Shown here piece by piece: positions 1-64,000 of a stretch of DNA of 64,000 nucleotides. The position numbers were made by a program, and so were the translations under genes. Position 1 is the stretch's first letter; each line of letters starts with the position of its first letter. The notes under the pieces were generated by a model that was not told where the DNA came from, made no database searches, and saw only the letters and a program-made list of their open reading frames with translations. This DNA comes from Candidatus Moanibacter sp. (GTDB lineage: Bacteria > Verrucomicrobiota > Verrucomicrobiia > Opitutales > UBA2987): the NCBI GenBank assembly GCA_965215885.1, contig CBDCEW010000105.1:352001-416000 (forward strand), written 5' to 3'.

Positions 1-68
1 GGATGATAAGGTGTGTGCAACCGCAATGGGGCCGCTCCGAGAAGCTCGTTGAGCGTCTTCTTCATTGT

Positions 69-84
69 TGGCATCTATCATGCT
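69..84 (+). promoter_or_regulatory. Candidate sigma-54 (-24/-12) promoter
   Basis: TGGCATCTATCATGCT, GG and GC at exact sigma-54 spacing, ~95 bp upstream of the ORF at 178; 2 mismatches to TGGCAC-N5-TTGCW. Confidence 0.4.
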
Positions 85-177
85 AGCGGTTGCCGCTATC
101 TATTCCAATATTCCATCAGCCGAATAGTGTAGACAACAGATTGTTCAGTTGAGCGCAGTAGGGGCCAAGATACACAT

Positions 178-1749
178 ATGAGTCCGTTCAGAGAGGACAG
201 AAAGCCTACCATCCTGGTTGTAGACGACGACCCTTCCGGCCTCTCATTCTTTCGGCTAAGTCTGAAGAGGCTCAATTACCGGGTCTTGACTGCTCAAAGT
301 GTGAGGGAGGCGCAGTCGAAGATTCGAGGGGAAGGGATTGATAAGATCGACTGTATCCTTACGGATTTCCGAATGCCGATCCAGTCCGGACTGGATTTGT
401 TGGAATGGGTAATGAGGGAGGATGACAGCCTCTCGACGATAATCGTAACCGCCCAAGGGGAAAAGAACCTGGTGCGCGATTCTCTAAGAGGTGGCGCCAG
501 TGATTTTCTGGAGAAACCTGTAAATCGAAAGACGCTCGCCGAAGCGGTTTCACGGGGAGTGGTGGAGACGGAACGCAGCCGCCAGTTGCGGGCCACTGAT
601 GAGGAGGTCAAGGCAGTGGGGAGAATGGAGCAGATATTTCAGGCTGTTCGAGCACCGGAGATCGCCCCCTTCTTGCGGTATTATTCTCGACCCCTTTATG
701 AAGTTGGAGGCGATTTCATAAATGTGCTGCCAATGGGAGAGAATCGTTGCGTATTTATCATTGGAGACGTCTCAGGACACGATGTAAGAGCAGCATTCGT
801 ATCCGCCTATTTCCAGGGAATGGTGAGGGGTTTGCTTGAACATGAAGCTTCCCTCGAGGAAATCTTCCACAGTTTTAATAGGACACTGAGCGATGAATGG
901 GCACCGACGGACGGAAATGATGGAAGCAGTGGTATCAAGATACAGGTATCCCTGGCAGTATGTGCTGGAATGGTTGATCTCAGGAAAAATAGCATATCGT
1001 TACTTAGCTGCGGATTTCCCCCCTATTTGATTTGTTACAAGGACGGAAGGTGCGCGTTTTCGAAGATCCGAAATCCTCCTTTGGGGTGGTTTGCTTTGGA
1101 CCGTCTTTATGAGGAAGTCCCATTGCTGGAAGGAGGGGACTTCCTCTGTGTCGCTACCGACGGTCTTACGGAATATGCGGCACATTTAGAGATTGATTCA
1201 TGTAGTCTGATTTACAAGCTGTTGGCTCCAGTAGAGCAGACACGTGATCAGTTTGTTATTCATCCTCCCGACGACATACTGGTAATGGGTATTCAATTGG
1301 ATAGAAGTGCGAAAGTGGACGACCTCTTCCAACCGCTAATATACGAGCAGTATTCAGGTGAGGAGATCAGTAATGTGGATCGCCTGCAGGGTTTGTGGCG
1401 GCGCAGTCTTCAATATGCGATATCTGAAGAGCTTGAGGACCGTATCTACGACTTGCTCCTTTGCTGTCGTGAGGCGGTCATTAATGGCCTGGTTTACGGG
1501 TGCGATGAGTCATCCGACAAAATGTGTACTCTTCAGATCACATTTAGTCCTGGCTTGGGTATTGTGCGTGTGAGAGTGGATGATCCGGGCCATGGACACC
1601 GTTTCGATCTTTCTGAGAGGTTGACGAGACTGGATCCGACCGATGGAACACACCTGGGGATGGCCATAATTCAAAACTTGAGCGATACCTTTGAAGTGAA
1701 AAACGACGGAGCGACGGTAGTATTCGAATTCCAATTGCGTAATGAATAG
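178..1749 (+). CDS. Response regulator with REC + SpoIIE/PP2C phosphatase + C-terminal HATPase anti-sigma (RsbW-like) domain
   Basis: ILVVDDD..DFRMP..KP receiver; VGGDF, IGDVSGH, ATDGL, DDIL PP2C motifs; EAVINGLVYG, DDPGHG, HLGMAII kinase boxes. Confidence 0.88.
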   Translation: MSPFREDRKPTILVVDDDPSGLSFFRLSLKRLNYRVLTAQSVREAQSKIRGEGIDKIDCILTDFRMPIQSGLDLLEWVMREDDSLSTIIVTAQGEKNLVRDSLRGGASDFLEKPVNRKTLAEAVSRGVVETERSRQLRATDEEVKAVGRMEQIFQAVRAPEIAPFLRYYSRPLYEVGGDFINVLPMGENRCVFIIGDVSGHDVRAAFVSAYFQGMVRGLLEHEASLEEIFHSFNRTLSDEWAPTDGNDGSSGIKIQVSLAVCAGMVDLRKNSISLLSCGFPPYLICYKDGRCAFSKIRNPPLGWFALDRLYEEVPLLEGGDFLCVATDGLTEYAAHLEIDSCSLIYKLLAPVEQTRDQFVIHPPDDILVMGIQLDRSAKVDDLFQPLIYEQYSGEEISNVDRLQGLWRRSLQYAISEELEDRIYDLLLCCREAVINGLVYGCDESSDKMCTLQITFSPGLGIVRVRVDDPGHGHRFDLSERLTRLDPTDGTHLGMAIIQNLSDTFEVKNDGATVVFEFQLRNE

Positions 1750-1819
1750 ACCCCATCATTTCAAACGGCTTCTTAAGGGCGGGTGATCTCGGGTTTTTGA
1801 AACAATGGGGTAAACTCCG

Positions 1820-2161
1820 ATGGTTACGGGAGAGCTAGACGAAGAGCAACGAACGTTATCCATCAGAGTAAGAGGCGATATTCTAAGCACCAATGCCGAG
1901 GCCTGCCTCTCTTCCGCAAGCGATATACTGCGGAAGGAAAGGGCCAAGGATTGGGAGAAGCTGAGCCTGGATCTCAACTCCGCGCGAATGGTCGACTCAG
2001 TCGGGCTCAATGCGATCATCGGTCTCGTTAAGAATCTGCAGGCACAGAACAAGCCGGTAACGGTGTATATATCGAGCGCCGCGGTTCATCGTGTTTTCCT
2101 TTTTTCACGATTGGATACGATCGTGAATATCGTCTTTAAAGCAAAGCGCCGCCGCCGTTGA
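1820..2161 (+). CDS. STAS-domain anti-sigma factor antagonist
   Basis: 113 aa, LDLNSARMVDSVGLNAI with the phosphorylatable Ser; follows the PP2C/kinase gene. Confidence 0.85.
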   Translation: MVTGELDEEQRTLSIRVRGDILSTNAEACLSSASDILRKERAKDWEKLSLDLNSARMVDSVGLNAIIGLVKNLQAQNKPVTVYISSAAVHRVFLFSRLDTIVNIVFKAKRRRR

Positions 2162-2270
2162 AGGCGGATCCAGAGGTAGACTCTTAGCCCGCTTTCCAAT
2201 GCGTGACCGACCTGTTCTGAATCTGTCTGGGAAATCTGAATTCATCGATCGTTCAGATTATATAAACAGT

Positions 2271-3589
2271 CAGTACTGTCCGGTTATAAGTCAAACAACT
2301 CCAACTGTTTAGGAATGCGGTGTTCATTGAAAGTGTAATCGGTTTCTGTAAGTAGTTCAGTCATAGGAGTTTTCTCAAATAGGGTGAAGCTGAGAATCTG
2401 TAGGATTTTGTGCAAACTGATCTCCAGGCGAAGGCGTTTGCGGATGATGGCGATGAGCACATAGACGCTGACGGCAATCCAGATTTGAGTCTTCACAGCA
2501 TTCTCGGAGGTGCCGAAAAAGCTCTTGATGCGCAAGTGCTGTTTGATCCATTTGAAGAACAATTCGATCTGCCAGCGTAAACGGTAAATCTGGGTGATGA
2601 TTATGGCTGGGAGGGCAAACTGGTTGGTGAGAAACACGAAGCGCTCGGAACTGTCGGGGTCGAGGTAAGTGATACGCCGGAGTCTTTCGGGGTAGGCCTT
2701 GGCAGGATAGAAGCTGACCAGGGCAACGGTCTGGTCCGAACGCAGACCGGTTGATTTGTCGACCTTTTGAGAGTAGAGGCGGCGAAACTGAAAGCCGCGG
2801 CGGGCGCGTGTGACGAAGAAAGAACCGCATTGTGCGATCCGATAGAGGCGCTCGTAATGCAGATAGGCTCGGTCCATTACATAGTAAGCACCGGCCTCGG
2901 GGATGATGAGATCCAGAATGTTTACGTCGTGAACTTTTCCATCGGTAATCTCGATAAAATAAGGGATAGAGCCTCTGAGATCGAGAAGCGTATGGACCTT
3001 CACCGCCCCCTTGTGCTTGCGGAAACGTGCCCACGGGAAGAGTGATAGACATAGATCGATCGTGGTGGAGTCCAGAGCGTAGAGCGTATTGTCCAGGTCG
3101 ATGCCCAGATCCTCGTTTGAATACAAAGGACGAGCCATTGCGATGAGGACCTGTGCAAAGTCGGCGTAGATGCGCCAGTCTCGTTTCTCGTTGGCATCGG
3201 CGAGCGTGCTTTTGGATACTCCGCTTCGAATCCCTGCGTGGTATAGTTTTGGTTGTACTGCCCGCAGGCAGGTTTCGATGTCGCGCAGACTCTCCCGGTA
3301 GGTCAACTCGGCAAAACCCATGCAGAGAAATTGTTCGAAGCAACTGAACTTTTGAACTTTGTAGTCGCCTCCGTAGCGTTGGACGCAACGATGGAACTGA
3401 TGGCGCGGAAGATAATCTATGATTTGAGAAAAAACGAATCGACCTGTATACATGATTTGGACCCTCGAAATTTTTGAGAGTCCACAAGGCTTTTTGCAAT
3501 TTCAAGTCGAAAACAGCAGAAATCATATGTAAAATGTTGGTTATCAATCGATTAACCTGCGTTCCTAGAAAAACAACCGGACAGTAGTG
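2271..3589 (-). mobile_element. Intact IS4-family insertion sequence (1319 bp)
   Basis: Terminal IRs CAGTACTGTCCGGTT (2271-2285) / AACCGGACAGTAGTG (3575-3589), 14/15; perfect 9-bp target duplication ATAAACAGT at 2262-2270 and 3590-3598. Confidence 0.93.
2284..3453 (-). CDS. IS4-family DDE transposase
   Basis: ALDST, MDRAY, YRLRWQIELFFKWIKQ (Y-R-E-K signature). Confidence 0.95.
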   Translation of the reverse strand: MYTGRFVFSQIIDYLPRHQFHRCVQRYGGDYKVQKFSCFEQFLCMGFAELTYRESLRDIETCLRAVQPKLYHAGIRSGVSKSTLADANEKRDWRIYADFAQVLIAMARPLYSNEDLGIDLDNTLYALDSTTIDLCLSLFPWARFRKHKGAVKVHTLLDLRGSIPYFIEITDGKVHDVNILDLIIPEAGAYYVMDRAYLHYERLYRIAQCGSFFVTRARRGFQFRRLYSQKVDKSTGLRSDQTVALVSFYPAKAYPERLRRITYLDPDSSERFVFLTNQFALPAIIITQIYRLRWQIELFFKWIKQHLRIKSFFGTSENAVKTQIWIAVSVYVLIAIIRKRLRLEISLHKILQILSFTLFEKTPMTELLTETDYTFNEHRIPKQLELFDL

Positions 3590-3666
3590 ATAAACAGTCT
3601 GTTCTGAGAGGGAACCTTTTTGCCGACGGGATGGATTGTCGCTCCGCAAAAGAGTTCAGTGGCGGG

Positions 3667-5235
3667 ATGCCGAAAAGACTAGAGAATATCTCGATTGTGG
3701 CTGCCGCAACCGTAGGTTCGCGCGTTTTGGGATTGTTGCGTGACATTCTCCTCTTCGCGCTACTGGGTGCCTCGGCGCTGAATTCCGCCTTCTTAATTGC
3801 CTTTACTCTGCCCAATCTGTTTCGAAGACTGTTAGGCGAAGGCGCGCTTAGTTCGGCCCTGGTTCCGATGTTGTCGGAAGAACTGGAAGAGAATGGAGAG
3901 CAGGGCGCATTTCGCCTGCTTAATCAGGTATTTGCCCGGGTGTTTCTTGTTCTCCTGGTAGTGATAGTTCTGGGTTGCCTGACACTCTTGCTCCTGGGAT
4001 ACATCCCGGGTCTGTCGAATCGTTGGTATCTGTCTTTCGATCTCGGTATCGTTCTTCTTCCCTATGTGATATTTGTTTGTCTGGCAGCTGTGCTCGCGGC
4101 CGGATTAAACGTTTTGCGCCGTTTTGCCATCGCCGCCCTCTCTCAAGTCTGGTTGAATCTGGTAATCCTCTTTGCTTTGGGTTTTCTGGGCTACCTCCTG
4201 GCGGAGGACAATGTGGAGCTTGTCGGTTTTCTTTGTGGCGGAGTCCTGGTGGGTGGGCTATTGCAGCTTCTAATACCGGCTGTGGCACTGCGGAGAAGCG
4301 GATGGAGGCCTTATATAAGTATGGGTGGGTCCGATCGCCTGAAGCAGGTTTGGAAACTGTTTCTGCCCAGTGCGTGGGGGGCGGCGATTCTTCAGGTGAA
4401 CTTCATGGTCTCGCGATTGATTGCGTTGGCTTTGAACGATGAGGCGGTATCCATACTCTATCTCGCCAATCGTCTGGTTGAACTACCTCTCGGTATATTT
4501 GTAATCGCTGTCACAACCGTGGTTTTTCCTGAATTGGCCAAAGTTGCCGCAAAAGGAAATCTCCAAGAGTTCTTCGTTGCGTATCAAGAAGGAGCACGCC
4601 TGATACTGGCGATAACGCTGCCGGCAGGTTTGGGCCTATACCTCTTGAGAGAACCGATCTTAAGCCTTCTTTTCAAGTGGGGATCATTCGGAGTGAATGA
4701 TGTGGCAAACACCGTGCCTGTATTAACCGTTTTCGCAATTGGACTCCCCTTCTACGGTTTGGCGGCCATCGGCACGCGCGGGTTCCATGCCTTGAAGGAC
4801 ACGCGGACACCGTTCCGGTTGGCAGTGGTTAACTTCGTTCTGAATATAGGATTCAGTCTGCTTTTGTTCAGGCCATTTGGCATCGTGGGTTTGGCTGTAG
4901 CAAATGTCTCCGCCATAATGGTACATAGTTTCGCCATGCAGATACTCTTAAGGAGAAGATTTCGGCGGTCCGGAAGGAGCGGGGGATTTGCTCCCCTTCT
5001 GAAGATCTGTGGAGCCGCGATACTGATGGCGCTGGTTACCGATCTGGCGTGGGCGCTAGTGAGTGTCCTGGAACTGACCGGGAGAGCGAAATCTTCGATC
5101 GCCGTGTTTGTAATCGTTCCGTTTGCGGTGATACTGTATTTCCTGACGCTCCGTGCCTTTGGTCTCCGCGAGGTAAATGATTTGCAAGAGATGGTTCTCG
5201 ATTTCATTTCGAAGGTGTTCAGGCCACGTGTTTGA
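3667..5235 (+). CDS. murJ: Lipid II flippase MurJ (MviN)
   Basis: SRVLGLLRD, AFTLPNLFRRLLGEGALSSA, LYLANRLVELPLGIF; multi-TM; start taken at ATG 3667 (ORF open from 3631). Confidence 0.93.
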   Translation: MPKRLENISIVAAATVGSRVLGLLRDILLFALLGASALNSAFLIAFTLPNLFRRLLGEGALSSALVPMLSEELEENGEQGAFRLLNQVFARVFLVLLVVIVLGCLTLLLLGYIPGLSNRWYLSFDLGIVLLPYVIFVCLAAVLAAGLNVLRRFAIAALSQVWLNLVILFALGFLGYLLAEDNVELVGFLCGGVLVGGLLQLLIPAVALRRSGWRPYISMGGSDRLKQVWKLFLPSAWGAAILQVNFMVSRLIALALNDEAVSILYLANRLVELPLGIFVIAVTTVVFPELAKVAAKGNLQEFFVAYQEGARLILAITLPAGLGLYLLREPILSLLFKWGSFGVNDVANTVPVLTVFAIGLPFYGLAAIGTRGFHALKDTRTPFRLAVVNFVLNIGFSLLLFRPFGIVGLAVANVSAIMVHSFAMQILLRRRFRRSGRSGGFAPLLKICGAAILMALVTDLAWALVSVLELTGRAKSSIAVFVIVPFAVILYFLTLRAFGLREVNDLQEMVLDFISKVFRPRV

Positions 5236-5535
5236 ACTTGATCATTCCTGTCCTTCGGCAGGATTCTCCGAAACCCCACCAAGAGGCGGGAAATAGGCCA
5301 AAAAGGGGTTGTTCAATTTCGAAATTATGAAATTCTATAGAAGTTAGGCCGGGATGAGAAATTCTCGGTGGCCAAAGCATCTGCAGATTTGACCGTTATG
5401 AGGGAAATTCGGAGCAGTGTCCTTCTTTTGCCAGAAAATGGAACTTGCAGAAAAGGGCTGAGCCTTGTATTCTCTTATTGGTAAAAAGCTTTGGTGTGCA
5501 GTAGATTACTTAACTTATTACTTATTGGAGCTTAA

Positions 5536-5913
5536 ATGGATACGATTTATTTAGTAGAAGATAACCCGGATAATGCCGATCTGGTAGTGGACATGCTATC
5601 GGGAGACTTCGATGTTACCCATTTTGTGAGCGCGTTGGATCTGTTGGATTTCCTGGAGAAGTCCGAGAGTGTCGCACCTGCCGTATTTATCCTCGATATC
5701 AGCCTGCCCGGAATGGACGGAGTCGACCTTTTAAAGGCACTTAAGGAGGATGAGGAGTATAATAGGATACCCTCTTTGGCTCTGACAGCCCATGCTATGA
5801 AAGACGACAAACGGAGATTTCTGGATGCAGGGTTCGACGCCTATATGAGCAAACCGATAGTCGATGAAGAGGCATTGATAAGCGAAGTGAAGAGGCTTGC
5901 CAATTCGCCTTGA
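5536..5913 (+). CDS. Single-domain response regulator
   Basis: LVEDN, LDISLPGMDG, ALTAHAM, YMSKP. Confidence 0.9.
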   Translation: MDTIYLVEDNPDNADLVVDMLSGDFDVTHFVSALDLLDFLEKSESVAPAVFILDISLPGMDGVDLLKALKEDEEYNRIPSLALTAHAMKDDKRRFLDAGFDAYMSKPIVDEEALISEVKRLANSP

Positions 5914-5916
5914 TCG

Positions 5917-8556
5917 ATGAAATTGAGGAAACTGCTACCGAGATTTACGCTCTGGGCGCTGCCTTTGGTGTTGCTTGTGTTTGTCTTGGCGATTCTCGCC
6001 TTTCCCAAGCAACTATCGAGTGAATTGATTAGTAAAGAGCAGGCGATCTTTACGCTCACCAGCTGCATAGTAGTCGTAATTCTGTTTCAGTTTAACCGCA
6101 CCGACATGCGTTTGAGCAGGCTTTCTCGGGTGGCGAATTCCATTGGCAAGGGGAATTTCAGAGCGCGTTCAAACGACCCTGGGGATGATTCGCTCGGACG
6201 GCTGTCCAACTCCGTGAACGAGATGGCAGAGAGGATCCAGATAGCCATTGATGATTTGGAGGAATCGCAGGAGCAGTTGGAAGTGTCGGGCGCCAAACTT
6301 GAAAAGCAGAACGAGGAGTTGTCTCTGGCAGTGGGGCGGCAGGAGCAGTTTGGCGAATTTCTCTCCCAGATCTCCTCTATCGAAGTAAACGTCATAACGA
6401 ACGCCGCGATCGATTCGCTCACACAACTGACGAATTGTCAGGTAGGCCTTTTCTATCTTTACGATAAGCAGCGGAACGAATTGAACTGCATAACGAAAAG
6501 GAGCGTGGACCAATCTTTTCTGAGGAGTTTTTCGGGTGGCGGGGCGATGGATGGCCTTCCGGGAGAAGTGATCAGCAGGAGGGAGTGGATTTCGCTCGAA
6601 GATATGGATGAGGAAGCGCTGCCGCAGATAAACCTGGGCTTGGCTCGTGCCAAGATTCGCTGTCTCTATGGTATTCCCGTGATCTTTCAGAAGCGTTTAC
6701 TCGGTGTCGTTATTCTGGCCGGACTGAAGAGCATGGATTCGTCGACGAGACAGGTGCTCAAGAACCAGATCGATGCCTTGGCCAATTCCATTTCCAACGC
6801 CATAACCTACAGCTCGGTGCAGAAACAATCGATCCTTCTCGAAGAAGCTAATCAGGATCTCTTAACGGCGCACAAACAGAAGAGCGAATTCGTTGCCAAT
6901 ATGAGCCATGAGTTGCGCACACCCTTAAATTCCATCATCGGCTTTTCCGGTATTTTGCTGAAGAACAGAAAGGACAATCTTAAAGAGGCGGAGCTGAGCC
7001 GGGTGGAAAAGATTAACCGCAACGGTAGACACCTGCTAAGCCTGATCAACGACATCCTCGATCTCTCGAAGATTGAGGCTGGCCGGATGGATTTCGTCTT
7101 TGAAAATACCGATCTTATTATGGTGATCCGAGATGTGGTCGAAATGCTGCAGCCGCAAGCCGAGACAAAAGATATCGGGCTGGATGTCGAGGTCGCAGAT
7201 TCAGATATGATTGTTGCGGAGACCGATGGTCACAAACTCAAGCAGGTATTGATCAATTTAGTTGGGAATGCCATCAAATTTACCAAGACAGGATCGGTTA
7301 CGGTGCGTTGTGGCTGGCTAGATGCTTCTATGGGAAAGATTCGGCTCGAAGTCAACGATACCGGAATCGGGTTGCGCCGAGAGAGTGTCGAACAGATTTT
7401 TCAAGCATTTTCCCAGGCTGACAGCAGCACCTCTCGAGAATACGGGGGGACCGGTCTCGGTCTAACTATCTCGCGTTCCATGATCGAACTCTTGGGGGGC
7501 AGCTTGGAGGTAAGCAGCGAGGGTATCAACAAGGGTTGCACCTTTTCGATGATTCTGCCTGTGAAGAGAGGAGCAGCCGAGGAATCAAAGCGAAAGAAGG
7601 AGCCGCAAGAGAAGCCTGCAAGAGTGGCAGTCGAGGGAGGTGGCGACAAACAGGTAGAAGGAGAGAAGAAAGAGAAGGAAGAGAAAAAAGAGGAGAAAGT
7701 CGCAAAACCGGATTTGGATAGCAAAATGCCGGAGGACGCCGCCGCTAATTCCTTCAGAAAGCTGGTTACCTCTTCGGCGCCTCGACTTTCGACAGTTGAA
7801 CAGGATTCAAAATTGGAGTTGAGAAATGTACTTCCCATCCAGCCGGGAAAACGGATCCTGGTGGTTGATGACGATCCCGATGCGCGCGAGTTTATTATTC
7901 AGTATGTGAAGGAACTCGGTGCCGATTATAAAGAATGTGGTGAACCTCTCCAAGTCGTCGATCTTGTAAAAGAATACCATCCTGACCTGATTACACTCGA
8001 TATCATGATGCCCGAGAGTAACGGTTGGGAAGTACTGGCTAAGCTCAAGTCTGATACCGATGTTTCCGATGTTCCGGTGGTCATAGTGAGCATGGTGGCG
8101 GATAAGACGAAAGCAATATCTCTGGGAGCGGTGGATTCCTTGACGAAACCGGTCTTGCAGGATGATTTTCTGGCCTGCGTTAGACGATCGATCAATTCGG
8201 ATCAAATAGCTAACCGCAAGATTCTAATAGTTGATGACCAGGAAGATTATCAGGAGCTGATGAAGCTGTGGCTGGACGATAGTATTAACGAAATACGAAC
8301 AGCGGGCAACGGACGGGAAGCACTCGACATGCTCGAGACTTTCCGGCCCGATGTGATATTCCTGGATTTAATGATGCCGGTCATGGATGGTCTGAGTTTT
8401 CTCCAGGAATTTCGATCGAATGACAACTACGCGGGAATTCCAGTTATCGTCGTAACGGCCAAAAATCTCTCCCTGGAAGAGAGAAAGTTTCTCGAAACAC
8501 GATCCGAAAAGATACTTCACAAAGGTGAAGAGATATTTAATGAAGTCGTGCGGTAG
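5917..8556 (+). CDS. Membrane hybrid histidine kinase (TM-HAMP-GAF-HisKA-HATPase-REC-REC)
   Basis: Two N-terminal TM segments, HAMP-like region, [29 protein letters not shown], two receiver domains. Confidence 0.92.
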
Positions 8557-8593
8557 AGAGGTGCAGAAAAATCTCCAGGAAGAGCTCTTGCGG

Positions 8594-9694
8594 ATGAACA
8601 TCCTCGTAGTCGACGATTTCGAGGATAATCGTGATCTCATCGTGACCCTCCTGGAGGATCAAGGATACAAGAATTTCCTTGAGGCGGAAGACGGGAAAAA
8701 GGCTGTGGAAATACTGGAGAGCAATGAGGTCATCGATCTCGTTCTACTCGATATCAACATGCCGAAAATGAACGGCTACGAGGTTCTCGATTATATGAAG
8801 AGCCACGATCAATTGCTCCCTATTCCAGTGATAATGGTGACGGCGGTCGATCAACAGGATAGTGTACTGAGGTGTATAGAGAAAGGGGCTGAAGACTATC
8901 TGACGAAACCGGTCGAGGAGACGCTCCTGTGGGCTCGCGTTCATGCCAGTCTCGAACGCAAATATCTGCGCAATAAGGAGCGTGAGTTACTTAGGCAGGT
9001 GCAGTCGGAAAAGAGGAAGACAGAAGAGATCCTCGATCACGTAATTCCGGAGAGCGTTGCCGAGCGTCTGCGTAGAGGTGAAGAGAGTATCGCCGACACG
9101 ATCGATGACACCACGGTGCTTTTCGCCGACCTTGTGGGTTTTACCGCCCTGTCGGCGACCGTAAACGCTGCCTCTTTGGTCCACATGCTCAATTATGTAT
9201 TCAGAGCCTTTGACGAGTTTGGGAAAGAATTGAAGTTGGAAAAGATTAAGACAATTGGTGATTCATATATGATCGTCGGAGGCATCCCACCGAATACCGA
9301 GGATCACGAGATTCGATGTATGCAATTCGCAAACAAAGCTTTAGATCATATCGACGTTTTTAACGAGGATCACCGGATGAATCTTCAACTGAGGGTCGGT
9401 TTACACAGCGGTCCCGTGGTTGCCGGTGTCATCGGCCAGACCCGGTTTACTTACGATTTATGGGGAGAGACGGTAAATCTTGCCAGTCGAATGGAGACGC
9501 TGGGAGTTCCAGGGAGAGTGCAAGTGACCCTTTCGACTTATGAGAGATTGCGGAGTCGTTTTGATTTCGAGCCGCGCGGTAAGATCGAAGTAAAGGGTAA
9601 AGGTGAAATGGAGACTTACCTTTCTCTGGCACCTTCTTTAACCGAAAGCGCCAGGATGAGTCTACAAGAACCGGAGGCTACCGCTTCCCATTAG
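8594..9694 (+). CDS. Response-regulator-fused class III adenylate cyclase
   Basis: REC domain then LFADLVGFT, EKIKTIGDSYM, YDLWGETVNLASRME (K/D pair typical of adenylyl specificity); GTG 8561 is an alternative start. Confidence 0.9.
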   Translation: MNILVVDDFEDNRDLIVTLLEDQGYKNFLEAEDGKKAVEILESNEVIDLVLLDINMPKMNGYEVLDYMKSHDQLLPIPVIMVTAVDQQDSVLRCIEKGAEDYLTKPVEETLLWARVHASLERKYLRNKERELLRQVQSEKRKTEEILDHVIPESVAERLRRGEESIADTIDDTTVLFADLVGFTALSATVNAASLVHMLNYVFRAFDEFGKELKLEKIKTIGDSYMIVGGIPPNTEDHEIRCMQFANKALDHIDVFNEDHRMNLQLRVGLHSGPVVAGVIGQTRFTYDLWGETVNLASRMETLGVPGRVQVTLSTYERLRSRFDFEPRGKIEVKGKGEMETYLSLAPSLTESARMSLQEPEATASH

Positions 9695-9723
9695 TCCGGA
9701 AATCTCCGAGATTTTCGGACTAA
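9691..9723. terminator. Palindrome between convergent genes, probable bidirectional terminator
   Basis: TTAGTCCGGAAATCTC-C-GAGATTTTCGGACTAA; arms include both TAG stop codons. Confidence 0.6.
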
Positions 9724-10841
9724 CTAATAATTCTTTGCCATTGTCGCTCTTTCGCTTGATTGGCGGCTTTCAGTGCACCATTGGCGACGTGCTGCTTATA
9801 ATTCTCTCCGATGGAGCGCACCTTCGGTTCAGCAAAGCCGTCATTTTCAAGCAATCTCTGGAGAGTTGGAGCGATATCCCGAATACGGCTGCCACCTCCG
9901 GTCAGAACAATGTTCTGAAGCAGTTCCGATATGCTGTCGCCGTCGGCTTTGCCAATTAGATTTCTTACCTTCTCAAAAATGCGATTGAGCAGCTCATTGC
10001 AGGCAGTTGCGATTTGCTCACCAACTTGGAGTCTACGAGATTTTCCTCCTATAATCACATCTACCTCGATCGTGGGATCCGCTTCTCCGACGTAAGAGAA
10101 TTCCTCTTTGAGTTCCCGGACACGGTTGAGTGACAGCTGGCAGTCCGGGTAGGTCTGTAGGATTTCCTTCAAAAGGAGCTCATCCACCGCGTCGCCGGCG
10201 AAATCAATGCTGACTTGATCATCAGTGAGGGGAAAGTACCCCTGAACGAGACAGATATCGGCACTTCCCGCGCCGATGTCGATAAACATGGAGTTTCGGA
10301 CCGGGTCGACGTAATCCGGATCGTCCAGTCGGGACTCATCCCGGTAGCCGAGTGCCGCCAAAAAGGGTTCGGGAATAAGGATCACTTTGTCGAACACGCC
10401 CGTAACTGCAGTTCTCACGTTTTCACGGGAAGCGCTATCGGCCTGAGCGGGTACCCCGACGACCGCACGAATTTCAGATCCGTTCTCGATATTCAACCTC
10501 GATCTGAGGTGCCGGGCAAAATCGCGAGCCGGTTTCAAGTTCTGTATGATCCCTTTTCGGAGCGGCCGCTCCATATTGAGGTGTAGGCGCTGTTCAAGGG
10601 CTTCGATTCCAAAGAGAGTCTTATCGCCCCTCGGAAGGATTCCATCCAGGATGCCTTCATTGGCGTAACCGACAATGGTGGGAACGATTGTGTCGACCTC
10701 CGTCTGCTCGGAACCGCGAAATGATGCCTGGAGGCACGAGGTGTTGGTTCCCAAGTCGAGTCCGACCATCACGGGACGTTGCTGAGTGAGTTCCGAATTA
10801 GAACTCGAGATGGGTTTTGTGGTTTTGACTTTCTTAGACAT
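9720..10841 (-). CDS. MamK-like bacterial actin (MreB/MamK superfamily)
   Basis: GLDLGTNTS (phosphate 1), EPFLAALG, IDIGAGSADI (phosphate 2), LQNIVLTGGGSRIR (adenosine); VGY, AVVGVPA, DQVSIDFAGDAVDE and KEEFSYVG recall MamK more than MreB. Confidence 0.85.
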   Translation of the reverse strand: MSKKVKTTKPISSSNSELTQQRPVMVGLDLGTNTSCLQASFRGSEQTEVDTIVPTIVGYANEGILDGILPRGDKTLFGIEALEQRLHLNMERPLRKGIIQNLKPARDFARHLRSRLNIENGSEIRAVVGVPAQADSASRENVRTAVTGVFDKVILIPEPFLAALGYRDESRLDDPDYVDPVRNSMFIDIGAGSADICLVQGYFPLTDDQVSIDFAGDAVDELLLKEILQTYPDCQLSLNRVRELKEEFSYVGEADPTIEVDVIIGGKSRRLQVGEQIATACNELLNRIFEKVRNLIGKADGDSISELLQNIVLTGGGSRIRDIAPTLQRLLENDGFAEPKVRSIGENYKQHVANGALKAANQAKERQWQRIIS

Positions 10842-10861
10842 GGTGCATCTGAGATTTCGGG

Positions 10862-11404
10862 TTAGGTAAATGCTCGCAGAGGGCTTAGAGATCGTGCCAT
10901 CGGTTCGAATTCTTCCGCATTGAGCGCATCTATCATATCTCCGATATTGTGTAGAGGAATCTTCCTGCGTGTTGTAAAGAGTGGCATATGGTTTGTTTCT
11001 CGCGAGTCATCATCGATAGGCAATGCGGAGTCTGATTCTCTCTTTACGGCCGGATTACTGATTTCATTAATGGCTTTATTTGATTCGGTCGGATAGGGCA
11101 GATCATTCGTGTAATTCGTCATTTTCGGCAGCACATGTTTTGCCACGTGGTCGATCACTATTTGTTGGATTTTTTCTGCCTCGGTTATCTTGCGATATTC
11201 ATCAGAAATCATAGCGCGTACTCTAAGTTTACATTCCTCAGTACTCATTTCTGTAATATCGGCCCATTCGGAAATGAGGTTGGGTAGCTCATCTCGCATC
11301 AAAATACGCATCGCATCGCTTTCGCCCTCCCTGTAATGTATACAGGCTTCACGATAATGCGAAACGATCTCAAACCATAATATCTCAACCTTTTCAGTTT
11401 GCAT
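10862..11404 (-). CDS. Hypothetical protein, 20 bp upstream of and co-oriented with the MamK-like actin
   Basis: 180-aa ORF; helical-looking N-terminus, polar linker, C-terminal RRKIPLHNIGDMIDAL segment; no family recognised. Confidence 0.7.
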   Translation of the reverse strand: MQTEKVEILWFEIVSHYREACIHYREGESDAMRILMRDELPNLISEWADITEMSTEECKLRVRAMISDEYRKITEAEKIQQIVIDHVAKHVLPKMTNYTNDLPYPTESNKAINEISNPAVKRESDSALPIDDDSRETNHMPLFTTRRKIPLHNIGDMIDALNAEEFEPMARSLSPLRAFT

Positions 11405-11517
11405 GTCTTACGTTGGTGTTTGGTTAGAAGGTAATCCGCGAATAGCCCTGCTACCAACAGTTTCACGGAAAAATTCGACAGCCGTTCGAAATCCACGCGC
11501 TTGGAGGACAGACTTGA

Positions 11518-11533
11518 AGCAACTAGTGTACCA
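11518..11533 (-). promoter_or_regulatory. Candidate sigma-54 promoter for the hypothetical + MamK-like operon
   Basis: Minus strand TGGTACACTAGTTGCT, 1 mismatch to TGGCAC-N5-TTGCW, ~114 bp upstream of ATG 11404. Confidence 0.6.
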
Positions 11534-11781
11534 GGGGCATTCCGTTTGAACGTGACGTCGGTTAACACTGAGTATTTACCTTTACGATATTGAAAAGGTT
11601 GGAGTAGGTCCGACAGGCTGCCAGGAGCGCTGTGCGGAAAAAAACTCCGGAAATTTCAACGTTCAGGCGGGAAATTCCTCCCTCACACCTTTTTCTTCAC
11701 GTAGGTTGGTGGGCTCTTATCAAAACCCCACTTTCGACTTCGAATGCAACCGGCCAGGGGCTGAGAGAATTTTCTCTACAG

Positions 11782-11858
11782 TGGCACACCCGGAGGGACT
11801 CGAACCCCCAACCTCCTGGTCCGTAGCCAAGCGCTCTGTCCAATTGAGCTACGGGTGC
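11782..11858 (-). tRNA. tRNA-Arg (anticodon ACG)
   Basis: GCACCCGTAGCTCAATTGGACAGAGCG-CTTGGCTACGGACCAGG-AGGTTGGGGGTTCGAGTCCCTCCGGGTGTGCCA; cloverleaf, T-loop GTTCGA, encoded CCA. Confidence 0.97.
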
Positions 11859-11983
11859 TTGAATTCGAATTGCGTTCGAAGAATTAAGAGAATCGGGCCG
11901 CCCTTTTCAAGTCGAACTTTTAGCCAGGAAAATCATCCGATTTCCTGGCCAGGAGCCCGTCGTACTTTCGATCCGACAGTTTC

Positions 11984-12358
11984 CTAAGCTGCCGACACTT
12001 TGGGAAGTTCCGAAGGTATATCGACTCCGTGGGGGTGTTTGCGCTTTACTTTCTTAAGTCGAGACCGCCTACGCAGCATCCGGTCCAGTTTGACGACCAG
12101 CTGATCAATTGACCTGTAGAGATCGTCCGTTGCGACCGAAGCGATCTTGGGCGGACCGTTTATTTCGATATGCCCTTTAGCGATATATTCATTCTGTTTG
12201 GAATTATGAGCATTGTACTCAAGTTCCACCCTTATCCTGATAATGTGACCCTCGTGACGAAACAGTTTGTCCATCTTTTCGGTAACGGCACTCTTAAGCG
12301 CCTCCGTGAGTTCGAGATGCACACCTGATATAATCAATTCGTCACTATTATCACTCAT
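11984..12358 (-). CDS. hpf: Ribosome hibernation factor / RaiA family
   Basis: ISGVHLELTEALKSAV, DDLYRSIDQLVVKLDRMLRR; start taken at ATG 12358. Confidence 0.88.
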   Translation of the reverse strand: MSDNSDELIISGVHLELTEALKSAVTEKMDKLFRHEGHIIRIRVELEYNAHNSKQNEYIAKGHIEINGPPKIASVATDDLYRSIDQLVVKLDRMLRRRSRLKKVKRKHPHGVDIPSELPKVSAA

Positions 12359-12569
12359 TTGTATAGCCTTTCTTTTGGTTATTAGAGGAATAATCAAAAA
12401 TTCCTCGTTGAATAATACGCCGTTTGAAGCGAATTTCTGAAATTCGCCAAGCATATTGTAGTAGTGCAGGCCCTTCGATCTTCTGTGCAGAAAGTCTTCT
12501 CAAAGCTTCTCTAAACCTATACTATGAATCGCTTATTTGCAACATTCCTTTTCGAACAGGCTCTAACCA

Positions 12570-13427
12570 ATGCCGGATAACCGAGAACCCCCAGTAGGAA
12601 TCGGCCCGGAACCGGATCTTATCTCGTTGGAAGAACTCCGCGGTTGGATTCTTTTCGAGGATGAGAATTATCTCGTAGTAAACAAGCCGGGTTGGGTTGT
12701 TTGCCACCCGTCTAAGAGAGGTCCGTATTCAAGCCTGGTTGGAGCGTGCAGAGAGTATACCGGACTTGAGGTACTTCGGCTGGTGAATCGTCTCGATCGT
12801 GAAACCAGCGGTGTTGTCGTCTTCGCCAAGAATAGAATATCGGCGCGAGACTGCCAGAAAGCCCTGCAGGAAAGGCGGGTCGATAAGATTTACTGCGCCA
12901 TTCTCGATGGTAGACTGCAGGAAAGTATGATGATCAACAAGCCGCTCGCCCGCGATATTGAAAGCCCCGTCTATATCAAACAGACGGTTCGCAAATCCAA
13001 TAGCGCCCGGCGGGCCCGATCGTACTTTGAACCGATGGTGTCGCGAGAGGATTTCACTTTGACGAGAGTCTCGATCTTTACCGGTCGAAAGCATCAAATA
13101 CGTGCTCATGCCGAGTGGATGGGTCACCCAATTGTTGGAGACAAGATGTACGGGCCCGATGACACGCTCTATCTGGAATTTATCGAAAATGGATGGACGG
13201 ACCGGATGGAGACGCTCTTGCCCATTCATCGGCAGGCGATCCATGCGGCGTTGCTTCGATTCAGGCTATCTGACCGTACGCTGCAGTTTTCCGCCCCTCT
13301 CCCGGAGGATATTTCATACTTCTGTGCTGAGAAAATGCAACTGACAGAGATTGATATGAAGAATCTGGAGGCGAAACTTATTGGCGTGATTGGCGAATGC
13401 GGAGGAGCGAACAGATTGCCGCTTTGA
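12570..13427 (+). CDS. RluA-family pseudouridine synthase
   Basis: VVNKPGW, NRLDRETSG, TGRKHQIRAH, GHPIVGDKMYG. Confidence 0.92.
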   Translation: MPDNREPPVGIGPEPDLISLEELRGWILFEDENYLVVNKPGWVVCHPSKRGPYSSLVGACREYTGLEVLRLVNRLDRETSGVVVFAKNRISARDCQKALQERRVDKIYCAILDGRLQESMMINKPLARDIESPVYIKQTVRKSNSARRARSYFEPMVSREDFTLTRVSIFTGRKHQIRAHAEWMGHPIVGDKMYGPDDTLYLEFIENGWTDRMETLLPIHRQAIHAALLRFRLSDRTLQFSAPLPEDISYFCAEKMQLTEIDMKNLEAKLIGVIGECGGANRLPL

Positions 13428-14181
13428 CCGTTGCAACATGGGAATCGACTTGAACTTCGAATGGTACGTTCGATGGGGCTTCAAACGTGTAGACGAGGGG
13501 AGAGTGGTGTGCCAGAAGATAACATGATTCAGGCCAGTGGGGCCGAATATCGAGTACCAGAGAGGGGTAGAGGACACCGTTCCTGGAGGGATAGCCTTCG
13601 ATGATTGGAGATGGATCGATGCCGACGATAGGTTCGACCTCGGCGAGGGCGGATTCCGCCACGGAGGGGCGTTCGTCGGGATTCAATTCGTAGATATAAT
13701 ACCCCGTGGCATCGCAGTCCTCGTGCAGGCATATGGCGAGATCGAAGCTGGCGCGATGTTCCCTGAGCCAGGCAGTGTGGAGACGTGCTTCTCTTGTCGA
13801 AAGATGCCGATAGTCGCGATTGATGTCCTGGCCATCGGCATTGTCACGCTGATCGCGTGAGGCGCCTTCCGCGTTGAGAAGTGGAAAGAGGCACCAGTTG
13901 ACGTGGGCGGCGAAATCGTGATTTCGAAGGAGACGTAGAAGACTGAACGGTCCAGCCGTTTCGTTACCGTGAATACCGGCGGATAAGTATATGGCAGGGT
14001 CTTTGCGCTTAGACCGTCGAGTCAGTGTCACAAGCGGTGCCGCTCCGTCGTCACCATTGTGATGGATTTGAAAACGGGCACCTTTAGCGGCCTCTTCAAT
14101 ATCGGTAAGGTATCTGCTGAGATTGAGCTTCAACTGCCTTAATCTGGTATTTTCCCGCGGGATTCCACGGGCAGTTTTCAT
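13378..14181 (-). CDS. M14-family Zn metallocarboxypeptidase
   Basis: AGIHGNETAG (HxxE), DINRDY, CLHED, TFEAPS; start uncertain. Confidence 0.82.
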   Translation of the reverse strand: MKTARGIPRENTRLRQLKLNLSRYLTDIEEAAKGARFQIHHNGDDGAAPLVTLTRRSKRKDPAIYLSAGIHGNETAGPFSLLRLLRNHDFAAHVNWCLFPLLNAEGASRDQRDNADGQDINRDYRHLSTREARLHTAWLREHRASFDLAICLHEDCDATGYYIYELNPDERPSVAESALAEVEPIVGIDPSPIIEGYPSRNGVLYPSLVLDIRPHWPESCYLLAHHSPLVYTFEAPSNVPFEVQVDSHVATVKAAICSLLRIRQSRQ

Positions 14182-14305
14182 TTTGCTCGAAATTCACCCT
14201 TAAACGTATAGATATGGACCCAATTGGAAGGTGGTCGCAATGTTCGATTGCCCGTTACTTTCGGGAATTGCCGAGAGTTGAACATAAAAATTACGCTTTC
14301 TTGTT

Positions 14306-15625
14306 GTGGTAAGAGTACGATTCGCACCGAGCCCGACGGGCAGTTTTCATATTGGCAGCGCGCGCACGGCGTTGTTCAACTGGCTATACGCGCGGCATAC
14401 CAAAGGTGAATTCATATTGCGAATAGAGGATACCGATAAAGAGAGGAATACTCCTGAGGCGCTGCAGGATCTTTTAAATGGGATGCGCTGGCTCGGGCTG
14501 AATTGGGATGAAGGTCCCGAAGCTGGAGGGGAGTCCGGACCCTATTTCCAGAGCGAGCGAACGCATATTTACCGTGAATATCTTGAGAGGCTTCGGGAAA
14601 GCGGTAGAGCCTACGACAGAGATGGCGCGGTCTACTTCAAGGTATCGAACGAGCCGCAGACTATCAACGATGCAGTACGAGGTGAGGTAACCCGCAAGGA
14701 AGAGAAGGATTTCGTGATTTTCCGGTCGGATGGCACCCCGGTATTTCACTTCGCCGTTGTGGTTGATGACATCACAATGAAAGTGACGCATGTTATCAGG
14801 GGAGAGGATCACTTATCGAATACGAGCAAGCATACAGAACTTTTCTCCGCTCTTGATGCGACTATCCCGGCCTTTGCCCACATCCCATTGATTCTCAAAG
14901 CGCATGGAAAGGGCAAGATGAGCAGTAGAAACGAGGGATTCCTGTTGGAGGATTACGAGAACCGTAATTTCCTCGCCGAATCCGTTCGAAATTATCTCTG
15001 CTTGCTTGGTTGGTCGCCTAAAGACGATCGGGAAATCATCCCAATTGATGAGATCATATCAATTTTTGATTTTCCCGGTATCAACAAGGATGGGGCGCGC
15101 TTCGACGATCGTAAACTGGCCCACATCAATACCACCTATATGCGAAAACTTCCGGTCGAGACCTTTGCCTGGATGGCGAGACCATTGCTTGAATCCGCGG
15201 GAGTAGTAGGGGAGGGGATCGGCGAAAATTACTATCAGAGCGTTGTTGGATTATGCCAGGAGAAGGTTCGTTCACTGGATGAATTGCCTGCCTATACCGG
15301 GTATTTCTTCAGCGAAGACTTCCCGATCGACGAAAAGGCACGCAAGAAAGTTTTTCGTAAGGGTGAACCCCTGGAGCGCCTGAAAGAATTGCTCACGGAA
15401 CTGGAGACCTTGTGCGATTTCGATGAAAATGAGCTTGAAGCAGTTGTCAAAAAGCTCTCTGAACAGAAGGATGTATATACCGGCGAGTATATTCATCCTG
15501 TTCGGCTAGCTGTCTCCGGAACGAGCGCCGGACCCGGCATTTACGGCCTCTTGCGTGTTCTTGGTAAGGAGAGAACGTTGACCCGAGTACGAAAATTCTT
15601 GCAGAACTATGGAGAAATTCACTGA
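14306..15625 (+). CDS. gltX: Glutamate--tRNA ligase
   Basis: VRVRFAPSPTGSFHIGSAR, LRIEDTD, THVIRGEDH, KMSSR. Confidence 0.93.
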   Translation: MVRVRFAPSPTGSFHIGSARTALFNWLYARHTKGEFILRIEDTDKERNTPEALQDLLNGMRWLGLNWDEGPEAGGESGPYFQSERTHIYREYLERLRESGRAYDRDGAVYFKVSNEPQTINDAVRGEVTRKEEKDFVIFRSDGTPVFHFAVVVDDITMKVTHVIRGEDHLSNTSKHTELFSALDATIPAFAHIPLILKAHGKGKMSSRNEGFLLEDYENRNFLAESVRNYLCLLGWSPKDDREIIPIDEIISIFDFPGINKDGARFDDRKLAHINTTYMRKLPVETFAWMARPLLESAGVVGEGIGENYYQSVVGLCQEKVRSLDELPAYTGYFFSEDFPIDEKARKKVFRKGEPLERLKELLTELETLCDFDENELEAVVKKLSEQKDVYTGEYIHPVRLAVSGTSAGPGIYGLLRVLGKERTLTRVRKFLQNYGEIH

Positions 15626-15690
15626 TCTGCATCTCATCCGATATTTGACCGCATTCGCGCCAGATAATTCCAAATAATGTTGAATCCAGT

Positions 15691-17424
15691 ATGACTTCTG
15701 AAGAATCCGGAGTGCCAAAGCATTTTATCAGACAGGCTGTTTCTGATGATATGGAGAGTGGCCGTTGGAATGGTCGCGTGGTGACACGTTTCCCGCCGGA
15801 GCCGAATGGGCATCTCCATATCGGGCATGCCAAGTCGGTCTGTCTCAATTTTGGGATTGCCCGAGAGTTCGGAGGCACCTGCCATTTGCGTTTCGATGAC
15901 ACGAATCCGGAAAAGGAGGAAGCCGGCTTTGTCGAGGGGATTAAGGAAGATATCCGTTGGCTGGGATGGAATTGGGGTGAGCACCTCTATTTCGCTTCGG
16001 ATTATTTCGACACGCTGGCCAAATTTGCCATTCAGTTGATCGAAGCGGGAAAGGCATATGTCTGCGATCTCAGTAGTGAAGATATCCGAAAATATCGCGG
16101 CACTTTGACAGAGCCGGGGCGGAACAGTCCCTACCGGAACCGAACGATTGAGGAGAATCTCGATCTGTTCGGGCGCATGAAAGATGGCGAATTTGAGGAA
16201 GGGGCTCGGGTCCTGAGAGCAAAGATCGATATGTCGGCGCCCAACCTGAATATGAGGGATCCCGTGGTGTATCGGATCATCAAAATTCCTCACCACAGGA
16301 CCGGGGATAGTTGGCACATATATCCGATGTATGATTTCGCCCATGGGCAGTCGGATTCGATCGAGCAGGTAACCCATTCGCTCTGTACGATGGAGTTTGA
16401 AGACCATCGCCCGCTGTATGACTGGTTCCTCGATGCGCTCGAGATTTACCACCCGCAACAGATCGAATTCGCCCGACTCAATCTGAGCCATACGCTCCTG
16501 TACAAAAGGATGCTTTCGAGGCTTGTTGCTGAAGGTCATGTTGCGGGCTGGGACGATCCGCGTATGCCGACGCTTGCCGGGATGCGTCGCCGGGGCTATA
16601 CTCCGGAAGCAATCAGAGAATTCTGCGAGCGGGTCGGAGTAGCCAGGCGAGACAACGTGGTCGATTTTGCGCTTCTCGAGCATTGCCTTCGGGAGGACTT
16701 GAACAAACGAGCCCTTCGTGTGATGGGCGTTCTACATCCGTTGAAGTTAGTGATCGATAACTATCCCGAGGATCTGATGGAGGAACTTGATGCCGTCAAC
16801 AATCCGGAGGACCCGGCCGCAGGAACGCGCAAAGTGCCGTTTTCTCGCAACCTGTATATTGAGCGAGATGATTTCAGAGAGGAGGCTCCGCGAAAGTACT
16901 ATCGCCTCGCTCCCGGAAGAGAAGTGCGGCTACGCTACGGCTACTACGTTACCTGCACGGGAGTGAATAAAGACGGGGAGACCGGGGAAGTAACCGAACT
17001 GCGCTGCACTTATGATCCGAAGACACGTGGCGGACATTCGCCCGACGGCCGAAAGGTAAAGGCGACGATTCATTGGGTGTCTGCCGCACATGCGATCGAG
17101 GCGGAGGCGCGGCTCTATAGTCGACTGTTTTCCAGTGAAAAACCCCACCAGGCCTCAGACGGGAAAGACTTTATCTCGAATCTGAATCCCGATTCGCTGG
17201 AAGTTGCCAGATGCTTTGTTGAGCCGAGCCTGGCCGGGGCGCAGGGAGGTGGCATCTATCAGTTTGAGAGGCTGGGATACTTCTGCGTCGATACGATCGA
17301 CTCAAACGAGGAACGACTCGTTTTCAACCGGACGGTGACTTTGCGCGACTCCTGGTCGAAGATTGCAAGGAAACAGAGGAATCTTTCGGACGCATCTCCG
17401 TCGGAATCTCAATCCATCACCTAA
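15691..17424 (+). CDS. glnS: Glutamine--tRNA ligase
   Basis: [47 protein letters not shown]. Confidence 0.95.
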
Positions 17425-17478
17425 AAATCCGTACCTCAAGGGAGTTTCTAAAGCTGGTTTCGGCAGAATCCTAGTCCT

Positions 17479-17964
17479 ATGACATCTCCTGCAAAGGTTC
17501 TATTTCTTGGTCTGGATGCCGCCGACAAGGACTTGATCTTTCGATGGTGCGAAGACGGGTTTCTTCCAAATATCGAAGCGTTTCGAAAAGAGAGCCTCTG
17601 GGGGCTTACGGCGAATCCTCCCGGTCTCTATACGGGCGCCGTCTGGCCTTCTTTTTACACTGGCGTTTCACCGGCGCGGCATGGCCGGTATTTCCACACT
17701 CAGCTCAGACGAGGGACCTATAAGACCTATGACTTTCGGATCACCGATCTCAAGTGCGAACCTTTTTGGGACACATTGAGTCGAGCTGGTCTTCGTCTTT
17801 CCATAATTGACGTTCCCAAAGGCCCGCCGTCCAAGAAGCTGTGTGGAATTCAGATCTGCGACTGGGGCACGCATGATCCCGAATTCTCGTCGCCGCGATT
17901 CTTCCCGCCCTCTCTCGCTTCTGAAGTGACTTCACGCTTCGGCAAGGATCCTGTTGGGCGGTGC
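17479..17964 (+). pseudogene. 5' fragment of an alkaline-phosphatase-superfamily (phosphodiesterase) gene
   Basis: KVLFLGLDAAD, AVWPSFYTGVSPARHG, IIDVP; family-like sequence stops near 17964 and the ORF ends at 18048, far short of normal length. Confidence 0.72.
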
Positions 17965-18187
17965 TTGCCGCTTCCATTCCTTGATGCACGGGAAGTTCGA
18001 TTACCTTTAAGGCGAGATCGGAAAAATCGGAAAGTAATGAGCGTGTAGTTTCGTCTGGACCGTCCTGAACTACTATAATTTCGATGTTGTTGATATTCTG
18101 TATCGTGATGCTTGCGATCGCCCGCATGAGGAGTTGCGGCCGATTGCGGGTCGGTATAACGACGCTCACGCTGGGAACTGCTGTCAT
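17962..18187 (-). pseudogene. 5' fragment of a GT2 glycosyltransferase gene
   Basis: VSVVIPTRNRPQLLMRAIASI..EIIVVQDGPDET..HQGMEAA, then loses family resemblance before the DxD motif. Confidence 0.75.
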
Positions 18188-18268
18188 TCCTTGTCTTCGG
18201 GTTTTGCTGTTGAATAGGATGCTCGATTATGCATTCCTGTAAAATTGAAAAATCTGAAAGGCGAAATT

Positions 18269-19681
18269 ATGGTTAAGACACTGTTCGAAAAAGTCTGGGA
18301 GCGCCATATTGTCAGAGAACTGTCCAACGGTGAGTATCAGCTGTTTATTGGTACACACCTTGTCCACGAAGTAACCAGCCCCCAGGCCTTCGGCATGTTG
18401 CATGAGATGGGTCTGGGGGTGCCTTTTCCTCACCGAACCTTTGCCACGGTCGATCATATTGTTCCCACGGATGATACTAAAGAACCTTTCAGTGACGCTG
18501 TGGCTGATGAGATGTTGCGCTACTTGCGACGAAACTGCGAGGAATACGGAATAACCTTTTTCGATCTGCATTCGGGAAGGCAGGGGATAGTACATGTTAT
18601 CGGGCCCGAGCTGGGGATTACACAACCGGCTACGATGATCGCATGTGGAGACTCACATACTTCGACCCATGGCGCCTTTGGTGCGATTGCCTTCGGAATC
18701 GGGACATCACAGGTTCGCGATGTATTGGCTACACAGACACTGGCGATGGACAAGCTGAAAGTCCGCCGCGTCAATGTGGACGGCCAGCTTAGTCCAGGTG
18801 TTTACGCTAAGGATGTTATTCTGCATATTATCAGAAAACTTGGTGTTAACGGAGGTATCGGGTTTGCCTATGAGTACGGTGGCGAGGTGTTTGACCGCTT
18901 CTCAATGGATGAGCGTATGACGGTGTGCAATATGTCGATTGAAGGGGGTGCGCGTTGTGGATATGTGAACCCCGATGATAAGACGTTTGATTATTTGAAG
19001 GGGCGTCCCTTTTGTCCCTCGGGTAATAAATGGGAAGAGGCCGTTCGCGATTGGCGCGAAATGGCGTCAGATCCCAATTGCCGATACGATGATGTGGCGA
19101 CGTTCCGAGCGGAGGATATCGGACCGACCGTCACTTGGGGTCTCAACCCGGGGCAAGCTATCTTTATTGACGAAGAGGTTCCTTTTCCGGAGGAATTTCC
19201 CGAAGGGGAGAGAGCCAACGTCGAGGAAGCGCTGACCCACATGAAGCTCGCTTCGGGAAAGCCGATTAAGGGGACACCGATCGATGTCGCCTTTATCGGC
19301 AGCTGTACCAATAGCCGGCTCTCCGATCTCCAGGAGGCTGCACGCTTCGTGAAAGGGCGAAGGGTAGCGCCTGGAGTAAAGGCTCTTGTTGTTCCAGGCT
19401 CAAGTGGAGTCAGTGCACTTGCGGAGGAAATGGGAATTGCGGAGACATTCCGTGAGGCCGGATTTGAATGGCGTGGCGCCGGATGCTCGATGTGCCTGGG
19501 AATGAATCCGGATAAGTTGGTGATGGACCAGCTCTGTGCGAGTTCGAGCAACCGAAATTTTAAGGGAAGACAGGGTAGCCCTTCGGGGCGCACTGTGTTG
19601 ATGAGTCCGCTTATGGTGGCGGCGGCGGCAGTGGCCGGTGAAATCAGTGACGCACGCGAAGTGTTCGACGTCGCAAGTTAG
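18269..19681 (+). CDS. leuC: 3-isopropylmalate dehydratase large subunit
   Basis: [53 protein letters not shown]. Confidence 0.97.
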
Positions 19682-19719
19682 TCGGATTCCTGAACGAAAC
19701 TTTGCACTCCAATTCATAA

Positions 19720-20331
19720 ATGGCGCTAGAGAAAATCACCCAGATTACCGGAAATGGTGTATACGTTCCGGGCGATGATATCGATACGGACCGAATCATT
19801 CCGGCTCGGTATCTCAGGTGCATCACTTTCGATGGCCTGGGCGAGTATGCTTTTTGCGATGAGAGGAAGGGTAAGGATGGCAGCGACACATCGCACCCGC
19901 TGAACGATGAGCGCTTTGTTGGCGCTACCATTCTCCTGTGTGGCTCCAATTTTGGGTGTGGGAGTTCCAGAGAGCACGCGCCCCAGTCTCTTTTCCGCCA
20001 CGGTTTTCGGATTATTATTGGCGTCAGTTTTGCGGAGATTTTCTTTGGTAATTCCATCAAATTGGGCATGCCCTGTCTAACGGCGCCTCGTGATGAAATT
20101 GAAATTCTGGCTTCGGCGATCGAGAGTGATCCGAAACTGCGCGTAACCGTCGATGTTGGCAGCGGCAATGTCTCTTACAGCGACCACACGTTTCGTGGTG
20201 AATTACCCGAGGGAGCGCGAAACAGTCTCCTTGAGGGAAGGTGGGATCCCATTGCTGAGCTCTTGGAGGGGAGGGAACTTACGGATCGAGTTGCTTCGAC
20301 CCTATCCTATGTTGCTGATAAAGCGACCTGA
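19720..20331 (+). CDS. leuD: 3-isopropylmalate dehydratase small subunit
   Basis: DIDTDRIIPARYL, NFGCGSSREHAP. Confidence 0.97.
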   Translation: MALEKITQITGNGVYVPGDDIDTDRIIPARYLRCITFDGLGEYAFCDERKGKDGSDTSHPLNDERFVGATILLCGSNFGCGSSREHAPQSLFRHGFRIIIGVSFAEIFFGNSIKLGMPCLTAPRDEIEILASAIESDPKLRVTVDVGSGNVSYSDHTFRGELPEGARNSLLEGRWDPIAELLEGRELTDRVASTLSYVADKAT

Positions 20332-20351
20332 CCGGTCGATTGGTATGAGAC

Positions 20352-20924
20352 ATGATCAACCTGGTTGAAGGGGCGGGAGTATTCATCTGGCCGCTGGGGA
20401 TATGCTCATTCCTGGCGGTTTTTATTATTGTGGAACGGCTCATCGCCCTCAGACCAAGCAGAGTAATCCCCAGGGAACTGATAGAGAGCTTTATCGAAGG
20501 AGAGATTCCTGAAACCGTGAATGAATCCGTCGGTGGAAGGATTCTGGAGTTTTACTCCCGGCACGATCGCGATCCTGAGCAGCTCAAAGCCTTTGCACGT
20601 CTCGAAGTTTCGCGGATGGAACGCGGATTGTTCATTCTGGAAATCGTCATCAGCGCGGCTCCCCTAATTGGACTGTTGGGCACTGTTACCGGGCTGATCA
20701 AGGTCTTCGCCAATATCTCCCCTGAGACGGGAATGCCTGACCCCGCTTCTTTCATCGAAGGAATTGCCCTCGCTCTTACTACCACCATGATCGGTCTCTC
20801 GATTGCTATTCCGGCTCTTGTCGGAAATAGCTTTTTGATTCGACGTGTCGATACTCTCGCCGCCCGCCTCGATGTGGGGGTAGAGAGACTGATCGATCTT
20901 AGAAAAATCAATACCGAAGCATGA
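20352..20924 (+). CDS. exbB: MotA/TolQ/ExbB proton channel protein
   Basis: APLIGLLGTVTGLI, GIALALTTTMIGL. Confidence 0.88.
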   Translation: MINLVEGAGVFIWPLGICSFLAVFIIVERLIALRPSRVIPRELIESFIEGEIPETVNESVGGRILEFYSRHDRDPEQLKAFARLEVSRMERGLFILEIVISAAPLIGLLGTVTGLIKVFANISPETGMPDPASFIEGIALALTTTMIGLSIAIPALVGNSFLIRRVDTLAARLDVGVERLIDLRKINTEA

Positions 20925-21319
20925 GTCTGGTCGACAGACCCCGTCGAAGGAGAGTGGAAATCAATATTGTTCCGCTTGTCGATGTCCTCACCGTCCTGAT
21001 TTTCTTTTTTCTTGTCTCTATGCAGTTTCGTAATGTCACCACGCTCAACCTGATTCTACCGAAAATAGAAACGGCAGGTAGAAACAGGGTCGTTGAACAA
21101 TTGGAGATTGCCGTGGATGCCGAGGGAAATCTTTACCATGGAGGTACCCCCGTTACAAAAGAGAAACTCGAGGCCGCTGTCAGATTTCAGGCTGAGGTCG
21201 ATAGAGACATTCCAGTCCTGGTTTTAGCCGACGAGGAGACTTATCTAAAGAATGTTACTTTTATTATGGACACGTGCCGCGCCGCCGGTCTTGAGAAAAT
21301 CCGGCTCCAATCCCGCTAG
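20921..21319 (+). CDS. exbD: ExbD/TolR protein
   Basis: EINIVPLVDVLTVLIFFF; ATGA overlap with exbB. Confidence 0.9.
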   Translation: MSLVDRPRRRRVEINIVPLVDVLTVLIFFFLVSMQFRNVTTLNLILPKIETAGRNRVVEQLEIAVDAEGNLYHGGTPVTKEKLEAAVRFQAEVDRDIPVLVLADEETYLKNVTFIMDTCRAAGLEKIRLQSR

Positions 21320-21504
21320 CCCGGACATTTCACACACTTCGTAGTGAGACTGTCCCGGCGCGCCGGGACTGCGTATCAGTGCCTTTCCGCAGCACGGCGG
21401 GCGACAGCGTGTTGAAACCCTCTGAGGTCGCCGGACAAGGGAAGGCTTTGAGACGCAGTGACATCCGCGGTCGTAGCAGAAGATTTGTGAAATGTTCGGG
21501 CTAG
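21316..21504. repeat. CTAG-bounded ~190-bp rod-like inverted-repeat element (MITE-like)
   Basis: CTAGCCCGGACATTTCACA / TGTGAAATGTTCGGGCTAG ends (18/19); inner stems ACTGCGTATCA/TGAGACGCAGT, GCCTTTCC/GGGAAGGC, GGCGAC/GTCGCC. Confidence 0.7.
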
Positions 21505-21581
21505 GAATCTGTCGGAGTTAGCTTTTGGAATGAATCCGAGTAACTCCTCCGAAAGAGGCATAGAGTCCGACGGGTTAGTAC
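21501..21581. repeat. CTAG-family MITE copy, degenerate right end
   Basis: CTAGGAATCTGTCGGA...GAGTAACTCCTCCGAAAGAGGCATAGAGTCCGAC; core shared with 30749-30816 and 51027-51094. Confidence 0.75.
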
Positions 21582-21614
21582 CCGTAGAGGTAAGTCCGCC
21601 GCCATCCAGTCCCG

Positions 21615-22808
21615 TCAGGGTAGGGCGTAGGAAAATTCCACAACCGGATCGACATCGGCATCGTAGTCGACACCGTCGAGGCCGAATCCAAAGAGGCGCA
21701 GGAATTCGCTCTGATAGCCCGCGTAATCCGACATTTCATCGAGATTTTCGGAATTGACCTGATGCCAGTATTCCTTGGCCGCTCTTTGCACATCTTCCCG
21801 CATCTCCAGATCGTCGATGCGAATGCGTCCGTTGGCATCAAGTTTGGGACCACCTGCCGTATAGAGATGATCGTGAAAGAGACGATATATCTGCTCGGTG
21901 CATCCCTCGTTGATACCCTTTTCTTTCATTACTTTGAGCAGAATCGACATATAGAGGGGTACGACCGGGATAGCCGAACTGGCATGGGTCACTACGCCTT
22001 TATTGATAGATACGAATGCCCTGCCGTTTCCGTTTAGCATCCCATTTATCCTTCCAGCGGATTCCTCGAGATGCTCTTTGGCCAACCCGATTGTCCCATT
22101 TTTGTAAATTGGCCAGGTAACCTCCGGTCCAACGTAAGAATAAGCCACCGTCGTGCACCCATTCGCGAGGACACCCGCTTTGACGAGGGCTTCGACCCAC
22201 ATCTCCCAATCCTCGCCTCCCATTACGCCCAGTGTACCGCGAATCTCTTCTTCCATCGCGGGTTGTGTGGTTACCTCCCTGATCTCCTTTCGATCCGTGT
22301 CCAGACTCTTGCTTGTAAAGGGATTTCCTACCGGTTTCAGCGCCGACTTGAGCACTTCTCCGGTCTTTGGATGTGTCCTTCTCGGTGCCGCCAGACAATG
22401 AATAAGGAGGTCGATCGATCCGAGATCCTCTTTAATCGTTTCAACCGCCTTATTTTTTATCTCGTCGGAGAAAGCATCTCCCACAACGCTTTTTGCGTAA
22501 ATTCCCTCCTGATGGGCGGAGCGCTCAAATGCTACGGAATTGTACCATCCCGGGGAGGCAGTTCTTCCCCTTTCCGATGGCCTCTCAAGAAAGACGCCGA
22601 ATGTGGCCCCGCCGCAACCGAACGCGCTCACAATTCGAGTGGACAGTCCGTATCCGGTCGATGCCCCGATGATGAGGGCTTTTTTCGGGCCCCCGCTGAT
22701 TGAGCCAGCCGACTTCACGGCGGCAATCTGCTCGTTCACATTCGCCGCACATCCGGCTGGATGCGCGGTGACACAAATGAATCCTCTGATTCGCGGCTTT
22801 ATGATCAT
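21615..22808 (-). CDS. fabV: Enoyl-ACP reductase FabV / trans-2-enoyl-CoA reductase
   Basis: MIIKPRIRGFICVTAHPAGC, IGASTGYGL, VMGGEDW, YKNGTIGLAK. Confidence 0.93.
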   Translation of the reverse strand: MIIKPRIRGFICVTAHPAGCAANVNEQIAAVKSAGSISGGPKKALIIGASTGYGLSTRIVSAFGCGGATFGVFLERPSERGRTASPGWYNSVAFERSAHQEGIYAKSVVGDAFSDEIKNKAVETIKEDLGSIDLLIHCLAAPRRTHPKTGEVLKSALKPVGNPFTSKSLDTDRKEIREVTTQPAMEEEIRGTLGVMGGEDWEMWVEALVKAGVLANGCTTVAYSYVGPEVTWPIYKNGTIGLAKEHLEESAGRINGMLNGNGRAFVSINKGVVTHASSAIPVVPLYMSILLKVMKEKGINEGCTEQIYRLFHDHLYTAGGPKLDANGRIRIDDLEMREDVQRAAKEYWHQVNSENLDEMSDYAGYQSEFLRLFGFGLDGVDYDADVDPVVEFSYALP

Positions 22809-22981
22809 TATGCCTTCAATCTGTGGGATTTACAGTGAGGCGTAAACTCGAAATAGCTTGCTTCGAGCTGATTATCACTTTGTTTTCTCAATAGTTGGGC
22901 CCTTGGGATAGAGGACTCTTCCATATCCGGGAGCCCAAGTTGTCTTTTCGAGTCTAGCAACCCCTTTTTGAAAGTTATCGG

Positions 22982-24280
22982 ATGAATCCTCTGAGGTGGA
23001 AATTGCATTGGCAGATACTGTCGGCGCTCGGATTGGCGCTCATTATTTCGGTGATTGTTAAAGGGGCCTCGCTCGAGGGGAGCGGGTTTGCGGCGGGTCT
23101 GCTATCGACATGCGAATTTCTGGGCAGGTTCTTCATGAATGCGTTGAAGATGATCGTGGTGCCGTTGATCGTCTCCTCGATAATCTGTGGCATCATGGGT
23201 CTCGGGTCGGAGCGCAGTTTCGGGCGTATGGGCATCAAAGTACTGCTTTACTACACAGTCACAGGTTTCCTGGCAATTGTGGTCGGTCTGCTTATGGTCA
23301 ACACGGTCAGGCCTGGGGTCGTGGAACGGGAACTGGCGGAGCAAATCCTCGGTCAGGCGCAGCATCCCGAGGAGTTCATGCACAAGGTCGAAGGCAGGGG
23401 CTCAACCGACATTGTGAATATCTTTTTGCGGATGGTTCCACCCAACATCATTGCGGCAGCTACCGATAACGGCCAGCTCCTGGGGTTAATCACATTCAGT
23501 CTATTCTTTGGATTCTTCATCAGCAAGCTTCCAGAAAAGCTGAGGGATTTTCAGCAAAGTCTGTGGGAGAGCGTGCAACAGGTGATGATGATGCTGACCG
23601 ATCTCATAATCCGATTCGCCCCGTTTGGTGTGTTTGGTCTGGTGACCCCGATACTGATACGGACTGGGTTCAGCGCATTCGAGCCGCTACTGTGGTTCTT
23701 CTTAACTGTTCTGGCGGGACTGGCCTTTCACATTTTCGTCAGCCTCGCGATCCTCTTGAAATTTGTCGGAAACGTTAGCCCCTTGCAGCACTACCGGGCG
23801 ATGGCCCCTGTTCTTCTGACCGCTTTCTCCACCGCCTCGTCGGCTTCGACACTACCTGTGACAATGGAGACGGTAGAGAAGAATGCGGGGGTGTCCGACC
23901 GGACGGCCAGTTTTACGCTACCTCTTGGAGCGACCGTGAATATGGATGGCACGGCGCTCTATGAATGCGTAGTAGTAATATTTATCGCCCAGATATATGG
24001 CGTTCTGCAGGGATTCGAGATAGGAATCGCGACTCAGTTTACAGTCCTTCTGCTGGCGCTTTTGACTTCGGTTGGGGTGGCTGGAATTCCGGCGGCGAGT
24101 CTGGTGGCGATCACCGTAATTCTGGGGGTTGTCGGGCTGCCCCTCGAGGCGGTGGGCTTGGTCTGGGTGACGGATCGCGTACTCGACATGTGCCGTACCT
24201 CGGTAAATGTTTTCAGCGACACGTGTGGGGCCGTAATCATCGGGAAATCAGAGGGGGAAAAGTCGATTTATTCGGGCTGA
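22982..24280 (+). CDS. Dicarboxylate/amino acid:cation symporter (GltP/DAACS family)
   Basis: [39 protein letters not shown]. Confidence 0.93.
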
Positions 24281-24368
24281 GACCGACCGTCTTCCGTCGT
24301 TTGTAAAGGCAGGCCGGGGAATTCGAACGGCCATCGACCGAACTTTCGGATTGATTGAGGGATGCACG

Positions 24369-26399
24369 ATGGAATTTAAGCTCCAAGCCGATTTCGTGCC
24401 AACCGGTGACCAACCGGAGGCCCTTGAAGAGTTGGTAGGCTCGGTGGAAAGAGGAAACCGGTACCAGACACTATTGGGAGTAACCGGGTCGGGCAAGACG
24501 TTCACGATGGCCAACGTGATTGAACGTTTGCAGCGACCGACCCTGGTAATTTCGCACAATAAAACCCTTGCGGCTCAGCTATATTCCGAGTTCCGAAACT
24601 ATTTCCCCGGCAATGCGGTGGAATATTTCGTGAGTTACTATGATTATTACCAGCCGGAAGCGTATATTCCGCAGACCGATACCTATATCGAGAAAGATTC
24701 CTCGATAAACGATGAGATCGAGCGCCTCCGCATTTCGGCAACGAGTGCCCTGATCAGCCGGCGCGATGTCATCGTGGTAGCAAGTGTTTCATGCATATAT
24801 GGCCTGGGGTCTCCGGAAGACTTCCGCGAGATGATGATTCCGCTACGGGTAGGCGAGGAGATAGGGCGAGATGAATTGCTGCGCCGGATGGTAGAAAATC
24901 TATATGAGCGCAACGATGTGAAGTTCTCCCGCGGACACTTCCGGGTTCGGGGGGAAATCGTCGATATATTTCCCGCCTATATGGAAAGTGCGATTCGATT
25001 GGAGTTCTGGGGTGATGAAATTGAGTCGATTCGCGAATTGGATCCACTGACCGGAAATACGGGTAACAAATTTGAAGCCTTTCAACTCTACCCGGCCAAT
25101 CAGTTCATCACGCCAAAACGCAGAGTGGAAAAGGCCTTGGACTGCATCCGCGAAGAGCTCGATGAACGTGTCTTGGAGTTTGAAAAGAATGAGCGATTGT
25201 TGGAAGCCCAGCGTATTCGCATGCGTACGGAATACGATCTCGAAATGCTGCGAGAGATGGGTTTCTGCAGTGGCATAGAGAATTACTCGCGCCACTTGTC
25301 CGGAAGAAGGCCCGGTGAGCGCCCGTGGTGCCTGATTGATTTTTTCCCTGAGGACTTTCTCTTAATCATCGACGAAAGTCATGCTACGGTGCCGCAGATC
25401 GGGGCGATGTATCGGGGGGATCGCTCGCGAAAGGAGAAGCTGGTGGAATTTGGATTTCGCTTGCCGAGCGCCTTGGACAACCGGCCCCTTAAGGCGGAGG
25501 AATTCCACGAGCTCACGGGGGTGACGATCTTTGCTTCAGCGACTCCCGCGGAGTATGAATTGAAGACGTCCAGTGTTATTGCTGAGCAGGTCATTCGGCC
25601 GACGGGACTGTTGGACCCACTAATGGAAGTTCGTCCCGCGCAAGGGCAGGTGGAGGACCTCATAGGGGAAGCGCGCAGAGCGGTGGCGGAAGGGGAGCGC
25701 GTTCTGGTGACGACTTTGACCAAGCGAATGGCGGAGGACCTTACACACTACTTGAGGGAACGGGAAGTTCGGGTGGAATATCTACATAGCGATATTGATG
25801 TGATTGAACGCATTGAGATCCTGCGAAATCTGAGAAGGGGCGACTTTGATGTCCTCGTCGGGATTAATCTCCTTCGTGAAGGGTTGGATCTTCCCGAAGT
25901 TGCCCTGGTAGCGATTCTGGATGCCGACAAAGAGGGATTTTTGCGAAGTTTAACGAGCTTGATCCAGACTGCGGGCCGGGCGGCAAGGCATGAAAAGGGA
26001 CGAGTAATACTATATGCCGATGTGATGACGGAGTCTCTTAAGTCGACCCTGAGAATCACGGACAACCGACGCAACAAGCAGATTATTTACAATCGTGAAC
26101 ATGGAATAACCCCAAAGGGGGTGAAAAGGGCGGTACAAGCCAGTCTGCATTATCATGACCGCAACGAAGATATCGATCCCGTCACCGTCTCTGAAGCGAG
26201 AGGGGATGAAGATGTGGCTGCCGTTATTGTGGAACTTGAGTCGGAAATGTTGGAAGCCGCAAACGGCCTCGAATTCGAGCGGGCTGCTCTATTGCGGGAC
26301 CAGATCGACGCTCTAAGGCGAGGCGACTTTGGGAAGACCGGTTCTCCCGCAAGAGGGAAGAGGAGAAGCTATGGTAGAGCTCGTTATCGGCGTAGGTGA
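24369..26399 (+). CDS. uvrB: Excinuclease ABC subunit B
   Basis: [41 protein letters not shown]-terminal UVR coil. Confidence 0.97.
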
Positions 26400-26411
26400 G
26401 GGGCGAGTCGG

Positions 26412-26657
26412 TCACCCAACTTCACTTCCCACAGGAAGTTGACCGGGTTTGAGAAACGTCTTAATAAGCTCCCCTTCACCACAGACGGTTACACCCGGGA
26501 ATCTTTTGTGCCACTTTTCATCGGGTACATTCGGCTCGGAGTCGAGCCAGTCTGCAAGTAAACCCAATTGGTCTGCCGGGATTTCTCGCTCCTTGATGCG
26601 ATCGAGCAAATGGGTGAGCAAGGCGCGAGGAATGTTGTGGCGGCGGACCTTAGGCAT
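26412..26657 (-). CDS. Small hypothetical protein, putative toxin of a TA-like pair
   Basis: 81 aa MPKVRRHN...KWHKRFPGVTVCGEGELIKTFL; ATG overlaps the upstream gene's stop (ATGCCTAA). Confidence 0.6.
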   Translation of the reverse strand: MPKVRRHNIPRALLTHLLDRIKEREIPADQLGLLADWLDSEPNVPDEKWHKRFPGVTVCGEGELIKTFLKPGQLPVGSEVG

Positions 26658-26871
26658 CGTCCCCGGTCCCGTAGAACCCACGGACGATCGCCTCGCGAAC
26701 TACGGCAGCTTCCCTCGCGTCACTGCACTTCGTCATCTGCTCCGCCAGCGCCGACAGTTCGTCACTTGTCAGCCTGCGTTCGGCGTCCAGCTTATACGCG
26801 AAGCGAATCACCTCTGCCTGTTCTTCCGGAGGCAGCCTTTGAATCTCTGCGATGATCTGCGTCAACGTCAT
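26650..26871 (-). CDS. Small hypothetical protein, putative antitoxin
   Basis: 73 aa; MTLTQIIAEIQRLPPEEQAEVIRF resembles the N-termini of small addiction-module partners. Confidence 0.6.
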   Translation of the reverse strand: MTLTQIIAEIQRLPPEEQAEVIRFAYKLDAERRLTSDELSALAEQMTKCSDAREAAVVREAIVRGFYGTGDDA

Positions 26872-26881
26872 AGTAATTCAT

Positions 26882-26911
26882 ATCTTACCTGACACACAAG
26901 CTTTGCGTCAA
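26882..26911 (-). promoter_or_regulatory. Sigma-70-type promoter with overlapping imperfect palindrome
   Basis: Minus strand TTGACG-N18-TAAGAT ending 10 nt before ATG 26871; TGACACA-N7-TGCGTCA at 26890-26910. Confidence 0.55.
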
Positions 26912-27001
26912 GCTCGCAGCACCTGACCACTTGGAGAGATGTCTCCGCAGCCCTGAATCCTGACACCCTAAGCCTATAGAACAACAGTCGAAAGCGAAAA
27001 G

Positions 27002-27877
27002 TCAGCCTTGGTAGATCGTGAAAAGAGCTTCCGCGATGGAGGAGGGAGTTTCCGCGACTGCGATATCAGCCTTGCGTAGAGCCTTTATCTTCGCCTCCGC
27101 CGTGCCGCTTCCACCGGATACTATTGCTCCCGCATGACCCATGCGGCGTCCTGGAGGGGCGGTCATGCCCGCGATAAATGCCGCCACCGGTTTTCGCACA
27201 GATTCCTTGATGAATTGCGCGGCTTCCTCTTCAGCGGTACCGCCGATTTCACCGATCATGATAATCGCTTCGGTATCGGGATCTGCGTTGAATGCTTTTA
27301 CGGCGTCAAGGTGAGTTGTCCCTACGACCGGATCCCCGCCGATACCGATACAGGTGCTCTGCCCGTGACCACGGGAAGTGAGTTGCCAAACAGCTTCATA
27401 AGTCAGTGTACCCGAGCGAGATATGACCCCAACTTTTCCGGGTTTGTGGATATATCCGGGCATGATGCCCATTTTACATGCTCCCGGTGTAATGATACCG
27501 GGGCAGTTGGGACCGATGAGCCGGGAATTGCTTTGCCCCAACTTCGCTTTCACGGCAGTCATATCGCGGACCGGGATTCCTTCGGTTATGCAAACGATGA
27601 GTTCGATTCCCGAGTCGATCGCTTCGAGGATTGAATCAGCGGCGAAGGGAGGCGGCACAAAGATGAGTGAAGCGTTTGCCTGCTCCATGGCAACCGCATC
27701 ACTGACACTGTCGAAGACGGGCACCTTGTCTTCAAACTTCTGCCCGCCTTTTCCTGGAGTGACACCGGCAACAATCGTAGGGGCGTATTCCATACATTGG
27801 TGCGCATGAAAGCCTCCCGCCTTGCCGGTAATGCCTTGGACGACGATTCTTGTTTCTCTATTTACAAAGATGCTCAT
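27002..27877 (-). CDS. sucD: Succinyl-CoA synthetase alpha subunit
   Basis: [32 protein letters not shown]. Confidence 0.97.
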
Positions 27878-27906
27878 GGGAGGGGTCCTCCTACTCCCGC
27901 TCAGCG

Positions 27907-29487
27907 CATACGCGTAAACCTTATTTTCGCAACTTAGTCAGATTCAAAGACTTGCGAGGTATTTTGCGGCGGAGTATGAGGGTGTCTCTATCCTCGAGGT
28001 TCCACTCCATTTGTTCGCCCTTTTCTATTTGCTTCGTTTCGACCACAGCGGTGAGGAAATTCGCAGTTGAGCGAGTGCATTTTGGCCGGGTTATCTTCTC
28101 TACTTTTACCGTCTACCCCATTTTTTTTCACTTTGGCAGCATTTTATACTGTACATTCATTCATATATAGGATTTATCCTTCGGATGCAAAGTATAAAAA
28201 AAGCTGATTGTATCCGTCAAACCTTCCGTAAGTTGAACCTCACAGCCCTCGCTAAACAGAGTGGTTTTAGAGAGAGGAAATCGCGCAAGATCTCCCCTCT
28301 GAACTTTGTTTTGGCTTTGCTGGCGATGGCTTCTAAGGGGGCCTTGTCCCTTGGCAAAGAAGCCGAGCTTATTGGATTCTTAGCCAACCGCACCATTTCC
28401 AGACAAGCGGTCCAAAAGTGCGCCAAAAAAGCCACCGCTTTTATGACCTTAGTGCTCCTGAGGCTTTTAGAACTTAAAGCTTATGGGCCTGTGGGCAGAG
28501 CTGTTCCAAATTGCATGAGGAGCTTTGAACGGGTTCTCATTGCCGACAGCACCGATTGGCTTGCCTAAGGTCCCTGGCCCCCTTCTTCCCCGGAGGTCCA
28601 ATCAGACAGGCTCCAAACAGGCTCAACTGAAGATTCAGGCCTATTACGATCTGCGCAATGAATCCTTCGTTGACTTCAGCCTCAGTAGCTTCCGAAAAAA
28701 CGATCAGGCTGCTTCCAAAGACATTCTGCTCTCGCTCAACCCAACGACTTGATCCTGCGCGACTTAGGCTATTTTGTCCTCGATGTCTTTAAGCAACTCG
28801 ATCAGCGCGGCTGCCTTTGTGAGTCGTTTGACCGGCACTTGCCTTTTAGCCAACGAAGGCGATGAAGAGCTCGATCTACGCAAACTTTTACGTGGCCAAA
28901 AGCTTCTCGATATGCCCGTTCGGGTGGGTAAAAAAGCCAAGCTTCCGGTTCGTCTGATCGCCGTCAAACTCCCTCAGAAGGTGGCCCATAAACGCCGCCG
29001 CGAGCATAGACAAAACCGCGACAATAGACTTCGATATACCAGCCGCACCATTCCTTCTCGGTTTCCAAATCTTTATTACCAACCTCCATCAGAAAGACTT
29101 TAGCCCTAAGCAGATTCTGAGCTTTTACGGGCTTCGCTGGCGCATCCTTTAAGGCCTTTAAGCAACATCTTAATCCGCAGGTCAGACTACTCCCTACCAG
29201 GTTGAGCTTCTTATCTACGCCCGTCTCATCCTCATTACCCACTTACTCAACTTCGTCTATGGTCCCCTTAGACACTATTCGAATACCAGTTTGTCCTCTC
29301 CTCTGAGTATCCTTAAATTCTCCTACTGGTTTGGCTTCTTTGCTCCCTACTTCTTCATCCTCTCTCACCTTCCCAAAGATCAGATCATCCCCCGATGGCT
29401 CAAACAAATCCCCAAACACTGCACCTATGAAAAGCGTTCTCGTCTTGATTTCCTCTCTTGTTTCTTCTCCTTAGGTTAACGCAAATG
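27907..29487 (+). mobile_element. Decayed IS4-family element between sucC and sucD
   Basis: Ends CATACGCGTAAACCTTA / TTAGGTTAACGCAAATG (13/17 IR, CAT..ATG termini); near-perfect 9-bp duplication CGCTCAGCG / CGCGCAGCG. Confidence 0.82.
28185..29479 (+). pseudogene. Multiply frameshifted IS4 transposase
   Basis: Fragments in different frames: RVLIADST, LKIQAYYDL, LILRDLGYF, VRLIAVKLP, and YGLRWRI|FKAFKQH with the catalytic Glu segment missing. Confidence 0.85.
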
Positions 29488-29527
29488 CGCGCAGCGGGAG
29501 TAGGACGATGTATGAGTGTGAGAATTG

Positions 29528-30715
29528 CTAGGCATTTCTGGCGAGGGCGACGATCCTTTCGGCCGCCTCGCTTAAGCTGTCCACAGAAGTGATGGTTAAT
29601 CCACTTTCGGCGAGAAGAGTCTTTCCTTGATCGACGTGTGTGCCTTCGAGACGTACAACAAGGGGAACTGAGATTTTGACTGCGTTGGCGGCCGCGATAA
29701 TTCCTTTTGCAATGATATCACAGTGCATGATACCGCCGAAAATGTTTACGAGGATGCCCTTCACTTTGGGGTCACTAAGTATGATTTCAAATGCCTTGGT
29801 GACTTGCTTTTCATCTGCACTGCCGCCGACATCCAGGAAATTTGCCGGATTTCCGCCAAAGTGTTTTATGATATCCATAGTAGCCATGGCGAGACCCGCT
29901 CCGTTTACCAGGCAAGCGATGTTTCCATCAAGGGCGATATAGCTGAGGGAATATTTCGAGGCCTCGATTTCTTTGGGGTCTTCTTCATTGAGGTCGCGCA
30001 GCTCCACAATATCAGGGTGCCGGTAAAGCGCGTTTTCGTCGAAACTGACCTTCGCATCGAGCGCCTCAATGTCTCCCTCTCGGGTCGTAATGAGGGGGTT
30101 GATCTCAACCATTGAGGCGTCTTTTTCGCAAAACAACCGATGGAGAGCCTGAAGGATCACAACCATTTGCTTGAAGACGCTTCCCGCAAACCCCAATCCG
30201 AAAGCTACCTTGCGAGCCTGGAAAGGTTGGAGGCCCATGACGGGGTCGATGAAGACTTTAACGATCTTTTCCGGAGACTCTTGGGCGACTTTTTCGATTT
30301 CGACTCCGCCTTCCGTAGACGCGATAATAACAGGTTGAGAAGTGGCTCGATCGAGCAATATTGCCAGGTAGTACTCCTTTTCAATCTGGCTGACCGCGTT
30401 GAAATACACCGTCTGGACCTTCCTCCCCGACGGTCCGGTCTGGTGAGTAACGAGAGTATTCCCGAGCATGCGGCGGGCACTGGCAAGGGCTTCTCCATGG
30501 GAAGGAGCTACGACTACGCCCCCCTTAACCCCGTCCACAAAGGTCCCTTTCCCTCTACCGCCGGCGTGAATTTGGGCTTTGACGACGACCGGTCCATCGG
30601 CGAATTCCTGAAGGGCGGTTTCGAAGTCTTCTTCACTTCGGACGGCGATTCCCTTCGGTACCGGGATACCGTAATCTTGAAAGAGCTGTTTTGCCTGATA
30701 TTCGTGTATATTCAC
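29528..30715 (-). CDS. sucC: Succinyl-CoA synthetase beta subunit
   Basis: [41 protein letters not shown] start. Confidence 0.97.
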
Positions 30716-30716
30716 T

Positions 30717-30816
30717 CTAGGAATCTGTCGGTCTTAGCATTTCTAACTCTAGCAGCCTGTCGGAATGAAAACGAGTAATATCTTCGAAAGAGGCATAAAG
30801 TCCGACAGGCTGCTAG
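30717..30816. repeat. Compound CTAG-family MITE filling the rph-sucC intergenic space
   Basis: Extra left end CTAGGAATCTGTCGG at 30717, then a 68-bp unit 30749-30816 with perfect IR CTAGCAGCCTGTCGGA / TCCGACAGGCTGCTAG. Confidence 0.85.
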
Positions 30817-31589
30817 GTTAAAACCTCGATATCTCCAGTTTCAGCACTTTTCGAAACGGGGGTTACGATGTTGTTCTGCATTTCGGTAATCTCCGATATT
30901 CCTTTCCGGGCGAGAGAAAGGATAGATTCGAGCTGTCTTTGAGAGAATGTTCCCTCTTCGCCGGATCCTTGAAGTTCGACAAACTCCAGGCTACCGCTCA
31001 TAACGACATTGAAATCGACGGATGCGACCTTGTCTTCGGCATAGTTGAGGTCGAGGATTTCAGTGCCGTCGCAGATCCCGACACTGACCGCGGCTATTGA
31101 GTCGAGGAATGGATTTTCTTTGAGTGCTCCTGAGCGGATCAGGTTGTCGACTGCCAATCTTGCCGCTACGTAGGCACCGGTGATAGAGACGGTGCGCGTC
31201 CCTCCGTCGGCTTGGAGGACATCGCAGTCTAACCAAAGTGTAGATGCCGGGAGTTTCCTAAGATCTGCGACGGCGCGCAACGATCTACCGATCAACCGCT
31301 GAATTTCAATTGTTCTTCCGTCAATTTTTCCGCGTGTGCTGTCACGGGCCTTCCTATACAGTGTGCTGTATGGCAGCATCGAGTATTCCGCTGTAATCCA
31401 TCCTCCATTGACGCCTTGCTGAGTCATCCACCTGGGAACCCTCTTTTCAAAGGTGACGGCGCAGATCACCCTTGTATTTCCAAAGCTCGCGAGTACTGCT
31501 CCGGCGGCGTAGGGGGCGATACCGGTCTCGAATTTAACATTGCGGAGTTCGCCGGTCTTGCGGCAATCAAGTCGTTGAAACTCGCTCAT
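30813..31589 (-). CDS. rph: Ribonuclease PH
   Basis: GWITAEYSMLP, GRTIEIQRLIGRSLR, DVLQADGGTR. Confidence 0.95.
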   Translation of the reverse strand: MSEFQRLDCRKTGELRNVKFETGIAPYAAGAVLASFGNTRVICAVTFEKRVPRWMTQQGVNGGWITAEYSMLPYSTLYRKARDSTRGKIDGRTIEIQRLIGRSLRAVADLRKLPASTLWLDCDVLQADGGTRTVSITGAYVAARLAVDNLIRSGALKENPFLDSIAAVSVGICDGTEILDLNYAEDKVASVDFNVVMSGSLEFVELQGSGEEGTFSQRQLESILSLARKGISEITEMQNNIVTPVSKSAETGDIEVLT

Positions 31590-33697
31590 GTATAGTTGGA
31601 AGCTGTAATGGCCTGTTGCAGATCTTCGGCATCATTGGTGCCGGCGGGAGGAAGTTCCCTATTCTTTTCGGGAGGTGGATCTGTCCATTTCCCTTCGTTC
31701 ACAATTAGTTTGATCAGCTCGTCAACCGCTTTCGCCTCCGGGATATGATAATCCACACAATTTTTCCCAACATAAAGATTCACTTTTCCCGGAGCGCCTC
31801 CCACATATCCGAAATCGGCGTCCGCCATCTCTCCCGGGCCGTTAACGATACAACCCATCACCGCGATGGTGACCCCTTTTAGGTGATTTGTCCTCTCCCT
31901 GATTTGCTGAGTTGTCGACTGCAAGTCGAAGAGTGTCCTTCCACAACTGGGGCAGGCGACGTATTCGGTTTTAGTGATACGAGCACGAGAACCTTGCAAT
32001 ATGTTGTATGCGAGAGCGGTGGCGCGATCCAGGGCCGGTTCTGTTTCAACACTGACGAGGTCTCCGATACCGTCGCATATCAGACTTCCGGTCAATGTAC
32101 CCGCCTCGAGCAGGCGATTTCCAAAATAATCCTTATAGTCGATGGAATTGAGGCGGGTATTCCTTATCCAGATGGGCGCGTCGAATTGCTCTTTATTCAG
32201 AATTTGTGCGAGTTGGCGATAAGTTCCCAAGGGGTGGGTATGCTGGAATGGCTCTGAGCAGGTAAAGAGGAAGTTGACAGATTTCAGCCGCCTAATTACC
32301 GGGGCGAGTGTCCGTAATGCTTCCAATTCGCAATCGAGCGCCAGAACAAGCCCCTTCTCTTCGGCAAGAGAAGCGAACCGGGCGAGTTCATCGGCTTCGT
32401 TGGCGGCGAATTTGCGTAAGATAACCCAACCATTCTCGCATTCCCAGTCAAATTGGCGCAGAACCTCTGCATCGATTCCGCTGTTCAGATTCAATACGAA
32501 AAACCTTATGGACTTGCTCAGCGCCCTTACGAGGGCGGCCAATTCCGGCAGGGAATCGCAATCGTGGAGATCGACCATTAATCCTTCAATTCTCGATTCC
32601 CGCAGGCGTGTATGCGTGCGACGGACTTCCCCGATAATGGCTTCACGCTCTTTAAGAGGATGCCCTGTTTGAACAATAACGCGAGGAGGTTCTCTTGATG
32701 AGATTGCACAATCTGGTCCCAGCACTACCTCATCAATTGATCTCCGGTCGAAACTGAAAGGGTCCAGGTCATCATGTTCGTATGGGGAAATGGTAATTTC
32801 CTCGTGTAATTGCCAGAGCTTCATGGCTTTATCGGCCAGTTCTTCCGCTACGGGGATCTCATTTACCGAATCTTCAGTCAGAGAGACACGGATGGTGTCT
32901 CCCAATCCGTCAAAAAGGAGACTGCCAATCCCAATGGTACTTTTTATGCGCGCATCATCGCCGTCACCCGCTTCCGTTACGCCGAGGTGTAATGGATAGT
33001 CCATCCCCTCACTTTCCATCCTCGAGACGGCCAATCGGTAAGCCTGAATCATGACCTTCGGATTGGAGGCTTTCATGGAAAGGATGATATCTCTGAAGCC
33101 GTGAGATTCGGCGATGCGAATGAACTCGAGAGCGCATTCGACCATACCGAGAGGGGTGTCCCCGTACCGATTCATGATTCTATCTGAGAGTGATCCGTGG
33201 TTTGTGCCTATGCGCATGGATCTTCCCAGCTTCTTGCACCGTTTCACGATGGGAGAAAATGCCTCGTAGAGCCGATCCAGTTCGGCATTGTATTGATCAT
33301 CCGAGTACTCTCGGATATCGAACCGCTTTCGATCCGCATAGTTTCCCGGGTTGATGCGGACCTTTTCGACATGATTCGCTGCTTCCATGGCGACATTCGG
33401 GAGAAAATGGATATCGGCGACCAGCGGGACTTCTATTTTGGCCTCTCGCACCCTGGCGCTTATATCGTGCAAAGCCTTGGCTGCGGTAATATTTTGCGCC
33501 GTGATGCGGACGATTTCACAACCGGCTTCAACGAGAGCGAAGGTCTGCTTGACAGTGGCATCGATATCCTGGGTAGGAGTAGTGGTCATGGACTGGATGC
33601 GGATGGGATTGGAACCACCCACACCGACGTTTCCTACCATGACCTCTCTAGTCTGGCGTCGCTTGGCAATGTAGCGGGATTGGCAATATGGAGACAT
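31586..33697 (-). CDS. ispG: HMBPP synthase IspG, long three-domain form
   Basis: IQSMTTT, PLVADIHF, RINPGN, LHLGVTEAG, ACPSCGR, AVMGCIVNGPGE; large central insertion. Confidence 0.95.
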   Translation of the reverse strand: MSPYCQSRYIAKRRQTREVMVGNVGVGGSNPIRIQSMTTTPTQDIDATVKQTFALVEAGCEIVRITAQNITAAKALHDISARVREAKIEVPLVADIHFLPNVAMEAANHVEKVRINPGNYADRKRFDIREYSDDQYNAELDRLYEAFSPIVKRCKKLGRSMRIGTNHGSLSDRIMNRYGDTPLGMVECALEFIRIAESHGFRDIILSMKASNPKVMIQAYRLAVSRMESEGMDYPLHLGVTEAGDGDDARIKSTIGIGSLLFDGLGDTIRVSLTEDSVNEIPVAEELADKAMKLWQLHEEITISPYEHDDLDPFSFDRRSIDEVVLGPDCAISSREPPRVIVQTGHPLKEREAIIGEVRRTHTRLRESRIEGLMVDLHDCDSLPELAALVRALSKSIRFFVLNLNSGIDAEVLRQFDWECENGWVILRKFAANEADELARFASLAEEKGLVLALDCELEALRTLAPVIRRLKSVNFLFTCSEPFQHTHPLGTYRQLAQILNKEQFDAPIWIRNTRLNSIDYKDYFGNRLLEAGTLTGSLICDGIGDLVSVETEPALDRATALAYNILQGSRARITKTEYVACPSCGRTLFDLQSTTQQIRERTNHLKGVTIAVMGCIVNGPGEMADADFGYVGGAPGKVNLYVGKNCVDYHIPEAKAVDELIKLIVNEGKWTDPPPEKNRELPPAGTNDAEDLQQAITASNYT

Positions 33698-33698
33698 G

Positions 33699-35522
33699 TC
33701 ACTCCTCGGTCGAAGGGCTCGAGTGGAAAACCGGTTGGATATAGAGCGCCTTTTGCAGTTCGTATTGCTTATCGGTTTGGGTGTCGCCCTGCCAACGCCT
33801 GACGTCGAAAAAGCTTACGTATATCATAAGGGAGAAGAGCAGGATCATGAATACACCCTGTGTGGCGGCAATGAGGTTCGGAGGTAGGGCTTTCCCTCTC
33901 AGTTTGGCCAGCGTAGCGAAAGCTATGTGTCCTCCGTCGAGGACGGGTATAGGCAGGAGGTTGATAATCGCGAGATTGATATTAAGGAGGCAAATAAACC
34001 AGAGGACGTGGCGAATGTCGATTTTGGAAAGCTGGTTGATTACGCGAATTATTCCAGGTGGGCCGCTCAGATGGCGAATGCTGATATCGGACTTCGTACT
34101 GATCAGGCTTCCGAGAACCTGAAACGTGGTTGAGACAATTCCACGAAACTGTCGCAGGGGGTCGAGATGTACGACCATTTGCCGGCTTCGAAATTCCGCC
34201 CCGATCATCGGCCTCTCTAGAGAGGGGGTCAAATATGCTTTGGCAGTTCCCAGGATCGGCACAATCTCCGACTCTCCATCGCTCGTCACGGAGATGCTTA
34301 GAGTGCCGTTCGGTTGATCATTAATCGCCGAAATCCAATTCTGCAGCGAGGTCACGGGTAAACCGTTTACACTTTCAAGGGTATCCCCCATATCGAGCCC
34401 TCCGAAAACGAAACCGGTAGGATCTTTCAATCCGTGGATGGTCAGAGTGGAAGTCGAACTGAAATCGGCCGGATCTTCTCCCGAATCGGAATTATATATC
34501 GGCTGGACGGTAAGTTCCGCTTCACGATTCTGATCTCTGATTTCAAGTTTGCCGAGCGGTTTCGTAAACGCCACCGTTTGAGCTGAAAGTTCGAAGTCCA
34601 GAACTTGAGAATCGCGCCGAATGTTCAATGTAAAGGGCTCGGGACCAACTTTCCCCAGAAAATCGATCAGACTGGCAAGTGAATAGAGTTTTTCGCCATC
34701 AACCGCGAGTACGGTATCATCAACCCTCAAGCCGGCGTTTTCAGCGGGGGAGTGCTCTTCGACACTCCTTACAATAAGAGAATGGGAGGGACGGATCCCC
34801 ACCAGTCTGATGCGTTCACCGGAAACGGGATTGATTTCGGTGAGGCGTGGAAATACTTCGATTTCGACTATATTGTCATCGCGCTCAATCGTAAAGACAG
34901 CACTTGGATTTCCTTCCGCATCTCTACCCGATCCGGTAATCAATGTATGTGTTAATTCGGGAAAGTTAGAGACCTTTCTGCCGTCGATCTTCAAAATTTT
35001 GTCTCCGGGTTTCAGGCCGGCGGCGTAGGCCGGAGCCTCCACTTCCGTCTCCCCATCGATTGTCAGAGTCTTACTTACGTAGCCTATGACTGTTGTTTGC
35101 GCCTCTTCGCTGGACGGCTGGCCAAAGGCCCAAAGGATGCAAGCGATGAAGAAGGCGAATAGAACGTTAAATACGGCTCCCATAACCGCTACAATTACTT
35201 TATCGCGGTAGCTAATGGGGGGGAGCGGCTCCTCCTCGGAAGCTTCCTGCCCTCCTTCGATTGCGCCCATATCCGCTAGCTGAGGAAGCGCTACGTAGCC
35301 GCCGAAAGGAATGGCGGATAATCGATAATCGACTCCATCTCTCTTCCAGGAGAGGATCTTCGGCCCAAAACCAATGGAAAATCGCTCGATCTTAAGTCCT
35401 CTTTTCCTGGCGGCCAGGAAATGTCCTAATTCGTGGACAAAGATGGAACCACCAAAGAGGACAATGATAAGAAATATCGACCAGGTGTTGGAAAAGAGAA
35501 TGTTAATCAGTTGAGGATCCAT
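33699..35522 (-). CDS. rseP: RIP metalloprotease RseP with multiple PDZ domains
   Basis: FVHELGHF, FSIGFGP, NLLPIPVLDGG. Confidence 0.93.
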   Translation of the reverse strand: MDPQLINILFSNTWSIFLIIVLFGGSIFVHELGHFLAARKRGLKIERFSIGFGPKILSWKRDGVDYRLSAIPFGGYVALPQLADMGAIEGGQEASEEEPLPPISYRDKVIVAVMGAVFNVLFAFFIACILWAFGQPSSEEAQTTVIGYVSKTLTIDGETEVEAPAYAAGLKPGDKILKIDGRKVSNFPELTHTLITGSGRDAEGNPSAVFTIERDDNIVEIEVFPRLTEINPVSGERIRLVGIRPSHSLIVRSVEEHSPAENAGLRVDDTVLAVDGEKLYSLASLIDFLGKVGPEPFTLNIRRDSQVLDFELSAQTVAFTKPLGKLEIRDQNREAELTVQPIYNSDSGEDPADFSSTSTLTIHGLKDPTGFVFGGLDMGDTLESVNGLPVTSLQNWISAINDQPNGTLSISVTSDGESEIVPILGTAKAYLTPSLERPMIGAEFRSRQMVVHLDPLRQFRGIVSTTFQVLGSLISTKSDISIRHLSGPPGIIRVINQLSKIDIRHVLWFICLLNINLAIINLLPIPVLDGGHIAFATLAKLRGKALPPNLIAATQGVFMILLFSLMIYVSFFDVRRWQGDTQTDKQYELQKALYIQPVFHSSPSTEE

Positions 35523-36681
35523 GAGACGGGATGGTACTCTCCGCGATTTCCCGCGCGGAAGAATCTGCTTCCATTATGAAATCTAGGGACGGCGGATCAA
35601 CGTTTGAAATTTTGGAGAGTGTCTCCGCAATAACCGCACTGATTGCCGGATAACCGATACGAAAGTCCAAGAAAGCAGAAACGGCAACTTCATTAGCAGC
35701 ATTAAATGTGGTTGGCGCAATACCGCCCGCTTCGAGGGCCTCGCGCGCGAGCCGAAGACAAGGGAACCGTTCCATTGAGGGTGGTTCAAATTCCAGCTTC
35801 CAGTATTCAGCAAAATCCAACGATTCTTCAACACCCGTTGTGCGATGTGGATACATGAGCGCATTCTGAATGGCGAAGGTCATGGATGGAGGGGACAATT
35901 GAGCGAGGATAGAACCGTCAACATACTCGACCATTGAATGTATAATGCTCTGAGGGTGAACCACGACGTCGATCTGATCCGACTCAAGCCCGAAGAGCCA
36001 TCTCGCTTCAATGAGTTCCAATCCCTTATTGGCCATGGTGGAAGAATCAACCGTGATTTTTGTGCCCATCGACCAGTTCGGGTGCCGAACCGCATCCTTG
36101 GGCTTCACATTGTTCATTTGTTCTCTGGTGTATTCGCGAAAGGGTCCGCCTGATGCCGTAAGGATGATACGTTTGACCTCATTCCTTTCTCCGCCTTGCA
36201 GGCACTGAAAAATGGCATTGTGTTCACTATCTACAGGTAGGATACTGACTCCATTCTCCTGCGCCGCCGCGGTGACGAATTTTCCGGCCATGACGAGGAC
36301 TTCCTTGCTGGCCAGAGCGATATCCTTGCCCGAGCGGATTGCGGCAAGGCTTGGTTCCAGACCGGTGGTTCCGACAATGCCGATCACTACGATGTCGGCA
36401 TCAGGCATCGATGCTAATTTCGTCAGGCCATCCAATCCCGGCAATGGTTCAACGCCACTTCCCAGGCAACCCGAAGCTTTCGCCTTTTGGCAGGCTGACT
36501 CGTCGAATATGGCGACATTTCCGAGGTCAAATTCCCGGGCGATTTTTCCGAGTTTTTCATAGCGTGAATTTCCCGCGATGCCGACCAGTTCAAGGTGGTC
36601 GGAATTCGCCCTGATCACCTTCAGAGTATTCTCACCTATAGAGCCGGTAGCTCCTAACAGAACGATTCGCTTACGCTTCAT
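35503..36681 (-). CDS. dxr: 1-deoxy-D-xylulose-5-phosphate reductoisomerase
   Basis: LGATGSIG, LPVDSEHNAIFQ, LTASGGPF, HPNWSMG. Confidence 0.97.
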   Translation of the reverse strand: MKRKRIVLLGATGSIGENTLKVIRANSDHLELVGIAGNSRYEKLGKIAREFDLGNVAIFDESACQKAKASGCLGSGVEPLPGLDGLTKLASMPDADIVVIGIVGTTGLEPSLAAIRSGKDIALASKEVLVMAGKFVTAAAQENGVSILPVDSEHNAIFQCLQGGERNEVKRIILTASGGPFREYTREQMNNVKPKDAVRHPNWSMGTKITVDSSTMANKGLELIEARWLFGLESDQIDVVVHPQSIIHSMVEYVDGSILAQLSPPSMTFAIQNALMYPHRTTGVEESLDFAEYWKLEFEPPSMERFPCLRLAREALEAGGIAPTTFNAANEVAVSAFLDFRIGYPAISAVIAETLSKISNVDPPSLDFIMEADSSAREIAESTIPSHGSSTD

Positions 36682-36687
36682 GGCGCG

Positions 36688-37503
36688 TTAATCAATAACG
36701 ATATATTTGAGAATCAGGTAGCCTAGAGGGCTGCAGAAAAGAATGCTGTCGACAAGATCCAGAGCGCCCCCGATACCGGGGATCAGTCTGGCCGAGTCCT
36801 TTTGCCCGGATAGACGTTTTATGATCGATTCGACCAGATCGGAGAGAATGGCGACAGCGGAGAGGGGAATGACGGCAACAACCGCTTTCCATAGATTGAA
36901 CGATGGCGGCAAATAGAGCCGAAAGGCCCAGACAAAGAGAGCAGTTACGACGGCCGCCAGGAGTAGGCCGCCGATGGCCCCTTCCCAAGTCTTATGGGGA
37001 CTCACCGCGCTGGCAAGTTTGTGTCGGCCGATCATGGAACCGACCAGAAGACCTCCGACATCCGTAAACTTTGCTGCCACGATTATCCACACTGCAAGGA
37101 GTACTCCAGCTTGTTCGGAAACGGGAAGGTGGTGGAGGGTCAGAATGAGAAATTTCAGAAGGAATGGCACATAGAGGATGCCGAAGAGGGTAGCTATTGC
37201 TCGAGAAAAGGCATTAAGCTTATTCCCTGCCGCCAAAACCATACCGCAGGAGAGGAGGATTGCGAGAAATAATATCGGGACTTCGGGTGTATAGTAGGCG
37301 GAAATAACGACCAGGACTCCGATAAACAGGCCTGTTCTTCGATTTGAGGGGTGACCGAATCTATGGAGAAGCGAGTAAAGTTCGTTCTGTGAGAATAACG
37401 TGAGTAATACGACCAAAATTAGTCCGGCCAAACGGCCAAAGAGCACTAACGATAGGATGATGATAGCCCAGAGGCCTGTCGTGCTTAAGAATCGTTGAAT
37501 CAC
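36688..37503 (-). CDS. cdsA: Phosphatidate cytidylyltransferase
   Basis: SPHKTWEG, DLVESIIKR, IPGIGGALDLVDS; sits between uppS and dxr. Confidence 0.92.
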   Translation of the reverse strand: MIQRFLSTTGLWAIIILSLVLFGRLAGLILVVLLTLFSQNELYSLLHRFGHPSNRRTGLFIGVLVVISAYYTPEVPILFLAILLSCGMVLAAGNKLNAFSRAIATLFGILYVPFLLKFLILTLHHLPVSEQAGVLLAVWIIVAAKFTDVGGLLVGSMIGRHKLASAVSPHKTWEGAIGGLLLAAVVTALFVWAFRLYLPPSFNLWKAVVAVIPLSAVAILSDLVESIIKRLSGQKDSARLIPGIGGALDLVDSILFCSPLGYLILKYIVID

Positions 37504-38291
37504 CGATTGAGGATAGGCTCAGAGTGAGGCCGCCTGACCTGTTCCCCTGTTTTCCCGAAGCGGCGTTCCCTCTGCTTATAACACTCGATCGCGTCGTAAA
37601 AATCCTCGGGTCCGAATTCCGGCCAGAATTTCGGAGTGAAATAAAACTCGGAATAGGCTCCCTGAAGGAGGAGGAAATTACTCAGTCTCGATTCACCCGA
37701 TGTCCGTATGATCAGGTCTGGATCCGGAATGTCATGAGTGTAGAGAAAGCGACTGAATTCTTTCCAGTCCAGCGTATCAGGATCTACTCTACCTTCAATC
37801 CGAGCTCTGGCGTAGGCCTTGACAGCATCGACGATTTCGGTGCGGGCTCCATAATTCAAAGCGAGCACAAAAGTCCAGTTATTGTAATGGGCAGTTGCCT
37901 GAACTGTTTCCTGAAGTATACGTTGGACTCTTCCCGGCAGTTCTCCAATCCGTCCGATGACCTTTAGACGGATGTTATTCTTATGCAGCTCTTCCACCTG
38001 GCTGGCCAAAAAATGTTCGAGCAGCTCCATGAGCAGACCGACCTCTTCCTCGGGGCGATTCCAATTTTCGACCGAGAAAGCGTAGACCGTGAGGTAATGA
38101 ATTCCGGATTCTCCCGCGCAGCGAACAATTCTCCTCACATTTTCCACACCTTGTCTGTGACCTTCGTTTCGTGGTAGACCACGCTTCAGCGCCCACCGTC
38201 CATTTCCATCCATAATGATGGCGACATGAGTGGGCGTCTTTCCAGAAGCAAGATTTTCGTCTTCTTTCACAGTTACATCTTTACCTGACAT
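37500..38291 (-). CDS. uppS: Undecaprenyl diphosphate synthase
   Basis: HVAIIMDGNGRWA, YAFSVENWNRP, IRTSGESRLSNFLL. Confidence 0.96.
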   Translation of the reverse strand: MSGKDVTVKEDENLASGKTPTHVAIIMDGNGRWALKRGLPRNEGHRQGVENVRRIVRCAGESGIHYLTVYAFSVENWNRPEEEVGLLMELLEHFLASQVEELHKNNIRLKVIGRIGELPGRVQRILQETVQATAHYNNWTFVLALNYGARTEIVDAVKAYARARIEGRVDPDTLDWKEFSRFLYTHDIPDPDLIIRTSGESRLSNFLLLQGAYSEFYFTPKFWPEFGPEDFYDAIECYKQRERRFGKTGEQVRRPHSEPILNR

Positions 38292-38332
38292 AAGTATTGA
38301 AAAAATCTAAAAAGGCAAAATCAAAAGCTAGG

Positions 38333-38437
38333 CTAGGAATCTGTCGGACTTCGCTTTGCGATATTGCGGTGCGCTGGATCTATCCGGGTCACAGCATTCG
38401 TGGTTCGCGGTCGATTCCATCACCGACATCTTCCTAA
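38333..38437. repeat. CTAG-family MITE copy upstream of uppS
   Basis: CTAGGAATCTGTCGGAC left end; degenerate right end CCGACATCTTCCTAA. Confidence 0.6.
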
Positions 38438-38827
38438 ACCGTTCTGCCCGGGACAGATACGTGTTTAGCGTGATGCCTTCGATTACCGGCTGCCCCGGTC
38501 TTGTGCCCATAATTACGAAATTGGGTTGGAGAACCCAAAGTAAATGTTATTCAGGCACTTGCAAGATTCTATTGATTACATAGTATGCCAGAATGGAGTT
38601 TCAACGATTGTTGTGTGTGGGTTCGTTAGAGGTAGAGAGCTTTTCCTGCAGGTTTGTTTTCAGTTAGAAACTTGTTGAGTATTAATCAGTTACAAAAGCG
38701 CTTTGAACGGGGAGTTGATTTCTGGTGGCAATTGAGTAGAAGCGAAGGGAGCTGGAGAAAGTTGGTATTGGCATTGTATGTAAAATAGAGTTTGCAGTTT
38801 TGCCTCCTTTCCATACTGTGCCGGTGC

Positions 38828-39529
38828 ATGCAAGAAGAGCTTTCGCGTAAAGAGAGGGAGGTGGTCGAAGCGGTACGGCGGGATCGGGTAAGCACGGTGT
38901 GGAGGCTGATGAAGGAGCAGAGGGTGTCGCGGCGAACGGTCTATCGGGCTTTGCAAAAATATGGCCATTACTCCAGTTACAATGCCAATTGTGGCTACCT
39001 GAGCTTGAAAGACATTCCGCGCTTTGACGGGGCCGGTTTGTGGCGTTTTCGCAAGGGGCGCTTTTCGCGCCACGGCACCTTGGAGGAGACCGTGGAGGCG
39101 GTGGTGGGAGCTTCGCTTTGCGGCTACACGGTGGCTGAGTTGGAGACCCTCCTTGGGGTACGGGTGCACAACCCCATAAGCGTGCTTTGTAGAAAGAAGC
39201 GGTTGAGTCGATACTATGAAGGGCGTCACTGCGTGTATGTCTCGGCCGGGGAACAGGGCGGGGCCGAACAGAAAAAGCGGCGGCAAGGGCGAAGAACAGC
39301 GGCACAAGTTCAGGCAGGGGACCCCGGGGGCGCTTTGCAGGCAGCTCCCGAAGGGCTCGAAACGATGGTCGTGATCGCTTTGCTGGTCGCCTGTATCGGC
39401 CATCCCGAGGCCGGGGTCAAGGAGCTTGTCGAGCTTATGCAAGAGCAGGGAGTAGAGCTGAGCGGGGAGCAAATTGAGCGGGTGATGGCGTTTTACTCGC
39501 TCAAAAAAAAACCGGACCGATCGCGGTAG
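38828..39529 (+). CDS. Transposon ORF-A, putative DNA-binding N-terminal part of the transposase
   Basis: HTH-like VSRRTVYRALQK, basic; ends YSLKKK over an A9 run; start taken at ATG 38828. Confidence 0.7.
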   Translation: MQEELSRKEREVVEAVRRDRVSTVWRLMKEQRVSRRTVYRALQKYGHYSSYNANCGYLSLKDIPRFDGAGLWRFRKGRFSRHGTLEETVEAVVGASLCGYTVAELETLLGVRVHNPISVLCRKKRLSRYYEGRHCVYVSAGEQGGAEQKKRRQGRRTAAQVQAGDPGGALQAAPEGLETMVVIALLVACIGHPEAGVKELVELMQEQGVELSGEQIERVMAFYSLKKKPDRSR

Positions 39530-39546
39530 CGGAGCTGTTACATGAT

Positions 39547-41364
39547 TTGCGGGCAGAGGCTGAACGGGCCCTGCAAACGGTGGGGGCTGTGCCTGCGCAA
39601 ACGAGTTATCGCTTCGATGCCCGGGAGGACGAAGAGGGTCCTTCAGAGGTGCGCAAGACCCTGCGCCGCAAGGTGGTCAGTTTCTCCTATGGATGCTTCC
39701 AGGCGGTGGAAGTTGTGCGCGAGCAGGGGCAAGGGAGCCACCGCAACAGCTACCGTTCTGCTCGCCTGGAACAGATCGTGCCCTCGCATAGTCGCTACGC
39801 TTACGATCTGATTGCCTATGTGGGCAAGCGATGTTTGTGCGAAAGCGCCACCCTCAAAGAGGTGCACAGGGAACTGCGCGAGGGCCCGGGGCAGCTGCAG
39901 ATTGCTCAAAGCAGCCTCTATGAGATGCAGCAGAAGTTTCTTTTTTATCTGGGTCGGCTGCACGCCGCGGCCGCTCCGGTGCTTAAAGATTACCTGAGCG
40001 CTCGCCCTTGCCTGCGCTGGCTGGTGGATGGGACCGTGGAACCGCAGACGCCGGTTTTCTTCGCTGTTCAGGAAGCCGACGAAGGGATCCTTTTGGGCAG
40101 CTGGAAAATGCCTTCCGAACAGAGCGAAACGATCAGTGGCTGTTTTGCCCGGGCGGCCCGGGCTTTTGGCCAACCCCACCATGTCTATCATGATTTAAGC
40201 GCTCAGATCAGCAAGGCCTGCGAGAGCGAAACCTTCCAGGCCCCCCATGGCGTCTGCCATTATCATTTCGCCCGCAATGTGGGCGAACAGCTTTATCGAA
40301 AACCCCAGCAGATGCTCAACGGGCGCTTGCGGCAATTGAAGCTCATGGAGCGCATGCGCGAGCAACGCAAACACATCACCGCAAAGCTCCGTGACGCCCT
40401 CCGTGAAAAACACGCCCTCGTCCTGGCCGATTTGCTCACCGCCAAAGCGCTCGCAGTGCCCTTCGATCCCACCCTTGCACGGGAACTGCTCATGGCCCTG
40501 CAATTGTGGATTTTGGATTATCCCTGCGACGGTCACCGCCAGGGCTTTCCCTTCGATCCTTACCTGCTTTATTGGCATCGGCGGGTCGTGCGCGCCCATG
40601 CCGCCCTGGAGCAGTGGCTTGCCCGCGCTCCTGCCAGTTGCTCTGTTCTGCGAAGCTTCTTTCATCTTTCGACCGGGTTGAAGCAGTATCTGGCTGATGC
40701 CCTCGTCATCGAAGCCGCTACTATCTATGAAAACGCTTTTTGCATTTTCAGCGCTTTGCGCGATGCCCTTTGGCTCAGCGCCAGCGGCCCCTGCCCTTTA
40801 AGCGACCCTTATCTGTTGCAAGCAGGACAAGCCGCTGAGCTCACCGAGGCTCTCCAGTTGCTGCGTGCCCAATATCGCCAAAAAGGCGCCTCCCTGACCA
40901 ACCCCTCGAAAGCCAAACTCTACCGCACCGTGGTCACTCATCTGGACAAATACTGGCAGCGGCTGCTTCCCCCACCGGCCCATCCAGACAGCGTACGCAC
41001 GACCAATGAGCTGGAAGGCACCTGGCGCACCTCCAAGCGCAAACGCCGTCAAACCCACGGGCGCAAAAATCTGACGCGCGACTTTGAAGCGCTCCCCGAA
41101 GAATACATGCTCCTGGCCAACTTACACAATCCCCGCTATGTGGAGCTGGTTTTAGGCAGTATCGATAATCTGCCCCAAAAGCTTGCCCAGGCTGCACAGA
41201 AAGCACCCCCCTTCAGTCACTGGCGGGCGAACAGAAAAACCCTCGCCGTGGGTCGATTGCCCAAAAAGCTCCTGCGAAAAGAAAACTTCCTTGAGGAACT
41301 CTTCGAAGTCTGTAATCGCCAGGATCAATCCTTAAACCCGCAACCCCATCGGATTGCCTCCTGA
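39547..41364 (+). CDS. Transposon ORF-B, DDE transposase catalytic part (Mutator-like)
   Basis: WLVDGT (D), VYHDLS (D), CHYHF (CxxH), RTTNELEGTWRTSKRKRR (E); frame open from 39478; only a TTG start. Confidence 0.78.
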   Translation: MRAEAERALQTVGAVPAQTSYRFDAREDEEGPSEVRKTLRRKVVSFSYGCFQAVEVVREQGQGSHRNSYRSARLEQIVPSHSRYAYDLIAYVGKRCLCESATLKEVHRELREGPGQLQIAQSSLYEMQQKFLFYLGRLHAAAAPVLKDYLSARPCLRWLVDGTVEPQTPVFFAVQEADEGILLGSWKMPSEQSETISGCFARAARAFGQPHHVYHDLSAQISKACESETFQAPHGVCHYHFARNVGEQLYRKPQQMLNGRLRQLKLMERMREQRKHITAKLRDALREKHALVLADLLTAKALAVPFDPTLARELLMALQLWILDYPCDGHRQGFPFDPYLLYWHRRVVRAHAALEQWLARAPASCSVLRSFFHLSTGLKQYLADALVIEAATIYENAFCIFSALRDALWLSASGPCPLSDPYLLQAGQAAELTEALQLLRAQYRQKGASLTNPSKAKLYRTVVTHLDKYWQRLLPPPAHPDSVRTTNELEGTWRTSKRKRRQTHGRKNLTRDFEALPEEYMLLANLHNPRYVELVLGSIDNLPQKLAQAAQKAPPFSHWRANRKTLAVGRLPKKLLRKENFLEELFEVCNRQDQSLNPQPHRIAS

Positions 41365-41426
41365 CAACGACTCCAGTGCCCTCCCTCTGCTCCCCATTTT
41401 CTTCATGCTCTAACCAGAGAACTCCA

Positions 41427-41442
41427 CGCAATTTGCGTGCCA
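41427..41442 (-). promoter_or_regulatory. Near-consensus sigma-54 motif facing into the transposon
   Basis: Minus strand TGGCACGCAAATTGCG. Confidence 0.4.
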
Positions 41443-41548
41443 ACCGAAATTCAGAACGATGGGCACAAGACCGGGGCAGCCAGCAATCAAAGGCTCACTA
41501 AACACGTACCGCGATTTGCCATCCAGGCTCCTAGACCGCATTCTCAGT

Positions 41549-41974
41549 TCATTCCAGCATATTGACGCGGCGTTCATGCCGACCGCCATGGAAAGGGGTA
41601 GCGAGCCAAAGACGAACGATCTCCAGAGCAGTATCCATATCAATCATACGCTGTCCAATAGAGAGCATGTTGGCATCGTTGTGCTCACGCGAAAGTCTAG
41701 CCGTTTCAAGATTCCAACAGAGAGCACATCGAATCCCATTCACCTTGTTTGCGCACATCGCTTCACCATTTCCCGATCCGCCGAGAACGATACCGCGTTC
41801 GCAGCGTCCTTCCGCAACTGCTTGAGCGGCGGGACGAATGAAGAGAGGATAATCCACCGAATTGTCGCTCTCTGTTCCAAAATCCTCCACTTCATGGCCC
41901 AATTTGAAAAGGAGCGTCTTTATGGCCTCCTTGTATTGGTATCCCGCGTGGTCTGTCCCCAGTGAGATTTTCAT
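41549..41974 (-). CDS. rpiB: Ribose-5-phosphate isomerase B
   Basis: GTDHAG, SVDYP, GGSGNGE, ANKVNGIRCA, REHNDAN, GGRHERR. Confidence 0.95.
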   Translation of the reverse strand: MKISLGTDHAGYQYKEAIKTLLFKLGHEVEDFGTESDNSVDYPLFIRPAAQAVAEGRCERGIVLGGSGNGEAMCANKVNGIRCALCWNLETARLSREHNDANMLSIGQRMIDMDTALEIVRLWLATPFHGGRHERRVNMLE

Positions 41975-42227
41975 GGAAAGTGATCGCTAATTTGAGCCTG
42001 TTCGAAAAGGGTAAACGTCCTCTGTTGTGAGCGCTTTGGGAGTCCCGCCCAGCGGGACAATGCGGATCTGCTCGGAACAACCTGTAAACGAGGTTTTCCT
42101 ATTCCGGGCCTCGACTGTCAATACGGTACCATGGTTACGCACGGAATCATCCAAGAATAACCTTCGAATTGCCAGATCTGAAGAAATCGGCAAGCATTCA
42201 TTCCTTTTCCGGGATAGATTGCGGCTA

Positions 42228-43394
42228 ATGATGCTACTCCATCGCTATATTTTCACATCAGTGTTGTTCTCAAGCGTTGCCGCAGTTGGCCTTTTCGTAT
42301 TTGTCCTTCTCACGGGAAACGCCTTGAGGGATATAATCGGTTTACTGGCGGCCGGCCGTCTCTCCTGGAGCATGTTTTTCGAGCTCTTGCTGCTTCTTGT
42401 TCCCTATGTGTTCTCCTATGCGATGCCTCTGGGGATCTTGACGGGCATCCTGATCGTGTTGGGCCGCTTATCTGCCCAGCGCGAGATTGTTGCGCTGAAA
42501 TCGGCCGGTTTATCCATCTGGCACCTTGCCGCTCCGATATTTGCGATCGCTTTGATCGGCGTTGTTGTTTCCTCCTTCATTAACAATTACTACGCGCCCA
42601 ACGCCAAGATCCGCTATCGAACGATGCTATTAAATGTTGTCAGGGAAGATCCTTTGCGTTTCGTGCGGGTCGGCGCCCCCATACACGAGTTTACCGGTTA
42701 TGTTCTCTACGTAGGAAGCAAAGCGGGAAATTCCTTGGAGGATTTCTGGATTTGGGAACTCGATGAAAATCATCGGGCGACAAAACTCTTAAGAGCCCAA
42801 AGGGGGGAGTTTGCTTACGATGAAGACTCCGACGCTCTCGTCCTTACTCTGCGGGAAGGGTTCTCAGAACTTCGCAACCAACGAAATCCAGATGATCTTA
42901 GCAGAGTGGGGTTCACCGCATCATTCAAGGAAGCGCGCATTCGCCTCCCGCTCGATCACATTCTCGGAAAGAGGCGCGCATATACGAGCCTCTCGGCCCT
43001 TAACCTGGGCGCTCTTTTGCGAAGGAAATCTGAGTATTCCCCTGACATAGAGCAGTTCGATCACCTCCCCGAATCGAAGGATGGGCAGCGGTCCAGATTG
43101 GTCGAAGAGAGAGTCCGGGTGCAGTTTCAGATACAGAGAAACTTTGCCATGGCATTTTCGATCATTTCCCTCGCATTTATTGGTGTTCCTCTCGGTATCA
43201 GGGTAGGGCGCCGGGAGACGTATGCCAATCTCGCCCTCGCGCTCTTTCTTGCCCTTGCCTATTACTTCCTGATAATTGCAGTGGGATGGTTCGAAAAGCA
43301 ACCGGCGTTCCGACCGGATCTGCTTGTCTGGTTGCCTAATTTTGTCTTCCAGGGGTGTGGTCTCTGGATGATCGTGAGGGCGAATCGGGTTTAG
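42228..43394 (+). CDS. LptF/LptG-family LPS export permease
   Basis: LLHRYIF, GRLSAQREIVALKSAGLS, GVPLGI, WLPN; start taken at ATG 42228. Confidence 0.88.
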   Translation: MMLLHRYIFTSVLFSSVAAVGLFVFVLLTGNALRDIIGLLAAGRLSWSMFFELLLLLVPYVFSYAMPLGILTGILIVLGRLSAQREIVALKSAGLSIWHLAAPIFAIALIGVVVSSFINNYYAPNAKIRYRTMLLNVVREDPLRFVRVGAPIHEFTGYVLYVGSKAGNSLEDFWIWELDENHRATKLLRAQRGEFAYDEDSDALVLTLREGFSELRNQRNPDDLSRVGFTASFKEARIRLPLDHILGKRRAYTSLSALNLGALLRRKSEYSPDIEQFDHLPESKDGQRSRLVEERVRVQFQIQRNFAMAFSIISLAFIGVPLGIRVGRRETYANLALALFLALAYYFLIIAVGWFEKQPAFRPDLLVWLPNFVFQGCGLWMIVRANRV

Positions 43395-43535
43395 CTTCTT
43401 GACCCGGTCTGTCGGGTCAGATATCCTCTGGTGCAATACTGAAACTGCTTCTACTTTGATTGTTTCTCTATGAATTTGTTAGTGGGCTTGGTGTCGAAAT
43501 TTCCGAAAGCAAAGGAAGAATCACCGGGGGTTTTC

Positions 43536-46500
43536 GTGCGAATTTTTATCCGAACCTTATTGTTCGGCTCTATTGGAGTTTTCTGGCTGTTCTCTTCCGG
43601 TTATTCCCAGGTCACGAGCACTTGGGAGTGGAAACAGGATGGCAGTGTCATTCCATGCCAGCCAAGTGATCCCAATCCGGCTGCGAGCATCGTTTGGACA
43701 GATACCCCGGAATGGCAAAAAGACGAAATCATGGGTCCGTCGCCATGATTCAACATTGACCCGCCTCAGGTTATCTTGCAGCCCGGGAACTGGTCGACCG
43801 TTCTCTACCCGGACAACGCCAGAGGCGGCGGCGATTACAATGTCGTCATCAGCTCCGGTCCGGAGCCGGTCCTCCTGGATACGGCGGAAATCAATCAGCT
43901 TACTGTGTCAGCTCCTCTCCAACTCGGATTCAGGGGACAGCTGACGATCGCCGGTGGATTGGGGGAAAATACCAGTACCATAAGGCTGAACGACACATCG
44001 GGATCTTCGGGTCAACCTCCCGGCGCTGATACATCCCGCCTGCGATTCAGCGCGGACGCTCAGCTAATGGGAGCGACATCGGGACAGATTCAATTCGTCT
44101 CGCCCAATTTCAACGTGATCGAGTCGACTGCTCCTGGAATAACGCTGACGATTGATTCTAATCAATCTATTGTCACGACTCCGGGAGGCGGTACCGCCTC
44201 CGGTAATAAGGGAGAGATTGGGATCGATCTGATCAATAACGGCCTCATTCATGCCGACAATGGAACGATCCTGGTCAGTTCCAGCACGGTAACGAACAAT
44301 GCGACATTAAGCGCGACCAACTCCGCCAACCTCGATATCTCGACCGGAAACTTCGACAACAGCAACGGTCAGATTACCGTTGATGCCACAAGCGGAGGGG
44401 AATTTATGAACAGTTCCATCTCGGGGGGAAATATTACTATTTCGGGCTCCGTCTTTTTTAACGCCTCCACCTTCTCCAATCTGAACATAGACGGAGGCGG
44501 GACGGTTACAATATTTAACCCCTCTTCCTTTAACAGCGTGGAACTGGATTTGGGCCAAATCAATGTGAACACGAATCTGACTATCTCGGGAGAGACCGGC
44601 AACAACTCTTTGTTAATTTTGATTTCTGCCAGTCTGAAAATCGAAGGCAATGTGGACTTGTCGGGAATGGGCCGGATCGAGTTCAACACAGGCGGCGGAA
44701 ACGGTATTTCGGGCAGCGGCGCCGGGCCTAACGTATTGAATATCGGATCCGATCAGACCATCACGACAGATGGGGACGGGACCTTCGGTCCGATCGATGT
44801 CGACTTCGTTAATGAGGGGCAGATATTCGCCGATGGGGACGGGAGCCGGATTAATTTTGGCAATAACACGAATTCGACAAACAATGGTACCATCGCCGTG
44901 ATCAATGGGGCGGATCTCGATTTTTTTATTACTTTGGATAATTCGAACGGGCAGATCAGCGTGGATGCGACAAGCACAGCCGAGTTGGGAGGCACTATTA
45001 TGGGAGGAAACGTCACTCTCGACGCGGGTGTTTTCTTCAACGCAGTCACATTTGAGGGGGTGAATATGAACGGAAGTGGAACCGCGACCGTATTTAACGG
45101 TTCGCGCATTGACGGTGGGGCGTTGAGCCTTGGAGGCGTGTCCATTTCCAACCAACCGCTCACCCTAGGCGGCGCTCTGGTTAATAATGCGACCATCGCG
45201 CTCAGCGATCCATCTGCAGCGCCGGGTGGTGCGTCGCTTTTGGTAGACGGTGCGGTAAGCCTCGGTGGTAACGGCCGGGTTGAGTTTTCAACTGCGCACT
45301 CCAACTCCATCGGGATCGCCGCGAATCCGGCGACGGATATCCTTACAGTCGAGGCAAATCAGACTATCGCGACTACAGCCGGCTCGAGCGGATTTATAAA
45401 TCTAATGGTGATCAACAACGGAATTATCGAAGCCGATGGGGGCACCATAACGTTCAGCAATGCGTTGACCAACCCGGGGCTTTTTCGGGCGCAGAATGGA
45501 GGCACCATAACCCAGCAGGCGGATATCGACAATACGGGAGGGACCATCTCAATATTGCCGGGGAGTACTTTCAATCTGGGCAGTGGCACGGAGATTGTCG
45601 GCGGCCTCATCGACGGCGGTGGATTCATGGGATTTATCGGTGACGGAATCGTTATCTTCGATGGGGAGGGTATGGAGATTCGCGACGTAACGATTCAAAT
45701 GAACACGCGGCAAACGATTGAGCCGAAGGGAATCATTACCAATAACGCCACAATCCTTCTCAATGACACGAATTTGGGGTGTGGTCAGTTCTTCAGCGAG
45801 GCTTCAAATATATACTTCAGAGAATCTGTTACAATAAACGGGACCGGGGAAATTGTCTTCAACACTTCTGAGTGCAATCAGTTTGTTGACTTGGTTGCCG
45901 GCATCTCATTCACCAACAGCGGCGGGCATACCTTAAGCGTACCGGAGGGCAATTACGGTCTCATCCGGATCGGTATGATCAACGAAGGGCAGATAAAGGT
46001 CGAAGGAGAACTGGAATTCTCGTGCTTCAACTTGACCAACGCGGCCGGTGGGAGCATCACGGGGAGCGGCATCTTGGATCTGCAGGGTGGAACCTTAATA
46101 AGCAGCGGTGATTTCGCGCCGGGAGATTCTGCCGGGACACTGAATATTCAGGGCACCTATACGCAGGATGCATCCGGATCGCTTTCGATCGAGATCGGCG
46201 GTTTAACAGCCGGCGGTAACTATGACCAATTGGCAGTTACGAACATTGCGAACCTAGACGGTACTTTGGATATTTCCCTCATTGACGAATTTACCCCCAG
46301 CGAAGGGCAGGTCTTTACAGTCCTGACTGCTTCGTCCGTGAGCCAGACGTTTTCCAACATCCATCAGCCTCCTGATATGCCAAACGACCTGTTTTTCAGG
46401 GTAACTTACCTGGCAAGTTCGGTTACTTTGACGGTGGTTAAGATAAATATCTACAGTCTTTGGGTTGAGGCCAGGTTCCAACCGTCGGAACAGTCTGACG

Positions 46501-46863
46501 CCAACATAAGCGGGTTTGACAAGGACCCGGATGGAGACGGGCTGGCAAATCTTCTCGAATACGCCTTTGTCCTCGATCCCAATTCCCCAAACGGCCGACC
46601 GATCGAGGTCGGCACAGCGGCGGAGGGAAATGATACTCTTTTTACGATTACCTTTCCCTTTCCATCGGACTCGGGGAATACCGATCTGATACTGGACGTG
46701 GAAAGTTCAACGACTCTCCAAACGGCCAGCTTGGTCAACCGTAGGCTTTAACACCGAAACGCCGGTGCCCCAGGGAAATGGAATCGACCTCGTGACCGTG
46801 AAAGTGACTGTTCCGATTGGAGTTGGGCCGACATTTTATCGGCTTGTCCTCCAAATCGATTGA
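43536..46863 (+). pseudogene. Large secreted Gly/Asn/Thr-rich beta-helix-like surface protein, interrupted
   Basis: Signal-peptide-like start; in-frame TGA at 43746-43748 separates ORFs 43470 and 43776 (same frame); frameshift near 46731 detaches the W..FYRLVLQID tail ending at TGA 46861-46863. Confidence 0.72.
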
Positions 46864-46864
46864 T

Positions 46865-46931
46865 CTAGCAATCTGTCGGGCGTATTCCGCCTATTCCGTG
46901 AAATGGGCGGAATACGCCCGACAGATTCCTT
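46865..46931. repeat. CTAG-family palindromic element
   Basis: CTAGCAATCTGTCGGGCGTATTCCGCC...GGCGGAATACGCCCGACAGATTCC. Confidence 0.8.
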
Positions 46932-46986
46932 CGAAGTTGTAATCTGAGAATATCTCCCCTATTTATTGCGCAGATTGAACTGAGAA

Positions 46987-49900
46987 ATGTATCTGAAGAA
47001 TCTGCGGATAAACGGCTTTAAGAGCTTCGCTGATGCCACCCAGATTGCCTTGGAGCCGGGTGTTACCACGGTGGTCGGACCCAACGGCTGCGGTAAGAGC
47101 AACATCGCCGACGCAATTCGTTGGGTATTGGGCGAACAGAGTGCGAAATCGCTGCGTGCCGGCCTCATGCAGGATGTCATTTTCCAGGGTGCGGAAACGC
47201 GAAAACCGGTGAATCTGTGTGAAGTGTCTCTCCTCTTCAGCGACTGTGAAAGTGAACTTGGAACCGCTTATAATGAAGTGGAGATTACGCGCCGCGTATC
47301 CCGGGATGGTGCCAGTGATTATTTCCTAAACGGTAAAAGTTGTCGGTTGAAAGATATTAATAGCCTTTTTCTTGATACTGGTGTCGGGCGCGTCTCCTAC
47401 TCCTTTATGGTTCAAGGCCAGATCGATCAGATTCTCTCCACCAATCCCGCGGAACGCCGGACGATATTCGAAGAGGCGGCGGGCATCTCCAAATACAAGG
47501 CACAACGGCGTGAAGCATTGAATAAACTCAACCTCGTGGACACGAATCTTGCGCGAGTCACCGATGTAATGGAAGAATTGTCGCGGCAAATCGGATCCCT
47601 TCGAAGGCAGGCCGGCAAGGCACTGCGTTTTCAGCGTATAAAGAAGCGATTAACGCATCTGGATCTTGCACTGAACGCCAGCAAGTTTAGCGAATTGAGC
47701 GAGACGGTAGACTCGGTAGAAGAGGAGGCGGTAACGCTCCGAAAGCAGTCGGTAGCTCTCACTAAGGTCCTGATCGGACGCGAAGAGGGACTGAATGCAA
47801 AGAGAGAGGATCGCAGTGTGCTCTATGAGTCGTTGAGAAGTTCTCAACAGACAGTTTTTGATCTACGATCGGAAAAGGAGCAGGCGGAGAATAAGGCCGA
47901 GTTTTCCGAGATTCGCGGTAGAGATCTCAGTGAAAGGATCGCCGATCTGAAGGTGGAGATTTCAGTTTTTGGAAAACAGAAAGATACGCTTGTTGAACAG
48001 GCTGAAGGGGACTCTCGTGACAAAGAGAAACAGCTCAGTGTGGTAGGTAATTCTGATGACGTCTATAAGGAGCGAAGTGAACAACTCGACGTCGTGCAAA
48101 GGAAAATTTCGGAAGCGGCGAGTGAAATCCAGCAACAAAGACAGGATATCCTGGTGACGGAGAGCAAGGTCACCCGATTGCGTTCCGAATGCACGACTTT
48201 GGAGATCGACCAGAAGACTTATCAGGTTCGCCACTCCAAGATCAGCGAAGAGATCTTTGTCTCCAAGAATGACTGCATTGAATTGGAGAAGGGTTTGAAG
48301 GCCATCCAAGAAGCCTTGAAAACTCGGCTTAAGGATAAGGAAAAGGAAGAGGCGGGCTTGGAGAAACTTCAGAAGGATTTGGGCACCCTCAAGGAGGAGT
48401 TTCGCAGCCTCCAGACTGAAATCCTGGAAGTTGATCGTAAACTGGCTCAGGAGACGGCGCAGTTGAGTATTCTCGAGGAACTCAAGGAGAAGTTGGAAGG
48501 TTTCAGCGATGGTGCGAAAGCGATTCTGCGCGGTGAGCTGAAGGAAACCCTGGAGAAGGATTCCTTTCGTGTCCTGACCAAGAATCTCCTGATCGAGAGT
48601 GGGTATACCAAAGCTATGATCGGCTTGTTGGGATCGGCCGTCGACGCCATTATATTGGATGATCCAGGTAGGGTGATTTCGGTCACGGATCAGTTGGAAG
48701 CGCGGAAGCTGGGAAGGGCCTGCCTTCAGGTAGAAGCGCCGCCGAGGACGTTCAGTAGCAGGAAGGACCATCCGGAATCGTTGCGGCGCGCGGAAGATGT
48801 GGTGGGCACGAATGAACCGAAGCTGGAACGATTTCTGAGTAATCTGTTGAGCGACTGCTACTTCTGTGAAACGCTGGCGGACTTCCTCGAGTTCTGGCGA
48901 GAAAATCCCACTTTCGAGTTTCTCTTTGTCGCCACGCGCAACGGTGAACTTGTTGACCGCCGTGGTCTGATATACAGTGGGCATAAGCGGGGAGAGTCCG
49001 GCACCTATCTCGAACGCGAGTCTGAGATTAAGACGCTCCGGCGGAATAGTGCGGACAACGAGCAGAAACTTACCAACTTGCGCAAGAAAGACGACAAGCT
49101 CCTTGTTCGACTCGATAAGGCCGAGAATGATCTGGAAGTTAAGCGAAAGACTATTCTCGAGATTGCCCAGGAGCTCTCTACTGCGAGAGGACAGGAGCTC
49201 GTAGCGAAGGAAAATCTGGAGCAGGATAAGCGTAGGATGGCGGAAGGGGAAAAAGAGCTGAGCGCCCTCGAGAAAAGCAAGGAGAAGTCTGAAAAATCGT
49301 TGACTGATTCCCAGGGGCAACTGCAGGACGCGGAGTCAGAATTGGAGCAATATAAACTTGGCGTCGGGGAGATCGAGAAGAAGCTCGAAAAGTTCAGAGA
49401 GGAACGTGAGATCAATAGGGATAAGGTCTCCGATGTGCGCATTGAACTCGCCGAAAAACGTCAGCAGCTTGAGACTATCGATCGGGGGCTTGGAGAAATT
49501 GAAAGACAGACTGCAGAGTTGGATCAGCTGATACTGAAGCGTAATCAGGAAGTCGATACCTTACATGAACAGATAGAGGGCTTGGAGGAAGAGTCGAAAG
49601 AACAAAAAAATAGGGCAGCGGAAATTGAAAAAACCCTAAAAGTGACGAGTGAAACCTTGGAAAGAGATCGCACGCGTTTACTCGATACCGAACGCGAAAT
49701 AAAGGAGCTCGAAGAGTCCCTCGCCACCCAGCGTGAAGAACACCACAACGTAGAATCCGAGCTCAATCGGCACGAAGTTCAATTGGCCAGACAATCGTCG
49801 GAGCTGAATTTTCTCATCGAGGAAGTGCGTCGAGAGTATGACGTCGATCTCAGATCTATCGACTGGAAACGGGAGTTGTGGTTAGCCGGCGATCGCCTTG

Positions 49901-50697
49901 TGGAGAGGGTCAAACTTGATATGGATAGCGAATCCGCTTTCGAGGAGGCGGAAGAGGACGATCGTGGGGAACCGGACGAAGCCGACTTGAAAGGGCTGGA
50001 AAACACGAGGTGGGAGGATGTATCTAAGGAAGTCGAGGCGCTGCGTGAGCGAATTAGCTCGATGGGCCCCGTAAATCTCATTGCAATCCAGGAATACAAG
50101 GAATTGAAGGAGCGGCATGAATTTCTCAACGCGCAAAGCGATGATTTGTGGAATTCGAAGGAACAGCTATTGTCCGCCATCGATGAGATTAACCGCACCT
50201 CCGAGCAGCTTTTTAAGGATACCTTTGACCAGGTAAGAAAGAATTTCGCCTATACATTCGATACTCTTTTCGGTGGTGGGATATCCGATCTTGTGCTTAT
50301 CGATAGCGAAGACGTTCTGGAGTCCGGGATCGATATCATCGCGCGACCTCCGGGCACACGTCTGAAAAATTTGGCGCTTCTAAGTGGAGGCCAGAAAACC
50401 ATGACCGCGGTGGCCCTCTTGTTCGCGATCTATATGGTCAAGCCCAGCCCGTTTTGCATGCTCGATGAACTTGATGCTCCTTTGGATGATGCCAATATTG
50501 GACGGTTCGTGAAGATGCTGCTGCAATTTACGAAATACTCCCAATTTGTCATTATAACACATAATAAACGCACAATAGCATCTTCCACCTCGATCTTTGG
50601 TGTCACTATGCAGGAGAAAGGTGTATCCAAAATGGTTTCCATGCGCTTCAACAGGGCCTCTGGAAAACCGGAAGAGTTGGCCGAAGTCCCTGGCTAG
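46987..50697 (+). CDS. smc: Chromosome segregation protein SMC
   Basis: GFKSFA, GPNGCGKSN, long coiled coils with hinge, LSGGQKT, LDELDAPLD. Confidence 0.96.
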   Translation: MYLKNLRINGFKSFADATQIALEPGVTTVVGPNGCGKSNIADAIRWVLGEQSAKSLRAGLMQDVIFQGAETRKPVNLCEVSLLFSDCESELGTAYNEVEITRRVSRDGASDYFLNGKSCRLKDINSLFLDTGVGRVSYSFMVQGQIDQILSTNPAERRTIFEEAAGISKYKAQRREALNKLNLVDTNLARVTDVMEELSRQIGSLRRQAGKALRFQRIKKRLTHLDLALNASKFSELSETVDSVEEEAVTLRKQSVALTKVLIGREEGLNAKREDRSVLYESLRSSQQTVFDLRSEKEQAENKAEFSEIRGRDLSERIADLKVEISVFGKQKDTLVEQAEGDSRDKEKQLSVVGNSDDVYKERSEQLDVVQRKISEAASEIQQQRQDILVTESKVTRLRSECTTLEIDQKTYQVRHSKISEEIFVSKNDCIELEKGLKAIQEALKTRLKDKEKEEAGLEKLQKDLGTLKEEFRSLQTEILEVDRKLAQETAQLSILEELKEKLEGFSDGAKAILRGELKETLEKDSFRVLTKNLLIESGYTKAMIGLLGSAVDAIILDDPGRVISVTDQLEARKLGRACLQVEAPPRTFSSRKDHPESLRRAEDVVGTNEPKLERFLSNLLSDCYFCETLADFLEFWRENPTFEFLFVATRNGELVDRRGLIYSGHKRGESGTYLERESEIKTLRRNSADNEQKLTNLRKKDDKLLVRLDKAENDLEVKRKTILEIAQELSTARGQELVAKENLEQDKRRMAEGEKELSALEKSKEKSEKSLTDSQGQLQDAESELEQYKLGVGEIEKKLEKFREEREINRDKVSDVRIELAEKRQQLETIDRGLGEIERQTAELDQLILKRNQEVDTLHEQIEGLEEESKEQKNRAAEIEKTLKVTSETLERDRTRLLDTEREIKELEESLATQREEHHNVESELNRHEVQLARQSSELNFLIEEVRREYDVDLRSIDWKRELWLAGDRLVERVKLDMDSESAFEEAEEDDRGEPDEADLKGLENTRWEDVSKEVEALRERISSMGPVNLIAIQEYKELKERHEFLNAQSDDLWNSKEQLLSAIDEINRTSEQLFKDTFDQVRKNFAYTFDTLFGGGISDLVLIDSEDVLESGIDIIARPPGTRLKNLALLSGGQKTMTAVALLFAIYMVKPSPFCMLDELDAPLDDANIGRFVKMLLQFTKYSQFVIITHNKRTIASSTSIFGVTMQEKGVSKMVSMRFNRASGKPEELAEVPG

Positions 50698-50850
50698 GAA
50701 TCTGTCGGACTCTGACCGTGTTTAGCGAGATTGCTTATGGTCTTAGAGTTCTTGCAGATTTATTCGCTGTTCGGGGTCCCCTTGCTTCGAGCATCGAACT
50801 AAGGCATTCGCCGTCACGCTAAACACGGTCAGAGTCCGACAGATTCCTTG
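50694..50850. repeat. CTAG-family MITE with 32-bp perfect terminal IR
   Basis: AGGAATCTGTCGGACTCTGACCGTGTTTAGCG (50696-50727) / reverse complement at 50817-50848; left CTAG contains the smc stop. Confidence 0.88.
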
Positions 50851-50851
50851 G

Positions 50852-51022
50852 AAGAAAATGAACCTGAGATTTGAGACATATTGTCATATCTATTGCGTAT
50901 TCGACCACGAATCTAATGATGCAATATTGTGAATTTGGGGTTGATCATATCAAAGTGGCTTGTAGCAAAACCGGTGTGCAATGATTCGTCCTCTTATCCA
51001 CAAATCTCAGGTTCATTTTCTT
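50852..51022. repeat. Second MITE-like element with 22-bp perfect IR and AT-rich core
   Basis: AAGAAAATGAACCTGAGATTTG (50852-50873) / CAAATCTCAGGTTCATTTTCTT (51001-51022). Confidence 0.78.
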
Positions 51023-51026
51023 GTTT

Positions 51027-51094
51027 CTAGCAACCTGTCGGAAGGAAACCGAGTAACTCTTCCGAAAGAGGCATAAAGTCCGACAGGCTGCTAG
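51027..51094. repeat. 68-bp CTAG-family MITE
   Basis: CTAGCAACCTGTCGGA...TCCGACAGGCTGCTAG; same length and core as 30749-30816. Confidence 0.85.
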
Positions 51095-51152
51095 CCCTTC
51101 AGTCTCCAGTACGGTAGCCGACTTATCATATTGAAGAGAAGCGAGTCGCGTC

Positions 51153-53702
51153 ATGCTGGCTTCGAATGGCTATTATTCGAAGGGAGCAGGATTACTCCGC
51201 GAGATGCCTGAAAAGATAAAGGAGTGGCGTAGCTACTTTTCCCGAAAGAACCCAGGTTCCTACGGCAGGGATACGAATATAACAGTGAGTGAATCGACTT
51301 TCAGTAGCTCTTGCTCCGCGCTGGCGAGCGAGGTGAAATCCCTTAGAGAGAACGAGCTTCGTTTTAGATTAGCGTTCGAAGGTGGAGATTTGGGACTTTG
51401 GGATTGGGACATTCCATCCGGGAAAGTGATTTTCAACCAACGATGGGTGGATCACCTCGGTTACGATTTCGACGAGATTATCGCCAGCATCAAGGGTTGG
51501 GAAAGTCTCGTTCATCCGGATGATGTCAAGTCAGTACTGGAAGTTCTGACTCGTCACCTCGAGGGTAAGAGACCCTTCTATGAGTCTGAACACCGCATGT
51601 TGTCCAAGTTCGGGGAGTGGAAGTGGTTTCACGAGAGGGGAAAGGTTGTGGAAAAAGACCGGGAAGGGAATCCTGTCCGCGTCGCCGGCACTCACCGGGA
51701 TATTACAGGTCGCAAGGAAATGGAGGAGTCAATGCGTCGGCTTTCCCTCGTCGCCAGCAGGACAAATACCGGCGTTATTATCGCGGATGCCGAAGGTCGA
51801 GTGGAATGGGTAAATTACGCGTTCGAGAAAATCTCCGGTTACGAACTCTTTGATCTCCAGGGCAAGGCGCCCGGGGAGTTACTTGAGGGCTCCGAAAGTG
51901 ACCACACTGCTATCGAACAAATTGTAAGTGCCGTTAACGAGGGTAGAGAATTCCATGCTGAAGTTCTCAATAGTCACAAGTCCGGAAGGGCCTATTGGAT
52001 GGATATCGATGCCACTCCAATATTTGATCATCGAGGAAACCTGATCCAGTTTATACTCATCGTAATCGATATCACGGAACGCAAGGAAGCGGAATCGGCC
52101 ATGCTCAAGGCGAAGGAAGCGGCCGAGGCGGCTAATCGGGCGAAGAGCGATTTCTTAGCTAATATGAGCCATGAGATTCGAACCCCCATGAATGGCGTTG
52201 TCGGAATGACCAGTCTCCTTCTGGATACTTCCTTGTCGGATGAGCAACGGGACTTCGTCGAGACTATTCGAACAAGCAACGAAGCTCTCCTGAACATCAT
52301 CAACGATATCCTCGATTTCTCAAAAATCGAGTCCGGGAAACTCGATCTGGAAAGGGTCCCCTTTGGCCTGACTATCTGCATCGAAGAGACGCTGGAACTC
52401 TTTACCGCCAAAGCGGCTGAGAAGAATCTGGAGTTGCTCTACCTGATCGACAGTCAAGTTCCCGATAATCTGATCGGAGATCCAACTCGCCTGAGACAGA
52501 TTCTCGTGAACCTCGTTGGAAATGCCCTCAAATTTACTGATGAGGGGGAGATTTTTGTGACAGTCGCTTCCCAGTCGCGTGGCGACAGTGCGGCAGCTTT
52601 GAAGTTTTCCGTGCGCGATACAGGTATCGGGATACCAGAGGATCGGCAGACCAGCCTGTTTGACTCTTTTACACAGGTCGATTCGTCGACGACGCGGCGC
52701 TATGGCGGGACCGGATTGGGTCTGGCTATCTGCAAACGCCTGTGCGAGATGATGAATGGCGAGATTGGGGTGAAAAGCGAGCCGGGAAAAGGTTCAGAAT
52801 TTCTCTTTAGGTTGACATTGGACGTCGACGAGGGCCGATCGCCCGCGACCCTAGTCGAAAACGTTCTCAAAGGGAAGCGTGCTCTTATCGTGGACGACAA
52901 TCGGGCAAATCGTCGCATTCTGTCCCATCTTGTTGAAAAGTGGGGAATGGTGGCTGTCGAAGCTGCGTCCGGTGCGGAGGCATTGAGTCTATTCTCAGAT
53001 GATGAGACCCTTGCCGTCGTGATCCTCGACTACCACATGCCGGAGATGGATGGGGTAACTGTGGCGGAGAAGATCAGGAAGTCATCAAGGGGGCGCGAAC
53101 TGCCTATCGTAATGTTGGCGTCGATTGTCGATCTGAAAGTACTCGAGAATCGAGACCCTCTCAACTTCTCCGCATTTATCACAAAGCCTATCAAGCAGCT
53201 CATCTTGAGAGATACTCTTAAGCGAATTTTTCTGCCCGCGGATGTCTCATTGCGGTCCTTACGAAATTCCGCTTCACCATTTGCAGAGTTTGAGGCTCCG
53301 CAAAGACCTGTTCGAATACTTCTCGCTGAAGACAATCCGGTAAATCAGAAAGTGACTCTCTTGCTGCTGAAGCGGCTCGGCTATCGGGTCGATCTTGCTG
53401 CCGATGGTGTGGAGGCTGTTCACGCCCTCCGACGCGAGCCCTACGAGGTTGTTCTCATGGATATGCAGATGCCGGAAATGGACGGGATAGCGGCAACAGA
53501 GGAGATTCGTCGCCTGCTCCCCGAAAAAGCTCAACCGCATATCATTGCTCTCACGGCTAACGCCACTGTAGAAGATCGAAAGGCATGTGAGAGAGCCGGG
53601 ATGAATGCATATATCAGCAAACCCATCCGCATCGAGACATTGGCTAACGCGCTGAAACAGGTTCAGGCCGAGAAGGTTGGGAGAATTGCTTATCCCGATT
53701 AG
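51153..53702 (+). CDS. Cytoplasmic hybrid histidine kinase (PAS-PAS-HisKA-HATPase-REC-REC)
   Basis: GLWDWD and VHPDD PAS motifs, ANMSHEIRTPMN, GDPTRLRQILVNLVGNALKFT, two receivers; true start may be downstream. Confidence 0.92.
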   Translation: MLASNGYYSKGAGLLREMPEKIKEWRSYFSRKNPGSYGRDTNITVSESTFSSSCSALASEVKSLRENELRFRLAFEGGDLGLWDWDIPSGKVIFNQRWVDHLGYDFDEIIASIKGWESLVHPDDVKSVLEVLTRHLEGKRPFYESEHRMLSKFGEWKWFHERGKVVEKDREGNPVRVAGTHRDITGRKEMEESMRRLSLVASRTNTGVIIADAEGRVEWVNYAFEKISGYELFDLQGKAPGELLEGSESDHTAIEQIVSAVNEGREFHAEVLNSHKSGRAYWMDIDATPIFDHRGNLIQFILIVIDITERKEAESAMLKAKEAAEAANRAKSDFLANMSHEIRTPMNGVVGMTSLLLDTSLSDEQRDFVETIRTSNEALLNIINDILDFSKIESGKLDLERVPFGLTICIEETLELFTAKAAEKNLELLYLIDSQVPDNLIGDPTRLRQILVNLVGNALKFTDEGEIFVTVASQSRGDSAAALKFSVRDTGIGIPEDRQTSLFDSFTQVDSSTTRRYGGTGLGLAICKRLCEMMNGEIGVKSEPGKGSEFLFRLTLDVDEGRSPATLVENVLKGKRALIVDDNRANRRILSHLVEKWGMVAVEAASGAEALSLFSDDETLAVVILDYHMPEMDGVTVAEKIRKSSRGRELPIVMLASIVDLKVLENRDPLNFSAFITKPIKQLILRDTLKRIFLPADVSLRSLRNSASPFAEFEAPQRPVRILLAEDNPVNQKVTLLLLKRLGYRVDLAADGVEAVHALRREPYEVVLMDMQMPEMDGIAATEEIRRLLPEKAQPHIIALTANATVEDRKACERAGMNAYISKPIRIETLANALKQVQAEKVGRIAYPD

Positions 53703-53795
53703 TCTGAAACTTTAAGGTTCATGCCCTTCGACTGGCTCAGGGTTTTCAACGGGGTTGCGGGCTGTTCGTCCTCGTTCTTGAATATTCGCGAAGAT

Positions 53796-53860
53796 CGAAA
53801 AGCTTCCGCTTTCCGCTACACACTTCGATTCGGAATGTAGCGGAAAGCGGAAGCTTTTCG
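53796..53860. repeat. Inverted pair of GTAG-type REP-like palindromes
   Basis: 25-bp perfect IR CGAAAAGCTTCCGCTTTCCGCTACA / TGTAGCGGAAAGCGGAAGCTTTTCG with 15-nt spacer. Confidence 0.75.
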
Positions 53861-54057
53861 TCCTGCAACTGCTTCAAGTTTCAACCCTGGTCGATCCGGC
53901 AAACCATAACGCGCCTGCGGCCGTACTGGCTTGGAAATTGCCCCTCCCGTCACATTGGATTAATGACGCCCGGGCAAAAGGAGATTTTCGAGTGGATTTT
54001 CTGTTCGGAGAGGAGAGAGTCGGAAGGACACTCGAGGAACATGAATTCGACAGTAAG

Positions 54058-54639
54058 ATGGCAAAATTATATTTTTACTACTCTTCCATGAACGCCGGAA
54101 AGTCGACTACACTCCTGCAGTCGAGTTTCAACTACCGGGAGCGGGGGATGAATACCGTAATATTCACCCCTGATGTTGATGATCGTTATGGCGTCGCTGA
54201 GATTGTCTCCAGAATTGGTCTTCAAGCCGGCGCGCGGAGTTTCTCCGATTCGGATAATTTGATAACCATCGTTACGGAGGCGCTTCAGCACAAACGGCTT
54301 CACTGTGTCCTCGTCGACGAAGCTCACTTCGTAAAGAAACACCACGTCTTTGAGATGGGAGAAATCGCCGATAAACTCGGCATCCCGGTTTTAGCTTACG
54401 GATTACGGACTGATTTTCGAGGGGAGTTGTTTGAGGGGAGCCAGTACCTGCTCGCCTGGGCGGATAACCTCATCGAGCTCAAATCCATCTGCCAGTGCGG
54501 GGCGAAAGCGACCATGGTTATTCGAATAGATGAAGACGGAAAGACAGTCAAAGAAGGGGCCCAGATTGAGGTCGGCGGTAACGATCGCTACGTATCGATG
54601 TGCCGGAAATGCTATAGGGAAAAGTTCTTTGAATCTTAA
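54058..54639 (+). CDS. tdk: Thymidine kinase
   Basis: MAKLYFYYSSMNAGKST, LVDEAHF, YGLRTDF, CQCG..CRKC. Confidence 0.95.
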   Translation: MAKLYFYYSSMNAGKSTTLLQSSFNYRERGMNTVIFTPDVDDRYGVAEIVSRIGLQAGARSFSDSDNLITIVTEALQHKRLHCVLVDEAHFVKKHHVFEMGEIADKLGIPVLAYGLRTDFRGELFEGSQYLLAWADNLIELKSICQCGAKATMVIRIDEDGKTVKEGAQIEVGGNDRYVSMCRKCYREKFFES

Positions 54640-55020
54640 CCACGGATTACATGCCATAAGGCATTGATGCTAAACTCGATAGAAGAGAGACCACGGATTT
54701 CACGGATGGACACGGATAAGAAAAACCATCCGAAGCATTGGCAATGTTTCGCCAAAGCCTTGTGACGGCAAAACTCTAAAAAGGAAGGCATCGAGTCGAA
54801 GGTTCGCACGTTTCTGCAGCCGCCCTTTCCCACAATCTAAACTCCCATCCGTGTCCATCAGCTGAAATCCGCGGTTTCTCTTCCTCTTCGCGCACTTTTG
54901 GTTGCGGCTTCGCTGCTCCAGGAAATCCGTGGTTACTCTTCCCTCCTCGAGTTGCTTTGGTTGCGGCTTCGCTGCGCTAGTTCATCCGTGGTCAATTCAT
55001 ATCCGTTGCTTTCTGGCTGC
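54638..55020. repeat. CACGGAT/ATCCGTG short-repeat hairpin region with tandem GGTTGCGGCTTCGCTGC units
   Basis: CCACGGATTTCACGGATGGACACGGAT (54691-54717) mirrored near 54847-54875; ~58-bp tandem units at ~54865-54920 and ~54923-54980. Confidence 0.7.
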
Positions 55021-55043
55021 GTTGTGCGCCTGGCTCTCGTCTC

Positions 55044-58000
55044 TCACTTGGCTTGCAAAATCGCCGAAGGTACTACCTCTTCCGCAAATTTCTCTGATTC
55101 CTGCCGTCGAAACCTCGCTACGAGGTCATCGAATAGCGTGTAGACAACCGGAACTACGAAAAGGGTCAGCAAGGTCGCAGTAGCCAATCCACCGACCGCG
55201 ACGATTCCGAGGGGCCGCCTGCTCTCCGCACCGGCTCCAAATCCGATGGCGATGGGAAGAATTCCCGCGATCGTAGAAAAGCTGGTCATGAGGATCGGTC
55301 GCAGCCGTATCAGGCCCGCGGAAATGATTGCTTCGCGAGAATCTCTTCCTTTTGCCATCTGCTGATTGGCGAATTCCACCAGGAGAATCGCGTTTTTCGT
55401 TGCGAGGGCGATCAGAAGAATGAATCCAATCTGGCTGAAAAGGTTGATATTCATCGAAGGTATCCTCGGCACTATTTTAGAGAGAAAATTCATCCATGGG
55501 GTAGGGTCCGTTCCGAAGTTCACCATATTATAAAGAATGGTTCCGAAGAGGTTGACGTAATTGAGAAGCCAGAGTGCGCCAAATGCGCCAATCGCCGCCA
55601 GAGGAATTGTCATCATAACGGTGAGTGGGTGGACGAGGCTTTCAAACTGTGACGCGAGAACCATGTAAACGACGATGAGGGCAATGACTATGACAAAATA
55701 GATGTCTCTTCCCGATTCGCGGAGACCCTCCGCCTGACCCGCCCACTCGTAGCGAAAGCCGGATGGGAGAGTCTCCTGGATGATTGTTTCGGTCTTCTCC
55801 ATAATCGTGCCCAGGGGCATATTCACAGGTGTTCCGGATATAGTCATGGAACGATAACGGTTGTAATGGTAAATGGAATTCGGACCTCCCTTCGTTTCCA
55901 GGCTCACGATATTGCTCAATTGAGTGAGTTGACCGACGTTATTGCGAACATAGAGGCGTTCCACGGCCGACGGCGTGAGGCGCGATTCGCGGTCCAGTTG
56001 GACGATGACGTCGTACTCTTTTCCGGCCCTCTTTATCTTACTCAGATCCAGTCCACCAAAAAGGATCTGCAGGGTCTGAGAGATCTCTTCAATCGATACT
56101 CCCAGAGAGGCGGCGCGATCGCGCGCAATATTGATATGAAGCTCCGGCTTATTCAGCTCGAAGTTCGGCCGCAGATTGGCCAGGAATCCTTCCTCTCGAA
56201 ATCGATTTGTGATTTCCTGGCCTACGCGATGCAATTCATCGAAATCCTGATGTTGGAGGACGAGCTGAAAGGGTTGCCCAAAGCCGCCTCCGATTGCTCT
56301 GGGAATGTTTGGGAAAGCGATGGCGCCCTCCACTTCATTGAAGAATCGTGCGCCCACTCCGAAGGGGCCGTTAACGATATCCTACACGGATCGATCCCTT
56401 TCATCGGCAAAGTCGACAAACATGATACCCAGGTTGGAGAGCCCGGGTCCGCCCCAAGGCATTGCAACGGCCGAAAAGTAACCCGACACCTCCGGATACT
56501 CGCTTATGATCCCCTCCATCTGACGAACCATACGGTCCGTGTATTCGCTCGTAGCCCCTTCCGGTGCGAAAGCCATGCAGAAGAGTGTCCCTTTGTCTTC
56601 TTCGGGGAGGAAGTCGCGTTCCAATTGTTGGTAGAGAGTGTAACTCAGGCCCACCGTTGATAGACACAGAACCACTATTGCGAAGCGGTGGTGCAATGCC
56701 CCCCGAAGGAGACGTTCGTATCCTGAACTGGTCTTCCGGAGGAGCCTTTCAAAGAAACTGGATACCTCTCCTTGTCTCGTGCGGGCGGTTTGTTTGAGGA
56801 GCCTTGAGGCGACCATCGGGGTGAGCTGAGCGACAGGGCAATAAATGAGGAGATAATAACAGAGCCGGCTAAGGCGATCGCGAATTCGATAAAAAGACGG
56901 CCCGTGAGGGAAGTCTGCAGTGCCATGGGCAGAAAAACCGCCACCAATGCCAGGGTTGTCGCAATGACCGCAAACACTATCTCTCGCATCCCCTGGATTG
57001 CGGCGGCAATCGGACGCATTCCGTTTTCGATGTGACGGTATATGTTCTCCAGGACGACAATCGAATCATCGACCACTACGCCTATCGTGAGTACAAGGGC
57101 CATCATCGTCACAATGTTGATCGAGAAATCGAGGAGGGAGAGGAGAGCAAATGTGCCGACAATCGCGACCGGTATGCTGATGGCTGGAATAAACGTGGCG
57201 CGAAGGTTGCGAAGAAAGACGAAGATCGTAAATATCACGAGGAGGAAGGCGATTCCCAGAGTCATCCAAACTTCCTTTATCGCTTTCCGAATGTAGACGC
57301 GCTCGTCATACGCGTAATGATAATCGACTCCTTCCGGGAGCAGCTGCTCGAGACGCCTCATCTCGGCCTCTATTCCATTGGCGACATCGATGGTATTCGC
57401 TTTGGCCTGTTTTATTATACCAATCCCGACGGATGGTTTCGAGGAGTAGCGGGCCACTGTGCGCTCGTCTTCAACGCCCACTTCGGCACGGCCGATATCC
57501 CGCAGGCGCACGAGATTGGTTCCTTTTTCCAGGATTACCATGCGGTCAAATTCCTCCGGTGATTTAAGTTCGCCCATGGTCTGTATGGCCAACTCTCGCT
57601 CGCGGTTCTCCACTTTCCCACTGGGAAGTTCGATATTCTGTCGCCTCAGGGCATCGCCCACGTCCAGGACAGTGATTCCGCGTGCTGCCATCTTCTCCGA
57701 GTCCAGCCAAAGGCGCATTGCGTATCGTTTGTTCCCGCCGAGGATGACTGAACTGACTCCCCTTACCGTTTGCAGCGGGTCCTTGAGATTGTTCTCCGCG
57801 AAATCCGAGAGCTCGATTGACGAGAAATCCTCGCCGAAGAGCGATACCCACATGAAGGGGCGGGCATCGCCGTCTTGCTTGGCGATAACCGGTTCCTCGA
57901 TATCGTCTGGGAGCCGCCCTCGAATGCGGGCCACGCGGTCTCGAACATCCTGTGCCGAGAGGTCGATGTCTCGAGAGAGACTGAATTCCACCGAAATGCT

Positions 58001-58267
58001 GCTGACCTGCTCACGGCTCGTGCTCGTGATGGTCTTTATCCCTTCTATCGTGTTGATCGCCTCTTCCAGTTTCTCCGTAACTTCTGTTTCCACGACCGCC
58101 GCGTTTGCTCCTCGAAAGACAGTCAGGATGTTGACGATCGGAGGATCGACGTTGGGGAGTTCACGCACCGGTAAACGGCTTAACCCGATGAGCCCAAAGA
58201 GGATTAACGCCAGACTCATCATCGATGCCAGAACCGGCCGTTTGATGCATATCTCAGGAAGTTTCAT
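55044..58267 (-). pseudogene. RND (AcrB-family) efflux permease, disrupted
   Basis: IKRPVLA, GVVVDDSIVVLEN, LASQFES, KNAILLVEFA, RLRPILMTS; 5-bp duplication TGAGC-TGAGC (56822-56831) and in-frame TAG (56382-56384). Confidence 0.9.
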
Positions 58268-58275
58268 TCCCAATC

Positions 58276-59367
58276 TTAATTGGCCTCCCCAGCTTCTTTT
58301 CCGAGAGGATTGACGGGTGCGCCGGGCCCGAGCTTTTGATGTCCTTCAGTAATCACTCTGTCTCCGACATTCAGCCCTTCGAGTATTTCGACTTCGCCGT
58401 CGAGTCGAAGACCCGCTGTCACCCTGTTCATGTGTGCCGTGTTGTCCTCTGCAACAGACATTACAAACGATTGGTCAGCCTGCACTATCAGTGCGCTCTC
58501 CGGTATGACCATGGCATGTTCTCTGATCTCCAGAAGCAGCGACAGGTTTCCAAACATACCGGGCTTTAAACGCCTACGCCTATTCTCGACATTGGCTCGT
58601 ACCAGTACATTGCGGGTGGATTCATCGACCTAAGGCGAGATAAAATAAACTTTACCCGTGAAGGATTCATCTGCATAGGCCGCCACCCTGATGTTTATTT
58701 CCTGATCGACTTGAAGTACTCCGATAAACCTCTCCGGAACCTGAAAATCCGCTTTTATCGAATCGATATTTACTAGAACAGTCAGTATCTGACCCGGTTG
58801 GATAAACTGGCCTGGACTAACCCTGCGCAGGCCGATCACCCCGTCAAATGGCGCCGCTATAAATGCGTCCTGTAGTTCCCTTTTCCGCAGTTCAAGAGTT
58901 GCCGCGCCGGCTTCGTATTCACTAACCGACTGGTCGTAGGACTGCTCCGAAATAGTATTCGTATCGAGCAGATTTCTACTCCGAGAGCGGTTTGTTTCGG
59001 CGAGTCTGAAATTGGCCTCTGCCACGGCCACCCGCGCCATCAACTTGCTGTCGTCGAGTTCGATAAGGGGCTGGCCCTTCTTCACCCAATCGCCCTCCTG
59101 GAAGTAAATACCGCTGATGACTCCATTGATTTCGCTTTCCAGTTCGACTTTTTCGTTAGGTGACAGGGAACCCACCAGATCGATATTTTTCGATACGGAT
59201 TTCTTCTCGACCGGGGCAACAATCACGTTCACAGGGCGCCTCTGTGTCTGCTCTTCGTCCGGTGCACGATTGCATCCGCTGAAAATGATTTGAAGAAACG
59301 CCAGTGCAACAACTGCTCGGATCGGAGATTTTCTTAAGCCTTTACGGCTCCTAACTGAAAAGTTCAT
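58276..59367 (-). pseudogene. RND periplasmic adaptor (MFP) with in-frame amber stop
   Basis: FQEGDWVKKGQPL, IAAPFDGVIG, YFISP*VDESTRNV..LKPGMF; TAG at 58630-58632 and the frame continues to 58276. Confidence 0.88.
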
Positions 59368-59570
59368 TATCTACTCTCTGGAATATCCGCCGTCGCTTTT
59401 CAAGCTATGGCGTGACAAGCTGGTAAATGGAACATAGGGAGAGTGAAAGGACATGTTCATCTTTCATTCCATTTTTCCAGAATTCGATTTCGATCCCGAT
59501 GGTGTCTCCTGGTAAATAGTCTCGAATAGTTTTGATTGTTAAGGTCAGTACTAGCGACTAGGATTAGCCA

Positions 59571-60266
59571 ATGGCAACGCGATTTGTAGTGTTCCTCCTT
59601 TTCAGTCCACTCTTGCTGCACGGGCAGCTGCAGATTGGAGTGATAACTTTGTCCGGTGTAAAAGGTAGAGTTGAGATACTCTATGAAGGGCAGGCCCTCC
59701 GCGCAAAGAATGGCATGCAGGTGGCGGAAGGAGTGACCGTTCGAACTCACCCAAGAGCTCGGGTAATCATGTTGATGGCTAATGGCACTGGAATAATACT
59801 TCTGGGTGAATCGCAACTGGTCGTGAATGCGTTTAAGATTCTCCCCTTTAATCCTTCTTCGCACGACCTTGCCTCCTTGAAATGGGAACCGAGCCTTTCC
59901 CACAGCGAGTTGAAGTTGGACTATGGTGAGCTCGTCTGCGAAATTAAGGTTCTCGACGAAAATTCGAGCTTTGCCATAACCGCGCCTGTCGGCTCATTGC
60001 GGCCTCTTCCCAATCGATACCGGTTTAAGACCTCTTTTCTTATCCGAATGAGAAAGAGCGTTCCGACGATTGCCGTATGGAAAGGAAAAATCGAACTCGC
60101 CACCACCGGTCAAGAGCCACGGGCCGTGCCCGGTGACAGTCACGTTTTCTTCGATGGGCAAGAGGGACCAGTCGTCGCGCATGGCCTGGAGTGGAGCTAT
60201 GTGCGCATGTTTGAAGAGCGCCTGAAGCGCATTTACGACAGACAGAAAAAGGTTCGTTTCAAGTAA
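59571..60266 (+). CDS. Secreted FecR-like domain protein
   Basis: Signal peptide; VKGRVE, EGVTVRT, LKLDYGELV, FAITAPVG, IAVWKGKIE. Confidence 0.65.
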   Translation: MATRFVVFLLFSPLLLHGQLQIGVITLSGVKGRVEILYEGQALRAKNGMQVAEGVTVRTHPRARVIMLMANGTGIILLGESQLVVNAFKILPFNPSSHDLASLKWEPSLSHSELKLDYGELVCEIKVLDENSSFAITAPVGSLRPLPNRYRFKTSFLIRMRKSVPTIAVWKGKIELATTGQEPRAVPGDSHVFFDGQEGPVVAHGLEWSYVRMFEERLKRIYDRQKKVRFK

Positions 60267-60290
60267 GGCCGAGGGTTTTTTTGAAGGAAT

Positions 60291-61688
60291 ATGAAGAAAA
60301 GGGAGAGCTTGACACAGCCGGCGGATCTGGAAGAGCCGCCATATCCTGCCCCGAGATACGCCTGGTATGTCGTGGGAGTCCTGATGACTTTCTATATACT
60401 CTCCTTTGTAGACCGTCAGATCATCGGCCTCTTGGTCGAGCCGATGAAGACCGATCTGGTGCTGTCGGATATCCAAATGAGTCTTCTGGGAGGCCTGAGT
60501 TTTGTCATATTCTACACACTGTTCGGTATACCCATGGGGCGTCTGGCAGATCGGCGGAGTCGTCGCGGGCTTATTGCAGCAGGAGTAGCGATCTGGAGCC
60601 TGATGACGTCCCTATGCGGATTCGCGAGCAGATTCTGGCAATTGCTGATCTTGCGCATGGGGGTAGGGGTGGGTGAAGCGACGCTTTCGCCTGCGGCATT
60701 TTCTTTGATTGCCGACTACTTTCCAAAGGAGAAGCGAGCCACGGCGTTGAGTGTCTATTCCATGGGCATCTATTTTGGGTCGGGCCTGGCTTTCACGGGA
60801 GGTGCGATTCTGCTGAAGTGGGCGGATGGGATCATTGAGGGGCGAGGAGGAGAGCCGCTTCCTGTTGTGGGTATGATTCAGCCCTGGCAGATCGTGCTGC
60901 TTGCGGTGGGTCTGCCGGGTTTGTTTCTGACTGCGCTCCTCTTGACGGTGAGGGAACCGGTTCGGCGCGGAACTATCCTGCGGGATAAAGAAAGACCTGA
61001 AGGAAAGATCTCAAGCATACCCGTAGGTGAAGTATTGAAATACCTGAAAATGAACTGGAGGACCGTGGCATGCCATAACTTAGGGGTGGCCTGCCTATCG
61101 TTAGCAGCTTATTCAGGTGGATTCTGGGACGCGGCGTTTCTGGAGAGAATTCACGATTGGAAGCCGCAGGAGAGTGGAATCTGGTATGGGCTCGTTACAA
61201 TGGCGGCCGGCGCGTCGGGTGTCTTGTGCGGTGGGCGGTTGGCGGACTTTCTTACGGCGAGGGCGATAAAAAGCGCTAACATGCTGGCGATTCTTATTGC
61301 CGCGGTAATCTGGCTCCCTTTTGGAATCGGATATCCGCTCATGCCGAACGTCGGATTGACTTTGTGCATGCTTTTCCCAACTCTTTTTACCGCCGCGATG
61401 CCCTTCGGTTGCGCCGCCGCCGCGATCCAGGAGATGATGCCACCTCAAATGCGGGGCCAGGGTTCGGCGCTGTATCTCTTTGCGATCAATATCATCGGAT
61501 TGGGAATCGGACCCCTGGCGGTGGCATTCATGACGGAGCGTGTCTTTCAGGATTTGGAAAAGGTCAATTACTCCCTGGTGATTGTCGGTGGATTTGGTCA
61601 TATCCTTGCGGCAATTTTTCTTTGGATGTCCTTGAGACCGTACAAGGAGAGTATTGCACAGGCGAGGACGTGGCGACCGGAAACCTGA
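60291..61688 (+). CDS. MFS transporter (spinster-like)
   Basis: LSFVDRQI, GRLADRRSRR, RMGVGVGEA, LIADYFP. Confidence 0.92.
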   Translation: MKKRESLTQPADLEEPPYPAPRYAWYVVGVLMTFYILSFVDRQIIGLLVEPMKTDLVLSDIQMSLLGGLSFVIFYTLFGIPMGRLADRRSRRGLIAAGVAIWSLMTSLCGFASRFWQLLILRMGVGVGEATLSPAAFSLIADYFPKEKRATALSVYSMGIYFGSGLAFTGGAILLKWADGIIEGRGGEPLPVVGMIQPWQIVLLAVGLPGLFLTALLLTVREPVRRGTILRDKERPEGKISSIPVGEVLKYLKMNWRTVACHNLGVACLSLAAYSGGFWDAAFLERIHDWKPQESGIWYGLVTMAAGASGVLCGGRLADFLTARAIKSANMLAILIAAVIWLPFGIGYPLMPNVGLTLCMLFPTLFTAAMPFGCAAAAIQEMMPPQMRGQGSALYLFAINIIGLGIGPLAVAFMTERVFQDLEKVNYSLVIVGGFGHILAAIFLWMSLRPYKESIAQARTWRPET

Positions 61689-61818
61689 GCCCGCTTTTTG
61701 TGGCCTTCCAGCAGCACAGCAACGGGAAGTGCATCTTGCCGCAATAATCTCATCGGAAAGCTAAATCCGACAGATTTCCAGGTCGAAGATTGACACAGGA
61801 GCCATCACTGGGAGATTC

Positions 61819-62796
61819 ATGAGCCCGATGCATAAGCTCTGGTTTGATTTTCCCCTTATGGAAAAAACAATGGCGATGATCGCCCGTGAGTTTGAGCCCA
61901 TTGGTCCCATACAGGTCCCTGACCCGAACGATTCTTTGACGTGTGTCGAGGAGGCCGACTTCGCTCTTGTCGGCTCATTCTTTCCGGGGCGCGAGCAGAA
62001 GACCTATGATCGTGCCAAACTGCTCAAGGCTGTAATCCGTAGCGGAATCGGCTACGATAATGTCGACATCGATCTTGCCGCAAAAAATGGTGTGTGTGCC
62101 CTGAACACGCCCGATGCCCCGACGGAAGCGACGGCGGAATTGACGATCACGCTTTTGCTGGGACTGGCCCGTCCTATTCTTAGAGGGAACAGGAAACTTC
62201 TATCGGGTGAGTGGCCACGTCCGAAAAGAGGATTCGAACTGGCAGGCAAAACTCTCGGATTGGTCGGTTTGGGACGCATCGGGACGCGCGTAGCGGAACT
62301 TGCCAATGCCTTTCGAATGCGTGTGATTTTCTACGATCCGTTTGTGGATTCCTGCCGTGCCGAGGCGCTCGATGTAGAACGAGTCGAGCGTTTAGAGCAG
62401 CTCTACATGGAATCGGATTTTGTATCACTGCATTTACCTCTGTCGCCCGAGACTCGTGGATTGATTAATCGGGAGACTTTTGCGCAGATGAAGGATGGCG
62501 CTTACCTGGTGAACGTCTCTCGCGGCCCCATTGTTAATGAGACCGACCTCTATCAAGCCCTGAAAGACGGGCAGATCGCGGGCGCCGGTCTCGATGTCTG
62601 GGACCCGGAACCACCGGCGCCTGATAATCCGCTCTTTGCATTGGAAAATGTCTTCGCGACTCCCCATATGGGAGGGCAGAGTATAGAGATGCATTTGCGA
62701 GCCATAACGACGGCGATCGATGACATCAGGCAAATTCTGCGCGGCGAACGGCCCGCCAACCTCCTCAACCCTGAAGTATGGGATCACCGAAGATAG
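61819..62796 (+). CDS. D-2-hydroxyacid dehydrogenase (SerA-like, no ACT domain)
   Basis: GIGYDNVD, GLVGLGRIG, NVSRG, LDVWDPEP, TPHMGG. Confidence 0.9.
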   Translation: MSPMHKLWFDFPLMEKTMAMIAREFEPIGPIQVPDPNDSLTCVEEADFALVGSFFPGREQKTYDRAKLLKAVIRSGIGYDNVDIDLAAKNGVCALNTPDAPTEATAELTITLLLGLARPILRGNRKLLSGEWPRPKRGFELAGKTLGLVGLGRIGTRVAELANAFRMRVIFYDPFVDSCRAEALDVERVERLEQLYMESDFVSLHLPLSPETRGLINRETFAQMKDGAYLVNVSRGPIVNETDLYQALKDGQIAGAGLDVWDPEPPAPDNPLFALENVFATPHMGGQSIEMHLRAITTAIDDIRQILRGERPANLLNPEVWDHRR

Positions 62797-62936
62797 GGAA
62801 TAACCTTTTTCGCAAACAGTTCCATATTTTGCGCAGTCAACTCCCGATCCAGGGTGCCGAACTGCAAGAGACATGGAAGCAGACTGAAACCGAGATCTTT
62901 CTCATAGGTACTCAATTTATCTCTTCCTGCGGCCAT
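62784..62936 (-). pseudogene. 3' remnant resembling the C-terminus of an LLM-class flavin-dependent oxidoreductase
   Basis: Own translation: RDKLSTYEKDLGFSLLPCLLQFGTLDRELTAQNMELFAKKVIPYLR*; not in the ORF track. Confidence 0.6.
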
Positions 62937-63178
62937 ATTGACTGTAAAGGAGTTTTATTGAATAGCTCCCTTACGAGGGCCTGATCGAACAGCCTTTTAC
63001 GAGATTCTTGTACGATTATGGGGTTGGGAATTGGTCGGAAACAAAGTCCGACGGGCGCTTAACGGTAAATGGATTAAGTCGGTATGATTTTCGGCCGTAT
63101 AATCCTGCTGATTGAGTGGCTCTACAGCAGAACAGTGACACAGTCGCCCGATGCGCGAAAGTCTAAGGACTAAGGTGT

Positions 63179-64000
63179 ATGCAACAGGAAAATGTCAGTG
63201 AAATTAAGATACCACCGCTGCCGACAGTGTCTTTTCAGGTGATCAGGTATAACCTTGAACATCCTGAATCCGGCGTTGCCGATATGGAGCGCATCGTATC
63301 GCCCGATAAGGGTATCTGTACCGATTTACTGCGAGTGTCCAACTCTGCTTTTTACGGGCATCGCGGCCAGATGGCCAGCCTCAGCGATGCCATAAGTCTA
63401 CTCGGGTTGAAGACTGTAAAGAATCTGATCATTCTTCTATTCAGCAAGAATCTGAGTGGAGGGATAAAAAGCGGCTATCTGAAACGATATGTTAATGAAT
63501 ATCCGGTAATCTCGGCACTTACGGCTATGGAACTCTCTGATCCGCTGGGTCTTCCCGAGGAAAAGGACAATGGCTTTGTCTCCGGATTGCTTCACAAAAT
63601 TGGAATGACATTCATAGCCCTGGAGGATGGTGAGGCTTATGAATCTCTCATCAGGAAAGCGGAAGAGCGTCATGAGAAAATTCAATATGTTGAACGGGAA
63701 TACTTCGGTCTCGACCATGTCAGCCTAACCGAAGAAGCTTTTAAGCATTGGAACCTGCCACCAGAACTCCAGGACGTTGCTCATGATGTGGAATTTCCCA
63801 TTGGTGAAATTGGATCAGTCTCCAATCTGGTGCGCCTTACCTCTCTTGCCAGCTTGGTAACGAAGCGCTTTCTGAATCTGGGCTTTTCTGAAGCGGATGA
63901 GTGCAAGTTGTCTGGGATCTTTTCCTTTTTTAATGCGAGCGAGGTGCAGGATCGCGTCAATCTGGAATTCTTCGAAGCGATTAAAGAACATCCCTTTTAT
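63179..64000 (+). CDS. HDOD-domain protein (runs off the window end)
   Basis: Own translation from ATG 63179: KIPPLPTV, LLRVSNSAFYG, AISLLGLKTVKNL, GLLHKIG, DHVSL..HWNLP. Confidence 0.88.
   Translation, partial: MQQENVSEIKIPPLPTVSFQVIRYNLEHPESGVADMERIVSPDKGICTDLLRVSNSAFYGHRGQMASLSDAISLLGLKTVKNLIILLFSKNLSGGIKSGYLKRYVNEYPVISALTAMELSDPLGLPEEKDNGFVSGLLHKIGMTFIALEDGEAYESLIRKAEERHEKIQYVEREYFGLDHVSLTEEAFKHWNLPPELQDVAHDVEFPIGEIGSVSNLVRLTSLASLVTKRFLNLGFSEADECKLSGIFSFFNASEVQDRVNLEFFEAIKEHPFY

Follow-up and report, generated by a model that had tools for sequence, protein, structure and literature searches.

Which actin family a filament gene belongs to, and what its small upstream neighbour contributes, are the questions raised by a two-gene unit in the genome of Candidatus Moanibacter sp. 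(Verrucomicrobiota; Opitutales). The unit lies in the window, by which we mean the whole stretch of 64,000 nucleotides that was analysed (GCA_965215885.1, contig CBDCEW010000105.1, positions 352,001 to 416,000). A first-pass annotation, made from the sequence alone, had described a MamK-like actin with a partner gene and its own sigma-54-type promoter, and had proposed a filament and adaptor system for some other cargo. The actin family that concerns us here is BeeR, first described in 2025. The protein of Opitutus terrae assembles into an ATP-dependent rigid three-stranded tube, the first three-stranded tubular actin reported, and its function was stated as unknown by its authors, whose paper describes no partner gene, neighbour gene, operon or regulation (PMC11929497). 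Expression of BeeR is unstudied according to the part of the preprint available (10.1101/2023.11.07.565980), and no later work on BeeR came up in a literature search whose coverage omits most subscription papers and bioRxiv supplements. BeeR itself is thus already known; the partner, the loss of its motif, the sigma-54 control and the flagellar tendency considered below have no description in the BeeR literature found.

The actin gene and its relatives

By predicted fold and by sequence relationship, the actin of the window is placed in the BeeR family. The NCBIfam BeeR model NF053558 matches it with 526.6 bits (E 2.6e-158, positions 1-349 of 349), 3.4 bits under the cut-off of 530; full-length BeeR matches across the order score from 471 to 614 bits, and otherwise only fragments come near that range. 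The MamK model NF040964 gives 229.9 bits against a cut-off of 400, the MreB models give 55-59 bits against cut-offs of 293-366 (TIGR00904, 55.3 against 365.75), and Pfam MreB_Mbl gives 78.6 bits. The best match in a sequence search of the PDB is 8R2N (E 4.6e-121), followed by MamK (1e-40). Foldseek with the AlphaFold model likewise ranks 8R2N at the top (TM 0.88/0.93, rmsd 2.2 Å, 52% identity), the values against MamK being TM 0.78/0.89 and 31% identity. The earlier description as MamK-like therefore stands in so far as MamK is the nearest older family, and gives way in that the protein scores far higher with the BeeR model. The same annotation was right that it is neither an MreB nor a magnetosome gene. 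In the genome (90% complete), two magnetosome markers were searched: the best MamB match reaches 56.2 bits against a cut-off of 350 and MamI has no match, although the MamI control matched nowhere. A separate mreB-mreC-mreD cluster, for which a search had been suggested, is present on another contig (mreB 499.4 bits; mreD weak, 22.1 bits, below its cut-off of 24), and no mre or mam gene was found among the eight neighbouring ORFs scanned beside beeR, as had been noted. Three outcomes had been named as contrary to the first-pass reading, namely an actin inside MreB, a full mam cluster and a partner that is not conserved, and none of them came true.

All the nucleotide-binding motifs described for this 373-aa protein are there, with residues D29, G31, T32, E158, D188, G190, K245, E246 and G315-G317 invariant in 60/60 aligned rows. 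The N-terminal tail of about 22 residues is predicted to be disordered (pLDDT 44-51 over residues 1-20); across the 67 loci of the first set defined below, 21-68 residues separate the start from the phosphate-1 glycine, the published extension being 30-50 residues. Cross-strand contacts kept or similar (O. terrae/window) are E153/E140, N246/D233, I277/I264, L284/L271, Q at 380/Q367 and L385/I372; those at E149, R157, R242, T307 and Q310 are changed in the window's protein and are variable among the 60 rows too. At the positions that PMC11929497 gives as Arg252 and Asn380, the 8R2N sequence has His and Gln. BeeR residues 167-181 (window 10300-10345) form a segment with no counterpart in the aligned MamK, in which R167, Y177, D179, P180 and V181 are invariant. 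By analogy with the O. terrae protein, the window's BeeR would be expected to assemble into a three-stranded tube.

Table 1. Features of the beeR unit, in window positions
Feature	Position	Strand	Basis
beeR, BeeR-family actin homologue, 373 aa	9720..10841	-	NF053558 and 8R2N matches
BeeR partner gene, conserved family without a name, 180 aa	10862..11404	-	Homologues directly upstream of beeR
Partner N-terminal three-helix domain, residues 6-95	11120..11389	-	Family alignment and AlphaFold
Partner C-terminal acidic amphipathic motif, residues 147-162, core I154-L161; proposed BeeR-docking helix	10919..10966	-	Motif pattern, predicted helix
Sigma-54-type -24/-12 site TGGTAC-ACTAG-TTGCT	11518..11533	-	One mismatch to TGGCAC-N5-TTGCW
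16-bp hairpin between the convergent ends of beeR and an adenylate-cyclase gene	9691..9723	.	Inverted repeat, 94% complementary, 1-nt loop

Both ORFs of the unit (Table 1) lie on the (-) strand with a gap of 20 bp, as first described. On its convergent side beeR is flanked by a response-regulator/adenylate cyclase gene, and upstream of the partner lie tRNA-Arg, hpf and a pseudouridine synthase gene. Judged from its sequence and position, the hairpin is a likely terminator of the beeR unit; a terminator scan of the window did not report it. In four metatranscriptome runs both genes were touched by short contig pieces of low depth, and no piece bridged the junction (31 letters each side). The cyclase gene ends a (+) run of signalling genes (178-9694: receiver-phosphatase-ATPase, STAS protein, hybrid histidine kinase, receiver-adenylate cyclase) that is convergent with beeR, and a cyclase/kinase-like gene adjoins beeR again in some relatives. 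A transposase gene with DUF4372 and DDE_Tnp_1 (2284-3453, -) lies between an anti-sigma-antagonist gene and murJ, and has a same-start copy on contig C103.

BeeR was found in 25/401 genomes of a phylum sample, all within the window's order, and in 76/401 genomes of an order sample; further matches occur in Limisphaerales and Pedosphaera, so that the family is patchy, not phylum-wide. No BeeR relatives were found in viral contigs. Two sets of loci were compared. The first holds 66 of the 77 other BeeR matches from the order sample, 67 loci with the window; the second holds the best 80 of 406 matches, 73 loci after removal of 7 duplicates. These 406 came from an alignment-based scan of genomes, a scan with a single BeeR sequence pattern having given 0 matches. 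The BeeR trees contain no MamK sequences; their root is the MreB of the window's genome. In two genomes beeR and its partner occur twice (L023/L027 and L008/L028); the two pairs belong to different BeeR subclades and only one of them has a sigma-54 site, hinting at two functional subtypes. Two loci labelled as unrelated species (L101, L110) group by their genes with the BeeR of Verrucomicrobiota and are likely mislabelled bins.

A partner gene inherited with beeR

The ORF upstream of the actin proved to be conserved beside its homologues, as the first-pass reading required. An iterated profile started from the window's partner and run over 7801 open segments matched only directly upstream of beeR on the same strand, at 56/66 loci of the first set; with five further upstream ORFs picked by their C-terminal motif, the count is 61/66; of the other five loci, a contig end truncates one and an unrelated gene occupies the upstream position in four. 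In the second set (best 80 of 406 BeeR matches) the partner precedes beeR at 57/73 loci, and no other neighbour is common to beeR loci across families. When the 401 genomes of the order sample were searched with a profile of the partner's N-domain, 76 matched, or 75 after one weak match in an unrelated ORF was dropped; 76 have BeeR, and 70 have both genes. Six genomes have BeeR only (two contig ends, one divergent partner, and three, G366, G408 and G416, with no partner found), and five have the partner only (one contig end, four with only MreB-level actin matches). In one genome both genes are present and unlinked. The partner is, then, a conserved family inherited with BeeR.

Comparison with Pfam, NCBIfam and the PDB gave this family no meaningful relative (one stray NCBIfam match; 0 matches at E 1 in a PDB profile search), and its named members in databases are called 'hypothetical protein'. 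A single-sequence search recovered only the query among 18 candidates, the family surfacing through neighbourhoods and a profile that has 557 representatives at E 0.001. A whole-partner profile found 0/5 in five genomes, yet one of these holds a known divergent copy, so this blank is uninformative; a search of the ESM Atlas with two partners gave no usable match.

The layout first read as helical domain, polar linker and short C-terminal motif agrees with the family alignment and with the AlphaFold model, which predicts helices at 2-25, 29-50 and 55-100 (pLDDT 89-98), then a linker of low confidence and a helix at 154-172. Linker length starts at tens of residues and reaches about 450 where a helical insert is present. 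This repetitive insert characterizes one family (L026, L035, L040; P0051, P0075), has apolipoprotein-like Pfam matches, and leaves the N-domain and C-motif in place. Two long matches inspected as candidate partner-BeeR fusions (534 and 560 aa) are such helical-insert forms, and one 127-aa database protein (P0150), in which the partner N-domain is fused to the final ~40 residues of BeeR, is likely a deletion or mis-assembly. A fold search with the N-domain returned generic helical bundles only, the best at Z 8.4, below the level that is meaningful for helical bundles. Homology to a FliT-like chaperone found no support: FliT chains scored Z 6.3-6.6 among the generic bundles, hhalign against E. 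coli FliT gave a probability of 0.2%, and FliT was found in 0/5 flagellated genomes. A search for FliT homologues recovered close enterobacterial copies only. Homology to FliS likewise had no support.

The C-terminal motif has the core [ILV]xx[MLIFV][IL][DEQ]x[MLVIA] and a median net charge of -3, and occurs in 116/119 partners, five of which had been chosen by the motif. Among second-set partners (best 80 of 406 BeeR matches) it is found in 54/57, against 3% in shuffles. The motif is absent from 4/4 partner copies in genomes that lack BeeR, neither the ORF nor other downstream frames containing it, and the N-domain is retained. All four genomes have FlhA; the four copies represent two lineages only (one genus three times, and one other genome). 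The unlinked partner copy ends in a degenerate motif whose score lies within the null range. Because the copies without BeeR keep the N-domain and lose the motif, this pattern, from two lineages, is the best sign that the C-motif may serve BeeR and the N-domain something else.

A sigma-54-type site and flagellated hosts

The TGGTAC-N5-TTGCT element that had been pointed out upstream of the partner is, as a sequence feature, real and conserved in relatives far above chance. It lies 129 nt before the partner ATG and is weak when taken by itself, being the one match in the window, where 0.06 are expected and 6/100 shuffles reach one. Counting sites with at most two mismatches within 300 nt upstream, we found 11/67 in the first set against 2.0 expected, and 36/55 at partner loci of the second set (best 80 of 406) against 2.0 expected; in relatives the site mostly lies 28-72 nt before the start. 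Eight of the 11 first-set sites belong to the window's 10-member BeeR subclade (support 0.997), elsewhere 3/57 loci have one, and many lineages keep the pair without it. RpoN is present in the window's genome, where a search allowing up to one mismatch gives 106 matches, 14 of them in intergenic sequence ahead of an ORF; the eight of these 14 that were scanned include glnA, pspA, dnaK, a TorF porin and a FliA-type sigma factor. The same site precedes flgB in 6/7 genomes whose flagellar regions were compared, the window's included, and glnA, pspA and flgB were recovered as positive controls of the search. Flagellar clusters also contain an ORF of 76-79 aa, hydrophobic and without annotation (L177:19598-19825, L184:3356-3592), with its own sigma-54-type site in two genomes.

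In the second set (best 80 of 406) the 16 BeeRs that lack a partner all fall into a single clade (support 1.0), with a site in 0/16; 14 of their genomes have no partner match at all and the other two carry a partner beside a second beeR. FlhA was found in 34/36 partner genomes (36 of the 57 having been submitted) and in 0/14 partnerless genomes, where FliG is likewise 0/14. Since the 16 partnerless BeeRs form one clade, the 0/14 for FlhA may be a single event. In the order sample an FlhA-like match accompanies BeeR in 67/76 genomes and the partner in 65/75, although kin are not independent.

Other genomes depart from this association. Eight genomes that are 97-100% complete hold the pair without FlhA and without FliG, the three flagellated genomes G366, G408 and G416 have BeeR with no partner found, and genus g20 is reversed, with two BeeR genomes lacking FlhA and two FlhA genomes lacking BeeR. 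A further 115 genomes with an FlhA-like match have neither BeeR nor partner; many of these are small and their sub-cut-off matches are probably type III secretion genes. Many genomes of 0.7-1.4 Mb in the order sample have sub-cut-off FlhA-like genes (about 650 bits), which are probably export gates of reduced symbionts. We therefore regard the tie between pair and flagella as a tendency; the eight genomes without FlhA and FliG count against a strict role, and a tendency fits an accessory one.

In the flagellar cluster of the window's own genome (L172, G000:C88:80000-99852), flhA is broken up into two ORFs that overlap, and an insertion of about 2.7 kb without annotation follows fliH-fliI-fliJ. 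Flagellin and CheW were not found in the 90% assembly, and the motility system is possibly decaying. Chemosensory arrays were rejected as an obligatory cargo, CheW not being found in several flagellated pair genomes, the window's included; CheW also tracks the pair less well than FlhA does.

Binding, alternatives and known systems

The co-folding that the first-pass annotation had called for was run, and it offers a slight indication that the partner binds BeeR. The window pair scored 0.50 (runs 0.50, 0.83 and 0.38) against 0.00 for the best of three controls, and no interface was returned; the runs share at least 35% of contacts, with a partner pLDDT of at least 58. The mark applied is reached by 116/157 solved and 2/215 mismatched pairs, and at scores of up to 0.60 by 18 solved pairs and both mismatched ones. 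On the BeeR side, K358, R143 and H87 differ in 16/16 BeeRs of the partnerless clade (second set, best 80 of 406). K358 and R143 were dropped as partner-linked residues, being kept in three other partnerless BeeRs, and the change in all three positions is for this reason taken as one event only.

The explanation that we favour, with about even prospects of being right, is that the two genes would encode a filament-forming BeeR together with a binding partner dedicated to it, an adaptor or regulator that docks by its C-terminal helix, and that in the window's clade they are expressed as part of the flagellar programme. The C-terminal helices of ParR and arcadin-2 bind an actin groove, as set out in the available part of PMC5173319. 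By analogy, the helix of the partner probably docks on BeeR, the groove between subdomains IA and IIA that ParR and arcadin-2 use being the likeliest place. Less assured, at a little under even odds, is that the N-domain would bind something else or oligomerise, so that the partner could tether the filament or track its end. More tentatively, the other end might belong to the programme of flagellated cells, the unit helping, for example, to anchor or position the base of the flagellum, or to stiffen the cell as it swims, in an accessory, not essential, role. The adaptor-and-cargo step is one that we infer, the support for binding being indirect and, from the co-fold model, weak. At its most specific, and here we are speculating, the partner would be the first BeeR-binding adaptor, its C-helix gripping the tube and its N-domain gripping the flagellar base or a polar landmark, and a tubular track under sigma-54 control would place or brace the Verrucomicrobiota flagellum. 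The literature found ascribes no such role in placing or bracing a flagellum to any dedicated bacterial actin.

The strongest competitor, though a rather improbable one, holds that the partner binds BeeR only as an assembly regulator (a sequesterer, capper, depolymeriser or nucleator) and carries no cargo, much as arcadin-2 serves crenactin, which it depolymerises with a C-terminal helix of 17 residues that sits in the groove (available part of PMC5173319). BeeR alone shows no depolymerisation in about 12 h in the part of the preprint available (10.1101/2023.11.07.565980), so that a turnover factor is wanted, and the same C-motif and co-inheritance data would fit such a factor. Against it stand the retention of the N-domain where BeeR and motif are both lost and a linker of tens to about 450 residues, a range better matched to a spacer than to pure inhibition.

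Less likely again is that the two genes are merely co-transcribed in a sigma-54 programme of stress or nitrogen starvation, the flagellar correlation reflecting shared ancestry and the proteins having no need to touch. The sites before glnA, pspA and dnaK are in keeping with this, as are the eight pair genomes without FlhA and FliG, the reversal in genus g20 and the single clade of partnerless BeeRs. It is harder to reconcile with a C-motif lost specifically where BeeR is absent, with a co-fold score above all three controls, and with the lineages that retain the pair and have no sigma-54 site.

ParM and ParR are encoded as an actin and a small adjacent adaptor with a C-terminal helix. The beeR unit shares this layout, but a DNA segregation module like ParMRC or AlfAB, with the partner binding a centromere, is very improbable: no DNA-binding family stands among the 25 listed of 27 Pfam families for 60 partner members, the fold search returned only generic bundles, the upstream sequence has only chance-like repeats and no repeat array, the flanks are housekeeping genes, and viral contigs yielded no BeeR relative. 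An ordinary MamK with a MamJ-like magnetosome adaptor is almost certainly wrong, since MamK, although the next-best family by score, TM value and identity, falls far below its cut-off and the two markers searched gave only MamB at 56 bits against 350 and no MamI.

If the preferred reading of a filament with a dedicated partner is followed, the function of BeeR becomes a testable question, with a short candidate helix, natural variants that have lost the motif, a sigma-54 site like that of flgB and a co-loss with the flagellum in one clade. The flagellated hosts of the partner are a lead to that function. Should the C-helix control tube assembly, the regulation through the actin groove that ParR and arcadin-2 represent would extend to a new filament architecture.

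Among known systems, the nearest is BeeR of Opitutus terrae (8R2N, NF053558), with which the window's protein shares about 50% identity over the actin core, the same BeeR-specific segments and, by prediction, a disordered tail. Both hosts are Verrucomicrobiota without magnetosome markers, and the window belongs to the same order as the genome of locus L003, whose BeeR is identical to the 8R2N chain and has a partner gene 47 bp upstream. Unlike the O. terrae protein, that of the window falls in another well-supported subclade, the one with the sigma-54 site, and has a shorter tail (26 against 39 residues to the phosphate-1 glycine) and different residues at several polar cross-strand positions. 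With MreB it has only the actin fold in common, its scores lying far under the cut-offs and a canonical mreBCD being separate in the genome. MamJ is an adaptor with an acidic low-complexity region whose gene is adjacent to that of MamK. The beeR unit resembles MamK-MamJ in having the nearest actin family and an adjacent adaptor-like gene, and differs in its 31% identity, its score below the MamK cut-off and the lack of magnetosome markers found. As in crenactin-arcadin-2 and ParM-ParR (available part of PMC5173319), the partner is gene-linked and has a C-terminal helix, here proposed for the hydrophobic groove of the actin; unlike in those systems, no sequence relationship was shown, and no DNA-binding domain or centromere was found. 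By analogy, the unit would work like ParM-ParR, MamK-MamJ and crenactin-arcadin-2, and is a member of none of them.
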